From Pseudomonadota bacterium (lineage in GTDB: Bacteria; Pseudomonadota; Gammaproteobacteria; Xanthomonadales; Xanthomonadaceae), in NCBI GenBank assembly GCA_018242425.1, contig JAFEBX010000004.1, positions 223,032-287,031 of the forward strand: DNA of 64,000 nt, given 5' to 3'. The notes under the pieces are model-generated. The model was not told the origin of the DNA, ran no database searches, and was given only the letters and a program-made list of their open reading frames with translations. Shown piece by piece: positions 1 to 64,000 of this stretch (its first letter is position 1; every line of letters starts with the position of its first letter). Made by a program: the position numbers and the translations under genes.

Positions 1-629
1 TTGCGCACCGCGGTGCGGACATCGCGGCTGGCATCGAAATCGCTGGCGTCCTTGAGATCGCGGATCACCCAACCGGAACCACGGCCGTCCTCGGTGCGCA
101 CGGTGCAGGTGTAGGTGAAGCTGGTTTCCTTCTGGTAACCGAAATTGCGATTGCTGTTGGCGATCGCGGAGAAGCCCTGGCCGTCCTCGAGGAAGCCGGC
201 GGCCACCAGGTTTTCCGCCTTGCAGGCCGCGATGGAATCGGCTGCCACCTTGGCGCGGAACTCCGGGTCGATCGCCGCGGTCGACTCGCTGAAGGTCGGG
301 CTCGGCGTGTATTTCTGCGCCTTGATCGCCGGCATGAACTCCGGGTTTTCCGGCGCCAGGCGCGCGAGGTCCTCGGCACGACGCACCACCCGTTCCAGCG
401 AGGCGTCGTCGAACTCGTTGATGGTCGCCGTGCCCACCCGCTTGCCGAACGCGACCTGCACCGCCAGCTGGGTGTTTTCGACCACGCCGCTGGTGGAAAC
501 ATTGTTCAGCGCGAAACGGATGTTGCCGGCGGCGCTGCCGCTGAGGTAGGCGGTGATCTCGTCGGCCTTCGACAGCGCGATGACCTTGTCGAGGATGGCC
601 TTGGCCTGTGCTTCGGTGAAGATGCTCAT
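1..629 (-). CDS. TldD/PmbA family protein (TldE-like subunit), runs off the window start
   Basis: Manual translation from ATG at 629 with GGAG RBS: MSIFTEAQAKAILDKVIALSKADE...GNIRFALNNVSTSG; lies directly downstream of the TldD gene; not in the ORF track. Confidence 0.8.
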   Translation of the reverse strand, partial: MSIFTEAQAKAILDKVIALSKADEITAYLSGSAAGNIRFALNNVSTSGVVENTQLAVQVAFGKRVGTATINEFDDASLERVVRRAEDLARLAPENPEFMPAIKAQKYTPSPTFSESTAAIDPEFRAKVAADSIAACKAENLVAAGFLEDGQGFSAIANSNRNFGYQKETSFTYTCTVRTEDGRGSGWVIRDLKDASDFDASRDVRTAVR

Positions 630-652
630 GATCTGTTTCTCCTGGCGCAGGG

Positions 653-2287
653 TCAGCCGAGCGAACGCGCGGTGCTGATGACGTTGATGCCGTTGAAGCG
701 CGCGGTGGACGAGCCATGCGAGACCGCCGAGACCTGGCCCGGCTGGCCCTTGCCGTCGAAGAACGAACCACCGAGGCGATAGTCGCTTTCATCGCAGACG
801 CCGACGCAGGCGTTCCAGAATTCCGGGGTGCGGATCTGGTAGGCGACGTCCTCGATCTGGCGGGTGATCTGGCCGTTCTTGATCTCGTAGAACAGCTGGC
901 CGCCGAACTGCGCGTTGTAGCGCTGCTGGTCGATCGAGAACGAGCCGTCGCCGACGATGTAGATGCCGTTCTTGACGTCCTTGATCATGCTGGCGACGCC
1001 GAGCTTCTGCTTGCCCGGCTGCAGCGACACGTTGGCCATGCGCTGGAACTGCACGCTCGACCACGAATCGGCGTAGCAGCAGCCGTCGGATTCCTTCTTG
1101 CCGATGATGTGCGCCTGGTCGCGGATCGCCTGGTAATCGACCAGGATTCCGTCCTTGATCAGGTCCCACTTCTTGGTCTTGACGCCTTCATCGTCGTAAC
1201 CGACCGCGCCCAGGCTGCCGGGCTGGATCTTGTCGGCGACGATGTTGACGTGCTGGCTGCCGTAGCGGAAATGCGCGTCGCGCTTGTCGACCGTGGCGAA
1301 ACTGGTGCCGGCGTAATTGGCTTCGTAGCCAAGCACGCGATCGAGTTCCGTCGGATGGCCCACCGATTCGTGGATGGTCAGCCAGGTGTGCGAGGGATCC
1401 AGCACCAGGTCGTACTTGCCGGGCTTGACCGATGGCGCCTTCAGTTTGTCGCGCGCCTGCTTCGCCGCGGCGATGATGTCCTCGTGGAGATCGTAGGAAC
1501 GGCCGTAGTTGACCACGCCATTCGGGGACACGAACTTCTGCGACGGATCGGCATCAAGGTATTCATAGCCCATGCCCATCGGCGACGACAGCTCCGAACG
1601 GCTGCGGAACTTGCCGCTGGCCTTGTCGATCGCGGTGACGTTGAACGGCAGCCAGATGCGATGCACGTCCTGGTCGATGTAGGAGCCGTCGGTGGAGGCG
1701 AAATACTTCTGCTCGTTCACGGCGAACAAGGTCGAATTGACGAAGTTCGCGCCGGCATTGATCGCGGCGGCATTGGCGGCCAGCAGCAGGCCGGCCTTTT
1801 CCTTGACCGGAACTTCCATCGCGTTCTTGATGATCGGGGTCTTCCACGAGACTTCACCGACGCCGGGCGCCGGCGCCAGCTGCACCGGTGCCGTCTGCGC
1901 CTTCGAATTGGCCTTGGCGATCGCCGCGGCCTGCTTGGCTGCACGCGCCGCGCCGGCCGCGGTCAAATCGTTGGTGGCGGCGAATCCCCACGCGCCATTG
2001 GCGATCACGCGCACGCCGATGCCGGTCGATTCACTGTTGACGACGTTCTGCACCTTGTCCTCGCGGGTGACCACGAATTGGCGCAGGTAACGCCCGATGC
2101 GCACGTCGCAGTAACTGGCGCCGGCCTGTTTCGCAGCGGCGAGCGCGGCATCGGCCAGGTTCTTCTTGATGCCGACATCGAAGGTGGAAAGCAGTTGTTC
2201 GGCGGCGATGGCCTTGCCGAAGATGGCTGGCAGCATGACGCCGCCAAGGCCCAGGCCACTCAGGGCCAGGAAGTCACGTCTGTGCAC
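653..2287 (-). CDS. tldD: TldD/PmbA family metalloprotease with twin-arginine-like N-terminus
   Basis: HESVGH (HExxxH) motif, EANYAGTSF, DDEGV and QRMAN motifs; N-terminus MHRRDFLALSGLGLGG. Confidence 0.85.
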   Translation of the reverse strand: MHRRDFLALSGLGLGGVMLPAIFGKAIAAEQLLSTFDVGIKKNLADAALAAAKQAGASYCDVRIGRYLRQFVVTREDKVQNVVNSESTGIGVRVIANGAWGFAATNDLTAAGAARAAKQAAAIAKANSKAQTAPVQLAPAPGVGEVSWKTPIIKNAMEVPVKEKAGLLLAANAAAINAGANFVNSTLFAVNEQKYFASTDGSYIDQDVHRIWLPFNVTAIDKASGKFRSRSELSSPMGMGYEYLDADPSQKFVSPNGVVNYGRSYDLHEDIIAAAKQARDKLKAPSVKPGKYDLVLDPSHTWLTIHESVGHPTELDRVLGYEANYAGTSFATVDKRDAHFRYGSQHVNIVADKIQPGSLGAVGYDDEGVKTKKWDLIKDGILVDYQAIRDQAHIIGKKESDGCCYADSWSSVQFQRMANVSLQPGKQKLGVASMIKDVKNGIYIVGDGSFSIDQQRYNAQFGGQLFYEIKNGQITRQIEDVAYQIRTPEFWNACVGVCDESDYRLGGSFFDGKGQPGQVSAVSHGSSTARFNGINVISTARSLG

Positions 2288-2503
2288 GGCGATATACCCC
2301 AGGGTTGCGAAACGGCAAGGAGAGCGAAGCGGAAGCGTGATCAGCAGCCGATCAATTCTTTGCTTGCGCGCGACGGGGTGTCAAATGACTTTCGGCATGG
2401 TCGCGAACGTAAAAGCCTCGGGGGAACCGGGGCGATTCACTTCTGATAGGCTAGGGATCGCCGGGCAGGATGCCCGTGCTGGCCGCCTTGCAGGGAGAAG
2501 CAG

Positions 2504-3430
2504 ATGCCGATTCAGATTGATCGCCGCGCCGGCCTGACCCAATCGGAATTCCGGACTCAATACGTGGCCCGTTCGCGCCCGGTCATCCTGACCGATGCCA
2601 TCGACCACTGGCCGGCCCGGCAGAAGTGGAATCTGGATTACTTCGCCGAACATTACGCCGACAAGCAGGTTTTCTTCGATCGCGAATCACACCGTGTCGG
2701 CGACTTCATCGACGACCTGAAGCACCAGGCGGGACAGGACTACGCTCCCTACCTGAAGGAAGTGAAGCTGGATGAGCAATTCCCGGAGCTTTGGGCGGAC
2801 CTCGGCCGCATTGATGTTGCCAGGGACAACCTGCTCGACAGCCCCCTGCTCCCCCGTACGATGCGCCTGGATCGCGGAAAGGTAGCGCTGTTCATCGGTG
2901 CGAAGGGCAGCGGCTTCCGCAAGCTGCATTGGGACTACAGCTATCTGCATGTCTTCATTTCGCAAGTGTACGGACCCAAGGACGCAATACTTTTTGCGCC
3001 GGACGACACGCGTTTCCTGTATCCCAATCCACAACAGGACAATCATTCGCTTATTCCCGACCCGTACCATGTAGACCTTGCGGCCTACCCGGAATTCGCC
3101 CGCGCCGATCCAACCCGCTTGACCATTGCCGAAGGCGAAACCCTGTTCCTGCCGGCAGGCTGGTGGCACGCAACGCATATCAACCAGCCCAGCATCGCGA
3201 TCGCTGAAAGTACGCTCGACACGTTCAACTGGAAGCAACGCAGGCTCTGGTACGCCCAGAGCTATGCCCGCGACGGCGTGCCCTACGCCAAGCGCAAGGC
3301 GGTCGGCCTTTACTGGCCTGGCCCTCGCCTGACGGCCTCCGTCCATCGCCAAACAACAAAAAAGCCCCAGGAGGACCGGGGCTTTCTAGACAACGTGGGA
3401 TGTTGTCGGACTTCGATTTGGTCGGGGTAG
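2504..3430 (+). CDS. JmjC/cupin-like 2-oxoglutarate Fe(II) oxygenase; 3' end doubtful
   Basis: RPVILTDAIDHWPARQKW start, HWD (HxD) and PAGWWH motifs; tail reads through a terminator and the att copy. Confidence 0.75.
   Translation: MPIQIDRRAGLTQSEFRTQYVARSRPVILTDAIDHWPARQKWNLDYFAEHYADKQVFFDRESHRVGDFIDDLKHQAGQDYAPYLKEVKLDEQFPELWADLGRIDVARDNLLDSPLLPRTMRLDRGKVALFIGAKGSGFRKLHWDYSYLHVFISQVYGPKDAILFAPDDTRFLYPNPQQDNHSLIPDPYHVDLAAYPEFARADPTRLTIAEGETLFLPAGWWHATHINQPSIAIAESTLDTFNWKQRRLWYAQSYARDGVPYAKRKAVGLYWPGPRLTASVHRQTTKKPQEDRGFLDNVGCCRTSIWSG
3361..3385 (-). terminator. Intrinsic terminator, probably the native tRNA-Pro terminator displaced by the islet
   Basis: AAAGCCCC/GGGGCTTT stem followed by a T-rich tract on the minus strand, about 33 nt beyond the duplicated tRNA 3' end. 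Confidence 0.7.
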
Positions 3431-3446
3431 CCGGATTTGAACCGAC
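3419..3446. repeat. 28-bp direct repeat of the tRNA-Pro 3' end (att copy)
   Basis: TGGTCGGGGTAGCCGGATTTGAACCGAC is identical to 6456-6483; flanking bases differ on both sides. Confidence 0.95.
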
Positions 3447-3644
3447 TACATCTTCATATGTATCAATACGTTATACAACTGCCAGCACGGGGGCAAAAGT
3501 AGCAGACTTAGACCCTTTCGGATCAATGACTTGTCCTGCTCTTTCTACTTCGAATGTAGCACTTATCCGTCATCGTGCGATGTAGCAGCCTCTGGATTCA
3601 AATCCACGACACGGATTCAATTCGGGACTTTCATGTCATCGAAT

Positions 3645-3676
3645 TTGACATATTTTATATTTCCATTATTCTGGAA
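3645..3676 (+). promoter_or_regulatory. sigma70 promoter and probable ArsR operator of the ars operon
   Basis: TTGACA 3645-3650, 16 nt spacer, TATTCT 3667-3672; inverted repeat TTCCA-N6-TGGAA 3661-3676 overlapping the -10. Confidence 0.6.
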
Positions 3677-3678
3677 TT

Positions 3679-4017
3679 ATGAAAACGAATCATGCCCTCA
3701 AGATTCTTTCCGCGCTGAGCCACGAGACCCGGCTGGCCGCATTTCGGCAACTGGTGCAGGCCGGACCAGACGGACTGCCAGTTGGTGAACTACGCGAGCG
3801 TCTCGATGTCCCGGCTGCCACGTTGACCGCACACCTCAACATTCTGCGTGTCGCGGGCCTAGCTTTAGATCAGCGCGAGGGTCGCGTCATTCGCGTGCGT
3901 GCGGACTACGTGCGGATGAACGCCCTGCTCGGCTACCTGACTGAAAACTGCTGTAGCGGCAACGCTAGCTGCATGTCCGACTCCTCCTGCAAACCAACGA
4001 AGAAGGCATCCCGATGA
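3679..4017 (+). CDS. arsR: As(III)-responsive ArsR/SmtB repressor
   Basis: LSALSHETRL HTH family signature; C-terminal ENCCSGNASC (CCx5C) like A. ferrooxidans-type ArsR. Confidence 0.9.
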   Translation: MKTNHALKILSALSHETRLAAFRQLVQAGPDGLPVGELRERLDVPAATLTAHLNILRVAGLALDQREGRVIRVRADYVRMNALLGYLTENCCSGNASCMSDSSCKPTKKASR

Positions 4018-4502
4018 ACCGCTTCCATGTGCACCTCAACGTTTCCGATCTCGCCACCAATATCCGCTTCTATACCGAACTATTCGCCGCGCCCCCGACT
4101 GTTCAAAAGCCGGACTACGCCAAATGGATGTTGGAAGACCCGCGTGTGAACTTCGCCATTTCCAGCACTGGCCGTGAGCCCGGAATCGACCACCTGGGCA
4201 TCCAGGCCACCGATGGCGATGCGCTTGCCGATCTTGGCCTTCGTCTCGATGCTGCGGGCGGCTCGGTTGTGCCTGAGGAAGCCACCGTCTGCTGCTATGC
4301 GCGCTCGGACAAATTCTGGACCGAAGATCCGCAGGGCACTCGCTGGGAGACCTTCCATACACTCGGCGATGCCACGACCTACCACTCAGGTGAAGCACCC
4401 TGCGCCACGGACGGTGCAAGCTGCACGCCGAACCCGGCTGAAATGAAGCCAATGACGCAGGAAGGTAGCAGCTGCTGCTCGCCTAAGTCCGGCTGTTGCT
4501 GA
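4014..4502 (+). CDS. arsI: ArsI/CadI family glyoxalase-fold protein, probable C-As lyase
   Basis: MNRFHVHL, DYAKWMLEDPRVNFAIS, DHLGI, vicinal cysteines VCCYA and WETF motifs; ars context. Confidence 0.85.
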   Translation: MNRFHVHLNVSDLATNIRFYTELFAAPPTVQKPDYAKWMLEDPRVNFAISSTGREPGIDHLGIQATDGDALADLGLRLDAAGGSVVPEEATVCCYARSDKFWTEDPQGTRWETFHTLGDATTYHSGEAPCATDGASCTPNPAEMKPMTQEGSSCCSPKSGCC

Positions 4503-4510
4503 GGCGAACG

Positions 4511-5038
4511 ATGGACAAGCCACCTATTCGCGTGCTGTTTCTTTGCACCGGTAATTCCGCGCGGAGTATCCTAGCCGAGGCCACCCTTCGCGCCTGGGGC
4601 GGACACCGCTTCGAATCTTTCAGCGCGGGGAGTCAGCCAGCAGGCTCGGTGAATCCGTTCGCACTGGCGCAGCTGGCAGATGAAGGCATACCGACTGCGG
4701 GATTACGCAGCAAATCTTGGGACGAATTCGCAGCAGCGCAAGCTACACCGATGGATCTGGTGGTGACGGTTTGTGATTCTGCTGCGGCCGAAACTTGCCC
4801 TGTCGTGTTCGGTGACTTCCTGCGTGCACACTGGGGGCTTCCCGACCCGGCTGCAGCTGAGGGCGACGAAGCCGATAAACGCGAGGCATTCCAACAGGCG
4901 CATCGCATCGTCAAGGCACGCATCCATGCGCTGCTGGCGCTGCCATCCGAGGTCTGGGACAACCGCGCAGCACTGAAGTCATCGCTCGATCGTATTGGCT
5001 TTGTGCAGCCTGATGATGAGGGATCCGTTGATGAGTGA
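4511..5038 (+). CDS. arsC: Thioredoxin-type (LMW-PTP fold) arsenate reductase
   Basis: VLFLCTGNSARS P-loop, VTVCD...ETCP, HWGLPDPA; start placed at ATG 4511. Confidence 0.9.
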   Translation: MDKPPIRVLFLCTGNSARSILAEATLRAWGGHRFESFSAGSQPAGSVNPFALAQLADEGIPTAGLRSKSWDEFAAAQATPMDLVVTVCDSAAAETCPVVFGDFLRAHWGLPDPAAAEGDEADKREAFQQAHRIVKARIHALLALPSEVWDNRAALKSSLDRIGFVQPDDEGSVDE

Positions 5039-6089
5039 GGCGGCTCCCCGCATGGGGCTATTCGAACGCTACCTCACGCTTTGGGTTGGGCTATGCATCG
5101 TGGCCGGAACTGGATTGGGACATATCCTGCCCGACGCGTTCGAAAGCCTTAGTCGAATGGAGGTAGCCAAGGTCAACCTGCCAGTGGCCGCCCTCATCTG
5201 GCTGATGATCATCCCGATGCTGTTGAAGGTGGACTTCAGCGCCATGCGGGAAGTGGGTAGTCACTGGCGCGGTATCGGCGTCACTCTGTTCGTCAACTGG
5301 GCTGTTAAGCCATTCTCAATGGCCTTGCTGGGGTGGATTTTTCTCCGGCATGTGTTCACCAACTGGTTGCCTCCGGAACAGATCGACTCCTACATGGCGG
5401 GCCTGATCCTGCTGGCCGCAGCACCATGCACTGCGATGGTGTTCGTGTGGAGCAACCTGTGTCGCGGCGACGCGAACTTCACCCTTAGCCAGGTCGCGCT
5501 CAATGACGCCATCATGGTGGTTGCCTTTGCGCCGCTAGTGGCACTGCTGTTGGGACTGTCATCCATCACGGTGCCGTGGGACACGCTTGTGCTCTCGGTG
5601 GGGTTGTACATTCTCGTGCCTGTCGCTGTTTCCATCCTTTTGCGCAGACGGCTGCTTGCCGCCGGTGGCCAGCCCAGGTTGGAGGCGATACTTACCCACT
5701 TAGGGCCGCTATCTCTGATCGCGTTGCTGGCGATGTTGGTGCTGTTGTTTGGCTTCCAGGGCCAGCAACTCATCGAACATCCGCTGATTATTGCGATCTT
5801 GGCGGTGCCTATCCTGATCCAGGTGTACTTCAACTCCGGCTTGGCCTACCTTCTCAATCGCCGCCTCGGTGTCGCGCACTGCGTGGCAGGCCCTTCGGCA
5901 CTGATCGGCACCAGCAATTTCTTCGAACTCGCCGTCGCCACAGCCGCTGCACTTTTTGGTGTGCACTCGGGCGCGGCGCTGGCCACCGTGGTGGGTGTCC
6001 TGATCGAAGTGCCGGTGATGCTGTCGGTCGTCAGAATCGTGAATCGTTCCCGGCCCTGGTACGAGCAGGGGTTAGCGGAATCGGATTAA
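5031..6089 (+). CDS. acr3: Acr3 family arsenite efflux permease
   Basis: FERYLTLWV, LAAAPCTAMVFVW, SNFFELAVA and LIEVPVML motifs; multiple hydrophobic segments. Confidence 0.92.
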   Translation: MSEAAPRMGLFERYLTLWVGLCIVAGTGLGHILPDAFESLSRMEVAKVNLPVAALIWLMIIPMLLKVDFSAMREVGSHWRGIGVTLFVNWAVKPFSMALLGWIFLRHVFTNWLPPEQIDSYMAGLILLAAAPCTAMVFVWSNLCRGDANFTLSQVALNDAIMVVAFAPLVALLLGLSSITVPWDTLVLSVGLYILVPVAVSILLRRRLLAAGGQPRLEAILTHLGPLSLIALLAMLVLLFGFQGQQLIEHPLIIAILAVPILIQVYFNSGLAYLLNRRLGVAHCVAGPSALIGTSNFFELAVATAAALFGVHSGAALATVVGVLIEVPVMLSVVRIVNRSRPWYEQGLAESD

Positions 6090-6090
6090 T

Positions 6091-6125
6091 CACGCTGGAG
6101 ATTTTTTGAAGAGCGCTCCAGCGTG
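6091..6125 (+). terminator. Hairpin immediately after acr3, possible terminator
   Basis: CACGCTGGAG / CTCCAGCGTG 10-bp stem; weak U-tract. Confidence 0.4.
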
Positions 6126-6177
6126 TTCGCTTCGGGTCGTGACCCGCTATAAGCAGTCATCGCCCGCATTTGTAGGA

Positions 6178-6264
6178 CTAAACCCAATCACGTGTCGGAT
6201 TGCACCCAGATCGCCTGTCTTGCGCGTAATAGACCGCGCCACGCAAATGCAGGTTGGTGCTCAA
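6178..6264 (-). pseudogene. Possible N-terminal remnant of a tyrosine integrase (DUF6538-like)
   Basis: GAGGAG RBS at 6273-6278, TTG start, MSTNLHLRGAVYYA then early stop; located where an integrase would sit next to the att site; resemblance judged by eye only. Confidence 0.3.
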
Positions 6265-6455
6265 TCTGGAATCTCCTCTACTCGTCATGGTAAACGCCGT
6301 AACAGCGTTTCGTATCAATCAGACGTAGCAGATGGAAATCCGTCTCCCGGGGTGCGCAATCCGACAAATCGGCGTCAACTCACTAAAAAACCAATAATTT
6401 CAATGAGTTGACGCCGATTACGTCGGCATCCAAGGGAGCAACTGCTCCCCAAAGA

Positions 6456-6532
6456 TGGTCGGGGTAGCCGGATTTGAACCGACGACCACTTGTCCCCCAG
6501 ACAAGTGCGCTACCAGGCTGCGCTATACCCCG
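6456..6532 (-). tRNA. tRNA-Pro(GGG)
   Basis: 77-nt cloverleaf CGGGGTA...GGTTCAAATCC...ACCA; anticodon arm CTTGT-CT-GGG-GG-ACAAG. Confidence 0.97.
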
Positions 6533-6563
6533 AGAGGGCGTCCATTATAGACGCGATCGCCGG

Positions 6564-6944
6564 TCAGCGCTTCAGTAGGGCGGCGATCTGTTCCAGCTCG
6601 ATGCGCAGGCTGCGCAGCGAATCCTGGGCCGACGAGGCCGCCGCGGCGGACGCAGCAGCGGCGACGGACTTGCCCTGGTCGCCTTCGAGGCGCAGGCGCG
6701 CACCACTGATGGTATAGCCCTGTTCGTAGAGCAGGCCGCGGATCTGGCGCACCATCATCACGTCGGAACGCTGGTAGTAGCGGCGATTGCCGCGACGCTT
6801 CACCGGCTTCAGCGACGGGAATTCGGTTTCCCAGTAGCGCAGCACGTGCGGCTTGACGTCGCACAGCTCGCTGACCTCGCCGATGGTGAAGTAGCGCTTC
6901 GCTGGGATCGGCGGGAGTTCCTTGTTGCTGCCGGGATCAAGCAT
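6564..6944 (-). CDS. MerR family transcriptional regulator
   Basis: [28 protein letters not shown]; conserved position after ihfA. Confidence 0.9.
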
Positions 6945-7224
6945 GTCCTTCCACCCGCTCCTTGAGCTTCTGGCCCGGCTTGAACGTGACCACGGTACGC
7001 GCGGTGATCGGGATCTCGACACCGGTTTTCGGATTGCGCCCGGGGCGTTCGTTCTTGCGACGCAGGTCGAAATTGCCGAAACCGGACATCTTCACCTGGC
7101 GACCATCGGAAAGCGCTTCGGACAGCGACAGGAAGAACGCATCGACGAATTCCTTCGACTCGCGCTTGTTCAATCCGACTTCTTCATGCAATCGGTCGGC
7201 GAGTTCAGCTTTCGTCAACGCCAT
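6937..7224 (-). CDS. ihfA: Integration host factor alpha
   Basis: MALTKAEL...[21 protein letters not shown]. Confidence 0.95.
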
Positions 7225-7236
7225 TGTTGCTCCCCC

Positions 7237-10689
<3,453 letters not shown>

Positions 10690-10740
10690 CATCCGAAGAT
10701 GCCGATCGCGATGGCGACCGGCGTCGGCGATGTTATCGCC

Positions 10741-11172
<432 letters not shown>

Positions 11173-11185
11173 TGTTCAGTCCTCC

Positions 11186-11389
11186 TCAGAGATAGGGCAG
11201 CATGCGGTCCAAACGACCTGCGTCTTCCGCGCGGACGTGGTTCGTCTGGCGGAGGTTGCGCTTGCGCTTGGTGGCCTTCTTGGTGAGGATGTGGCTGCGG
11301 TTGGCATGGCCACACTTGTATTTGCCGCTGGCGGTCTTGCGGAATCGCTTCGCCGCGCCGCGATGGGTCTTGATCTTGACCTTCGACAT
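11186..11389 (-). CDS. rpmI: 50S ribosomal protein L35
   Basis: [12 protein letters not shown]...[15 protein letters not shown]; start at ATG 11389. Confidence 0.97.
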
Positions 11390-11523
11390 GACTGTTCCTT
11401 CGTTGTGTTCTGACTGACCGGGCGGAGGCCGCGAAGCCCCTCTTTCCATCCATGCCCATGTCGGGTTCGAGCCGCTATCCGTACGGGCGCGGCAGGCCCG
11501 TCCCGGCAAACCGGGAGCCGCCT

Positions 11524-11552
11524 AGTATGGCGGAAAGGGGGTACAGGTGCAA
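11524..11552 (-). promoter_or_regulatory. sigma70-like promoter upstream of rpmI
   Basis: TTGCAC-N17-CATACT on the minus strand. Confidence 0.6.
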
Positions 11553-11563
11553 GGAGAAGCGGC

Positions 11564-12091
11564 TTATTTCCGCTTCGGGGCGATCATCATCACCATCTGG
11601 CGGCCTTCCAGGCGCGGACGGGACTCGATCACCACGTCCTCGCCGAGGTCACCCTCGATGCGCTTGGCCATCTCCATGCCCAGCTCCTGGTGGCTCATTT
11701 CGCGGCCACGGAAGCGGATGTTGACCTTGATCTTGTCGCCTTCGACCAGGAATTCGCGCATCTTGCGCAGCTTGATCTGGTAGTCGCCCTCGTCCGTCAC
11801 CGGGCGGAACTTCACTTCCTTGATCTCGACCTGCTTGGTCTTCTTCTTGGCCTCGTTGGCCTTTTTCTGCATTTCGAACTTGAACTTGCCGAAATCCATG
11901 ATCTTGCAGACCGGCGGATCGGCCTGCGGCTGGATTTCGACGAGATCGAGACCTTCTTCCTCGGCCATGCGCAAGGCGTCGTCGCGCGAGAGCACCCCGA
12001 CCATTTCGCCGTCGGATCCGATCACGCGCACGCGCGGGACGCGGATTTCGTTGTTCTTGCGGTTCTGCTTGCTATCGACGGGCGTACTGAT
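11564..12091 (-). CDS. infC: Translation initiation factor IF-3, non-canonical ATC start
   Basis: GGAG RBS 8 nt before in-frame ATC; ISTPVDSKQNRKNNEIRVPRVRVIG, PPVCKIMDFGKFKF, FRGREM. Confidence 0.93.
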   Translation of the reverse strand: MSTPVDSKQNRKNNEIRVPRVRVIGSDGEMVGVLSRDDALRMAEEEGLDLVEIQPQADPPVCKIMDFGKFKFEMQKKANEAKKKTKQVEIKEVKFRPVTDEGDYQIKLRKMREFLVEGDKIKVNIRFRGREMSHQELGMEMAKRIEGDLGEDVVIESRPRLEGRQMVMMIAPKRK

Positions 12092-12164
12092 GTTGCGGTC
12101 TCCGGAGGGTTCTGGGTCGGGCCGCGTTTTTCATCGCGGCCCCGGCTCTTGTGAAGCTTGTCTT

Positions 12165-14069
12165 TCAGCCTGGTACGTGTTCCGTACGCAGCCTGTTCGC
12201 GAAGTCTTCGATCGACTGGCTCCCCAGGTCCTCGCCTCCGCGGGTACGCACTGCCACCCGGCCTTCCTCGCGTTCGCGGTCGCCCACGACCAGCAGGTAA
12301 GGCACGCGCTGCAGCGTGTGCTCGCGAATCTTATAGCCGATCTTCTCGTTCCGCAAATCGGAAACCACCCGGAAGCCTTGATCCGCAAGGGTTTTGCGGA
12401 CCTGGTCGGCATATTCGGCCTGGGCGTCGGTGATGTTCATGACCACCGCCTGGACCGGGGCCAGCCAGGCCGGGAACTGGCCGGCGTGGTGCTCGATCAG
12501 GATGCCGATGAAGCGCTCCATCGAGCCGACGATGGCCCGGTGCAGCATCACCGGATGCTTGCGCTGGCTGTGTTCGTCGACGTATTCGGCCCCGAGGCGG
12601 CTGGGCATCATGAAGTCGACCTGCATGGTCCCGAGCTGCCAGGTACGGCCAATGGCGTCCTTCAGGTGGTACTCGATCTTGGGACCGTAGAAGGCACCCT
12701 CGCCCGGCAGTTCCTGCCATTCGACCCCGGCACCGCGCAGGGCCGAACGCAGGGCGTCCTCGGCCTTGTCCCACGTCGCATCGTCGCCGAGACGGGAATC
12801 CGGGCGCAGCGCGATCTTGATCTGGATGTCGCTGAAGCCGAAGTCCGAATAGACCTTGAGCGCCTGCTGGTGGAAGTCGCGGACCTCCGATTCGACCTGG
12901 TCCTCGGTGCAGAAGATGTGGCCGTCGTCCTGGGTGAAGCCGCGCACGCGGAGGATGCCGTGCAGCGCGCCCGAGGGCTCGTTGCGGTGGCAGGCGCCGA
13001 ATTCGCCGTAGCGGATCGGCAGGTCGCGATAGCTGTGCAGGCCCTGGTTGAACACCTGGACATGACCCGGGCAGTTCATCGGCTTGAGCGCGTAGGTGTG
13101 CTTCTCCGACTCGGTGAAGAACATGTTGTCCTGGTAGTTGTCCCAGTGGCCGGACTTCTGCCATAGCGAGACGTCGAGAATCTGCGGGCAACGCACCTCG
13201 CCATAGCCGGTCTCGCGATAGACGCGGCGCATGTGCTGCTCGACGATCTGCCAGATCGCCCAGCCCTTGGGATGCCAGAACACCAGGCCCGGCCCTTCTT
13301 CCTGCAGGTGGAACAGGTCCTGGGCCTTGCCGATCTTGCGGTGGTCGCGCTTCTCGGCCTCTTCCAGCTGCGTCAGGTAGGCCTTGAGGTCCTTGTCGTT
13401 GAGCCAGGCGGTGCCGTAGACGCGCTGGAGCATCTCGTTGTTGGAGTCGCCGCGCCAGTAGGCGCCGGCGACCTTCATCAGCTTGAAGCCGCGCAGCTTG
13501 TCGGTGTTGGGCACGTGCGGGCCGCGGCAGAGGTCGGTGAATTCGCCCTGGCTATAGAGAGAGAGTTCCTGGTCGGCCGGGATCGATTCGATGATCTGCG
13601 CCTTGTATTCCTCGTTCTTGTCGCGGAAGAACTTCACCGCCTCGTCGCGCGACAGCACCGAACGCGCCACCGGCAGCGATTCGGCGACGATCTTCTTCAT
13701 CTCGGCCTCGATCTTCTCGAGGTCTTCCGGGGTGAACGGCGTCTTGCGCGCGAAGTCGTAGTAGAAGCCGTTGTCGATCACCGGGCCGATCGTGACCTGG
13801 GTGTCCGGGAACAGCCGCTGCGTGGCCTGCGCCAGCAGGTGCGCGGTGGAGTGGCGGAGGATGTCGAGCGCCTCCGGCGACTTGTCGGTGACGATGGCGA
13901 GTTCGGCATCGCGATCGATGCGGAAGCCGGTATCGACCAGCTGGCCGTCCACCTTGCCGGCGAGCGCGGCCTTGGCGAGGCCGGCGCCGATGGAGCCGGC
14001 GACTTCGGCGACAGTGACCGGATGGTCGAATTCACGGCGGGAGCCGTCGGGGAGCGTGATGTTGATCAT
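12165..14069 (-). CDS. thrS: Threonine-tRNA ligase
   Basis: [47 protein letters not shown]; start at ATG 14069. Confidence 0.98.
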
Positions 14070-14132
14070 GGGGAACGGATATTCAGTTGGAAATTTCGGC
14101 AATCGATCCGGAACGGGCGGGCCGGAAACGCA

Positions 14133-14155
14133 AACGGCGCCACGAGGGCGCCGTT
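14133..14155 (-). terminator. Terminator-like hairpin in the thrS leader
   Basis: AACGGCGCC-CTCGT-GGCGCCGTT followed by TGCGTTT on the minus strand. Confidence 0.65.
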
Positions 14156-14175
14156 GACCGGGACCTCGGGACGCT

Positions 14176-14202
14176 TCAGCAGTGGGCGGTGGTAGTGCTC
14201 AT
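14176..14202 (-). CDS. Putative thrS leader peptide MSTTTAHC
   Basis: ATG AGC ACT ACC ACC GCC CAC TGC TGA; three tandem Thr codons about 107 nt upstream of thrS; RBS is weak. Confidence 0.65.
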
Positions 14203-14323
14203 GTCGCACGCTCGGCCGGCGTCGGCGCAGGCCACCCGTGTCCGGTGGAGATACAGGAAAAATAGGGCCGGAACGGCTGCGGGTCAATGGGGAGGTTCCC
14301 TGCCAGCCGTCCGGCCCAATCCT

Positions 14324-15787
14324 TTATGGCGAGCGCGCCGCGAGTTTCCTGCGTTCAGGGAGGTGGTCCGGCCAGCCTCCGGCCAACGCCTTGTAGAGCG
14401 CGATCGCGCTGCCGACGCTGCGGGTGCGCGCATCCGCGAAGGCTTCCTCCGCCTGCAGTTGCGTGCGTTCCGCGTCCAGCACCTCGAACAGGTCGGTGGC
14501 GCCGGCGTGGTAGCGCAACCGCGCCAGTTGCGCCGCCTTCGCGCTGTCGAGCGCCGCCTGCTCCAGGTGCGCATCCTCGCTGCGTGCGCGGTCATGGCGA
14601 ACCAGCGCATTCTCGGTGTCTTCCAATGCCAGCAGCACGGTCTTCTCGTACTGCGCGAGCTGGCCCTCGGCATCGGCATCCGCAGCCTTGATGCGGGCAC
14701 GGACCCGGCCGACATCCAGGAAGGACCAGTCGATCCCCAGCGCGACCAGATGGGTTTCGCTGTCGCGCGAGAACAGGGCGCCGGTCCCGGCGGCCTGCGA
14801 ACCGATCAGTCCGCCGAGCGTGAAGCGCGGGAACAGGTCGGCGGTGGCCACGCCGATCCGCGCGGTGGCCGCGTGCAGGCGTTGTTCGGCAGCGACGATG
14901 TCGGGGCGATGGCGCAGCAGGTCACCCGGCGTCGACGGATCGATGCGCGCGGGCAGGACCGGCAACGCACCCGATGGCGTGAGTTCGGAAATCAACGCTT
15001 CCGGCATGTGCCCGGTCAATACCGCCAATCGATGCATCGACACCGCGACCTGCGCCTCCAGCGCCGGCACCCGCGATCGCGTCGCTTCCAGTTGCGCACG
15101 CGCACGCGAGGTGTCGAATTCCGTGCCGCGCCCGGCATTGAAGCGCGCCTCCACCAGCTTCAATGTCTGCGCCTGGTTATCGGCGTTCTGGCGCGCCACC
15201 CGCAGGCGTTCCTGCGATCCACGCAGCGTGACATAGGTGTTGGCGACTTCACCGACGATCGCTACCTGCAATGCCTGCAGGTCGGCGGCCGAAGCATGGA
15301 AGTCGGCACGCTGGGCTTCGACGCTGCGGCGAACGCGACCGAACAGGTCGAGCTCCCACGATGCCTGGGCACCGACGCTGTAGCTTTTGTAATCGCGATC
15401 CGCACGCGACACGCCAGGTTGCTGGTCGGCGCTGGCGCGATTGTCCGAAGCCTGCCCCTGCGCGGTGATCGTCGGCAATTGATCGAACCTGGCACCACGC
15501 AACAACGCATTGGCGCGATCGAGGTTGGCCAGCGCGATGCGCAGGTCGTGGTTGGCAGACAAGGCGTCATCAACCAGGCGCGTCAGTAGCGGATCGTTGA
15601 AGCCGCGCCAGAACTCGCTGTCGGCCGCACTCGTTGCATGACCAGCCGCCACGCCATCCGCAGGCGCCTCCGCCTGCACGAAACGATCAGGCACGCCAGC
15701 CATGTTCGGATAGACGTGGTTCGGTCCGACCGCGCAGGCCGCAAGCAGCGTCGACGCGATAGCGACGACAAGGGGACGCATCACCAT
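14324..15787 (-). CDS. NodT/TolC family outer membrane efflux lipoprotein (SmeX-like)
   Basis: Lipobox LLAAC, SWELDLFGRVRR, LLRHRPDI, LYKALAGGW. Confidence 0.92.
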   Translation of the reverse strand: MVMRPLVVAIASTLLAACAVGPNHVYPNMAGVPDRFVQAEAPADGVAAGHATSAADSEFWRGFNDPLLTRLVDDALSANHDLRIALANLDRANALLRGARFDQLPTITAQGQASDNRASADQQPGVSRADRDYKSYSVGAQASWELDLFGRVRRSVEAQRADFHASAADLQALQVAIVGEVANTYVTLRGSQERLRVARQNADNQAQTLKLVEARFNAGRGTEFDTSRARAQLEATRSRVPALEAQVAVSMHRLAVLTGHMPEALISELTPSGALPVLPARIDPSTPGDLLRHRPDIVAAEQRLHAATARIGVATADLFPRFTLGGLIGSQAAGTGALFSRDSETHLVALGIDWSFLDVGRVRARIKAADADAEGQLAQYEKTVLLALEDTENALVRHDRARSEDAHLEQAALDSAKAAQLARLRYHAGATDLFEVLDAERTQLQAEEAFADARTRSVGSAIALYKALAGGWPDHLPERRKLAARSP

Positions 15788-16536
15788 GGCAGCACCTGGT
15801 CGAAGTAGAAGTAACCGCCGGTCGGGCCATCGTTGCCGACCAGCGCAAGCTGCACGCTGGTGCGCGCGCCTTCCGGCACGGGCAATTCACCGTTCTGCTG
15901 GTCGCCGGACTTGTTCATGTCGGTCTGCACATAGCCAGGATGGATGGCGTTGACCTTGATCCCGGTGTCCTTCAGCGCATGCGCCAGGTGCACGGTCCAC
16001 GCGTTCACCGCGCTCTTGGACACGTTGTAGGCCGGGACACCCTTGAAGTCGTAGATGAAGGACTCGGGGTTCTGGTGTTCCGAAATCGATCCAAGGAGGC
16101 TGGACACGTTGACGATGCGACCCGCCTCGGACTTGCGCAGCAGCGGCAGGAAGGTCTGGGTGGTTTCGATCAGGCCGAACACGTTGGTGTCGAACGTGCT
16201 GCGCCACGTCTGCAACGATTGGCCCGAAACACCCTGGGCGGCGTCATCGACAAGGATGCCGGCATTGTTGACGAGGATGTCGAGCTTGCCGTGCTTCTGC
16301 GCGACTTCCTGTGCGGCGGCGAAGATGCTGTCGGGCTTGGTGACGTCGAGCGCGATCGCTTCGACCTGCAGGCCTTCGGACTGCAGCTTCAGCGACGCCT
16401 CGACCGCCTTGCCGCGATCACGGCCGGCAAGCAGCACATGCACGCCCTGGCTGGCGAGTTGGCGGACGGTCTCGAAACCGATGCCACGCGTCGCACCGGT
16501 GACGAGGGCGACCTTGGAATTGTTGTTGGCAGACAT
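15781..16536 (-). CDS. Short-chain dehydrogenase/reductase (SmeU2-like)
   Basis: VALVTGATRGIG, LVNNAG, YNVSK (YxxxK); start at ATG 16536. Confidence 0.9.
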   Translation of the reverse strand: MSANNNSKVALVTGATRGIGFETVRQLASQGVHVLLAGRDRGKAVEASLKLQSEGLQVEAIALDVTKPDSIFAAAQEVAQKHGKLDILVNNAGILVDDAAQGVSGQSLQTWRSTFDTNVFGLIETTQTFLPLLRKSEAGRIVNVSSLLGSISEHQNPESFIYDFKGVPAYNVSKSAVNAWTVHLAHALKDTGIKVNAIHPGYVQTDMNKSGDQQNGELPVPEGARTSVQLALVGNDGPTGGYFYFDQVLPW

Positions 16537-16585
16537 CTGTATTTTCCTTTCATGGGGCGGGCCGTGGCCCGCCGTGGGAGAGAGA

Positions 16586-19500
16586 TCAGAGAACCGACGA
16601 GGCAGTCGCCGGCGAGTGGACGGGCCGTGCGTCATGGCGAACGAGTTCCCGGCGCGAAAGCTTGCGCAGGGCGACGTAGAACACCGGCGTCAGGAACAGG
16701 CCAAACAGCGTGACCCCGAGCATTCCCGAGAACACGGTGATGCCGGTGACCGAGCGCACTTCCGCGCCTGCGCCATGCGAGAACACCAGCGGCACGGTGC
16801 CGGCGATGAAGGCGATCGACGTCATCACGATCGGACGCAGGCGCAGGCGGCAGGCTTCCAGCGCCGCCTCGACGATGCCCCGCCCCTGCATTTCAAGTTC
16901 GCGGGCGAACTCGACGATCAGGATCGCGTTCTTGCACGCCAGTCCCATCAGCACCACCAGGCCGACCTGCACGAAGACGTTGTTGTCGCCACCGGTCAGC
17001 TTGACGCCGAGCAATGCCGACAACAGGCACATCGGCACGATCAGGATCACCGCCAGCGGCAACGTCCAGCTTTCGTACAGCGCCGCCAGCACCAGGAACA
17101 CCAGCAGGATCGCCAGCGGGAAGATCACCAGCGCGGCCTTGCCCTGCATCACCTGCTGGTAGCTGAGGTCGGTCCACTCGATGTTCATGCCATTGGGCAG
17201 CACCTTCTCCGCGGTGCCTTCCATCACTGCCATCGCCTGGGCCGAGGACAACAGGCGCGGATCGGCGGCGCCGGCGAGATCGGCGGCGGGATAGCCGTTG
17301 TAGCGCAGCACCGGATCGGGGCCGTAGGTCTGCTTGATCGTCACCATCGAACCGATCGGCACCATCTCGCCACGCTCGTTGCGCGTGCGCAGGTTGCCGA
17401 TGTCCTCGACATTGCCGCGGAACTTGCCGTCGGCCTGCGCGATCACCTGCCAGGTGCGACCGAACTGGTTGAAGTCGTTGACATAGGCCGAACCGAGGTA
17501 GGTCTGCAGGGTGTCGAACAGCTCCGTCAGCGGCACGCCCTGCGCCTTGGCCTTGACGCGATCGACCTCGGCATCAAGTTGCGGCACGTTGGCCTGGTAA
17601 CTGGTGATCGGATAGCTCATGCCAGGCGTCTGCATCACCGCGCCCTGCAGTCCCTGCACCGCGTTTTGCAGCGCGCCGTAACCGAGACCGGCGCGATCCT
17701 CGACGAACAGCTGGTAGCCGTTGCCATTGCCGAGGCCGAGGATCGGCGGCGGCAGCATCGAGAAGGCGAAGCCTTCCTGCAGGCCGGCGATCTTCTGGCT
17801 GATTTCCGCGTTGATCTGCTCGGCGGTCCGACCATGGCGTTCACTGAACGGCTTGAGCGGAACGAATGCGACACCTGTGTTGGGCGTGTTGGTGAACTGC
17901 AGCGCGTTGAGGCCAGGGAAGGAAATGGTGTGGGCGACGCCATCGGTGTGCTGGGCGATGTCCGCGACCTTGCGCAACATCGCATCGGTGCGCGCGATCG
18001 ATGCGCCTTCCGGCAACTTCACCCCCGCGATCAGGTAGAGCTTGTCCTGGGTCGGGATGAAGCCCGCGGGCACCAGCTTGAAGACGAACCCGGTGGCGAG
18101 GAGCAGCACCGCGTACACCGCGAACACCGCGCCACGACGACCGAGCGTGCGCTTCATCGCGCCTTCGTAGCGATCGGAGTTGCGTTTGAAGAAGCGATTG
18201 AACGGACGGAAGATCCAGCCGAACAGGCGATCGATCAGGCGCGACGGCGCATCCTTGGCCGCATCATGGGACTTCAGCAGGCGCGCGGCCAATGCCGGCG
18301 ACAAGGTCAGCGAGTTGATCGCCGAGATCACCGTCGAGATGGCGATCGTCACCGCGAACTGCTTGTAGAACTGGCCGGTCACGCCCGAGAGGAAGGCCAT
18401 CGGCACGAATACCGCGCACAACACCAGCGCGATCGCGATGATCGGCCCGGAGACTTCCTTCATCGCCAGGTGCGCGGCCTGCAACGGCGTGGCGCCATGC
18501 TCGATGTGGCGTTCGACGTTCTCCACCACCACGATGGCGTCGTCGACCACGATGCCGATCGCCAGCACCATGCCGAACAGGCTGAGCGTGTTGATCGAGA
18601 ATCCGAGCAGGTACAGCACCGCGAAGGTACCGACGATCGACACCGGCACCGCGATCAGCGGGATGATCGAGGCGCGCCAGGTCTGCAGGAACAGGATCAC
18701 CACCAGCACCACCAGCGCGACCGCTTCCAGCAGCGTCGACACCACCGCCTTGATCGAGTCGCGGACGAAGATCGTGGTGTCATACACCGCTTCGTACTTG
18801 ATGCCGTCGGGGAAGCTCTTGGACAGGCCGTCCATCGACGTGATCACGTTCTTCTGGATATCGAGCGCGTTGGCGCCCGGCGCCTGGAACACGCCGATGC
18901 CAACCGCGTTCTTGCCGTCGAGCTGGGAACGCAGGGTGTAGTCGCCGGCACCGAGTTCGACGCGCGCGACATCGGAAAGACGCACGACTTCACCATCGTC
19001 GCCGGACTTGAGCACGATGTTCCCGAACTCTTCCGGCGTCTTCAGGCGGCCCTGGGCATTGATCAGCGTGAGGAACTTGCTGTCGGGCATCGGTTCGGCG
19101 CCGAGCTGGCCCGCGGACACCTGCACGTTCTGTTCGCGCATCGCCCGCACCACGTCGCCCGCGGTCAGGCCACGCGCGGCGATCTTGTCCGGATCCAGCC
19201 ACGCACGCATCGCGTAGTCGCCGCCACCGAAGATCTGCGCATCGCCGACGCCGGGGATGCGCGTCAGCGCGTCCTTGACGTGGAGTCGCGCGTAATTGCG
19301 CAGGTACAACGTGTCGTATTTGCCGTTGGGCGAGGTCAGGTGCACCACCATCAGGAAGGTCGGCGACTGCTTCTGGGTCGTCACGCCCTGCCGGCGCACG
19401 TCCTCGGGCAGGCGCGCCAACGCCTGGCTGACGCGGTTCTGCACGCGCACCGCAGCGTCATCGGCATTGGTGCCGGGACGGAAGGTCACGGTCATCTGCA

Positions 19501-19768
19501 GCACGCCGTCGGAACCGGCAACCGACTTCATGTACATCATGTTTTCGACGCCGTTGATCGCCTCTTCCAGTGGCGTCGCCACCGTTTCTGCGATCACCTT
19601 GGGATTGGCGCCTGGGTAAACCGTGCGCACCACCACCGATGGCGGCACCACGTCCGGGTATTCGCCGATCGGCAGCATCGGCATCGCGATCAGGCCGGCG
19701 GCGAAGATCACGATCGACAGCACCGCGGCGAAGATCGGCCGGTCGATGAAGAATTTCGAGAAATCCAT
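16586..19768 (-). CDS. RND multidrug efflux permease (SmeW/MexF-like)
   Basis: FFIDRPIFAAVLS, IGIVVDDAIVVVENVER, KNAILIVEFA, RLRPIVMTS; 1060 aa. Confidence 0.95.
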   Translation of the reverse strand: MDFSKFFIDRPIFAAVLSIVIFAAGLIAMPMLPIGEYPDVVPPSVVVRTVYPGANPKVIAETVATPLEEAINGVENMMYMKSVAGSDGVLQMTVTFRPGTNADDAAVRVQNRVSQALARLPEDVRRQGVTTQKQSPTFLMVVHLTSPNGKYDTLYLRNYARLHVKDALTRIPGVGDAQIFGGGDYAMRAWLDPDKIAARGLTAGDVVRAMREQNVQVSAGQLGAEPMPDSKFLTLINAQGRLKTPEEFGNIVLKSGDDGEVVRLSDVARVELGAGDYTLRSQLDGKNAVGIGVFQAPGANALDIQKNVITSMDGLSKSFPDGIKYEAVYDTTIFVRDSIKAVVSTLLEAVALVVLVVILFLQTWRASIIPLIAVPVSIVGTFAVLYLLGFSINTLSLFGMVLAIGIVVDDAIVVVENVERHIEHGATPLQAAHLAMKEVSGPIIAIALVLCAVFVPMAFLSGVTGQFYKQFAVTIAISTVISAINSLTLSPALAARLLKSHDAAKDAPSRLIDRLFGWIFRPFNRFFKRNSDRYEGAMKRTLGRRGAVFAVYAVLLLATGFVFKLVPAGFIPTQDKLYLIAGVKLPEGASIARTDAMLRKVADIAQHTDGVAHTISFPGLNALQFTNTPNTGVAFVPLKPFSERHGRTAEQINAEISQKIAGLQEGFAFSMLPPPILGLGNGNGYQLFVEDRAGLGYGALQNAVQGLQGAVMQTPGMSYPITSYQANVPQLDAEVDRVKAKAQGVPLTELFDTLQTYLGSAYVNDFNQFGRTWQVIAQADGKFRGNVEDIGNLRTRNERGEMVPIGSMVTIKQTYGPDPVLRYNGYPAADLAGAADPRLLSSAQAMAVMEGTAEKVLPNGMNIEWTDLSYQQVMQGKAALVIFPLAILLVFLVLAALYESWTLPLAVILIVPMCLLSALLGVKLTGGDNNVFVQVGLVVLMGLACKNAILIVEFARELEMQGRGIVEAALEACRLRLRPIVMTSIAFIAGTVPLVFSHGAGAEVRSVTGITVFSGMLGVTLFGLFLTPVFYVALRKLSRRELVRHDARPVHSPATASSVL

Positions 19769-19796
19769 TGGAAGATCCTTGTCTGTTGCGGGCGCG

Positions 19797-21011
19797 TCAG
19801 TTCGAGGCCGGGCCCGTCGCTGCCGGCTGCGGCGCCGGGGCGCCCATCGCGATCTGTTGCGGCTTCACCGGCATGCCCGGGAAGATCACCTTCTGCACGC
19901 CATGGACGATCACCTTGTCGGTGGCGGCAAGACCCGACTGCACCACGCGCAAGCCATCGATGCTGCGACCGAGCACCACGTCCTTGCGCAGCGCCGAATT
20001 CTTCGGGCCGACGACATAGACGTACTTGCGATCCTGGTCGGTGAGCACGGCGCTGTCGTCGATCAGCATGGCGTTGAACTCGCCGCTGCCCTGCAACTGC
20101 ACGCGCGCGAACAGGCCGGGCGTGAACAGGCGATCCGGGTTCCTCAGCACCGCGCGCGCGCGAATGGTCCCGGTCTTGGGATCCACTTGGTTGTCGACGA
20201 AATCGACGGTGCCTTCGTGCGGATAACCGTTCTCGCTGGCAAGGCCGACCCGCACCGGGTTCTTCGTCGCGTTGCGCTCGCCCTTGCGGGCCATTTCGGC
20301 GTAGCGCAGCAGGCTCTGCTCATCGCTTTCGAAATAGACGAAGACCGGATCCTGCGATACCACCGTCGTCAATTGCGTAGCATCGGCCTGGGCGAGGTTG
20401 CCTTCGGTCACCAATGCACGACCGGCGCGACCGTTGATCGGCGAACGCACTTCGGTGAATTGCAGATTGAGTCGCGCGGCAGCCACCGCGGCTTCGGCGG
20501 CACGCACCGACGCCCCGGTCCCGGAAGTCGCGGCCCTGCGCTGGTCGAATTCCTCGCGCGAAATCGCCTTCGCCTCGATCAGCGATTGCGCGCGTGCGTC
20601 CTGCGCCTGCGCCAGCCGCGATTCGCTGCGGGCGCGCTCGAGGTCGGCCTGCGCCCGATCGAGCGCGGCCCGGTACGGGCGCTGGTCGATCACGAACAGC
20701 AAATCACCCTTGCGGACGTCCTGCCCTTCGCGATAGGCCACCCGTTGCACGTAACCGCTGACGCGCGGACGCAGCTCGACGCTCTCCACCGCGGCGACAT
20801 GCCCGCTGTACTCGTCCCACTGGTGCACCGCTTTCGTCAGCACGTTGGCGACGCTCACTTCGGGTGGCGGCGGCATGCCGGCGTTCGGCGCGGCCTGGCT
20901 GTTGCAGCCGGCCAGCACCAGCATCATCGCCGCGCCCAGCGCGAGTCCCGGCCATGACGTTGCCGATGTCGTGCGTTGCAGCTCCCGGCTGGAAGAATTG
21001 TCGTACATCAT
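19797..21011 (-). CDS. RND membrane fusion protein (SmeV-like)
   Basis: Lipobox LAGC, VELRPRVSGYV, GTVDFVDNQVD, LFTPGLFARV. Confidence 0.92.
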   Translation of the reverse strand: MMYDNSSSRELQRTTSATSWPGLALGAAMMLVLAGCNSQAAPNAGMPPPPEVSVANVLTKAVHQWDEYSGHVAAVESVELRPRVSGYVQRVAYREGQDVRKGDLLFVIDQRPYRAALDRAQADLERARSESRLAQAQDARAQSLIEAKAISREEFDQRRAATSGTGASVRAAEAAVAAARLNLQFTEVRSPINGRAGRALVTEGNLAQADATQLTTVVSQDPVFVYFESDEQSLLRYAEMARKGERNATKNPVRVGLASENGYPHEGTVDFVDNQVDPKTGTIRARAVLRNPDRLFTPGLFARVQLQGSGEFNAMLIDDSAVLTDQDRKYVYVVGPKNSALRKDVVLGRSIDGLRVVQSGLAATDKVIVHGVQKVIFPGMPVKPQQIAMGAPAPQPAATGPASN

Positions 21012-21874
21012 CTCGTGCGCTCCTGGTTCCTGTTTGCAGCAATGGGGGATGTGGGGAATTTCGATGCGGCGGCGTCGAGCAGCCTGTGCACGTCCTTGGC
21101 GCAGCGTGCTTGCAGCGCGGATGCGGCGCCTGCCGTTTCCTGCGATGGAATTTGCGCGGACTGTGCAGCGTTGTCCGGCTCCAGAGTCAAGATCGCCTGG
21201 GTGCAGCGCGCATCATTGCGATGCTTGAGCAACTCCAGCGCCTTGCGCCCGATGTGGTCAACGCAAGGCCAGCCCTGGCAGGCGTGTTTTTCGTTGGCGT
21301 CGGTGCGCGCCGGCGATTCGACTTCAAGCAATTGCAGGCGCACCGCATGGGTGCGCGCTTCGTCGTGCAGCACGCGCGCGAGCATGCGCAGGGCGGCAGC
21401 GGAGATCGAGCGATGGCCATAACCGGCCCAGGGATTGCGACCGCCGGGACCACCGACCATCACGTAACCGCAATTGCGTCCCGACTCGGCGAGCCACGGC
21501 AGCAGGTGGCGCGCAGCGACCAGATGGGGCAGCACGGCTTCGTCGAAGTTGCGGCGCAACTCATCCGACGACTGGTCGATCAGGCGACCACGCACATCAC
21601 CGCCCCCCAGTGCCGCTACGACCCCAAGGAAGGGCTGCCCGATTTCACGCAACGACGCGACCAGGGCGAGTGCGCCGGCATCGTTCACCAGCGAGGCCTC
21701 GATGGTGCGCAGGATTGCGTCCGGGTACTGCACTTCCAGCGCGGCCAGGCCGCGGGCATCGCGGGCGACCGCAACCACCGGCCAACCGGCGCCGGCAGCC
21801 GCCTTCACGGCCGCGCGGCCCACGGTTCCTGTCGCCCCGAGGATGAGGACGGCGGGCTTCATCATCCCGCTCAT
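21008..21874 (-). CDS. Atypical SDR/NAD(P)-binding protein (SmeU1-like)
   Basis: VLILGATGTVG Rossmann motif; start at ATG 21874; ATGA overlap with the MFP gene. Confidence 0.75.
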   Translation of the reverse strand: MSGMMKPAVLILGATGTVGRAAVKAAAGAGWPVVAVARDARGLAALEVQYPDAILRTIEASLVNDAGALALVASLREIGQPFLGVVAALGGGDVRGRLIDQSSDELRRNFDEAVLPHLVAARHLLPWLAESGRNCGYVMVGGPGGRNPWAGYGHRSISAAALRMLARVLHDEARTHAVRLQLLEVESPARTDANEKHACQGWPCVDHIGRKALELLKHRNDARCTQAILTLEPDNAAQSAQIPSQETAGAASALQARCAKDVHRLLDAAASKFPTSPIAANRNQERTR

Positions 21875-22128
21875 GGGACTTTTTCTCCCGTCACCGGGAC
21901 AATCGAGTGCCGGTGCAGGGCGCGACGCAGCCAATCGACCAGCACCAGCAGGACCATCAGCACCGGCAGCCCGGCAACGACCGCCATCACCCCGACCAGC
22001 ATCCAGGCTTCGGCGGTGCCAATGGAAACAGCACGTTGCAGCTCGATCACGGCAAGCCAGGGCACGCCAGCCAGCCCGGTCGCGACGACCAGGGCATAGA
22101 TCCAACGAACACCGGAGGGGGTAAGCAT
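21871..22128 (-). CDS. Small membrane protein of unknown function, first gene of the efflux operon
   Basis: 85 aa with two hydrophobic stretches; ATGA overlap with the next gene. Confidence 0.55.
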   Translation of the reverse strand: MLTPSGVRWIYALVVATGLAGVPWLAVIELQRAVSIGTAEAWMLVGVMAVVAGLPVLMVLLVLVDWLRRALHRHSIVPVTGEKVP

Positions 22129-22244
22129 GGCAGCGACACCAGGGGGAATGGCGCGCAGGTTAGGCCGACGACCGGCACTTGATAAGCCGGCAATTCAGGG
22201 AATAATTATCCCGTGATCGGTCCAATTCAAACGAGACACTCCAC

Positions 22245-23294
22245 ATGACCCGCGATCTCAATGACACCCTGGTCTTCGTCAAGGTGGTCGAACACGGCAG
22301 CTTCATCTCCGCGGCGCGCTCGCTGCGCCTGCCCAAGACCACCGTCAGCCGCAAGGTGCAGGAATTGGAAACGCGCCTCGGCGCGCAGCTGCTGCACCGG
22401 ACGACGCGCAAGCTCGGCCTGACCGAAGCCGGCAACATCTATTTCGAACATTGCCAACGCATCGCGCGCGAGCTCGACGAAGCCGAAAGCGCCGTCGGCC
22501 AGCTTCAGAGCGGTCCGCGTGGCTGGCTGCGTTTCACCGCGCCCTACTCGCTCGGCACCGAGAAGATCGCGCCACTGCTCGGCGAGTTCCACGAGCGCCA
22601 TCCCGAAGTGCGCGTGGAAATGCACCTGAGCAATGAACCGCTCGACCTGATCGACAAGGAGATCGACGTCGCCCTGCGTGTCGGCAGCCTGCCCGACTCC
22701 AATCTCGTCGCGCGCCGGCTGGCGACTTTCCGCACCCAGGTATTCGCCAGCGCCGAATACATCCGCCGCCATGGCGAGCCGCTGCATCCCGACGACCTGG
22801 TGCACCACTCCGTGCTGGCATTCACCAAATCGCGCCGCAACGGCAACGAGTTCACGTGGACACTGGGCGATGGCGAACGCACCGCTGACTTCCGCATCGA
22901 GCCCGTCTTCGTCGCCAATGATTACGGCGCGTTGCGGGGCGCCCTGTTGTGTGGCGAGGGCATGATGATGGCGGCTGACGTGATGATGAAACCGCTGGTC
23001 GAGAATGGTCTCGTGCAGCGCGTGCTGGCCGGCTGGACCGGACCCGAATTCGAATTCAACGCGGTGTTCCCGCGCGGGATGACGCAATCACCGAAGGTGC
23101 GCGCATTCGTCGACTTCCTGGTCGAACGCTTCAGCTTCGACGTCGATTTCATGAACCAGCTGTGCCCGATCCTCAAGCGCAAACAGGAACAGGAGCAGGC
23201 GCGCGAGGATGCCGTGCAGCGACAGGCGGCCTGGCTGGTGCCTACCGCCGCGCAGGAAACGGTTGAAACGATCGAGGAAGGCGCGTTGGCCTGA
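22245..23294 (+). CDS. LysR family regulator (SmeRv-like), divergent from the efflux operon
   Basis: DLNDTLVFVKVVEHGSFISAARSL...LLHRTTRKLGLTEAG. Confidence 0.93.
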   Translation: MTRDLNDTLVFVKVVEHGSFISAARSLRLPKTTVSRKVQELETRLGAQLLHRTTRKLGLTEAGNIYFEHCQRIARELDEAESAVGQLQSGPRGWLRFTAPYSLGTEKIAPLLGEFHERHPEVRVEMHLSNEPLDLIDKEIDVALRVGSLPDSNLVARRLATFRTQVFASAEYIRRHGEPLHPDDLVHHSVLAFTKSRRNGNEFTWTLGDGERTADFRIEPVFVANDYGALRGALLCGEGMMMAADVMMKPLVENGLVQRVLAGWTGPEFEFNAVFPRGMTQSPKVRAFVDFLVERFSFDVDFMNQLCPILKRKQEQEQAREDAVQRQAAWLVPTAAQETVETIEEGALA

Positions 23295-23304
23295 GACCGG
23301 GGAT

Positions 23305-23901
23305 TCAGCCACCGGGGTGCGCGAGCACGCGCATGAAGTGACCGGCCGCTCCCGGAACTGCCAGCAACACCGCGAGCACGCCGAACGCCGCGCCCCAGAG
23401 GTGGGCGCTGTGGTTGACGTTGTCGCTGCCGCGGCGATCCATCCAGATCGACCAGGCGACATACAGCACCGCGTAGATGATCGCCGGGATGCCGAACGCG
23501 CCGTAGAGATAGATCTTCTCCCACGGAGCGACCACGATGAAGGCGAACAGGCAGGCTGACACCGCACCCGACGCGCCGAGGCTGCGGTAGCCGGCGTCGT
23601 TGCGATGGGAAAGATAGGTCGGCAGGATCGAGACCACCAGCGCCGCGAGATAGAACACCACGAAACCGAGCGAACCGAACAATCGTTCCACTACCCGCCC
23701 GAAGAAGTACAGGGTGAACATGTTGAAGAACAGGTGCATGCCGTCGGCATGGATGAAGCCGTAGGTCACGAGGCGGTCGTACTGCCTGCTGCGGTTGATC
23801 GCCGGCGGCCACAAAATGAGGCGCGACATCAGCGTCGGCTTCTGCCATGCCAGATAGGACACCACGACGGTGATGGCGACGACGACGATGGTCATGAACA
23901 T
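23305..23901 (-). CDS. Rhomboid family intramembrane serine protease
   Basis: HLFFNM, GASG catalytic motif, AHLWGA; start placed at ATG 23901. Confidence 0.9.
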   Translation of the reverse strand: MFMTIVVVAITVVVSYLAWQKPTLMSRLILWPPAINRSRQYDRLVTYGFIHADGMHLFFNMFTLYFFGRVVERLFGSLGFVVFYLAALVVSILPTYLSHRNDAGYRSLGASGAVSACLFAFIVVAPWEKIYLYGAFGIPAIIYAVLYVAWSIWMDRRGSDNVNHSAHLWGAAFGVLAVLLAVPGAAGHFMRVLAHPGG

Positions 23902-23953
23902 GCGGGGTGATCCGGTGGATATATCGGCGACATCATGCCCTAACATCCGTCGC

Positions 23954-24481
23954 ATGGAGCTGAGACTGCCCGCGCCGCACGAAGAAACCGAGTTCCGGCG
24001 CACGATCGCGGCGATCCCCGCCGACCACCCGACCTTCCTGCATTTCCATCGCGCGGGCATGTCGCTTGCGGAGTATCTCGACGTGCTGCGGAAACAGGCA
24101 CTGGGCATCGACCCCGCACCGGGCCGCGAAGTGCCATCCACCTTCCTGTTCGCCTTCGTCGATGGCCGCATCGTCGGGCGCGCATCGATCCGCCACAGCC
24201 TGGATCATCCCCTGGGCCCGATGACGGGACACATCGGTTATGCAGTGCTGCCGGAATTCCGCGGTCGCGGCCACGCAACCGACATCCTGCGCCTCGCGCT
24301 GGGGCATGCACGCGAACAGATCGGAATCCAGCACGTCCTCGTGACCTGCGACCCGGGGAATACCGCTTCGATCCACGTCATCGAGAAGAACGGCGGCGTG
24401 TTCGCAGACGAACGCCACGACAGCGCAACCGGAATGCGCAAGCGACGCTACTGGATCGATGTGCTGCCCTATGATGGATGA
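23954..24481 (+). CDS. GNAT family N-acetyltransferase
   Basis: GHIGYAVLPEFRGRGHAT, LVTCDPGNTASIHVIEKNGG; start at ATG 23954. Confidence 0.85.
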   Translation: MELRLPAPHEETEFRRTIAAIPADHPTFLHFHRAGMSLAEYLDVLRKQALGIDPAPGREVPSTFLFAFVDGRIVGRASIRHSLDHPLGPMTGHIGYAVLPEFRGRGHATDILRLALGHAREQIGIQHVLVTCDPGNTASIHVIEKNGGVFADERHDSATGMRKRRYWIDVLPYDG

Positions 24482-24510
24482 CGACAACGACGATTCGCGA
24501 CAGGACACCG

Positions 24511-25164
24511 ATGAGCAGCGATCTCCCCGACATCTACACCGAGCAGGAAGATTATTCGCCCGACACCCTGGCGAACCTCGGCCCGCTGCGGCGACTCGCC
24601 GGCGATTGGCGATCCGACAAGGGCGTCGACATCAATCCCAAGGCCGAAGGTCCGGAACACCGCGTCTACAGCGAATACATCCGCATGCAACCGATCGATC
24701 CGCAGTCGAACGGCCCGCAACTGTTGTACGGACTGCGCTACCACCTCCACATCAATACGCCGGAAGAGGAGATCACCTTCCACGACCAGGTCGGCTACTG
24801 GCTGTGGGAGCCCGCGACCGGGCTGATCATGCAGAGCCTGACCATTCCGCGCGGACAGGCGCTGCTGGCGGGCGGCACCGCACATCCCGATGACAAGCGC
24901 ATCTCGGTGGAAGCGCGCCGCGGCGACACCCGTTTCGGCATTTGCTCGACCACGTTCCTGGAAGAAGCGTTCCGCACCGACTACTACCGCATCGACATCG
25001 ATTTCCACGATGACGACAGCTGGACCTATGTCACCCGCACCGACCTCGCCATCCGCGGCAAGACCCCGGCGTTCGACCATCGCGATACCAACACGATGCG
25101 GCGCATCGCCCAGCCCAAGCCGAATCCGCTGGTGAATCCGGCGATCCGCGAAACCGGAGAATAG
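24511..25164 (+). CDS. FABP/nitrobindin-like (DUF1794) heme-binding beta-barrel protein
   Basis: LGPLRRLAGDW, LLYGLRYH, FHDQVGYWLW, FDHRDTNTM. Confidence 0.7.
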   Translation: MSSDLPDIYTEQEDYSPDTLANLGPLRRLAGDWRSDKGVDINPKAEGPEHRVYSEYIRMQPIDPQSNGPQLLYGLRYHLHINTPEEEITFHDQVGYWLWEPATGLIMQSLTIPRGQALLAGGTAHPDDKRISVEARRGDTRFGICSTTFLEEAFRTDYYRIDIDFHDDDSWTYVTRTDLAIRGKTPAFDHRDTNTMRRIAQPKPNPLVNPAIRETGE

Positions 25165-25171
25165 CGGGCCA

Positions 25172-25951
25172 TCACGATTTCAAACGAAATTGCCGGCGCG
25201 CTTCATCGGCGATGGGGTGCAGCTTTGTTGCCGTTTCAGGTCCACCGACGAGGCTGTAACCCATCCCGTTCTCTGCCCATGCAAAGCTCAAGGCATCGCC
25301 CCTGCGATGCCTGGCCATGGGTGCGTTCTGATCGGCATGCACCATGGGCCGCATGAACACTGCGATGCGACTGCCCTGCGCGTTGTCGTACATGAGCAGG
25401 CCCGCCGGCCCGTGTCCGGTGGCAACGACCCGCCCTCCGATGAAGCGATAACCGGCAGTGGAAAGGTCCGGCAACGAGATGGGCCTCGCAAGGCGATCCT
25501 CGACCCAGCGGACCAGCGTCGCGCTGTCGGCTGCCGGAATTTCGACAGGGTGACCAAGGTCCGAAGCGAACACGGCGTAAGCGTCGTTGGCCTCTTCGGC
25601 GAGCGCGCCGATGCCGACGCGGTCATCGGTGGCAGCGCCACGCAGCACCCAGCCGCCGCCGGCTCCCGCGAGCACAAGAAGACACGCCGCAGCGGAAGCG
25701 CGCCAGTCCGACCAACGCGACCTGCGCCGGGACAACACCATCTGGCCAAGATTCAGCTGCGGCGGCACCGGCTCGGCCACGACGGGCCCGAGCGCCGCAC
25801 GCAATGCGTCACGCTGCTGGCCAAACCGCGCAACGCGTTCGGCGACCTCGGGATTCCGCGCAAGGTACGCCTCCACTTCGGCACAGCGGGCGGCGGGAAG
25901 CAGCCCATCGACATAGGCGTGGAGATCGTCCTCGGAGATGGGGCGACTCAT
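25172..25951 (-). CDS. Transmembrane anti-sigma factor (PrtR-like)
   Basis: ISEDDLHAYVDGLL N-terminus, one TM segment, PDLSTAGYRFIGGR; coupled to the ECF sigma gene. Confidence 0.85.
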   Translation of the reverse strand: MSRPISEDDLHAYVDGLLPAARCAEVEAYLARNPEVAERVARFGQQRDALRAALGPVVAEPVPPQLNLGQMVLSRRRSRWSDWRASAAACLLVLAGAGGGWVLRGAATDDRVGIGALAEEANDAYAVFASDLGHPVEIPAADSATLVRWVEDRLARPISLPDLSTAGYRFIGGRVVATGHGPAGLLMYDNAQGSRIAVFMRPMVHADQNAPMARHRRGDALSFAWAENGMGYSLVGGPETATKLHPIADEARRQFRLKS

Positions 25952-26478
25952 TTGATCCTCCTCAGGACCGGTGTGGCGTCCGCTGTCCGCGACAGCCCTT
26001 CTTCCAGCAGCCGGGACAACCGATACCGCGCACGCGACAACCGCGACATCACGGTGCCCAGCGGAATGTCCAGCACCGCCGCCGTCTCGGCATAGGACAG
26101 GTCCTCGACGGAGACCAGCAGCAACACGCAGCGCTGGTCTTCGGGCAGCGAATCCAGCGCTGCGAGGACCGCGCGGACATGCAGGCCGTCTTCCTGCGTC
26201 GGTGCGGTGGCGAAAGCGGTTTCGTCAACGTCCTCGATGGCCAGCGGTACGCCACGACGCACCTTCCGTTTCAATTGATTGATGGCGAGGTTGTGCAGGA
26301 TGGTGAAGACCCAGGTCCGTGCATCGCCATCGCTGCGTCGCTGGTGCCAGCGACTGATCACGCGTTCGAGGCAATCCTGCACGAGATCATCCGCCGCCGC
26401 GCGATCACGCAACAGGCTGCGCGCATAGCGCCGCAGTGCGGGGATCATCGGCTCGACGATGGCCATCATGTCCTGCAA
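25948..26478 (-). CDS. ECF RNA polymerase sigma factor
   Basis: LRRYARSL...ADDLVQDCLE, WVFTILHN, GTVMSRLSRAR. Confidence 0.92.
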   Translation of the reverse strand: MQDMMAIVEPMIPALRRYARSLLRDRAAADDLVQDCLERVISRWHQRRSDGDARTWVFTILHNLAINQLKRKVRRGVPLAIEDVDETAFATAPTQEDGLHVRAVLAALDSLPEDQRCVLLLVSVEDLSYAETAAVLDIPLGTVMSRLSRARYRLSRLLEEGLSRTADATPVLRRIK

Positions 26479-26502
26479 GCACGTCCTCCGCGAGCACCGC
26501 TC

Positions 26503-27969
26503 TCACTGTATCTGCGATTGCACCTGGACCGGCGGACCGTGTTCGGACGCAGTGCCGGGCACGATCACGAGATAGCGCGACTGTTCGCCGGCATTGCCGC
26601 TCACCACCTGCCGGATCGGACCAAGCGCATTGACGACAGCCGAGCCCGCCGGATTGGCCTTGAAACCCGCCAGCGGCTCGATCCGTCCGGAGCCGTCAGG
26701 CCGCTCGGCCAGTCCGAGGACGTAAGACTTGCCCGGTTCCAGTCCGGAGACGCCCGCCTGCAGCACCTGGATCAGGCCTTGGTCGAAGAGCGAAACGCTG
26801 GTCGGCGCGGTTGAACGCTGCGTCGAACCCAACGCATTGAGCGCAAGTTGAACTGCCTTCCCGGCAAGCCCGAGTGGTTGCAGGCCGACGACCGGATCGC
26901 CTCCCTTCACTGCGTCGGGAACATACACCACCGCCTGCGGTGCCTGTCCCACCGGGATTTCCGCGACCACGCGTTGCGTCGAGGTGTCGATCGCCGCGAT
27001 CGCGTCCGCGTTCTCCAATCCGACATACATGCGGCTGCCGTCGCCCGACGGCCACAACCCGTGCGGCAGCTTCCCGACCGGGATCGTCGCCACCTGCTCG
27101 AACGTATCGGTGCGGAACACCTTGACCGCGTTGAGTCCACCGATGGTGACGTAGGCAAATGTTCCTGCTGCCGTCCGCGTGAAGTTGACATGGTTGGTGA
27201 GCGGGCCGGTGTCGATCGTGCGGATCACGCGGAACGGCGGTCGCGCATCAAAGACCATCACCCGGCCGATGTCCTTCAGCGTCAGCCACACCTGCCGACC
27301 GTCGGGAGTCGCAGCAATGTTCGGACAGAACGGTGAATCCTGTTTCACTCGCCCGACGATCTGGTGATCGGCGACCCGGATCACGACTGTTTCGGCGGTG
27401 AAGGAAGAACACACGTAGCCATACTCGCCATCCGGGGAAAAGATCTGCATGCCCGGTCCTGCGGGAACGCGCACGCGCCGTTTTTCCCGGTAGGTCGTCG
27501 GATCGATGACCGCGATGTAGTCCTCACCGCGCACCGTGACCCACAATTCGCGGCCATCCGGCGTGAAGAACGCCTCGTGCGGCGAACGCCCCAGGTACGT
27601 CGTCGCCTTGACCGCATTGGTGGCGATATCGATGAAGGTCACCGAGTTGGAGCCGATCGAGACTGCGGCCAGCGTCTTGCCGTCCGGCGAGAAACCGAGG
27701 CCGTGCACCAGCACCTGGCCACGATAGAGCGGACTCAGGCTGGCGGGTTGCGGATCGCCGAGCCGGATCACGCCCAGCAGTTGGTTCCGGGCCGGATCGA
27801 TGACCGACACGGTGTTGGAAAACTGCTCGGCGGCATAAAGCCGGTCGCTGGAAGAAACGGGAATGTTTGCGGCGGCGGCTGCGCGGGGCGCCTGGCCTGC
27901 ATTTGCGGGTGCGAAGGCAGCCATCGTCGAGGCGGCCAGGAACAGCATTGCGAGGAAGCCATGGCGCAT
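26503..27969 (-). CDS. Secreted YncE/YVTN beta-propeller protein
   Basis: Signal peptide, repeated SPDG/TPDG blades, VGKLPHGLWPSGDG; start at ATG 27969. Confidence 0.82.
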   Translation of the reverse strand: MRHGFLAMLFLAASTMAAFAPANAGQAPRAAAAANIPVSSSDRLYAAEQFSNTVSVIDPARNQLLGVIRLGDPQPASLSPLYRGQVLVHGLGFSPDGKTLAAVSIGSNSVTFIDIATNAVKATTYLGRSPHEAFFTPDGRELWVTVRGEDYIAVIDPTTYREKRRVRVPAGPGMQIFSPDGEYGYVCSSFTAETVVIRVADHQIVGRVKQDSPFCPNIAATPDGRQVWLTLKDIGRVMVFDARPPFRVIRTIDTGPLTNHVNFTRTAAGTFAYVTIGGLNAVKVFRTDTFEQVATIPVGKLPHGLWPSGDGSRMYVGLENADAIAAIDTSTQRVVAEIPVGQAPQAVVYVPDAVKGGDPVVGLQPLGLAGKAVQLALNALGSTQRSTAPTSVSLFDQGLIQVLQAGVSGLEPGKSYVLGLAERPDGSGRIEPLAGFKANPAGSAVVNALGPIRQVVSGNAGEQSRYLVIVPGTASEHGPPVQVQSQIQ

Positions 27970-27970
27970 G

Positions 27971-28375
27971 TCAGTGCTCCTTGTGCGTGACGTTGTCGGC
28001 GATCGCCAGGCGCATCGCCTGGATCTCGTCCAGCTGGGTGACGATGATTTCCTGCGCCAGCCGTCGCACCGTTTCATCCCGGCTCGATCTCAACACCGCG
28101 CGCGCCATGTCGATGGCACCCTGGTGGTGCGGAATCATCATCGCCACGAAATCGCGGTCGACATCACCGGTTGGCGCGACATGCATCGCCGTCATCATGC
28201 GCTCCATCGCCTTGTCGTTTTCTGCGAGGAAGGCAGCAGCCTCCGGTGACAGCGCGGCGTGGCCAGCCTGTCCAACATGGCCAGCGTGGTGCGCGTCCTG
28301 CGCCGTTGCCGGAAACGTCACCGCAGCAGCGATGCCGATCGCGAGGATGGCACTCGCCTGAGTGATGGTCTTCAT
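27971..28375 (-). CDS. DUF305 (CopM-like) secreted Met/His-rich protein
   Basis: Signal peptide, GDVDRDFVAMMIPHHQGAIDMA motif. Confidence 0.88.
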   Translation of the reverse strand: MKTITQASAILAIGIAAAVTFPATAQDAHHAGHVGQAGHAALSPEAAAFLAENDKAMERMMTAMHVAPTGDVDRDFVAMMIPHHQGAIDMARAVLRSSRDETVRRLAQEIIVTQLDEIQAMRLAIADNVTHKEH

Positions 28376-28412
28376 GGTTGAACCTCAATGCGCAGTGGAT
28401 GCGTTATTGAGG

Positions 28413-28439
28413 TAGACAACCCCGGCCGGTGGTTATTCC
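28413..28439 (-). promoter_or_regulatory. Putative ECF-sigma promoter upstream of DUF305
   Basis: GGAATAA (28439-28433), 15 nt, then GTCTA (28417-28413) on the minus strand. Confidence 0.5.
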
Positions 28440-28502
28440 CTTGCGGCCGAAATTTTTCCGGCCGGACCGGCACCGGAAATCCGACTGGCGCGCAAAAGAA
28501 AA

Positions 28503-28522
28503 AACCAGCCTTGCGGCTGGTT
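28503..28522 (-). terminator. tRNA-Arg terminator
   Basis: AACCAGCC / GGCTGGTT stem followed by a T-rich tract on the minus strand. Confidence 0.8.
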
Positions 28523-28532
28523 CAGTCTTTAA

Positions 28533-28609
28533 TGGCGCGCCCGGAGCGATTCGAACGCCCGACCCCCAAGTTCGTAGCCTGGTGCTCTATCCAACTGAGC
28601 TACGGGCGC
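28533..28609 (-). tRNA. tRNA-Arg(ACG)
   Basis: 77-nt cloverleaf GCGCCCG...GTTCGAATC...GCCA; anticodon arm CCAGG-CT-ACG-AA-CTTGG. Confidence 0.97.
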
Positions 28610-29193
28610 GCTGAGCCGGTCATTATGCAGATCCGGACAGGAGGCGTCAACGGCCAGGCCATCCAGGCCACGGCGGCCAGCACCTGGGCCCAGCCGCCGA
28701 GCAGGACCGGAAGGACGATCGCGGCCACGAGCCACAGTACGGCCAGTACGCCCATCAGCCCGCGCCGGCCTTTCGCGGCTCCGATCACCAGCGCCACGGC
28801 CGCAGCCGCCACCGCGATCAACCACAGCATCCACAGGGCCGCATGGTGCTGGCCGCCTTCGCCCGCAAGATCGCCGGCATCGATCGGGAACAGGCCCAAC
28901 GCGAGCCACGCCAAGGCGGCGATGGCCAACAGCCACAGGGCGATTCCGGCCACCATCCCGGAGTGATCGCGCGCCTGCCAGCGCCGCCACAACGCCGCAA
29001 CCAGCAGTGCAGCCCCCGGAACGATGAAGGCCAGCAGGTTGAAGACGCCCGCACCCGCCATCCCCTTCGCACCGGGAATGGCCAGCGCGTGTCGCGGCGT
29101 CCACTCGCCGGCATGTCCACCCCATACCAACGCCAGCACGAATGCCGCGATCGCTGTGACGCCCATCCAACGGTCGAAACGATTCCGGTTCAT
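28600..29193 (-). CDS. Integral membrane protein, DUF998-like
   Basis: Several hydrophobic helices, HALAIPGA and GLFPIDA motifs; start at ATG 29193; stop overlaps the tRNA. Confidence 0.55.
   Translation of the reverse strand: MNRNRFDRWMGVTAIAAFVLALVWGGHAGEWTPRHALAIPGAKGMAGAGVFNLLAFIVPGAALLVAALWRRWQARDHSGMVAGIALWLLAIAALAWLALGLFPIDAGDLAGEGGQHHAALWMLWLIAVAAAAVALVIGAAKGRRGLMGVLAVLWLVAAIVLPVLLGGWAQVLAAVAWMAWPLTPPVRICIMTGSARP
28622..28650 (-). promoter_or_regulatory. sigma70 promoter of tRNA-Arg
   Basis: TTGACG-N17-CATAAT just upstream of the tRNA 5' end. Confidence 0.75.
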
Positions 29194-29269
29194 CGCGACA
29201 GTCTGCCTTGTCGCAGCCGCCATGACAGCAGGCATGCGATCATTTGCGCCTGTTCCGACGAGGTGATCC

Positions 29270-30124
29270 ATGTCCACGCACGTGCTCGATGTTTCCATGA
29301 CGACCTTCGAGAGCGAGGTGCTGCAGGCATCGATGCAGGGGCCGGTGCTGGTCGATTTCTGGGCCGAATGGTGCGGCCCGTGCAAGTCGCTGACGCCGGT
29401 ACTGGAGAAACTCGCGGCCGAATTCAACGGCGCGTTCACCCTTGCAAAGGTCAACACCGAAAGCGAGCCTGAGATCGCCCAGGCATTCCAGATCCGCTCG
29501 ATCCCGACCGTCTACCTGATCCGCAACGGCCAGCCGGTCGACGGTTTCCAGGGCGCGCTGCCGGAAGGCCAGCTGCGCGAATTCCTCGCCCGCAACGGCA
29601 TCGAGGCAGCTGCAAGCGGCGATGCCGTCGAGGCTGCGCCGGCACCCGTCGATCCGCACGAGGAAGTGGTGCGCCTGCGCATGCTGGCCGAGACCGAAGC
29701 CGACAAGCCCGTGCATCGCCTTGATCTCGCGCTGGCGCTGCTCAAGACCGGCGCTGCGCAGGAAGCGGAATCGTTGCTGGACGCGCTGCCGGCCAATCTC
29801 GCCACCGACGATCGCGCGGTACAGGCGCGCGCGCGCCTCGGCTTCGCCGCACTGCTGAAGGACGCGCCAGCCGCTGCCACGCTGGAACAGGCGATCGCCG
29901 CCAATCCCGGCGACTTGCACGCGCGTCATCTGCTCGGTGCGCACAAGCTGGTGTCGGGCGATGCCGAAGGCGCACTCGAACAGTTCATGGAGATGCTGCG
30001 CCGCGACCGCCAGTTCGAGGACGGCCTGCCGCGCAAGGTTCTGATCGACGCCTTCCGCGTGACCGAGGACGATGACCTCGTGGGCAAGTACCGCCGCCAG
30101 ATGTCGGCCCTGCTGCTGTCCTGA
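29270..30124 (+). CDS. Thioredoxin-TPR chaperedoxin (YbbN/CnoX family)
   Basis: DFWAEWCGPC, IRSIPTV, TPR-like C-terminus ending YRRQMSALL. Confidence 0.9.
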   Translation: MSTHVLDVSMTTFESEVLQASMQGPVLVDFWAEWCGPCKSLTPVLEKLAAEFNGAFTLAKVNTESEPEIAQAFQIRSIPTVYLIRNGQPVDGFQGALPEGQLREFLARNGIEAAASGDAVEAAPAPVDPHEEVVRLRMLAETEADKPVHRLDLALALLKTGAAQEAESLLDALPANLATDDRAVQARARLGFAALLKDAPAAATLEQAIAANPGDLHARHLLGAHKLVSGDAEGALEQFMEMLRRDRQFEDGLPRKVLIDAFRVTEDDDLVGKYRRQMSALLLS

Positions 30125-30125
30125 C

Positions 30126-30593
30126 ATGCGGGTGACGCCAACGCGGCTGCGCCGGGTGATGAACATCTGGCCGCCTTTCCTGTTCACCGGCATCCGCGTC
30201 CGCCACATCGGTGCCGACTGGCGCAGTGCGCGCGTGGTGCTGCGCAAGCGCCCGTGGAACCGCAATTTCGTCAACACCCAGTTCGGCGGCAGCCTGTTCG
30301 CGATGACCGATCCGTTCTGGATGCTGCTGATCATGCATGCCATCGGCAACGACTACTTCGTCTGGGACAAGGCGGCCACGATCGAATTCGTCAAACCCGG
30401 CCGTGGCGACGTGTTCGCGGAATTCCATCTCACCGATACCGACGTCCAGTCGCTGGTCGACGAAGCCGCGTCCGGCGGGAAGGTGCTGCGCTGGTTCGAT
30501 ACAGATGTCGTCGATGGCTCCGGCGAAGTGATCGCGCGCGTGCGCAAGCAGATCTACGTGCGCCGGAAGCCGCACAAGACGGCAACAACGTAA
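30126..30593 (+). CDS. Hot-dog fold thioesterase-like protein (DUF4442/YiiD-like)
   Basis: MNIWPPFLFTGIRV, NTQFGGSLFAMTDPFWM, VWDKAATIEFVKPGR. Confidence 0.8.
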   Translation: MRVTPTRLRRVMNIWPPFLFTGIRVRHIGADWRSARVVLRKRPWNRNFVNTQFGGSLFAMTDPFWMLLIMHAIGNDYFVWDKAATIEFVKPGRGDVFAEFHLTDTDVQSLVDEAASGGKVLRWFDTDVVDGSGEVIARVRKQIYVRRKPHKTATT

Positions 30594-30602
30594 AATCGCG
30601 CC

Positions 30603-31259
30603 ATGGCCTCCAAACGCGTCAACCTGTCCCTGCGCCGGCTGCTCGTCACCGGCCTCCTCACCCTGCTGCCAATCTGGCTGACCTGGGTGGTGCTGAGTTT
30701 CGTGTTCCGCATGCTCAGCGACATCAGCCGGCCATGGGTGCAACCGTTGCTGTCGTCGCTGGCGCACACGTCACCGGAACTGTCGTGGCTGCAGCAATCG
30801 GTGGTGATGGGCGCGGTCGCACTGTTCGGCACCCTGCTGGTGATCCTGCTGGTCGGCTGGCTGGCGGAACACATCGTTGGCCAGGCACTGCTGGAATGGT
30901 TCGAGGCGCTGGTCGCGCGCATCCCGCTCGCCAACAGCGTGTACTCCGGTGCACGCAAACTGCTCGACACCGTGCAGACGTCGCCGGACGGTACCCAGCG
31001 CGTGGTGCTGGTGGAGTTCCCCCATCCGGGCATGAAAACCGTCGGACTGGTCACGCGCGTGTTCCAGGATGCCAACACCGGCGAAGAACTCGCCGCGGTG
31101 TTCATTCCGACCACGCCCAATCCGACCGGCGGCTATCTGGAAATCGTGCCGGTCGAACGACTGGTCGCGACCACCTGGTCCGTCGACCAGGCGATGAGCT
31201 TCATCATCTCCGGCGGCACCGTCGCGCCCGAATCGATCCCGTACCGCAAGACGGAGTAA
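30603..31259 (+). CDS. DUF502 membrane protein
   Basis: LVTGLLTLLPIWLT, VFIPTTPNPTGGYL, FIISGG. Confidence 0.85.
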   Translation: MASKRVNLSLRRLLVTGLLTLLPIWLTWVVLSFVFRMLSDISRPWVQPLLSSLAHTSPELSWLQQSVVMGAVALFGTLLVILLVGWLAEHIVGQALLEWFEALVARIPLANSVYSGARKLLDTVQTSPDGTQRVVLVEFPHPGMKTVGLVTRVFQDANTGEELAAVFIPTTPNPTGGYLEIVPVERLVATTWSVDQAMSFIISGGTVAPESIPYRKTE

Positions 31260-31263
31260 GTCC

Positions 31264-32439
31264 ATGCAGCGTGTCGTCGCGTTCCTGATCGCTGCACTGG
31301 CATTCGTGCTTTCCAGCGTTCCGGCAATGGCGGCCGATGCGCTGACGTCACATCGCGTCACCCTGAAGGACGGCCGCAGCTTCGACCTGCAGGCGCCGGC
31401 ATCATTGCGCATCACGCCGCTGGCCGAAGGCTTCAAGCGCCCACGCTTCTTCACGCGCAGCCCCGACGGCCGCATCTTCCTCACCGACATGCACGACCTC
31501 GGTGACAACACCCGGGGCGCGGTCTACATCCTCGACGGTTTCGATGCCGCCAACGGCAAGGTCGGCAAGATCACGGCGTGGGCGACCGGCTTGCGCAATC
31601 CCAACAGCGTCGCCTTCCTCAAGGACGCGCAAGGCGTGCAATGGATCTATGTCGCGCTGACGGATTCGCTGCTGCGCTATCGCTACACGCCGGGCGAATC
31701 GCATCCGACCGGATCGGCGCAATTGGTCGCGAGGTTCCCCGACCGCGGCATGAGCGCGGCCAACGGCGGCTGGCATCTCACCCGCACCGTGGTGCCGTCC
31801 GGCAACGGCAAGCTCTACGTCGCGATCGGCAGCAGTTGCAACGCCTGCGTGGAAACGGAAGCATTGCGTGCAGTCGTCGTGGAGATGAATCCCGATGGCA
31901 GCGGCCAGCGCATCATCGCGCACGGCTTGCGCAATGCGGTGTGGATGGCGATTGTCGATGGCCAGTTGCTGGCGACCAACCAGGGCGTCGATCACCTAGG
32001 GCCGAACATGCCCAACGAAAGCTTCTACGCGATCAAGCCCGGCGATTACGGCTGGCCATCGTGCTACGTCGCCGGCAAGGCGATCAAGGCCGATCCGAAA
32101 TACCCGCGCAAGGAAGGCTGCGCGAACGTACAGCGTCCGCTGGCAATCTTCCCGGCGCATGGTTCGGCGCTCGGCTTCGATGTGTTCGCGAAGGGCGACA
32201 ACGCCCAGCTCGCTGATGAAATCGTCGTCGCCCTGCACGGCTCCGGCAGCATCCGCCTAGGCCACGGCTACAAGCTGGTGCGGATGCGTCGCGACGGCTC
32301 GGGCCAGCGCGACCTCGTCAGCGGCTTCCTGCGCGCGGGCAAGGTGATGGGCCGCCCCTGCGGCGTGTTGCGCGTGGGGCCCGACGCCCTCCTCTTCAGC
32401 GACGACAGGTCTGGCGTGATCTATTACGTACGCCCCTGA
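31264..32439 (+). CDS. Secreted glucose/sorbosone dehydrogenase-like beta-propeller protein
   Basis: Signal peptide, GLRNPN, LYVAIGSSCNAC, GRPCGV...LLFSDD. Confidence 0.75.
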   Translation: MQRVVAFLIAALAFVLSSVPAMAADALTSHRVTLKDGRSFDLQAPASLRITPLAEGFKRPRFFTRSPDGRIFLTDMHDLGDNTRGAVYILDGFDAANGKVGKITAWATGLRNPNSVAFLKDAQGVQWIYVALTDSLLRYRYTPGESHPTGSAQLVARFPDRGMSAANGGWHLTRTVVPSGNGKLYVAIGSSCNACVETEALRAVVVEMNPDGSGQRIIAHGLRNAVWMAIVDGQLLATNQGVDHLGPNMPNESFYAIKPGDYGWPSCYVAGKAIKADPKYPRKEGCANVQRPLAIFPAHGSALGFDVFAKGDNAQLADEIVVALHGSGSIRLGHGYKLVRMRRDGSGQRDLVSGFLRAGKVMGRPCGVLRVGPDALLFSDDRSGVIYYVRP

Positions 32440-32508
32440 GGCCCCCCTGACTTTGGGCACAGCCGGGCATCCCCGCCGCGGGCATACACTCGCCTGCTAT
32501 CCCACCGG

Positions 32509-34320
32509 ATGTCGACCATGCGCCTCACCCGTCTTGCCCTTGCGGTAGCCCTCGCCGCCGCGGTTCCGACCGTCCATGCCGCACCGGCCAAAACCGTGCA
32601 CGCGGCAACCGCGAGCAGCGCAAAGGCCCGGCAACTCGACGCACTGTATGCGCAGTACTGGGAAGAATCGCTGAAGCTCAATCCGCTGAACGCGACCTAC
32701 CAGGGCGACAACCGCTACAACGACCAACTGCCGGATTTCTATTCCGCCGCATACCGCAAGCAGAACCACGACTTCACCGCACGCTGGCTGAAGAAGATCG
32801 AAACGATCGGCAGCAGCGGCTTGAGCGGGCAAAGCCTGATCAGCTACGACATCTTCGTGCATGACTCCAGGGAGTCGCTGGAAGGAGAGAAGTACCCCGG
32901 CTGGATGATGCCTGTGGACCAGATGGGCAGCATCGCCACCAACATGGCGCAACTCGGCAGCGGCACCGGCGCGCAACCGTTCAAGACGGTGAAGGACTAC
33001 GATAACTGGCTGAAGCGCGGCCGTCGCATCCCGGTGCTGGTCGACAGCATCATCACCGACATGCAGGCCGGCGTGAAAGCGGGCGTGGTACAGCCGCGCG
33101 CGCTGATGACCAAGGTAGTGCCGCAGTACGACGCCATCATCAAGGACAAACCGCAGGACAGCCTGTTCTGGGGACCGATCAAGCAGATGCCCGCGAGTTT
33201 CAGCGCCGCCGACAAGGCTCGACTGACGAGGGAATACCAGTCGATGATCGCCAGCGACATCATGCCGGCGTTCCGCAAGCTGCGCGGTTACATCGCCAAT
33301 GATTACCTGCCGAAGACGCGCGACAGCGTCGGCCTCGACAAGTTGCCGAACGGTGCGGAGTGGTACGCCTTCAATGTGCGCCAGACCACCACCACCGACC
33401 TGACGCCGGCGCAGATCCACGAACTCGGCCTGTCGGAAGTGGACCGCATCCACGGCGAAATGCAGCAGGTGATGAAGGATGTCGGCTTCAAGGGCTCGCT
33501 GCAGGATTTCTTCAAGTTCATGCGCGAGGACAAGCAGTTCCAGTTCAAGTCGGAAGACGAGCTGCTGAAGTACTACCGCAGCCTGGAAGCGCGGATCATG
33601 AAGCGCATCCCCGAACAGTTCTCGCTGGTGCCCAAGGCCGGCTTCGAAATCCGGCCGGTGGAAGCGTTCCGCGCCGAATCCGCCGCCGGCGGCGAATACC
33701 AGAGCCCGAGCGAAGACGGCAGCCGCCCCGGCATCTTCTACGTCAACACCTTCGACCTGCCCTCGCGCAAGACCTGGTCGGCCGAGGACCTGTTCCTGCA
33801 CGAAGCGATTCCCGGCCATCACTTCCAGATCGGCATCCAGCAGGAACTGAAGGGCGTACCGGCCTTCCGTCGCTTCGGCGGCAACACCGCCTATGTCGAA
33901 GGCTGGGCGCTGTATTCGGAATCGCTGGGCAAGTCACTGGGCGTGTATGAAACGCCGTACGACTACTTCGGCCGTTTGCAGGACGAACTGTGGCGCGCGA
34001 TCCGCCTCGTCACCGATACCGGCCTGCACAGCAAGAGCTGGACGCGCGAACAGACCATCGATTACATGATGACGAATTCGGCGGTTTCGCTCACCGACGC
34101 CACCGCAGAAGCCGAGCGTTATGTCGCTTGGCCGTCGCAGGCGGTGGCCTACAAGATCGGCGAGCTCACCATCCAGCGCCTGAAGAAGAAGGCGCAGGCC
34201 GAGCTCGGCGATCGTTTCGACCCGCGCGGATTCCACGCCGAAGTACTGAAGGACGGCGCGGTGCCGATGTCGATCCTGGAGCAGAAGGTCGATCGCTGGA
34301 TCGCGGCGCAGAAGGGGTGA
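32509..34320 (+). CDS. DUF885 family secreted protein
   Basis: Signal peptide, HEAIPGHHFQI, TAYVEGWALYSE, YKIGELTI. Confidence 0.88.
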   Translation: MSTMRLTRLALAVALAAAVPTVHAAPAKTVHAATASSAKARQLDALYAQYWEESLKLNPLNATYQGDNRYNDQLPDFYSAAYRKQNHDFTARWLKKIETIGSSGLSGQSLISYDIFVHDSRESLEGEKYPGWMMPVDQMGSIATNMAQLGSGTGAQPFKTVKDYDNWLKRGRRIPVLVDSIITDMQAGVKAGVVQPRALMTKVVPQYDAIIKDKPQDSLFWGPIKQMPASFSAADKARLTREYQSMIASDIMPAFRKLRGYIANDYLPKTRDSVGLDKLPNGAEWYAFNVRQTTTTDLTPAQIHELGLSEVDRIHGEMQQVMKDVGFKGSLQDFFKFMREDKQFQFKSEDELLKYYRSLEARIMKRIPEQFSLVPKAGFEIRPVEAFRAESAAGGEYQSPSEDGSRPGIFYVNTFDLPSRKTWSAEDLFLHEAIPGHHFQIGIQQELKGVPAFRRFGGNTAYVEGWALYSESLGKSLGVYETPYDYFGRLQDELWRAIRLVTDTGLHSKSWTREQTIDYMMTNSAVSLTDATAEAERYVAWPSQAVAYKIGELTIQRLKKKAQAELGDRFDPRGFHAEVLKDGAVPMSILEQKVDRWIAAQKG

Positions 34321-34472
34321 AGGCATCGCTCGCGCTGGCTTACCGGACCGGCTACCCGCCGAGCACGCGCGTTGTTGCTTTCTGGTGGAGTGAGAGAGCA
34401 ACAGCCCGCTCGCCATTGCTTTTCAGAGACTTGAAAACCACCACCGGCAGCGCCTGTGCGGTTCGTCCGTAT

Positions 34473-34537
34473 CGCCGACCATACGAGGCATGGATGCCGA
34501 GCCGAGCCCCCATGGATGGGTTCACGGCGTGTCGGCG
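34473..34537. repeat. REP/MITE-like palindromic element, copy 1
   Basis: CGCCGAC...GTCGGCG outer arms, GGCATGGATGCC core, CCATGGATGGGTTCACGGCGTGTC segment similar to 45038-45140. Confidence 0.6.
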
Positions 34538-34608
34538 GCTGCAGACAACCGCGATAGGTGCATAGCCGGGCGATGCTTTCAAGCGATCACCCAAGCCAGC
34601 GCACGCAA

Positions 34609-35979
34609 TTACGCCCGACGATCGCGCCGTCCGCCCTGCGCACCGCGGTGCTTCGGGGTTCCGCTGCGCGGTGCATACGCATTGGCCTTGGCTTCGCCCT
34701 GCGCGTGCCCGTGGCCACGATGCTTGCCGGCCTTGGGCGCACCCTGCGGACGCGGCGCCGAATTCTTGCGCGGCGCATGCTGTCCGCCCGGCTTGCCGGC
34801 TGGACGCTTGGCGGCCATCGCCGGGCCATCCAGACGCAGCGGACGCGAAGGTTCATAACCGTCCACGGTTTCCATCGCGATGTCGGCCTTCAACATGCGC
34901 TGGATCTGGCGCAGCAACGGCGCTTCGTCCGGCGCGACCAGCGACAGCGCTTCACCGCTGGCGCCATTGCGGCCGGTACGGCCAATGCGGTGCACGTAGT
35001 CTTCCGCGACCATCGGCAGGTCGTGGTTGATCACCAGCGGCAGGTCGGGAATGTCGAGACCGCGTGCGGCGACGTCAGTCGCGACCAGGATGCGGGTGCG
35101 ACCGCTCTTGAACTGATTCAGCGCATTCTGGCGGGCTGCCTGGCTCTTGTTGCCGTGGATCGACACCGAGGGCAGGCCGGCCTGGTCGAGCTGGCGGCAC
35201 AGGCGATCGCAGCCATGCTTGGTCTTTCCGAACACCAGCACGCGCTCGCTATGGCGCGCGGCAAGGATGTCGATCAGCAGGTCGCGCTTGCGCGACGCAT
35301 CCACCGGGTGCACGCGATGCACGATCGTCGAGGCGATGGTCGCCTGCGCGGCCACTTCGACCTGCTTCGGGTTGCGCATGAATTCCAGCGCCAGCGCCTT
35401 GATGCGCGCTTCGAAGGTCGCCGAGAACAGCAGCGTCTGGCGCTGCGCCGGCACGCGCGCGAGGATGCGCTTGATCGCCGGCAGGAAGCCCATGTCGAGC
35501 ATGCGGTCGGCTTCGTCGAGCACCAGCATTTCGATCGCGTCGAGCTTGGCGGTGCCGCGCTCGAGGTGGTCGAGCAGACGACCCGGGCAGGCCACCAGCA
35601 CGTCGACGCCGCGCTGCAGGTTGTTGATCTGCGGCTGCATGCCGGCACCACCGTACAGCGTGGTGACGTTGATGCGCAGGTGGCGCGCGTAGGTCTTGAG
35701 GTTGTCGCTGACCTGCACCGCGAGTTCGCGGGTCGGCACCAGGATCAGCGCGCGCGGCTTGCGCGGCCCGCGCACGCCCATGTTCTTCGACAGGTGTTGC
35801 AGCAGCGGCAGCCCGAACGCGGCGGTCTTGCCGGTGCCGGTCTGCGCGCCACCGAGGACGTCCTGGCCGGACAGCACCAGCGGAATGGCCTGGGCCTGGA
35901 TCGGCGTGGGCGTGGTGTAGCCGGCGTCGGCAAGCGCACGCAGCAAGGCCGGCGAAATGCCGAGGGTTTCAAAGTTCAT
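34609..35979 (-). CDS. rhlE: DEAD-box RNA helicase (RhlE-like)
   Basis: GTGKT, PTRELA, DEAD, SAT, HRIGRTGR; basic C-terminal tail; start at ATG 35979. Confidence 0.88.
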   Translation of the reverse strand: MNFETLGISPALLRALADAGYTTPTPIQAQAIPLVLSGQDVLGGAQTGTGKTAAFGLPLLQHLSKNMGVRGPRKPRALILVPTRELAVQVSDNLKTYARHLRINVTTLYGGAGMQPQINNLQRGVDVLVACPGRLLDHLERGTAKLDAIEMLVLDEADRMLDMGFLPAIKRILARVPAQRQTLLFSATFEARIKALALEFMRNPKQVEVAAQATIASTIVHRVHPVDASRKRDLLIDILAARHSERVLVFGKTKHGCDRLCRQLDQAGLPSVSIHGNKSQAARQNALNQFKSGRTRILVATDVAARGLDIPDLPLVINHDLPMVAEDYVHRIGRTGRNGASGEALSLVAPDEAPLLRQIQRMLKADIAMETVDGYEPSRPLRLDGPAMAAKRPAGKPGGQHAPRKNSAPRPQGAPKAGKHRGHGHAQGEAKANAYAPRSGTPKHRGAQGGRRDRRA

Positions 35980-36205
35980 TGTGTGCTCCAAAGTATGTCC
36001 GCACGGCTTGTGCCGTGCGATGACCCGGAGCTTTCCTGACGCGCTGCGAGTGCGATGCATGACGTTCGCGGGAGTCCGGGAACGTGTCGCGCTACGAGAG
36101 ACGTGCGTGGGAAGGCGGGGCTTGCAGCCCCGCGGGGATTCCGATGGAAAACGGATCCGCCGTGCGCGAACCCGTTTAGTTTACCCCATTCAGCTCCGCC
36201 CTGCC

Positions 36206-37360
36206 TTAACGCTTGTCGATGGGCGTGTAGGCGCGGTCTTCCGGACCGGTGTAGTTGGCGCTCGGGCGGATGATCTTGCCGTCCTCGCGCTGCTCGATCA
36301 CGTGCGCGCTCCAGCCGGTGGTGCGGGCGATCACGAACAGCGGCGTGAACATCGCGGTCGGCACGCCCATCATGTGGTAGGCCGATGCGCTGTACCAGTC
36401 GAGGTTCGGGAACATCTTCTTGCTGTCCCACATCAGCGTCTCGATGCGCTCGCTGACGTCGAACAGGGTCTGGTTGCCGCCGTCCTTGCACAGCTTGCGC
36501 GAGATTTCCTTGATGATCGGATTGCGCGGATCGCCGATGGTGTACACCGGATGGCCGAAGCCGATGATGATTTCCTTCTTCTCCATCCGCGCCTTGATGT
36601 CGGCTTCGGCTTCGTCGGCACTGCCGTAGCGGCTGATGATGTCCATCGCCACTTCATTGGCGCCGCCGTGCTTGGGTCCGCGCAGCGCGCCGATCGCGCC
36701 GGTGATGCAGGAATACATGTCGGAACCGGTGCCGGCGATCACGCGCGCGGTGAAGGTCGAGGCGTTGAACTCGTGCTCGGCGTAGAGGATCAGCGACTTG
36801 TCGAGCGCATCGGCGTGCAGCGCCGACGGCGGCTCGCCGTGCAGCAGGTGGAGGAAATGCGCGGCGACGGTGTCGTCTTCGGTCTCGACGTCGATGCGGC
36901 GGCCGTTGTGGGTGAAGTGCCACCAGTACAGCAGCATCGAACCGAAACTGGCGATCAGGCGATCGGCGATGTCGCGTGCTTCCGATGCCGGATGGCCTTC
37001 GCGCTCCGGCAGCACCGTGCCCAGCACCGAGCAGCCGGTGCGCATCACGTCCATCGGGTGGGCATTGGCCGGGATCAGCTCCAATGCATCGGTGACGATG
37101 ACCGGCAGGCCGCGCAGGCGCTTCAACTTGGTGCGATAGGCCTTGAGCTGCGACGCCGTCGGCAGCGTGCCGTGCACCAGCAGGTGCGCGACTTCCTCGA
37201 AAGTCGATTGTGTCGCCAGGTCCTTGATGTCGTAGCCGCGGTAATGCAGGTCGTTGCCGCTGCGGCCGACCGTGCACAGCGCCGTGTTTCCGGCCGCGGT
37301 GCCGCTCAGCGCGACGGATTTCTTGACCTTGGGAAGTGCTTGGTTGGTGTTGTCGCTCAT
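36206..37360 (-). CDS. prpC: 2-methylcitrate synthase
   Basis: [43 protein letters not shown]; next to prpB. Confidence 0.93.
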
Positions 37361-37375
37361 CGTGATTCCTTGTGA

Positions 37376-38260
37376 TTACTTGTTCTGCGAGAACAGCTGG
37401 TCGAGCTTGTCTTCGTAGGCGTGGTAGCCGAGGAAGTCGTACAGCTCGGCGCGGGTCTGCAACGTGTCGATGATGTTCTTCTGGGTGCCTTCGCGGCGCA
37501 CGGTCTCGTAGAAGTTCAACGCCGCCTTGTTCATCGCGCGATAGGCGCCGCAGCAATACAGGGCGATGTCGACGCCGGCGTCGCGCAGCTCGTCGGTGGT
37601 GAAGAACGGCGTCGAGCCGAACTCGGTGAGGTTGGCGAGGATCGGCACTTTCACCGCCGCCTTGAACTTGCGGTAATCGTCGAGGGTCTTCATCGCCTCG
37701 GGGAAGATCATGTCGGCGCCCGCTTCGACATAGGCGACGGCGCGTTCGATCGCCGAGTCGATGCCTTCGACCGCTGCCGCATCGGTACGCGCCATGATCA
37801 CGAAATCGCGATCCGTGCGCGCATCGACCGCAGCCTTGACGCGATCGATCATTTCGTCCTTCGTCACCACTTCCTTGCCGGGGCGATGGCCGCAGCGTTT
37901 CTGCCCGACCTGGTCTTCCATGTGCACGGCGGCGACGCCGATGCGCTCGAAGTTGCGGATGGTGCGACCGATGTTGAAGGCGCCGCCCCAGCCGGTATCG
38001 ATATCGACCATTAACGGCATGCCGGTGGCATCGACGATGCGGCGCGCGTCGGTCAGCACGTCTTCCATGGTGCTGATGCCGAGGTCGGGCATGCCCAGCG
38101 AGTTGGCGGCGACGCCGCCACCGGACAGGTACAGCGCCTTGTAGCCAGTGCGCTTGGCCATCAGGCCGGCGTAGGCGGTGATGGCGCCCGTCACCTGCAG
38201 CGGGGTTTCTTCGGACAATGCGGCGCGGAAGCGAGCGCCGGCGGAGGCAGGAAGGTTCAT
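37376..38260 (-). CDS. prpB: Methylisocitrate lyase
   Basis: [33 protein letters not shown]. Confidence 0.95.
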
Positions 38261-38382
38261 GCGGACTCCGGGAAAAGGACAATTTTAAGCCAGCCGGGGC
38301 TTTGGTGCTGTCACATGACTTTCGACAGGGAAGGCGGTCGCCCCGCTGGTGTAGCTTTGGATGGATCCAGAGGAGAATCGCC

Positions 38383-40875
38383 ATGTCCCGCCAACGCCTG
38401 CGCCGCCATTTACCCGGCGGCGCGCTCGCGCTCGCCATTTCGCTGTGCGCCGCGCCATCTTTCGCCGCCAGCGGCTACAACAAGCCGCCGGAACCGATCC
38501 TCGGCACGATGCACACGCCCTTGCCACCATCCGCCATCGGCGACCCCACCAATCGCACCCTGCTGATGGTGCAACAAGCGCAGTACCCGTCGATCAAGCG
38601 CGTCGCCGAACCCTATCTCAAGCTGGGCGGCGTACGCATCGAACCACGTACCCGTGCCCGCCATGATGCCTCTAGCGGTTACGGCATCCGCGCCTGCCTC
38701 GAAGGCTTCAGCTTGATCGACATCGCCAGTGGCAAGGAACGCAAGATCGCCCTGCCCGCCGGCGCCTGTCCCGGCATGCCGGGTTGGTCCCCCGATGGCA
38801 AGCGCTTCGCCTTCAACAACACCGTCGCCGATCACGTCGAACTGTGGGTCGGTGACGTCGCCAGCGGCACTGCGCATCGCGTCGATGGCGTCGCCCTCAA
38901 TACCATCCTCGACAACGACATCCAGTGGCTGGACGGCGGCAATACGCTGCTGGTGAAGCAGGTTCCGGCCAACCTCGGCGCAGCGCCTTCCCGCAGCGAA
39001 GCGCCGATCGCGCCGGAGATCAAGGAATCGCTCGGTGGCAAGGGCGAAAGCAGCACGTATGAATCGCGCGACACCCTGACCGGCCCCGAAGACGAAGTGC
39101 TGTTCGACTACTACACCACCTCGCAGCTGGCGAAGGTCGATGTCGCCACCGACAAGGTCACGCCCTACGGCAAGCCGGCGACGATCGCCGGCGTCGATGT
39201 CGCGCCGGATGGCAAGCACGTGCTGTTCGAAACCTTGAAGCGCCCGTATTCCTACGTCACCACCTGGGAGCGTTTCGCCAAGGACACTTCCGTGCTCGAC
39301 ACCACCGACGGCAGCGTGAAGGTGATCGACAGTTCGCCGGTCGCCGATCGCGTTCCGGTCCGCGGCGTTCCGATCGGCCCGCGCGATTTCGGCTGGCGCG
39401 CCAATGCGCCGGCGACACTGGTCTGGGCCGAGGCGCTCGACGGTGGCGACTGGAAGACCAGCGTGCCGAATCGCGACAAGGTGATGATGCAGGGCGCACC
39501 GTTCACCGCGAAACCGGTGGAAGTGTTGCGCACGCCGCAGCGTTTCAGCGGCATGGCGTGGCTGGCGCAGGGCGACGAACCCTTCGTCTACGAATACGAC
39601 GCCAATAGGCACTGGATGCGCGTGACCCGCGTCGATGTCGCCTCGCCCGGCAAGGCGCCGAAGGTGATCTGGGATTACTCCACCGACGAGAAATACAAGG
39701 CGCCGGGTTCATTGGTGATGCAGCGCCAGCCGAATGGTTCGGTCGTCGTGCAGGAAGATGCAGGCAAGGTCTACCTGCGCGGCAATGGTTCATCGCCGCA
39801 GGGCGATCGCCCCTTCCTTGATCGCTACGATCTCGCCAGCGGCAAGACCGAACGCCTGTTCCGCAGCAGCGCCGATGCCTACGAGCGCGTCGGTTCGGTG
39901 CTGCCGGGCGGCACGCGGTTCCTGGTGTCGAAGCAGTCGCCGGTTGATCCGCCCAACGTCTTCATGGCAACACTCGGTGCCACGACGTCTGCCGCCGACG
40001 GTGAAGCCGCTTATGCGAATTCGACCACGCCCGTCACCCATATCACCGATCCGATGCCGCAGGTGCGCGGCGCGAAGAAGCGGCTGGTGACCTACAAGCG
40101 CAAGGATGGCGTCGATCTCTCGTTCACCCTCTACACGCCGCCCGGCTACAAGGAAGGCACGCGCCTGCCCGCGGTGCTTTATGCCTATCCGCAGGATTTC
40201 GCCGATCCGTCGCAGGCGGGCCAGGTCAGCGGCTCGCAGAAGACCTTCGACTTCCTGCGCGGCTATCGCCTGTTGCTGCTGGCCGGTTACGCGATCATCG
40301 ACAACGCATCGTTCCCGATCGTCGGTGATCCCAAGTCGGCCTATGACACCTACCTCGACCAGCTCGTCGCCGATGCCCAGGCAGCGGTCGACAAGGCAGT
40401 GGAACTCGGCGTGGTCGATCGCGATCGCATCGGCGTCACCGGGCACAGCCACGGGGCGTTGATGACGGCGAACCTGCTCGCACACACCACTCTGTTCCGC
40501 GCCGGCGTCGCCACCAGCGGCAGCTACAACAAGACGCTGACGCCGTTCGGTTTCCAGAACGAGCGTCGCTCGCTGTGGGCCGCGACACCCGTGTACGAAC
40601 AGGCCTCCGCGTTCTTCCACGCCGACAAGATCAAGTCGCCGCTGTTGATCATGCATGGCATGGACGATGCCAACCCCGGCACCGAACCGATCCAGTCGCC
40701 CAAGCTGTTCCAGGCGATTCGCGGTCTTGGCGGCACCACGCGCCTGGTGATGCTGCCCTACGAACCGCACTGGTACACCGCGATGGAATCGAACGAACAG
40801 GAGGTCTACGAAATGCTGACCTGGTTCGATCGTTACGTGAAAAACGCACCGGCGCGCCAGGCGACGACCAAGTAG
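38383..40875 (+). CDS. Secreted S9 family (prolyl oligopeptidase-like) peptidase
   Basis: Signal peptide, beta-propeller region, GHSHG nucleophile motif, HGMDD, PYEPH; start at ATG 38383. Confidence 0.88.
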   Translation: MSRQRLRRHLPGGALALAISLCAAPSFAASGYNKPPEPILGTMHTPLPPSAIGDPTNRTLLMVQQAQYPSIKRVAEPYLKLGGVRIEPRTRARHDASSGYGIRACLEGFSLIDIASGKERKIALPAGACPGMPGWSPDGKRFAFNNTVADHVELWVGDVASGTAHRVDGVALNTILDNDIQWLDGGNTLLVKQVPANLGAAPSRSEAPIAPEIKESLGGKGESSTYESRDTLTGPEDEVLFDYYTTSQLAKVDVATDKVTPYGKPATIAGVDVAPDGKHVLFETLKRPYSYVTTWERFAKDTSVLDTTDGSVKVIDSSPVADRVPVRGVPIGPRDFGWRANAPATLVWAEALDGGDWKTSVPNRDKVMMQGAPFTAKPVEVLRTPQRFSGMAWLAQGDEPFVYEYDANRHWMRVTRVDVASPGKAPKVIWDYSTDEKYKAPGSLVMQRQPNGSVVVQEDAGKVYLRGNGSSPQGDRPFLDRYDLASGKTERLFRSSADAYERVGSVLPGGTRFLVSKQSPVDPPNVFMATLGATTSAADGEAAYANSTTPVTHITDPMPQVRGAKKRLVTYKRKDGVDLSFTLYTPPGYKEGTRLPAVLYAYPQDFADPSQAGQVSGSQKTFDFLRGYRLLLLAGYAIIDNASFPIVGDPKSAYDTYLDQLVADAQAAVDKAVELGVVDRDRIGVTGHSHGALMTANLLAHTTLFRAGVATSGSYNKTLTPFGFQNERRSLWAATPVYEQASAFFHADKIKSPLLIMHGMDDANPGTEPIQSPKLFQAIRGLGGTTRLVMLPYEPHWYTAMESNEQEVYEMLTWFDRYVKNAPARQATTK

Positions 40876-40899
40876 GTTTTCGCCACGCATCCCGCTCGA

Positions 40900-40931
40900 A
40901 AGAAGCCCCGCCCCTGCGGGGCTTCTTTTTT
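40900..40931 (+). terminator. Intrinsic terminator after the S9 peptidase
   Basis: AAGAAGCCCCGC / GCGGGGCTTCTT stem with T tract. Confidence 0.85.
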
Positions 40932-40964
40932 CATCCGCCCTGCAATGCCCGGTTTTTCCGGTTC

Positions 40965-40993
40965 TTGACAAACATTCATCCATTTGGTTGAAT
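40965..40993 (+). promoter_or_regulatory. Promoter -35 and palindromic operator of the ArsR-SRPBCC operon
   Basis: TTGACA 40965-40970; ATTCATCCA-TT-TGGTTGAAT inverted repeat (8/9 match) at 40974-40993. Confidence 0.6.
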
Positions 40994-41000
40994 ATTGTTC

Positions 41001-41333
41001 ATGAGCACGCTCGATCTCGCTTTCGCCGCCCTCTCCGACCCGACCCGTCGCCGCATCGTCCAGCGCCTGTCGCGCGGACGCACCCGCGTCACCGACATCG
41101 CCCTGCCCTTCGACATGTCGCTGAATGCCGTGTCGAAGCACATCAAGGTGCTCGAACGTTCCGGCCTCGTGCGCCGCGAAAAACTCGGGCGCGAACACTT
41201 CCTCGAACTGCGAGCCAAACCCATGCGCGACGTCGCCCGCTGGATCTCCCGCTACGAACGCTTCTGGAACCAGAAACTGGATTCGCTCGGCGAATTCCTT
41301 GCCAACCAACCCGATGAGGAGCAACAGCCATGA
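41001..41333 (+). CDS. ArsR/SmtB family regulator (no cysteines)
   Basis: FAALSDPTRRRIV...AVSKHIKVLERSGLV; start at ATG 41001. Confidence 0.9.
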   Translation: MSTLDLAFAALSDPTRRRIVQRLSRGRTRVTDIALPFDMSLNAVSKHIKVLERSGLVRREKLGREHFLELRAKPMRDVARWISRYERFWNQKLDSLGEFLANQPDEEQQP

Positions 41334-41788
41334 ATGCCTTGATGAATGCAGTACAGATGCAGGGTCGCAACGCGCAGGTGATGGGACCGCATTCGATCAG
41401 CGTCACTCGCACCTATGACGCAAAGCCTGACAAGGTCTTTCGCGCCTGGACCGATCCCGCAAGCATCAGCGCCTGGCTGACCAAGGGCGAATACGCCAGC
41501 GCGGATGTCCGTCCCGGTGGCCTGTTCTATCTCGAAATGCGCGGCCTGGAGAAGATCAACCCGCATTACGGCCGCTATCTCCGCGTCGATGGGCCGCACA
41601 CGCTCGAGCACACCTGGGTCAGCGAATGGACGCAGGGCAAGGAGTCGGTGGTGTTGATCGAACTCGTCGAACGCGACGGCAAGACCGAACTGACCCTGAC
41701 GCACGACGGCCTGCCGACAGAGGATCTCGCGCTCCAGCACGAACGCGGCTGGACCAGCTTCCTTGACCAGCTCGGGCCGCGCCTCTGA
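41330..41788 (+). CDS. SRPBCC/Aha1 domain protein
   Basis: KVFRAWTDP, DVRPGG, ELTLTH, GWTSFLDQL. Confidence 0.85.
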   Translation: MNALMNAVQMQGRNAQVMGPHSISVTRTYDAKPDKVFRAWTDPASISAWLTKGEYASADVRPGGLFYLEMRGLEKINPHYGRYLRVDGPHTLEHTWVSEWTQGKESVVLIELVERDGKTELTLTHDGLPTEDLALQHERGWTSFLDQLGPRL

Positions 41789-41808
41789 TCCGTAACCAAG
41801 GAGCACCC

Positions 41809-42555
41809 ATGAAACTGAAATCCATCGCCGCGACGGCAATGTTGTGGCTTGTCGGCGCATCCACCGCACATGCCGATGAAACACGGCTCACGCCGATGCC
41901 TTCGCAACTTGAAACCCGCTACGCATTGAGCGCATTGCCGCCTGCCCTGCGCGACGGCGCCACGGTCTGGCTGCTCGATCCGGCAAAAGGCTACCGGCTG
42001 TCGCGCAAGGGCACGAACGGCGTGGACTGCCTGGTCGAACGCACGGTCTGGGAATGGAAGGAACTGCGCGACGACGTCTTCGTTCCCATGTGCTACGACA
42101 AGGCCGGTAGCGGCACGCTGTTGAAGGTGATCATGGATGTCGCCACCATGCGCGCCGGCGGAAAGGACGCTGCAGCGATCAAGACCGAAGTGGAACGTCG
42201 CTATCGCGCGAAGGTCTACCACGCGCCATCAAAGACCGGCCTCTCCTACATGGTCGCGCCGTTGATGCGCGCCAAGGGCCCGCCCGACTTCGCGCTGCAC
42301 ACCATGGCGATGCCGCACCTGATGTTCTACGCACCAGGCGTGACGAATGCCGACATCGCGGCAAAACCGGACCTCGCCGATCCTTCCAGCTTGCAATGGC
42401 CCTTCGTCGACCAGCAGGGCAATGCCGCGCAAAGCTATTTCATCCAACTGGTCGGTGAAACCGAGAAAGCGAAGATCCTCGCCAACGAGAAGCAACTGGT
42501 CGATGACCTGTGCACATGGAACCGCGTGCTCTGCCTCGATCACGCGATGCACTGA
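41809..42555 (+). CDS. Secreted hypothetical protein
   Basis: AGGAG RBS, signal peptide ending AHA, host-like codon use; no family recognised. Confidence 0.7.
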   Translation: MKLKSIAATAMLWLVGASTAHADETRLTPMPSQLETRYALSALPPALRDGATVWLLDPAKGYRLSRKGTNGVDCLVERTVWEWKELRDDVFVPMCYDKAGSGTLLKVIMDVATMRAGGKDAAAIKTEVERRYRAKVYHAPSKTGLSYMVAPLMRAKGPPDFALHTMAMPHLMFYAPGVTNADIAAKPDLADPSSLQWPFVDQQGNAAQSYFIQLVGETEKAKILANEKQLVDDLCTWNRVLCLDHAMH

Positions 42556-42584
42556 ATCGCCATTGCCCGACAACATCGCGCAAC

Positions 42585-42614
42585 AAAAAACGCCGGGTTT
42601 CCCCGGCGTTTTTT
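42585..42614. terminator. Bidirectional intrinsic terminator
   Basis: A6-CGCCGGG-TTTC-CCCGGCG-T6 between convergent genes. Confidence 0.9.
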
Positions 42615-42637
42615 GTTTCAGCGCGAACCCCGGAAGA

Positions 42638-43621
42638 TCAGAGCAGGTGCGCCACGCCAGCGCGCTCTTCCTCGAGCTCGGCCAGCGTCTTGTTCATCGC
42701 GGCGCGGCTGAAATCGTCGATTTCCAGGCCTTCAACGCGGGTGTATTCGCCGTTCGCGGTGATCACCGGCACGCCGTAGATGATGCCTTCCGGGATGCCA
42801 TAGGAACCGTCGGACGGAACACCCATCGTCACCCATTCGCCGTTGCTGCCCAGTGCCCAGTCGTGCATGTGGTCGATCGCCGCGTTGGCAGCCGACGCCG
42901 CCGACGACAGGCCGCGCGCCTCGATGATCGCCGCGCCACGCTTGCCGACGGTCGGGATGAACGTGTTCGCGTTCCAGTCCTGGTCGTTGATCATGTCCTT
43001 CAGCGACTTGCCGTCGACGGTCGCGAAGCGATAGTCCGGGTACATCGTCGGGCTGTGGTTGCCCCACACCGTCAGCTTCTTGATGTCGGCGACGGCGACG
43101 TTCGCCTTGATCGCCAGCTGCGACAGCGCGCGGTTGTGGTCGAGGCGCAGCATCGCGGTGAAGTTCTTCGCCGGCAGGTCCGGCGCCGACTTCATGGCGA
43201 TGTAGGCATTGGTGTTGGCCGGGTTGCCGACCACCAGCACCTTGACGTTGCGGCTGGCGACCTTGTTCAGTGCCTTGCCCTGCACCGTGAAGATCTCGGC
43301 GTTCTTCAGCAGCAGGTCCTTGCGCTCCATGCCCGGACCGCGCGGCATCGCGCCGACCAGCAGCGCGTAGTCGGCGTCCTTGAACGCGACTTCCGGATCG
43401 GACGTGCCGACCATGCCAGCCAGCAGCGGGAACGCGCAATCTTCCAGCTCCATCATCACGCCCTTCAGCGCAGCCTGCGCCTTGTCGAGCGGCAGCTCGA
43501 GCATCTGCAGGATGACCGGCTGGTCCTTGCCGAGCATTTCGCCGGAAGCGATGCGGAACAGCAGGGCGTAGCCGATCTGGCCAGCGGCGCCGGTAACGGC
43601 AACGCGAACGGGTGCTTTCAT
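42638..43621 (-). CDS. mdh: Malate dehydrogenase
   Basis: [32 protein letters not shown]-like WGNHS motif. Confidence 0.97.
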
Positions 43622-43684
43622 GACGTGGACTCCTGGGTGTTGAAGCGGGATGCAGTCATCCCGCGAAAGACTGTTTCGGAAGGA

Positions 43685-44884
43685 TCAGGACAATTCCGCG
43701 AAGAATTCCTGGAAGCGCTGCAGGCCGGGCGCCAGCTGCGGCGTCGGGCAGGTATAACTGATGCGCAGCGCGCGCGGCTCGCCGAAGGCCGAGCCCGGCA
43801 CGCAGGCCACGCCCTTGGCTTCGAGCAACGCATTGCACAGATCAATGTCGTTGGCGATCACCTTGCCGCCGTGCGACTTGCCGAAGTAGGCGCTGACGTC
43901 CGGGAACACGTAGAACGCACCCTGCGGACGCGGGCAGACGATGCCGGGAATCGCGTTCATCACCGCCATCACCTGGTCGCGCTTGGCCTGGAATTCCGCG
44001 CATTTTTCGTTCGGAACGTCCTGGGGGCCGCTGAGCGCGGCAATCGCCGCGGCGGTGGTCACTTCCGGCAGGTTGGTGATGTGGTTGGAATTCATCGTCA
44101 CCACGGCCTTCGCGACCACTTCCGGACCGGCCATGAAGCCGACGCGCCAACCGGGCATGCCGTAGGTCTTGGACAGCGAATCGATGAAGATCACGCGATC
44201 CTTGAGTTCCGGGCGCGCCTGCACGAAGTTGTGGTAGCCGATGCCGTCGAACACCATGCGGTTGTAGATGTCGTCGGTGATCACCCAGGTGTCCGGGTGC
44301 TTCACGATCACGTCGGCGAGCGCGGAAATCTCGTCCTTCGTGTAGACCATGCCGGTCGGGTTGTTCGGATTGTTGAACAGGAACACGCGCGGCTTCTTCG
44401 CCAGCGCGGCGTCGAGCTGGGCTGGCGTCAGCTTGTAGTGCTGCGAAGCCGGGCACGGCAACAGGTCGATCTTCGCGTTGACGATGTCGGCGATGTCGAG
44501 GTAGCTGGTCCAGTACGGCACCGCGAACGCGATGGTGTCGCCTTCGTCGAGCAGCGCTTCGGCGAGGTTGTAGATCACGTGCTTGGCGCCGATGCCGGTG
44601 GCGCAGTTGGCCGCGGTGTAACCGGTCAGGCCGACCTGTTCGATGTGCTTGAGGAATGCGGCGATCAGTGCATCGGAACCGCGGTTACTGCCGTACTGGC
44701 CGCTGTCGTGCGACAGCGCGTCGCGCGCGGCGTCATACACATGCTGGCCCGGCAGGAAGTTGGGAACACCGATCGAGAAACTGATGATGTCGCGACCGGC
44801 GGCTTTCAGCGCCTTGGCTTTCTCGGCCACCTGCATGATGGCACTGGGCTTGGCGCGGCCGATGCGCTGGGACAGTTGAGGCAT
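43685..44884 (-). CDS. Class I/II PLP-dependent aminotransferase (AspC-like)
   Basis: NNPNNPTG, DDIY, SLSKTYGMPGWRVG; start placed at ATG 44884 after GGAG. Confidence 0.9.
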   Translation of the reverse strand: MPQLSQRIGRAKPSAIMQVAEKAKALKAAGRDIISFSIGVPNFLPGQHVYDAARDALSHDSGQYGSNRGSDALIAAFLKHIEQVGLTGYTAANCATGIGAKHVIYNLAEALLDEGDTIAFAVPYWTSYLDIADIVNAKIDLLPCPASQHYKLTPAQLDAALAKKPRVFLFNNPNNPTGMVYTKDEISALADVIVKHPDTWVITDDIYNRMVFDGIGYHNFVQARPELKDRVIFIDSLSKTYGMPGWRVGFMAGPEVVAKAVVTMNSNHITNLPEVTTAAAIAALSGPQDVPNEKCAEFQAKRDQVMAVMNAIPGIVCPRPQGAFYVFPDVSAYFGKSHGGKVIANDIDLCNALLEAKGVACVPGSAFGEPRALRISYTCPTPQLAPGLQRFQEFFAELS

Positions 44885-45037
44885 TGGAACGGTCTCCGGA
44901 TTCACCTGTCGGGAAGGCGGAATTTCCGCCTTCGGAAGCCGAAAATATTAGCACAGCTGCCGCACCGCAGCATTACTCAAACCCATATGGAACAAGGGCT
45001 GCGGTCGCGCACGGAAGCTCGGCGCACGCGCGCGGAA

Positions 45038-45140
45038 GTGGGTCGCTGCTCCGATGCGCGGGCATTGCGCCGCATGGATGCGGCGCATGAGCCTACATGG
45101 ACGTATTCACGGCGTCCCGCGCAGCGGAGTGGCGACCCAC
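45038..45140. repeat. REP/MITE-like palindromic element, copy 2
   Basis: 25-bp imperfect terminal inverted repeats (22/25), inner TGCGCCGCAT-GG-ATGCGGCGCA palindrome, CATGGACGTATTCACGGCGT segment shared with copy 1. Confidence 0.65.
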
Positions 45141-45165
45141 GCCACCAGCGCGTGCCGCGAGAACG

Positions 45166-45660
45166 TCAAGCCGCCAGCGTCTTGTTCCACTCCGCCACGC
45201 GATCGGCCTTGGCGGCGAGTGCAGCGTCGGCATCGCCTTCGATGCGGATCGACTTGATGGTGTCGCCCTGCTTCACCGCGTCGACCACGTCGAGGCCTTC
45301 CAGCACCTTGCCGAACACCGTGTGCTTGCCGTCCAGCCAGTCGGTCTTGATGTGGGTGATGAAGAACTGGCTGCCGTTGGTGTTCGGGCCGGCATTCGCC
45401 ATCGAGATCACGCCGCGCTCGTGGCGCACGCCGTTGCCGGTCTCGTCCTCGAAGCGATAGCCCGGGCCGCCGGTGCCGGTGCCGAGCGGGCAGCCGCCCT
45501 GGATCATGAAATCGTTGATGACGCGGTGGAAGTTCAGCCCGTCGTAGAAGCCGCGCTTGGACAGGTTGACGAAGTTGGCGACGGTCAGCGGCGCCTTGTC
45601 GGCGTACAGCTCGAGCTTGATCGGGCCGCGGTCGGTGTCGAGGGTGGCGGTCAGGGACAT
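45166..45660 (-). CDS. Cyclophilin-type peptidyl-prolyl isomerase
   Basis: [36 protein letters not shown]; start at ATG 45660. Confidence 0.95.
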
Positions 45661-45808
45661 GGACAACTCCTGTGGGTAATGTGGATATCGTACCGACATG
45701 GCGACGGCCCGGCGCCGGATCAAGGCCGGCCCAAGCGTACGGGGGCGGCACGGGTTATAATGATCGGCTCACTTTCCTGCCCCGGTCGCCCTGCGCGGCC
45801 CTGTCCGC

Positions 45809-47638
45809 ATGTCCATCCAGAATCTCCGCAACATCGCCATCGTCGCCCACGTCGACCACGGCAAGACCACCCTCGTCGATTGCCTGCTGAAGCAGTCCGG
45901 CACCCTGAACGAGCGCACCGTGCTTGCCGAGCGCGCCATGGACAGCAATGACCAGGAAAAGGAACGCGGCATCACCATCCTGGCCAAGAACACCGCCATC
46001 AACTGGCAGGGCAACCACATCAACATCGTCGACACCCCCGGACACGCCGACTTCGGCGGTGAAGTGGAGCGCGTGCTGTCGATGGTCGATTCGGTGCTGA
46101 TCCTGGTCGACGCGATGGACGGCCCGATGCCGCAGACGCGCTTCGTCACCCAGAAGGCCTTCGCGATGGGCTTCAAGCCGATCGTGGTGGTCAACAAGGT
46201 CGACCGTCCTGGCGCGCGCCCGGACTGGGTGATCGACCAGGTGTTCGACCTGTTCGACAAGCTCGGCGCCACCAACGAACAGCTCGATTTCCCGATCGTC
46301 TACGCCTCGGCGCTGCACGGTTACGCCAGCCTCGACGACACGGCGCGCGAAGGCGACATGACGCCGCTGTACGAAGCGATCATGCAGCACGTCGCGCCGC
46401 CGCAGGTCGATCCCGACGGTCCGTTCCAGATGCGCATCAGCCAGCTGGACTACAACAACTTCGTCGGCCTGATCGGCATCGGCCGCATCCAGCGCGGCAA
46501 GGTCAAGAAGAACATGCCGGTCAGCGTGGTCGACCGCGAAGGCAAGAAGCGCCAGGGCAAGATCGTGCAGGTGCTGGGCTTCCTCGGCCTGGAACGCATC
46601 GAAACCGATGAAGCCGAAGCCGGCGACATCGTCGCGATCGCGGGCATCACCGACCTCTCGATCTCCGACACCGTGTGCGCGCTCGACGCCCCGGAAGCGC
46701 TGCCGGCGCTCACCGTCGACGAACCGACCATCAGCATGACCTTCCAGGTGAACGATTCGCCGTTCGCCGGCAGCAAGGACCTCAGCGGCGGCAAGTTCCT
46801 GACCAGCCGCCAGCTGCGCGAGCGCCTCGAGCGCGAAACGCTGCACAACGTGGCGCTGAAGGTCGAGGAAGGTTCCGATGCAGACAAGTTCCTGGTGTCC
46901 GGCCGCGGCGAATTGCACCTGTCGGTGCTGATCGAAACCATGCGTCGCGAAGGCTACGAGCTCGCAGTGTCGCGCCCGGAAGTCATCATCAAGGAAATCG
47001 ACGGCCAGCTGATGGAGCCTGTCGAGCAACTGGTGGTCGACGTCGAGGAAATCCACCAGGGCGGCGTCATGGAAAAGCTCGGCATCCGCAAGGGCCAGCT
47101 CAAGAACATGGAACCCGACGGCAAGGGTCGCGTGCGCCTGGACTACATGATCCCGGCGCGTGGCCTGATCGGTTTCCAGAACGAGTTCCGCACCCTGACC
47201 CAGGGTTCGGGCCTGTTGTTCCACGTATTCGACCATTACGGCCCGAAGGAAACCGGCGCGATTGCAAAGCGCCAGAATGGCGTGATGATCGCCAATGCCG
47301 CGGGCTCGACCCCGGCGTATTCGCTCGGCCCGCTGCAGGAACGCGGCCGCCTGTTCGCCGCCGAAGGCGACCAGGTGTACGAAGGCCAGCTGGTCGGCAT
47401 CCATTCCAAGGACAATGACCTGACCGTCAACGCGATCAAGCCGAAGCCGCTGACCAACATGCGCGCATCGGGCAAGGACGACGCGATCAAGCTGACCCCG
47501 GCGATCAAGTATTCGCTGGAACAGGCGCTGGACTTCATCGAGGACGACGAGCTGGTCGAAGTCACCCCGAAGGAAATCCGCCTGCGCAAGAAGTTCCTCA
47601 CCGAAACCGATCGCAAGCGCGCCAGCCGCGCGGCCTGA
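45809..47638 (+). CDS. typA: Translational GTPase TypA/BipA
   Basis: [33 protein letters not shown]. Confidence 0.97.
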
Positions 47639-47822
47639 GTCGAATGCAGCGGAAGCACGGATCCGCAACATTCGGGTGGTACAAACAAGGAAGGACCGCT
47701 GTTTCCGGCGGTCCGTGCGCAGACCGCGATGACAGGGGTGACGATCCACCCTTGCCATCCGCCGGCGCTGGCCCCATCGTTTCCACATCGCCACGCCACA
47801 TCCGGCCACCCGACACCCACCG

Positions 47823-48347
47823 ATGCATCTTCCGAAACGCGATCCGTCACTGGACGACGCGCCTTACAACCCGGACCCCAGGGCGCATCCCGGCCTCCAC
47901 GTGATCGCGCTGTTCGAGGCGGTCAAGGGTTTTCTCGCGCTGATCGCTGCCAGCGGTCTCGCCATCACCGGCCCCGATCCGGTGCGTCATTTCGTGTGGA
48001 CGCTGATCCGCCGCTTCAACCTCGATCCGCGCCACGGCATCGCCGCCTGGGCCGACCAACTGGTGAGCCCGACCGGCGTGCACATCGCGGTCGCAGTCGT
48101 GTTCAGTTACGGCCTGCTGCATATCGCCGAAGGCTGGGGCCTGTGGCGCGACAGGGCCTGGGCATCATGGCTGGGCTGTGTCGGCGTGGCGGCCTACCTG
48201 CCCTTCGATCTCTATGCCCTCTATCACCATCCGCTGCACTGGTTGGCCTGGGGCGTGGTCGCCATCAATCTGCTGATCCTCTATGTCCTCGCCCGCGACC
48301 TGATCAAGCGCCACCGGCATCCACCGGTCGCCCAGCCCGCGGATTGA
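47823..48347 (+). CDS. DUF2127 membrane protein
   Basis: IALFEAVKG, EGWGLWRDRAWASW, YLPFDLY. Confidence 0.8.
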   Translation: MHLPKRDPSLDDAPYNPDPRAHPGLHVIALFEAVKGFLALIAASGLAITGPDPVRHFVWTLIRRFNLDPRHGIAAWADQLVSPTGVHIAVAVVFSYGLLHIAEGWGLWRDRAWASWLGCVGVAAYLPFDLYALYHHPLHWLAWGVVAINLLILYVLARDLIKRHRHPPVAQPAD

Positions 48348-48396
48348 CGCCAGCGCATCGCGCTATGCTCGCGGCTCCTTGTCCGGAGCCATCGCG

Positions 48397-49980
48397 ATGC
48401 GCAGCCCGCCCCTCACGCTACTGTCGCTCCTGCTTGCGCCGATGCTCGCCGTCGCCGCACAACCGAAACCCGCGTTCGACGTCAGCGAAGCCAGTGTCGG
48501 CGAACTGCAGGCGCGCATGCGCGAGGGCAAGCTCGACAGCCAGGCGCTGACGCGCGCCTACCTGCAGCGGATCGCCCGCATCGACAAGGCCGGCCCGAAG
48601 CTCAACAGCATCATCGAGCTCAACCCCGATGCACTGAAGGAAGCCGCCGCGCTCGATCGCGAGCGCCGCGCCGGTCACGTACGCGGACCGCTGCATGGCA
48701 TCCCGGTGCTGCTCAAGGACAACATCGATGCCGTGGGCATGGCGAATTCCGCCGGCTCGCTGGCACTGGCCGACAACCGTCCTTCCGTCGACGCACCGAT
48801 GGTCGCCCGGCTCCGTGCCGCCGGCGCGGTGATTCTCGGCAAGACCAATCTCAGCGAATGGGCCAACTTCCGCTCGGCGCATGCGTCGTCGGGCTGGAGC
48901 GGACGCGGCGGCCAAACGAAGAACCCCTATGTACTGGATCGCAATCCCTGCGGATCGAGCGCCGGCACCGGCAGCGCGATCGCGGCCAACCTTGCGACCG
49001 TCGGCATCGGTACCGAAACCGATGGCAGCATCCTCTGCCCCGCCAGCATGGCCGGACTGGTCGGACTCAAGCCGACACTGGGATTGGTGAGCCGCAGCGG
49101 CATCATCCCGATCGCGCATTCGCAGGACACCGCGGGACCGATGGCGCGCAGCGTCGCCGATGCCGCCGCATTGCTCACCGCGATGGCCGGCAGCGATCCC
49201 CGCGACGTCGCAACGAAAGAGGCCGACGCGCATCGCCACGATTACACGGCCGATCTGCACGCAAACGGCTTGAAGGGCAAGCGCATCGGCGTCGTGCGCA
49301 AGCTCGGCGGCATGGAACCGAACGCGGATCGCGCGCTGGACGCTGCGATCGCGACGTTGCGCGCGCAAGGCGCGATCGTGGTCGATCCGGTCGAGGTGCC
49401 CAACCTCGACACGCTGGGCGACGCCGAGATGACGCTGATGCTTTACGAGTTCAAGCACGATCTCGCCGCTTACCTTCGCGAGAGCAATGCCAAGCCGAAA
49501 ACGCTGGCCGCGCTGATCGACTGGAACAAGGCGCATGCGGATCGCGAGATGCAATGGTTCGGCCAGGACCTGTTCGAGAGGGCGAATGCAATGGGCGGAC
49601 TCGACGAGCGCAAATATCTCGACGCGCTGGCGAAGGCGAAGCGCCTGTCCGGCCCCGAAGGCATTGATGTGCCGCTGCAGAAAGAACATCTCGATGCATT
49701 GATCGCACCGAGCTGGGGGCCTGCCTTCCCGACCGATCCGATCCTCGGCGACCACATCGTCAGCGGCGATCCGACCATCGGCGGCGTTTCGCAATTGCCG
49801 GCAATGGCCGGTTATCCCTCGATCACCGTGCCTGCCGGCTTCGCCCATGAATTGCCGGTCGGAATCATGTTCATCGGCACTGCGTGGAGCGAACCGGTGT
49901 TGCTCGACATCGCCTATGGCTACGAACAGGCGACGCGCGCGCGCAAGCCACCAACGTTCATCCCGACGATCGCGCCTTGA
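48397..49980 (+). CDS. Secreted amidase signature family enzyme
   Basis: Signal peptide, GIPVLLKDNI, GKTNLSEW, GSSAGTG, ETDGSI; start at ATG 48397. Confidence 0.92.
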   Translation: MRSPPLTLLSLLLAPMLAVAAQPKPAFDVSEASVGELQARMREGKLDSQALTRAYLQRIARIDKAGPKLNSIIELNPDALKEAAALDRERRAGHVRGPLHGIPVLLKDNIDAVGMANSAGSLALADNRPSVDAPMVARLRAAGAVILGKTNLSEWANFRSAHASSGWSGRGGQTKNPYVLDRNPCGSSAGTGSAIAANLATVGIGTETDGSILCPASMAGLVGLKPTLGLVSRSGIIPIAHSQDTAGPMARSVADAAALLTAMAGSDPRDVATKEADAHRHDYTADLHANGLKGKRIGVVRKLGGMEPNADRALDAAIATLRAQGAIVVDPVEVPNLDTLGDAEMTLMLYEFKHDLAAYLRESNAKPKTLAALIDWNKAHADREMQWFGQDLFERANAMGGLDERKYLDALAKAKRLSGPEGIDVPLQKEHLDALIAPSWGPAFPTDPILGDHIVSGDPTIGGVSQLPAMAGYPSITVPAGFAHELPVGIMFIGTAWSEPVLLDIAYGYEQATRARKPPTFIPTIAP

Positions 49981-49983
49981 CGA

Positions 49984-50982
49984 TCAGCGCCCAGGCAAAA
50001 CGATTTTCGCAAGCGCGCCCTTCGCGCCACTGAGCCACGCGGCATTCCCGCGGATCGACACCGCGTCGAAACTGGCATCGGAAATCGCCGTCCAGCGCTT
50101 GCCGTCCCAGGCATCGACGCCGGAAGGCCCGACCACGATGCAGATGCGACCGGTGCAGGCGACGCCGGAACGATAGCCGCGCGGTGCGGTATCGATCTCC
50201 ATCGCCTTCGCATTCAATGCCTTGAGCGTCGCTGCATTGCCCGGCGATTTCTCTGCCGTGTATTCGCCACCGACCACGAATGCGCCACCGTGCCACGCCG
50301 CAACCGAGAACGCGCCCGCCGCGGGCTTGCCGCGCGCCATCCCGGTATCGAGCGCCTGCCAGTCGTGTTCGCCATCGCGCAGCAGGTGCAGGCGCGACGC
50401 CGCGCCACCACTTACCACCGCGATCGCACCCTTCAATCGCGCGATGCACGTGCCGCTGGCCGCGAATGCCGCTTCGTCCTTCAGCGCCGGCGGACCGTTG
50501 TCGTCCAGCGTCCAATGTTCGCCGCGATCGTGCGTCGTGTAGAGCTGGTAGCGATCGCCCACCGGATCACCGAGCAACCAGCCTCGTGCACCGTCGAATG
50601 CCATGCAGTCGAAAAACGCTTTCTCGTTGCTCGTATCCAGCGTTTGCGTCCAGGTCGCGCCACCATCGCGGGTGCGGAACACGCGTGATTGAACGCCCGG
50701 ACCCGCAGCCATGATCACCGCGTTGCTAGCGTCGAAACCCTCGACGTCGCGGAAGTCGAGCTTGTCGGCATCAGGCACCATCATGCGCTGCCAGTGCGCG
50801 CCGCCATCGATCGTGCGCAACACCGTGCCCTTGCTGCCGCTGGCCCACGCGACCTTGGCATCAACCGCCGACACCCCGCGCAGGCGCGCATCGACGCCGC
50901 TTTGCAGCGTTTCGACGCGCAGGACACCCGCTTGCGCAGCAAACGGGAGCGACAACAGCAGGCCAACCAGCGCGCGACGCAT
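49984..50982 (-). CDS. Secreted BNR/YCF48-like beta-propeller protein
   Basis: Signal peptide, repeated RTxDGGxxW Asp-boxes; start at ATG 50982. Confidence 0.8.
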   Translation of the reverse strand: MRRALVGLLLSLPFAAQAGVLRVETLQSGVDARLRGVSAVDAKVAWASGSKGTVLRTIDGGAHWQRMMVPDADKLDFRDVEGFDASNAVIMAAGPGVQSRVFRTRDGGATWTQTLDTSNEKAFFDCMAFDGARGWLLGDPVGDRYQLYTTHDRGEHWTLDDNGPPALKDEAAFAASGTCIARLKGAIAVVSGGAASRLHLLRDGEHDWQALDTGMARGKPAAGAFSVAAWHGGAFVVGGEYTAEKSPGNAATLKALNAKAMEIDTAPRGYRSGVACTGRICIVVGPSGVDAWDGKRWTAISDASFDAVSIRGNAAWLSGAKGALAKIVLPGR

Positions 50983-50987
50983 GGCGG

Positions 50988-52382
50988 TCAGGCCTTCGTC
51001 GTGCGCAACTGGGTCGACTTGCGCACGATGCACATCGCCGCTTCCAGCGACTGCTCGTAGTTCAGGCGCGGATCGACGGTGGAACGGTATGCGCGCTGCA
51101 GGTCGGCATCGGTCAGTTCGCGCGCGCCACCGGTGCATTCGGTGACGTCTTCGCCGGTCAGCTCGAGGTGGATGCCGCCGAGGCGCGTGCCGCTGGCGCG
51201 GTGCATGTCGAAGGCGTGCTCGATTTCCTGGCGGATGTTCTCGAAACGCCGGGTCTTGTAGCCACTTGCCGCATTCTCGGTGTTGCCGTGCATCGGATCG
51301 CAAACCCACAGCACGCGACGGCCCTCGCGACGCACTGCGTCGAGCAGCGGTGGCAACGCCTGCGCGATCTTGCCGGCGCCCATGCGGTGGATCAGCGTCA
51401 GGTGGCCAGGCTCATCGGAAGGATTGAGCACGTCAATCAGGCGCAGCAACTCGTCGGGCTTCACGCTCGGACCGACCTTCACCGCGATCGGGTTGCGCAG
51501 TCCACGCATGTACTCGGTGTGCGCGCCATCCAGCGCCGCCGTGCGCATGCCGATCCACGGGTAATGCGTGGCCAGGTTGAACCAGCCCCACTGGCGCGGC
51601 ACCTGGCGCGTCTGCGCCGCTTCGTACGGCAGCAGCAAGGCTTCGTGCGAGGTGAAGAAATCGACGCGATTGAGATTGCCGACTGGTCCGCCCGACAACG
51701 TTTCCATGAATTGCACGGCATCGCCGACCGCCTGCACCATGCGCTGGTAATCCTCGGCGAGCGGCGAATGCCCGACCCAGCCGAGGTTCCAATATTCGAG
51801 GTGATGGACGTCGGCGAAGCCGCCGTCGATCAGCGCGCGGGTGAAATTCATCGTCATCGCCGAACGCGCATGCGCCTTGATCATCCGCCGCGGATCGGGG
51901 ATGCGCGCTTCGGGGGTGAAGTCGGGCGAATTGATGATGTCGCCGCGATAGCTCGGCAATTCCACGCCATCGCGCACTTCGCTGTCGGACGAACGCGGCT
52001 TGGCGTACTGCCCGGCAAAACGCCCGACGCGCACCACCGGCATGCGCAGGCCATGCACCAGCACCAGGCTCATCTGCAGCAACACCTTGAGGCGGTTGCT
52101 GATCAGGTTGGAATCGCACTCGTCGAAATTCTCGGCGCAATCGCCGCCCTGCAGCAGGAAGCGCTTGCCCTCCTGCGCTTCGGCGAGCTGGCGCTTGAGT
52201 TCGATGATTTCCCACGAAGTCACCAGCGGCGGCAGGTTGCCGAGCTCACGCGTGGCCTTGTCCAGCGCTTCTGCATCCGGATACGTCGGCTGCTGCATCG
52301 CTTCGCGAGACTGCCAGCTCCACGGATTCCAGTCCTGCGCTTCCCGCACCGGCTGCACCTGTTGTTTGTGTCTGCTACTCAT
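50988..52382 (-). CDS. Class II DAHP synthase
   Basis: LLQGGDCAE, RFAGQYAKPRS, WIGMRT, CDPMHGNT, DPRLN; start at ATG 52382. Confidence 0.95.
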   Translation of the reverse strand: MSSRHKQQVQPVREAQDWNPWSWQSREAMQQPTYPDAEALDKATRELGNLPPLVTSWEIIELKRQLAEAQEGKRFLLQGGDCAENFDECDSNLISNRLKVLLQMSLVLVHGLRMPVVRVGRFAGQYAKPRSSDSEVRDGVELPSYRGDIINSPDFTPEARIPDPRRMIKAHARSAMTMNFTRALIDGGFADVHHLEYWNLGWVGHSPLAEDYQRMVQAVGDAVQFMETLSGGPVGNLNRVDFFTSHEALLLPYEAAQTRQVPRQWGWFNLATHYPWIGMRTAALDGAHTEYMRGLRNPIAVKVGPSVKPDELLRLIDVLNPSDEPGHLTLIHRMGAGKIAQALPPLLDAVRREGRRVLWVCDPMHGNTENAASGYKTRRFENIRQEIEHAFDMHRASGTRLGGIHLELTGEDVTECTGGARELTDADLQRAYRSTVDPRLNYEQSLEAAMCIVRKSTQLRTTKA

Positions 52383-52900
52383 TTCAGGCTCCTCGCCGTG
52401 AACTTGCGATCGCTCTTGCGCCAACCCGCAGCGATCGCCCAGATGCCCAGCCCGATGAACCAGAGCGCGCACCACGCCGGCATCGTCAGGCCAAGGAACG
52501 ACCAGTTGATGTTGCTGCAATCGCCACTGGCGGTCAGGACCTTACGCAGCACGCTCTGGACCGGCATCATCTCGAGCATGAAGGACATCGGCGAACCGCA
52601 GCCGGCCATCGGCGGCGGGAAGTACTGCACCCAGGCATGGCGCAACGCCACGCCGGCGCCCGCGATCGCCGGGATCAATGCCAGCACGACCAGCCACTTG
52701 CGCGCGGACGTCGATTTCGGCGCGATCAGGCCGCCAATCAGGAATACCGCGCCAAGCGCCCCGAACGCGATGCGCTGCAGGATGCAGAAATTGCACGGCA
52801 GGATCCCGAGGCTGAACTGCACGTAGAAGGCGTAACCCAGCAGTCCCGCGCAGGCGAGAAAACCGGTCAGGAAACGGGCGCGGAAGCTTTTCGGGATCAT
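52379..52900 (-). CDS. dsbB: Disulfide bond formation protein B
   Basis: PCNFCILQR (CxxC), second cysteine pair, four TM segments. Confidence 0.92.
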   Translation of the reverse strand: MIPKSFRARFLTGFLACAGLLGYAFYVQFSLGILPCNFCILQRIAFGALGAVFLIGGLIAPKSTSARKWLVVLALIPAIAGAGVALRHAWVQYFPPPMAGCGSPMSFMLEMMPVQSVLRKVLTASGDCSNINWSFLGLTMPAWCALWFIGLGIWAIAAGWRKSDRKFTARSLK

Positions 52901-52914
52901 CCTTGCACCATAAC

Positions 52915-52944
52915 AAAAAACCCCGGCGAATCGCCGGGGTTTTT
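52915..52944 (-). terminator. Terminator of the alpha operon
   Basis: CCCCGGCG / CGCCGGGG stem with flanking A and T runs, downstream of rplQ. Confidence 0.88.
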
Positions 52945-52972
52945 CCTATTCATTTGGTTGCAGCTGCAACGC

Positions 52973-53344
52973 TCAGCCGAGGTCGACCGGGCGATCCACC
53001 AGCTCGACGTACGCCATCGGCGCGTTGTCGCCAGCGCGGAAGCCGCACTTGAGGATGCGGATGTAGCCACCCGGGCGCGTCGCGTAGCGCGGACCGAGCA
53101 CGGTGAACAGCGTGCCGACGGCTTCCTTGTCGCGCAGGCGCGCGAACGCAAGGCGGCGGTTGGCGACGCCGTCGGTCTTGGCGAGCGTGATCAGCGGCTC
53201 GGCGACGCGGCGCAGTTCCTTGGCCTTCGGCAAGGTGGTCTTGATGAGTTCGTGCTTGATCAGCGAGGCAGCCATGTTCTTGAACATCGCTTCGCGGTGG
53301 GCACTGGTGCGGCTGAACTTGCGGCCGGATTTCTGGTGACGCAT
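52973..53344 (-). CDS. rplQ: 50S ribosomal protein L17
   Basis: [17 protein letters not shown]...RPGGYIRI. Confidence 0.98.
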
Positions 53345-53530
53345 GGTCGTGGTTCCTGATGAATGTCGGGTCGTTGTGGATCGCTGTCGCCTTCCTGGCG
53401 TTGTTGCATGGACTGCGGTTGGTCCGGTGCCGGCGTCCCTTGCCGGTCGTGCCGCGGGTTGGACCCGTCGGCGGGGTGTTACTTGAACAAACCAGCGATC
53501 CGGCCCTGGAGCCGGATCGCTTCGTCTTGC

Positions 53531-54529
53531 TTAGCCCAGCATGCCGTGGGCGGCAACACCGGCCGGCGGCCAGTGGTCGACCTTCATGCCGAGGGCGAGG
53601 CCGCGCTGCGCGAGCACGTCCTTGATCTCGGTCAGCGACTTCTTGCCGAGGTTCGGGGTCTTGAGCAGCTCGACTTCGGTCTTCTGGATCAGATCACCGA
53701 TGTAGTAGATGCTCTCGGCCTTCAGGCAGTTGGCCGAACGCACGGTCAGCTCGAGATCGTCGATCGGACGCATCAGCAGCGGATCGACGCCGTTCGGGCT
53801 CTTCTGCGCGGCGCTGGCGTGCTTCGGCGTGAAGTCGCCGAACACCGACAGCTGGTCGGTCAGGATGTTGGCCGCGGTGCGGACCGCTTCCTCGGCGTCG
53901 ATGGTGCCGTTGGTTTCGATGTCCAGCACCAGCTTGTCGAGGTTGGTGCGCTGTTCGACGCGCGCGGCTTCCACCGCGTAGGCGACCTTGCGCACCGGCG
54001 AGAACGAGGCATCCAGCATCAGGCGGCCGATGGTCGAGGTTTCCTCGTCCGGACGGCGACGGGCGGCGGCCGGCTGGTAGCCGAAACCGCGCTCGACCTT
54101 GAGCTGCATGTTGATCGCCGCATCCTTGGTCAGGGTGCAGATCACGTGGTCGGGGTTCAGCACCTCGACGTTGTGGTCGACCTTGATGTCGGCAGCGGTG
54201 ACCACGGCCGGACCCTGCTTCTGCAGGACCAGCATGGCGCTATCGCCGCTGTGCATGCGCAGGGCCACGTCCTTGAGGTTCAACAACACCTCGAGCACGT
54301 CTTCCTGCAGGCCTTCGATGGTGCTGTACTCGTGCACCACGCCGTCGATGCTGACCTCGGTCACGGCGAAGCCGGGGATCGAGGACAACAGCACGCGACG
54401 CAGGGCGTTGCCGAGGGTATGGCCGTAGCCGCGTTCCAGCGGTTCGATCACCACCTTCGCGCGAAGATCGGTGATGCGCTCGATTTGCGGAGCGCGCGGA
54501 CGCAGAACCTGATTGGCAGTTACCGTCAT
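53531..54529 (-). CDS. rpoA: RNA polymerase alpha subunit
   Basis: [38 protein letters not shown]; start at ATG 54529. Confidence 0.98.
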
Positions 54530-54586
54530 GTATGGCGTCTCCTGATGCACCCGGTTCATGACGCCGGGTGCGTGTCGCAAAGAAAA

Positions 54587-55216
54587 TTACTTCGAGTACA
54601 ACTCGACGATCAGCGCCTCGTTGATGTCGGCCGGCAGGTCGCCGCGATCCGGCACCGCCTTGAACACGCCCGAGAACTTGCCGGCGTCGACGTCGACCCA
54701 CGACGGCTTCAGATCCATCTGCTGCGACAGCGTCAGGGCTTCCTGGACGCGGAGCTGCTTCTGGGCACGCTCGGACAGCGCGATGGCGTCACCGGCCTTG
54801 ACCTGGTACGACGGCAGGTTCACGTACTTGCCGTTCACCAGGATGCCGCGGTGGGACACCAGCTGGCGGGCCGAGGCACGCGTCACTGCGAAACCCATGC
54901 GGAACACCACGTTGTCGAGGCGGGTCTCGAGGAGCTGCAGCAGGTTTTCACCCGTGTTGCCCTTCTTGTTCGAGGCCTTCTTGTAGTAGTTGCGGAACTG
55001 GCGTTCCAGCAGACCGTAGATACGCTTGACCTTCTGCTTTTCACGCAGCTGGGTGGCGTAGTCGGAGAGCTTGCCCTTGCGCGCGGTGGCGCCGTGCTGG
55101 CCGGGCTTCTGCTCCAGCTTGCACTTGGAATCCAGCGCACGCGCCGGGCTCTTGAGGGACAGGTCGGCGCCTTCGCGGCGCGCGAGCTTACAGGTGGGAC
55201 CAATATAACGAGCCAT
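54587..55216 (-). CDS. rpsD: 30S ribosomal protein S4
   Basis: [15 protein letters not shown]...LIVELYSK. Confidence 0.98.
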
Positions 55217-55230
55217 GTTCTCTCAGCTCC

Positions 55231-55626
55231 TCAGACGCGGCGCTTTTTGGGCGGACGGCACCCGTTGTGCGGGATTGGCGTCACGTCGGTGATGTTCAGG
55301 ATCTTGTAACCGACGTTGTTCAGAGAACGGACGGCGGACTCACGGCCCGGACCCGGGCCCTTGATGCGGACTTCCAACGCCTTCACGCCGTAGTCGAGCG
55401 CGGCCTTGCCAGCCTTCTCGGCGGCGACCTGCGCAGCGAACGGGGTGGACTTGCGCGAGCCGCGGAAACCCGCGCCACCCGAAGTCGCCCAGCTCAGTGC
55501 GTTGCCCTGGCGGTCGGTGATGGTGATGATCGTGTTGTTGAAAGAAGCGTGGACGTGCGCGATGCCGTCGGTGACGACGCGCTTGACCTTCTTCTTGGTC
55601 TTGGTGGCAGCTGCCGGCTTGGCCAT
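55231..55626 (-). CDS. rpsK: 30S ribosomal protein S11
   Basis: [32 protein letters not shown]. Confidence 0.98.
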
Positions 55627-55638
55627 GGTCTGGATTCC

Positions 55639-55995
55639 TTACTTCTTGATGGCCTTGCGCGGACCCTTGCGGGTACGAGCATTGGTCCGGGTGCGCTGGC
55701 CACGCAGCGGCAGGCCGCGACGATGGCGCAGGCCGCGATAGCTGCCCAGGTCCATCAGGCGCTTGATCGCCATGCCGATCTCGCGACGCAGGTCGCCTTC
55801 CACGACGAACTTGCCGATTTCGGAGCGCAAGCGCTCGACTTCCGGCTCGGACAGGTCGCGGATCTTGGTGGAACGATCCACGCCGGCCGTGTCACAGACC
55901 TGCTTGGAACGGGTACGGCCGATGCCGTAGATGCTTTGCAGCCCGACCCAGACATGCTTCTGGGCAGGCAGGTTGACGCCCGCAATACGCGCCAT
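55639..55995 (-). CDS. rpsM: 30S ribosomal protein S13
   Basis: [10 protein letters not shown]...[14 protein letters not shown]. Confidence 0.98.
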
Positions 55996-56056
55996 AGTGG
56001 CGGTTCTCCGACTGTTGATGGGCCCGATTCAGGGAATCCGGCCAGGGAAACGTGAA

Positions 56057-56065
56057 ATTGTAGCA
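56057..56065 (-). promoter_or_regulatory. Extended -10 element, probable alpha operon promoter
   Basis: TG-C-TACAAT about 60 nt upstream of rpsM. Confidence 0.55.
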
Positions 56066-56368
56066 ACTTCCCGCTATTCATGGAAGGCGCCGATCTTCTG
56101 ACGACTCCGGCATGGGGAGTGTGCCCATGCTCCGGCGAACGGTTCCGCAGCCAGCCACCGGGTTGCCCCGATGCGGCGCGCGCTACTCTGGCGCGCGCAT
56201 TCTGCTGATCCACTCGTGTGCGGGAAGGCCTCACGAGTCGCCCAACGTGCCGGTGGGAGCGCAATGTCCCGGCCGGCGGATTGCTTCGCGGCCCTGCCCT
56301 TATCAGGCGCTGGGCCGCTGGCTTGGTCTGTTCGACCAAGCCGGGGATTATGCCACAGAACCGGACGC

Positions 56369-57718
56369 TTAGCGCCCGCGTCCCTTCAAATTCGCCTTCT
56401 TGAGCAGGCTGCCGTACTGGTGCGACATCAGGTGCGCCTGGACTTGCGCGATGAAGTCCATCACCACCACCACCACGATCAGCAGCGACGTGCCGCCGAA
56501 GTAGAACGAGGTGCCCAGCTTGGTGCGCATGATTTCCGGCAGCAGGCAGACCACCGCCAGGTAGATCGCACCGACCAGGGTCAGGCGGGTCAGCACGCCA
56601 TCCACGTATTCCGCGGTGGCACGGCCCGGACGGATGCCCGGGATCAGGGCGCCCGACTTCTTGAGGTTGTCGGCCGTCTCCTGCGAGTTGAACACCAGCG
56701 CCGTGTAGAAGAACGCGAAGCCGACGATCATCACCGTGAAAATGATCATGTGCAGCGGCTGGCCCGGGGACAGCGCCTGGCCCACGCGTTGCAGCCACTG
56801 CGTCGCGGCCGAACCGTTGCTGCCGAACCACTGCGCGGCGGTTGCCGGGAACATGATGATCGAGCTCGCGAAGATCGGCGGGATCACGCCCGACATGTTG
56901 AGCTTCAGCGGCAGGAACGACGACTGGTTCATGTACGCGCTGCGGCCACCCTGGCGACGCGCGTAATTGACCGTGATCCGGCGCTGCCCGCTTTCGACGA
57001 ACACCACGAGGTAGGTGAAGCCGATCACGAGTGCCGCGATCAGGATCAACTGGATCAGGTTGAGGTCGCCATTGCGCAGCGAGGTGAAGGTGTTGATCAC
57101 CGCACCCGGCAGGCCCGCGACGATACCCGCGAAGATGATCAGCGACACGCCGTTGCCGACGCCGCGCTCGGTCATCTGTTCGCCCAGCCACATCAGGAAC
57201 ATGGTGCCGGCGGTCAGCGCGACCACTGCGGTCAGGATGAAGGCCGGGCCCGGGTGGTAGACCACCTGGATACCGTTCTGTGCGCCCGAAGCCTGCAGCG
57301 CCGTGGCGATGCCGAATGCCTGGAAGACCGCCAGCGGCACCGCGCCAACGCGCGACCACTGGTTGATCTTGCGGCGACCGGACTCGCCTTCCTTCTGGAT
57401 CGCCTTCAGGCTCGGGAAGATCTGCGTGCACAGCTGCACGATGATCGACGCCGAGATGTAGGGCATCACGTTCAGTGCGAGCACGCTGAAACGCTGCAGC
57501 GCGCCGCCCGAGAACATGTTGAACATGTCGACGATGGTGCCCTTCTGGGAATCCATCAGCTGGACCATCGCCTGCGGGTTCACGCCCGGCACCGGGATGT
57601 AGCACCCGATGCGGTAGACGATCAACGCACCAATGACGAACAGCAGGCGCTGGCGGAGCTCGGTGAACTGACCGAGACCGCCGCCGAGGCCTGCTACCGC
57701 GTTGCCGGGTCGCGACAT
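56369..57718 (-). CDS. secY: Preprotein translocase subunit SecY
   Basis: [36 protein letters not shown]; start at ATG 57718. Confidence 0.98.
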
Positions 57719-57725
57719 GCGGGGA

Positions 57726-58163
57726 TTACTCCTCGAACTTGCCGCCGGCGGCTTCGACTGCCGCCTTGGCACCGGCGGTCGCAGCGATGCCCTTCAGCAC
57801 GAAAGCCTTGGAGACTTCGCCCTTCTTGACCAGCTTGGCCTTCTTCGCGGTGCTCGGCACCAGGCCGGCAGCGCGCAGCGCGGCGAAGTCGACCGTGCCG
57901 GCTTCGAGCAGCTCGAGCTGGTACAGCATCACTTCGGCGGTGTCCTTGGACAGCTTCGAGCGGAAGCCGATCTTCGGCAGGCGCATCATCATCGGCATCT
58001 GGCCGCCTTCGAAGCCGGCCTTGATCTTGCCCTTGCCCGCGCGGGCGAACGAACCCTTGTGGCCGCGGCCGGCGGTCTTGCCGAGGCCGGAGCCGATGCC
58101 GCGACCGACGCGCTTCGGCTCGGTGCGGGCGCCGTCGGCGCGCTTGATGGTGTTGAGCTTCAT
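57726..58163 (-). CDS. rplO: 50S ribosomal protein L15
   Basis: [28 protein letters not shown]. Confidence 0.98.
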
Positions 58164-58167
58164 GTGA

Positions 58168-58365
58168 TTATTCCTCCACCCGGACCAGGTAGTAGACCTT
58201 GTTGATCAGGCCACGGACCTGCGGGCTATCCTTCAGTTCGCGCACGTCATTGAGCTTGTTGAGGCCCAGCGCACGCACGGAGAGGCGGTGCTTCGCCTGC
58301 GTACCACGCAGGCCCTTCACCAGCCGCACCTTGACGGTGCCGTTGTTCGACTTAGTTGCCGACAT
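58168..58365 (-). CDS. rpmD: 50S ribosomal protein L30
   Basis: [11 protein letters not shown]...[16 protein letters not shown]; start at ATG 58365. Confidence 0.95.
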
Positions 58366-58915
58366 GGAAGATCTCCTCGACCGACTTGCCACGCTTGGCG
58401 GCAATGTTGGAGGGCGAATGCATCTGCACCAGGCCCTTCAGGGTGGCGCGGACCAGGTTGATCGGGTTGCGCGAACCGGTGGCCTTGGCCAGCACGTTCT
58501 TCACGCCAACCGCTTCCAGCACGGCGCGCATCGCGCCGCCGGCGATCACGCCGGTACCTTCGGACGCCGGCTGCATGAACACGCGAGCCGCGCCATGGCC
58601 GGACTTGACCTGGTGCCAGAGGGTGCCGTTGTTGAGGTCGACCGTCTTCATGGTCTTGCGGGCCTGCTCCATCGACTTCTGGATGGCAACCGGCACTTCG
58701 CGCGCCTTGCCATAACCGAAGCCGACCTTGCCGGCGCCGTCACCGACCACGGTGAGCGCGGTGAAGGTGAACTGGCGACCGCCCTTGACCGTCTTGCTGA
58801 CGCGGTTGACCGCGACCAGCTTCTCGATCATGCCGTCATCGTATTCCTCGCGCGGGGCGCGATCGTTGCGATCGCGGCCACGGGGCTCGCGCTGTTCGCG
58901 TTGTTCGTTGGCCAT
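58352..58915 (-). CDS. rpsE: 30S ribosomal protein S5
   Basis: [31 protein letters not shown]. Confidence 0.98.
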
Positions 58916-59050
58916 GTAACTTGTTCCTGTGTGATTAGGGATGTACGGCCTCGTGGCCGCTTGGAGTTGTGGTCTGGAGCGGGCGATTCAAGGCCTCCGC
59001 AACCGGAAGCCCAGCCCGGCGCGCACTCCGCGCCGGCGAGTGGAACGAAA

Positions 59051-59404
59051 TCAGAACTGCAGGCCGCCTTCGCGGGCTGCATCGGCCAGGGCCTTGATGC
59101 GACCGTGGTAGCGGTAGCCTGAACGGTCGAACGCGACCTTCTCGACACCGGCGGCCTTGGCGCGCTCGGCGATCATCTTGCCGACGCGAGCGGCGGCTTC
59201 GATGTTCTTGCCTGACTTGAGGTCGCCACGGACGTCGTCCTGGGTGGTCGAGGCGGCAGCCAGGACCTTGGAACCGTCGGCGGTGAACAGCTGCGCGTAC
59301 AGGTGCTGGCCGGTGCGCAGCACCGACAGGCGCGGCACGCCGAGCTTCTTGATCTGCGCGCGGGTGGACTTGGCGCGGCGGAGACGAGCGATTTTCTTCA
59401 ACAT
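59051..59404 (-). CDS. rplR: 50S ribosomal protein L18
   Basis: [26 protein letters not shown]. Confidence 0.98.
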
Positions 59405-59451
59405 GATGGTTCTCTCCCGAAAGCGGATCGACGCGGAGATCCTTGTTAGGA

Positions 59452-59979
59452 TCAGGCCTTCTTGGCTTCCTTGCGGATGATGGTTTCGTCGGAGTACTTC
59501 ACGCCCTTGCCCTTGTAGGGTTCCGGCGGACGGTAACCGCGAATCTTGGCGGCGACTTCACCGACGCGCTGCTTGTCCGCGCCCGTGACCACGATTTCGG
59601 TCTGGGTCGGAGTGGCGATGGTGATGCCTTCCGGCGCCACGAACACCACCGGGTGCGAGAAGCCCAGCGACAGGCTGAGGTCCTTGCCCTGCATGGCGGC
59701 GCGGTAACCGACGCCGACCAGTTCAAGCTTGCGGGTGAACCCTTCGGACACGCCGGTGACCATGTTGGCCAGGATGGCGCGGATGGTGCCGGTCAGGGCG
59801 ACCTTCGACGGATCATTGGCGGCGAGCTGGGCAACACCGTTCTCGACCGTCAACGCAACGCCTTCCGGCTGCACGATGGTGAGGGTGCCCTTCGGGCCCT
59901 TGGCCTCGATCTGGCCGTTCTGGGTCTTGATCTCCACGCCCTTGGGCAGGGTGATCGGCTTTTTGGCGACTCGGGACAT
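59452..59979 (-). CDS. rplF: 50S ribosomal protein L6
   Basis: MSRVAKKPI...[13 protein letters not shown]; start at ATG 59979. Confidence 0.98.
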
Positions 59980-59993
59980 GGTGCGCTCCTGGA

Positions 59994-60392
59994 TCAGGCC
60001 ACGAAGCACAGGACTTCACCGCCGACGCCCTGATGGCGCGCCTGCGAGTCGGTCATGATGCCCTTGGAGGTGGAAACGATGGCGATGCCGAGTCCGCCCA
60101 GCACCTTCGGCAGCGCGTGCTTGCTGCGGTACTGGCGCAGGCCGGAGCGCGAAACGCGCTGCAGCTTCTCGATCACCGGCTTGCCTTCGAAGTACTTGAG
60201 CTGGACTTCCAGCTCGGCCTTGCCGCCGCCGAGGTCGGTGACGCGCAGGTCGCTGATGTAGCCTTCGGCCTTCAGCACGTTGGCGATCGCAACCTTGATC
60301 TTGGAGGACGGCATCTTCACCGTCGGCTTGCCCACAGCGGCCGCATTCTTGATGCGGACCAGCATGTCGGCGATGGGATCAGTCATGCTCAT
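59994..60392 (-). CDS. rpsH: 30S ribosomal protein S8
   Basis: MTDPIADML...STSKGIMT. Confidence 0.98.
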
Positions 60393-60460
60393 TGAGTCAT
60401 TACCTTATGAGTATCGATATCCGCTTTCGCGAATGGAATCGGAAATTATAACTTGTTTGC

Positions 60461-60766
60461 TTACCACGAAGCCTTGCGCAGGCCCGGGACGTCGCCACGC
60501 ATGGTGGCTTCGCGCAGCTTGTTGCGGCCGAGGCCGAACTTGCTGTACACGCCCTTCGGACGACCCGTCAGCACGCAACGGCTGACCTGGCGGGAAGGCG
60601 ACGAATCGCGCGGCAGCTTCTGGAGCTTGGTCGCGGCGTCCATCTTCTCCTCGTAGGAGGCGTCCTGGCTGGAGATGATCTTCTTCAGCGCGTCGCGCTT
60701 CGCAGCATGCTGCTTGGCGAGCTTAGCGCGCTTGACTTCGCGGTTGACCATTGAGGTCTTGGCCAT
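60461..60766 (-). CDS. rpsN: 30S ribosomal protein S14 (long, zinc-free type)
   Basis: [10 protein letters not shown]...LPRDSSP...PGLRKASW. Confidence 0.98.
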
Positions 60767-60784
60767 GTCGATATGTCCTTGCGG

Positions 60785-61327
60785 TCAGTTGCGGAACGGG
60801 AAACGGAAGGCTTCGAGCAATGCCTTGGCTTCTTCGTTGGTCTTGGCGGTGGTCGTGATCGCGATGTCCATGCCGCGCAGCGCGTCAACCTGGTCGAAGT
60901 CGATCTCCGGGAAGATGATCTGTTCCTTCAGGCCCATGTTGTAGTTGCCGCGGCCGTCGAACGAACGACCCGAGACACCACGGAAGTCGCGCACGCGCGG
61001 CAGCGAGATGTTGATCAGGCGATCGAGGAACTCGTACATCTTGTTGCGACGCAGGGTCACCTTGCAGCCGATCGGCCAGCCGTCGCGGATCTTGAACGAG
61101 GCCACCGAGACGCGGGTCTTGGTGACGATCGGCTGCTGGCCGGTGATTTTGGCCAGGTCGGCCACGGCGTTTTCCAGCACCTTCTTGTTGGTCGCGGCTT
61201 CGCCGACGCCCATGTTGATGGTGATCTTCTGGATCTTCGGGACCTGCATCGGATTGGTGTAGCCAAAGCGCTTCATCAGCACCGGCACCACTTCTTCCTT
61301 GTAGATTTTTTCCAAACGAGTGTTCAT
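60785..61327 (-). CDS. rplE: 50S ribosomal protein L5
   Basis: [23 protein letters not shown]. Confidence 0.98.
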
Positions 61328-61338
61328 GTCTTTAGACC

Positions 61339-61650
61339 TCAGGCGTCAATCGCATCGCCGGAGCGGAACACACGCAGTTTGCGTCCATCCTCCAGCATCT
61401 TGATACCGACGCGCTCACCCTTGCCACTGGCCGGGTTGAACAGCATCACGTTGGAAATGTGGATCGAGGCTTCGCGCTCGACCACGCCGCCGGGCTGGCC
61501 GGCCTGCGGATTCGGCTTGGTGTGGCGCTTGACGACGTTGATGTTCGAAACGAACACGCGGTCGCCATCGACGCGCACGACGTCGCCCTTCTTGCCCTTG
61601 TCCTTGCCGGTGATGACGATCACCTGGTCGCCTTTCTTGATACGGTTCAT
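61339..61650 (-). CDS. rplX: 50S ribosomal protein L24
   Basis: [17 protein letters not shown] (KOW), EASIHISNV. Confidence 0.98.
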
Positions 61651-61663
61651 GGTGTCCTCCGGC

Positions 61664-62032
61664 TCACAGCACTTCAGGTGCGAGCGAAACGATCTTCATG
61701 AACTTCTCGGAGCGCAGTTCGCGCGTCACCGGCCCGAAAATGCGGGTGCCGATGGGTTCATGCTTGTTGTTCAGCAACACGGCGGCGTTGCCGTCGAAGC
61801 GGATCAGCGAACCGTCCGGGCGACGCACACCCTTGCGGGTACGCACGACCACGGCGTTGTAGACCTCGCCCTTCTTCACCTTGCCGCGCGGGATGGCGTC
61901 CTTGATCGACACCTTGATGATGTCGCCGATGCCGGCATAACGGCGCTTGGAACCTCCAAGCACCTTGATGCACATGACTTCCTTGGCACCGGAGTTGTCC
62001 GCGACATCGAGGTGGCTCTGCATCTGGATCAT
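61664..62032 (-). CDS. rplN: 50S ribosomal protein L14
   Basis: [22 protein letters not shown]. Confidence 0.98.
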
Positions 62033-62047
62033 GTCTTAAGCCTCCTC

Positions 62048-62317
62048 TTATTCGGCCGCGCGGGTGATGATTTCAACCACGCGCCAGTTCTTGGTCTTGG
62101 ACATCGGGGCACATTCGGCGACGCGCACCAAATCGCCTTCGTTACAGGCGTTGTCGGCGTCGTGGGCGTGCAGCTTGGTGGAGCGACGGATGTACTTGCC
62201 GTAGAGCGCGTGCTTGATCTGGCGCTCGACAAGCACGGTCACCGTCTTGTCCATCTTGTTGCTGACCACGCGGCCTTCGACCGTGTGCTGCTTTTTATCA
62301 GTGTTGTTCATGGTCAT
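62048..62317 (-). CDS. rpsQ: 30S ribosomal protein S17
   Basis: [22 protein letters not shown]. Confidence 0.97.
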
Positions 62318-62325
62318 GTCCGTGA

Positions 62326-62517
62326 TTACTTCTTGGCCACGACGGACTGCTGCATCTTGGCGCGGGCGATTTCCCGGCGGACGCGGCGGATCTCGTGGGT
62401 CTTTTCCATTTGACCGGTCGCCTTCTGCATGCGCAGGGCGAACTGCTCCTTCTGGAGTTCGGTCACGTGGTTGGCCAGGTCCTTCTCGGACAACTGGCGG
62501 AGTTGCTTGATGTCCAT
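62326..62517 (-). CDS. rpmC: 50S ribosomal protein L29
   Basis: LRMQKATGQ...[10 protein letters not shown]. Confidence 0.95.
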
Positions 62518-62930
62518 CAGCGCACCGTCCGGGTCACGAATTGGGTGGTCACCGAAAGCTTGGCAGCGGCCAGGCGGAACGCCTCGCGTGCGGTCGCTTC
62601 GTCGACGCCTTCGATTTCATAAATCATGCGGCCGGGCTGGATCTGCGCGACCCAGTACTCGACGTTGCCTTTGCCGGAGCCCATGCGGACTTCGATCGGC
62701 TTCTCGGTGATCGGCTTGTCGGGGAACACGCGGATCCACATCTTGCCGCCACGCTTGACGTAACGGCTGATGGCACGGCGGGCGGCCTCGATCTGGCGCG
62801 CGGTCAGGCGGCCGGTCTGCGTGGAACGCAGGCCGTACTCGCCGAACGACACGGCATTGGAACTCCAGGCCAGGCCTTCGTTACGGCCCTTGTGGAGCTT
62901 GCGGTATTTGGTTCGCTTGGGTTGCAGCAT
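62517..62930 (-). CDS. rplP: 50S ribosomal protein L16
   Basis: [18 protein letters not shown]. Confidence 0.98.
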
Positions 62931-62933
62931 GGC

Positions 62934-63683
62934 TTAGCCCCTTGCCTCACGGTTGCCGCCATCGCGATCGCCGCGCGGCGCGCGCGGAGCGCGGGCCGGA
63001 CGGTCGCTGCGCTCATTGCGCGGCTCGTCGTTCTTCTCCTGGCCCACTTGCGCGAAATCGAACACTTCGCCCTTGTAGATCCAGACCTTGATGCCGATCA
63101 CGCCATAGGTGGTGTGTGCCTCGGCGAAACCGTAGTCGATGTCCGCACGCAGGGTGTGCAGCGGCACGCGGCCTTCGCGGTACCACTCCGAACGGGCGAT
63201 TTCAGCGCCGTTCAAGCGGCCAGCGACGTTGACCTTGATGCCCAGCGCGCCCAGGCGCATCGCGTTGCCGACCGAGCGCTTCATCGCGCGGCGGAACATG
63301 ATGCGGCGCTCGAGCTGCTGCGCGATCGACTCGGCGACCAGCTGCGCGTCGAGCTCCGGCTTGCGGACTTCGCTGACGTTGATGTGCGCCGGGACGCCCA
63401 TGACATCGGACACTTCCTTGCGGAGCTTCTCGATGTCTTCGCCGCGCTTGCCGATCACCACGCCCGGGCGGGCGGTGTAGATCGTCACGCGCGCCGACTT
63501 GGCCGGACGCTCGATCAGGATGCGGGAGATGCCGGCCTGCGCCAGCTTCTTGCGAAGCAGTTCGCGGACCTTGAGGTCACCGGCGAGGAAACCGGCGAAT
63601 TCCTTCTTGCCGGCATACCACTTGGAGTTCCAGTCCTTGGCGATGCCGAGGCGGATACCGACGGGATGAACTTTATGACCCAT
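62934..63683 (-). CDS. rpsC: 30S ribosomal protein S3
   Basis: [27 protein letters not shown]. Confidence 0.98.
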
Positions 63684-63685
63684 GG

Positions 63686-64000
63686 TTACTTGCCCTCGGC
63701 GACGACGATGGTGATGTGGCTGGTGCGCTTGAGGATGCGGGTACCGCGTCCCTTCGCACGTGCCATGAAACGCTTCAGGCTCGGACCTTCATCAACCATG
63801 ATGGTCTTGACCTTCAACGCATCGGCATCGGCGCCGACATTGTTTTCGGCGTTGGAGACGGCCGACCACAGGACCTTGTGGATCATGTGGGCTGCCTTCT
63901 TGTCACTGAACTTCAACAGGTCCAGTGCACGGGCCGCCGGAAGACCGCGGACCTGGTCGGCGACCAGTCGGGCCTTCTGCGGGGAGATGCGCGCGGAGCG
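63686..64000 (-). CDS. rplV: 50S ribosomal protein L22, 5' end outside the window
   Basis: [19 protein letters not shown]...[10 protein letters not shown]. Confidence 0.97.

Follow-up and report, generated by a model that had tools for sequence, protein, structure and literature searches.

A putative threonine-sensing leader-peptide attenuator upstream of thrS in the Xanthomonadaceae

Organization of the thrS leader

The window analysed here, 64,000 nucleotides of a Xanthomonadaceae genome, carries thrS on the minus strand (12165..14069, start at 14069). This gene, the presumed target of regulation, encodes a threonyl-tRNA synthetase of 634 aa with TGS, tRNA_SAD, tRNA-synt_2b and HGTP_anticodon domains, and is followed downstream by infC-rpmI-rplT-pheS. 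A single promoter-like site is found within 13900-14500 (0.0 expected in shuffled sequences); it is a sigma-70-like TTGACC-17-TATTTT on the minus strand (14259..14287), with the -35 at 14287-14282 and the -10 at 14264-14259, and the transcript is predicted to start a few nt downstream of the -10. In many relatives a tRNA-Val(GAC) directly adjoins the leader upstream, and in relatives without it comparison by eye places GTTGACTTG-N15-AACNAT at the position equivalent to the promoter.

On re-reading the sequence, all features of the original prediction were present on the minus strand where it had placed them. The leader mini-ORF MSTTTAHC* (14176..14202) runs from an ATG at 14202-14200 to a TGA at 14178-14176 and has the three tandem Thr codons claimed for it, ACU ACC ACC (codons 3-5, 14196-14188), of which codons 3 and 4 are conserved. 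Two nt past the stop begins the putative 5' strand of an antiterminator, GCGUCCCGAGG (14164..14174, minus strand), referred to below as the box. It is followed by the terminator hairpin AACGGCGCC-CUCGU-GGCGCCGUU (14133..14155, minus strand), whose loop CUCGU and 3' arm (14147-14137) form the partner of the box. The 9-bp hairpin and its position stand as described. The U-rich tract said to follow it is weak: the hairpin leads directly into UGCGUUUCC, and the interrupted tract UUUGCGUUUCC (14124..14134, minus strand) is weaker than the U6-8 of most relatives; a simple terminator scan of the region did not call it.

Upstream of the ORF lies a 5' block of three elements on the minus strand: a Shine-Dalgarno-like box GGGUGG (14232..14237; family consensus AGG(U/A)GG), a covarying hairpin GGCCUGCG-CCGA-CGCCGGCC (14214..14233), the base of which overlaps the last two G of the Shine-Dalgarno-like box, and an 11-nt linker GAGCGUGCGAC (14203..14213), invariant in the alignment and immediately 5' of the AUG. 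The leader ribosome-binding site had been described as weak, and this needs correction: there is a conserved AGG(U/A)-type box, parted from the AUG by the hairpin and the linker.

Distribution and conservation

Of 30 Xanthomonadaceae genera sampled, 28 have the leader as a single copy upstream of thrS. A pattern scan of about 186,000 species genomes returned 119 matches, 114 of them 94-293 nt upstream of thrS; the named genomes among these thrS-upstream matches are all Xanthomonadales, and the two matches beyond that order are chance occurrences. A covariance model likewise finds one copy per genome. The conserved layout consists of the Shine-Dalgarno-like box, the covarying hairpin, the invariant 11-nt linker, AUG-NNN-ACU-ACC, a stop at codon 7-10 and then an intrinsic terminator. 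Alignment of the thrS upstream regions, proposed earlier as a check, shows that the Thr codons are conserved and that both the stem of the 5' hairpin and the box-loop pairing covary. Of 142 orthologous leaders, 134 have a terminator with a perfect stem and T-rich tail; Xanthomonas sensu stricto retains the leader ORF, but its terminator is degenerate.

The AUG of the leader ORF is invariant among the relatives compared, and all 126 distinct leaders have an ORF of 6-9 codons with the stop at codon 7-10. The alternative frames are mostly open (the +2 frame usually for 14 to >60 codons), and codons 5-8 of the leader ORF show a GC3-type periodicity. From the invariant AUG, the fixed range of the stop, the open alternative frames and this periodicity we infer that the ORF behaves as a translated one. 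Codon 3 is ACU in 28 of 28 and codon 4 ACC in 25 of 28 members of a thrS-anchored sample, a third Thr codon is common, and the regulatory Thr codons total just 2-3 per leader. Codon 2 varies freely (AGC, UCC, GAC, GCA, AGG, AAG, GAG) and uncompensated, and a hairpin GUGC-GACAUGA-GCAC displaying the AUG was rejected on this ground. In the source genome ACU makes up 3.5% of Thr codons genome-wide, and a single tRNA-Thr(GGU) gene reads both ACU and ACC. As judged from the alignment the Thr codons are the conserved feature, with ACU-ACC kept although ACU is rare. The invariance of the wobble bases of ACU-ACC goes beyond what leader-peptide logic alone accounts for.

Within the 5' block, the AGG of the Shine-Dalgarno-like box is nearly invariant, but the box occurs in variants such as AGGAGG, AGGUGA and AGGAAC and therefore does not covary with the Thr codons. 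A pairing of GGUGG in this box with CUACC of the Thr codons was discarded, as the 5' side varies (AGGAAC, AGGACG, AGGUCU) and ACUACC never does. The 5' hairpin has 82.8% of cells paired, compared to 66.8% in shuffles (0/500 as good), and compensatory changes at all eight pairs, with a covariation of 0.43 versus 0.20 and of no more than 0.14 in slid controls; its loop is variable. Two leaders, L167 and L012, lack the hairpin and have the Shine-Dalgarno-like box 4-5 nt before the AUG, with ORF and terminator kept. In 44 diverse sequences, as in the thrS-anchored family sample, the linker keeps G-G-U-G-x-G-A-C without exception, an invariance for which leader-peptide logic alone does not account. 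The linker does not mimic tRNA-Thr; the 5' block has no detectable similarity to this tRNA, and its best tRNA match is tRNA-Val(GAC).

Other Xanthomonadales families without the ACU-ACC motif have unrelated mini-ORFs before thrS (MTRTGTHI, MRTTTMAIH, MNVSFRTTT, MCQQATTTTTP, METIFTTVT, MRYTRTTSDAPS and MNTWTRTIG), and each of these Thr mini-ORFs has a terminator after it. A second class of Xanthomonadales leaders (class II) carries the codons ACG-CGA-ACC and, by eye, has the same purine box-hairpin-linker-AUG layout as class I in a different sequence. In other gammaproteobacterial orders, 24 thrS leaders yielded no Thr-rich mini-ORF with a terminator of this sort. A search of Rfam with 13800-14500 gave no relevant match at E up to 10, Thr_leader (RF00506) and T-box included. 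The element is absent from Rfam and from the genome annotation, a gap that the alignment and covariance model built here could fill.

Antiterminator pairing and the predicted switch

The claim that the segment after the stop can pair at 10 of 11 positions with the terminator loop and 3' arm was reproduced: GCGUCCCGAGG (14174-14164) pairs with CCUCGUGGCGC (14147-14137) with one G:U and one C.U mismatch. Both conformers were evaluated with RNAfold, as had been proposed, and the minimum free energy structure of 14178-14133 is the alternative fold at -21.9 kcal/mol, the terminator having about -16.5 to -18.7 kcal/mol. Single-sequence folds of the window's leader are not, or barely, better than those of shuffled sequences (z -0.2 to -2.4), and significance comes from comparative data only. 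When the spacer was tested for pairing energy with the whole loop and 3' arm, cognate combinations gave -11.0 kcal/mol and non-cognate ones -10.3 kcal/mol (z -0.2, not significant), because all arms share the palindrome GGCGCC, and a permutation test focused on box and loop was used in its place. Across 52 loop classes the box-loop covariation has z -8.2 with all sequences and z -4.7 with one per class, and none of 10,000 permutations was as good; the covarying pairs include CGAGG/CCUCG, CCAGG/CCUGG, CGAAGC/GCUUCG, GCCAC/GUGGC and CCCAAG/CUUGGG. The first paired nucleotide of the box has a median position of +32 relative to the AUG, regardless of whether the ORF has 6, 7 or 8 codons. From codon 4 to the start of the box is 20 nt, and in leaders with 8-codon ORFs the median distance from the stop to the box is 5 nt. 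A conserved upstream partner for the box (a region 1 or anti-antiterminator, or a trp-type pause hairpin) was sought in the leaders and not found.

We simulated the switch by folding 126 leaders with the nucleotides covered by a ribosome masked and the 5' hairpin taken as pre-formed (5' block excluded). With a ribosome at Thr codon 4, the mean terminator stem fraction is 0.28 versus 0.70 with a shuffled spacer (p 5e-16); with a ribosome at the stop it is 0.71 versus 0.76, which is not significant. The difference between the stalled and the stop position (p 1e-11), together with the box-loop covariation, agrees with the earlier proposal of two mutually exclusive structures selected by the position of the ribosome. 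The window's own leader goes from a terminator fraction of 0 (stalled) to 1.0 (stop) under these settings. In the absence of a ribosome the fraction is 0.29 with the 5' block excluded and 0.54 with it included. Equilibrium folds that include the 5' 46 nt show a much weaker switch (0.52 versus 0.67, p 0.005), and in these the window's own leader forms the terminator in every state. We consider full-length equilibrium folds with a free 5' block less realistic than those with the covarying 5' hairpin pre-formed, and count them as contrary evidence. Eleven leaders with 6-codon ORFs, mostly of Pseudoxanthomonas, have the stop 11 nt from the box and show no switch in silico.

The leader has the components expected of a leader-peptide attenuator: a short ORF with a start and a putative ribosome-binding site, cognate codons, an intrinsic terminator and a predicted antiterminator that depends on the position of the ribosome. 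Judged by its conservation, its covarying pairings and the alternative folds predicted for it, it is probably a ribosome-mediated transcription attenuator of thrS. The proposal of Thr-sensing attenuation thus finds computational support in the ORF, the Thr codons, the terminator, the covarying box, the in silico switch and the divergent Thr-rich ORFs of other families. Transcription would begin about 50 nt upstream of the mini-ORF, and ribosomes would load via the AGGUGG-type Shine-Dalgarno box, brought near the AUG by the stable hairpin. With plentiful Thr-tRNA(GGU), the translating ribosome would reach the stop and cover the first nucleotides of the box, the hairpin at 14155-14133 would form, and transcription would stop before thrS. 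When charged tRNA-Thr is scarce, the ribosome would stall at the ACU/ACC codons (codons 3-5), some 20 nt short of the box, and leave it free to pair with the terminator as that emerges (last part of the 5' arm, loop and 3' arm); with the terminator blocked, RNA polymerase would proceed into thrS-infC-rpmI-rplT as the physiological response.

Alternative explanations and known systems

The best surviving alternative, albeit an unlikely one, is that a protein exerts the control, by itself or on top of the leader peptide, with the 5' block as a binding site, most obviously for ThrRS. A bound protein would either bar the leader ribosome or let it load, and the outcome would decide termination, which would amount to autoregulation. 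In E. coli, ThrRS is established to regulate its own synthesis via its mRNA (mentioned in PMC2965389). The linker and the ACU-ACC wobble positions are conserved at the nucleotide level far beyond the needs of a leader peptide, CGU, which is among the tRNA-Thr anticodons, occurs in the linker, and the class II leaders repeat the layout of the block in another sequence. However, the block does not resemble tRNA-Thr, and the loop of the 5' hairpin is variable and therefore not an anticodon mimic. Moreover, L167 and L012 have ORF and terminator without the hairpin, the other families have Thr codons in common but not the 5' block, and the invariant ACU-ACC also occurs in beta-proteobacterial leaders with different 5' regions. 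In its specific form, that the block is more than a ribosome-binding site and serves as a docking site for a trans-acting factor, most plausibly ThrRS, which gates loading of the leader ribosome, we regard the idea as slightly more doubtful still. If it were true, one leader would bring together, at a single terminator, autoregulation by enzyme level and stalling in response to tRNA-Thr charging, a combination of E. coli operator logic and attenuator logic that is not known to have been described.

Less probable still is a constitutive element that senses no amino acid, such as a partial terminator, an insulator or a processing or stability structure that sets thrS apart from the tRNA-Val or OEP gene upstream, in which the mini-ORF would be incidental. 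A terminator is expected after a tRNA, and tRNA-Val(GAC) is directly upstream in many relatives; the U tract of the window is weak, G+C-rich sequence yields many chance pairings, and the whole-arm energy test is not significant. Yet the terminator follows the conserved ORF and not the tRNA directly, all 126 leaders keep the AUG, the ACU-ACC codons and the position of the stop, the box-loop covariation is significant, independent Thr-rich ORFs occur in other families, and the element is thrS-specific and single-copy. We reject a T-box-like riboswitch, in which uncharged tRNA-Thr would bind an ACU/ACC 'specifier' and a UGGN-like sequence and prevent termination without translation, as highly improbable: AGGUGGCC resembles the T-box core, AGGGUGGNACCGCG, and a Thr codon is shown near a structured element, but the likeness of AGGUGGCCCGCG is superficial, Rfam has no T-box or other match at E up to 10, the UGG of the AGGUGG box is unconserved (UGA, ACG, AAC, UAA, UCU) whereas AGG is conserved, there is no Stem I, the supposed T-box sequence lies on the 5' side of the codon, well away from the terminator, and the conserved in-frame stop is left without explanation.

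A leader-peptide attenuator, the reading we favour, can be compared with several known systems. In phage T4 genes 38 and 25, split Shine-Dalgarno sites are bridged by a hairpin. In the leader described here a stable hairpin similarly parts a Shine-Dalgarno-like box from the AUG and would reduce the effective distance between them, although this distance would still be about 11 nt and the invariance of the linker is beyond the explanation of the T4 cases. The E. coli thrS translational operator, in which ThrRS binds tRNA-Thr-like anticodon arms beside the thrS Shine-Dalgarno sequence, shares the gene and the physiological goal; in contrast, the conserved element here lies 130 nt upstream, with a terminator after it and no tRNA-Thr-like arm. 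An operator of this type was rejected on that lack of similarity and on the stretch between terminator and thrS, which across relatives varies in both length (18-223 nt) and sequence; the region beside the thrS AUG is unconserved in relatives and mostly without a Shine-Dalgarno sequence.

For leader-peptide attenuation of a synthetase gene, the established precedent is pheST (cited in PMC1262725). In E. coli pheM-pheST and the trpL, thrL and hisL attenuators, a ribosome stalled at cognate codons chooses between antiterminator and terminator, as would be the case here. The present leader differs in having just 2-3 regulatory codons in an ORF of 6-9 codons, no conserved region 1:2 hairpin that we could find, and an antiterminator strand that pairs with the terminator loop and 3' arm rather than the 5' arm alone; nor does it match the Rfam Thr_leader. 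Leader peptides of Streptomyces synthetase genes are described for trpS and leuS (PMC1262725), and RNA-seq in S. lividans led to a proposed attenuator, thrL (MKRVRPFLETTPGFVPAR*), before thrS (PMC8079986). That leader peptide also has two Thr and lies upstream of thrS, but it is unrelated in sequence, leaderless and 18 codons long, has no clear intrinsic terminator that was found, and belongs to another phylum.

Probable relatives are the beta-proteobacterial attenuators that Naville & Gautheret 2010 (Genome Biol 11:R97, PMC2965389, Tables S1/S2; thrS family, 15 of 69 predicted 5' terminators) list for thrS as 'peptide leader'. Their annotation is a supplement label, given without mechanism or experiment, and the table has no Xanthomonadales thrS entry although Xanthomonas and Xylella are in the genome set. 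With these listed (Table S2) and the S. lividans case proposed, the original prediction's suggestion of a different solution for thrS overstated the novelty. We found no Xanthomonadales thrS attenuator in the full-text literature (Vitreschak et al. 2004, FEMS Microbiol Lett 234:357, lay outside the search). The beta-proteobacterial leaders precede the same gene and likewise place an intrinsic terminator after a short ORF that contains Thr codons. By reading of the published sequences, the codon core is CGA-ACU-ACC-ACC-GCU in Ralstonia and AGC-ACU-ACC-ACC-GCC here, and Burkholderia and Cupriavidus have UAG-UCGAGG right at the stop and CCUCGA in the terminator loop, a box design like that of the window. 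Read by eye, ACU-ACC-ACC-GC and the stop+CGAGG/CCUCG combination are common to both, and the two groups of leaders are probably homologous. The class I ORF differs in being shorter (6-9 codons), with Thr at codons 3-4 and no Pro-Arg before the Thr run, and compared with the beta-proteobacterial leaders the 5' block of Shine-Dalgarno-like box, hairpin and invariant linker is specific to the Xanthomonadales lineage.

These comparisons suggest a probable mode of thrS control for Xanthomonas, Stenotrophomonas, Lysobacter and the rest of their large order, one that would differ from both the E. coli translational operator and the T-box and consist of a compact leader-peptide attenuator related to the beta-proteobacterial prediction. 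It would be unusually small and clean, with eight codons, 2-3 of them for sensing, and a single box pairing with the terminator loop, and the invariant rare codon and hairpin-bridged Shine-Dalgarno sequence are possible design principles. The leader would add a case to the peptide-leader attenuators already listed for thrS, with its mechanism supported by computation.

The thrS leader in the window

The elements from which a Thr-sensing leader-peptide attenuator of thrS was originally predicted are all present on the minus strand at their predicted positions. A mini-ORF, AUG AGC ACU ACC ACC GCC CAC UGC UGA (MSTTTAHC; 14202-14176), is followed by a 9-bp terminator hairpin, AACGGCGCC-CUCGU-GGCGCCGUU (14155-14133), and then by UGCGUUUCC; the segment just 3' of the stop, GCGUCCCGAGG (14174-14164; the antiterminator box), can pair with CCUCGUGGCGC (14147-14137) in the terminator loop and 3' arm at 10 of 11 positions. 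On the same strand, 5' of the mini-ORF, lie a sigma-70-like promoter, TTGACC-17-TATTTT (14287-14259), the sole such site in the region, a Shine-Dalgarno-like box GGGUGG (14237-14232), of the AGG(U/A) type in our alignment of the 5' block (A1), a covariation-supported hairpin (14233-14214), and an 11-nt linker, GAGCGUGCGAC (14213-14203), that is essentially invariant in A1. thrS starts at 14069 (minus strand) and encodes a 634-aa product with TGS, tRNA_SAD, class II core and anticodon-binding domains, with an outer-membrane efflux (OEP) gene upstream and infC, rpmI, rplT and pheS downstream.

Taken alone, the window sequence is a weak case, and everything rests on comparison. The minimum free energy (MFE) fold of 14178-14133 by RNAfold is indeed the proposed antiterminator, at -21.9 kcal/mol versus about -16.5 to -18.7 kcal/mol for the terminator alone. 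Longer folds of the leader are no better than those of shuffles (z -0.2 to +0.25), a simple terminator scan missed the hairpin at 14155-14133 because its U tract is interrupted, and an Rfam search of the leader gave nothing relevant at E values up to 10.

Several neighbouring features were also recorded. No recognisable Shine-Dalgarno lies within 17 nt of the thrS AUG in 21 of 29 genera (14070-14089, minus strand, in the window; the same position in L003-L031, loci from other genomes); the sequence leading into this AUG is typically C-rich (...CCC-AUG). A hairpin, GCCGGGGCCGCG-AUGAAAAA-CGCGGCCCGAC, is found just 3' of the thrS stop (12100-12145, minus strand). Near its expected start the infC frame of the window lacks an AUG, which fits the unusual, AUU-type initiation codon that infC is known to use. 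A terminator-like hairpin, GGGGAAGG-GCGCGAGU-CCUUCCCC, followed by AUUUUCAUUU (10654-10687, minus strand), sits between rplT and pheS, roughly 35 nt 5' of the pheS AUG (10619); a leader ORF with Phe codons, like E. coli pheM, was not seen there. In many genera (L008, L012, L015-L019, L022, L025, L029) the thrS leader has tRNA-Val(GAC) as its immediate upstream neighbour, and the two may therefore be co-transcribed where adjacent; the window's genome carries its tRNA-Val genes on contigs (C8, C12) other than that of the leader. This tRNA is the best tRNA match of the leader's invariant core (GACAUGAGCACUACC), with which it has in common the hexamer GACAUG and the 10-mer GAGCACUACC, present in three copies in the genome; the likeness may be fortuitous or may be left over from how the leader arose.

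Distribution and anatomy of the leader

In 28 of 30 genera compared from the window's family, thrS is preceded, at a distance of 95-230 nt, by a strongly conserved block, ...AGGUGGCC-(hairpin)-GGCCGAGCGUGCGAC-AUG-AGC-ACU-ACC..., and the block is followed by an intrinsic terminator. An exact-pattern scan with GYGTGYGACATGNNNACTACC, using one genome per species, returned at least 119 loci. Among the matches listed, a ThrRS N-terminus is encoded 94-293 nt downstream in 114 of 119, at L038, L081 and L120 thrS would lie outside the extracted segment or close to its end, and the two leftover matches (one cyanobacterial MAG, one Rhodococcus) are due to chance. These two aside, the named hosts among the matches listed are all Xanthomonadales/Lysobacterales (Xanthomonas, Stenotrophomonas, Lysobacter, Luteimonas, Thermomonas, Arenimonas, Pseudoxanthomonas, Rhodanobacter, Dyella and Luteibacter), the leader nearest to the window's being that of a Lysobacter sp. 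MAG (L117). When 201 genomes sampled from the whole order were searched with a covariance model of the 5' block (R1), 49 had a match, always a single copy; they belong to families f1 and f12 and parts of f3 and f11.

The 5' block of these class I leaders runs in the order Shine-Dalgarno-like box, hairpin, 11-nt linker and AUG-NNN-ACU-ACC (A1). AGG is nearly invariant in the box, and its variants (AGGAGG, AGGUGA, AGGAAC) are those of a Shine-Dalgarno sequence and not of a pairing partner for the Thr codons. The hairpin is paired in 82.8% of cells versus 66.8% in shuffles (0 of 500 as high), with compensatory changes at all 8 pairs, and slid controls are 22-42% paired. At L167 (family f11) and L012 the box lies 4-5 nt 5' of the AUG without a hairpin (GAGGUGGCAC-AUG, GAGGUGCGAC-AUG), from which we infer that it would be the Shine-Dalgarno of the mini-ORF, the class I hairpin serving as a bridge from box to AUG.

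Among 126 distinct leaders the mini-ORF has 8 (100), 7 (13), 6 (11) or 9 (2) codons, never more, and ends in UGA (115), UAG (9) or UAA (2). In the thrS-anchored sample, one exception apart, the +2 frame usually stays open, over 14 to more than 60 codons or as far as the end. Codon 2 is freely variable, including a change of Ser AGC to UCC, and in codons 5-8 the amino acids vary while third positions stay G/C (entropy 0.82, versus 1.37 at first and 1.35 at second positions), which is the usual coding signature at a genomic G+C of 65%. In the unbiased thrS-anchored sample ACU stands at codon 3 in 28 of 28 loci and ACC at codon 4 in 25 of 28; ACU makes up 3.5% of Thr codons in the window's genome (ACC 58.5%, ACG 35%), and both are read by its single tRNA-Thr(GGU) gene. 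The attenuator model leaves unexplained this invariance of a rare codon and the lineage-specific 5' architecture of Shine-Dalgarno box, covarying hairpin and invariant linker, which gives room for a trans-acting factor, ThrRS for example, acting on the leader in addition, albeit one that we consider improbable.

Families lacking the class I motif still have a short Thr-rich ORF and then an intrinsic terminator before thrS, and these ORFs argue independently for Thr sensing: MRTTTMAIH (f11), MNVSFRTTT and METIFTTVT (f8), MCQQATTTTTP (f5), MRYTRTTSDAPS (f10), and MNTWTRTIG and MKFTRRTPG (f7). No such arrangement was seen at L168 (f1), L169 (f4), or L170 and L179 (f6), or among 24 sampled thrS leaders of other gammaproteobacterial orders. 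A further such leader, a second conserved type named class II, is found in families f1, f2 and f3 (MTRTGTHI, MTRTGTFD, MTRTDSPA and MTRTGYP; loci L161, L164, L166 and L022, in L022 at about 1330-1500 after reverse complement). It has its own conserved purine box (GAGAGA/AGGAG), hairpin CGUAGUUCGAACGAACACG and linker AUCACC, then AUG-ACG-CGA-ACC (MTRTG...) and a terminator, the same layout as class I; its hairpin covaries, GUUC/GAAC becoming GUCC/GGAC in L166.

Proposed antiterminator pairing and ribosome position

The segment past the stop tracks the terminator loop across loop classes (CGAGG/CCUCG, CCAGG/CCUGG, CGAAGC/GCUUCG, GCCAC/GUGGC, CCCAAG/CUUGGG). A first test, of the spacer against the whole loop and 3' arm, did not reach significance, since almost every arm is the palindrome GGCGCC. 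With the target narrowed to the loop plus 3 nt of the 3' arm and the final 2 nt of the 5' arm, cognate pairing gave -10.54 kcal/mol versus -9.13 kcal/mol for permuted partners (z -8.2; 0 of 10,000), and the result held with one sequence per loop class (52; z -4.7, 0 of 10,000). The box starts 1-13 nt past the stop in 123 of 126 leaders. Its first paired nucleotide has a median position of +32 from the AUG, 20 nt past codon 4, for 6-, 7- and 8-codon ORFs alike, which is 11, 8 and 5 nt past the stop, respectively.

We simulated the switch in the 126 leaders by MFE folding and took as readout how much of the terminator stem formed, as a mean fraction. From stop codon to 3' arm this fraction is 0.24 in the free native sequence (0.67 with a shuffled spacer), the terminator being lost in 95 of 126 leaders, and 0.66 when the stop and 10 nt are masked. 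These folds place the terminator-disrupting capacity in the nucleotides that a terminating ribosome would cover, and the geometry of the box agrees. With the ORF included and the 5' hairpin pre-formed, the fraction is 0.29 without a ribosome (shuffled spacer 0.62), 0.28 with the ribosomal A site at Thr codon 4 (shuffled 0.70; p 5e-16) and 0.71 with the ribosome at the stop (shuffled 0.76; not significant). The stalled and stop states differ (p 1e-11), in line with the switch by ribosome position that had been predicted, and for the leader in the window the three states give 0, 0 and 1.0. When the 46-nt 5' block is free in the equilibrium fold the contrast is only 0.52 versus 0.67 (p 0.005), and in the window's leader the terminator forms in all states because the box can pair with GACGC, the loop of the 5' hairpin. 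No conserved anti-antiterminator was found among the leaders compared.

Some lineages depart from this scheme. In the six-codon-ORF leaders (n=11) the terminator never formed in silico. Such leaders (MSTTTA, MSTTSA; L050, L064, L067, L078, L112, L141), mostly from Pseudoxanthomonas, keep the box at +32 from the AUG and thus at least 11 nt past the stop, where a terminating ribosome would not cover it; either the simple masking model is incomplete or regulation is different in this clade. Xanthomonas sensu stricto (L058, L060, L099, L106, L140, L150) keeps MSTTTAH(R/C) with an imperfect terminator stem and a poor U tract. At L162, in a family member with a 2.0-Mb genome, the ORF (MSTSMNHRHLHG) is degenerate and no U tract follows the hairpin. 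Both lineages may have weakened or lost attenuation. Taking the comparative and folding evidence together, which favours the mechanism originally predicted, we regard the thrS leader as a likely Thr-sensing ribosome-mediated attenuator.

Relation to known leaders

Among classical attenuators before synthetase genes, that of pheST is established and those of trpS and leuS are predicted in Streptomyces (PMC1262725), and thrL, a two-Thr leader before thrS, was proposed in S. lividans from RNA-seq (PMC8079986). Naville and Gautheret (2010) describe a thrS family of 69 predicted 5' terminators as 'T-box (25/69) / Peptide leader (15/69)', and the peptide-leader thrS rows of their Table S2 are all from beta-proteobacteria: Burkholderia, Ralstonia, Cupriavidus, Acidovorax, Verminephrobacter, Methylibium and Azoarcus (PMC2965389). 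That table holds no Xanthomonadales thrS row although Xanthomonas and Xylella are in the genome list, plausibly because the Xanthomonas terminators are weak. Attenuation had been put forward as a different solution for thrS; full-text literature searches found no description of the Xanthomonadales element, but the beta-proteobacterial and S. lividans leaders show that its kind was already known. The element makes a sound annotation and could become an Rfam family, but it introduces no new principle.

The ORFs that we read from the beta-proteobacterial sequences (PMC2965389), MTPRTT..., MIQAPRTTTASERQ, MSKTTRTTTAG and MFRTTTEAGN, have the core CGA-ACU-ACN. The Ralstonia leader reads CGA-ACU-ACC-ACC-GCU where the window reads AGC-ACU-ACC-ACC-GCC, and those of Burkholderia and Cupriavidus carry UAG-UCGAGG directly past the stop and a terminator loop with CCUCGA, which is the Xanthomonadales box-loop design. 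Class II Xanthomonadales leaders (AUG-ACG-CGA-ACC) look like the beta-proteobacterial type, their ORF resembling the MTPRTT leaders. By these sequence likenesses, the Xanthomonadales leader is probably homologous to the family already predicted for beta-proteobacterial thrS.
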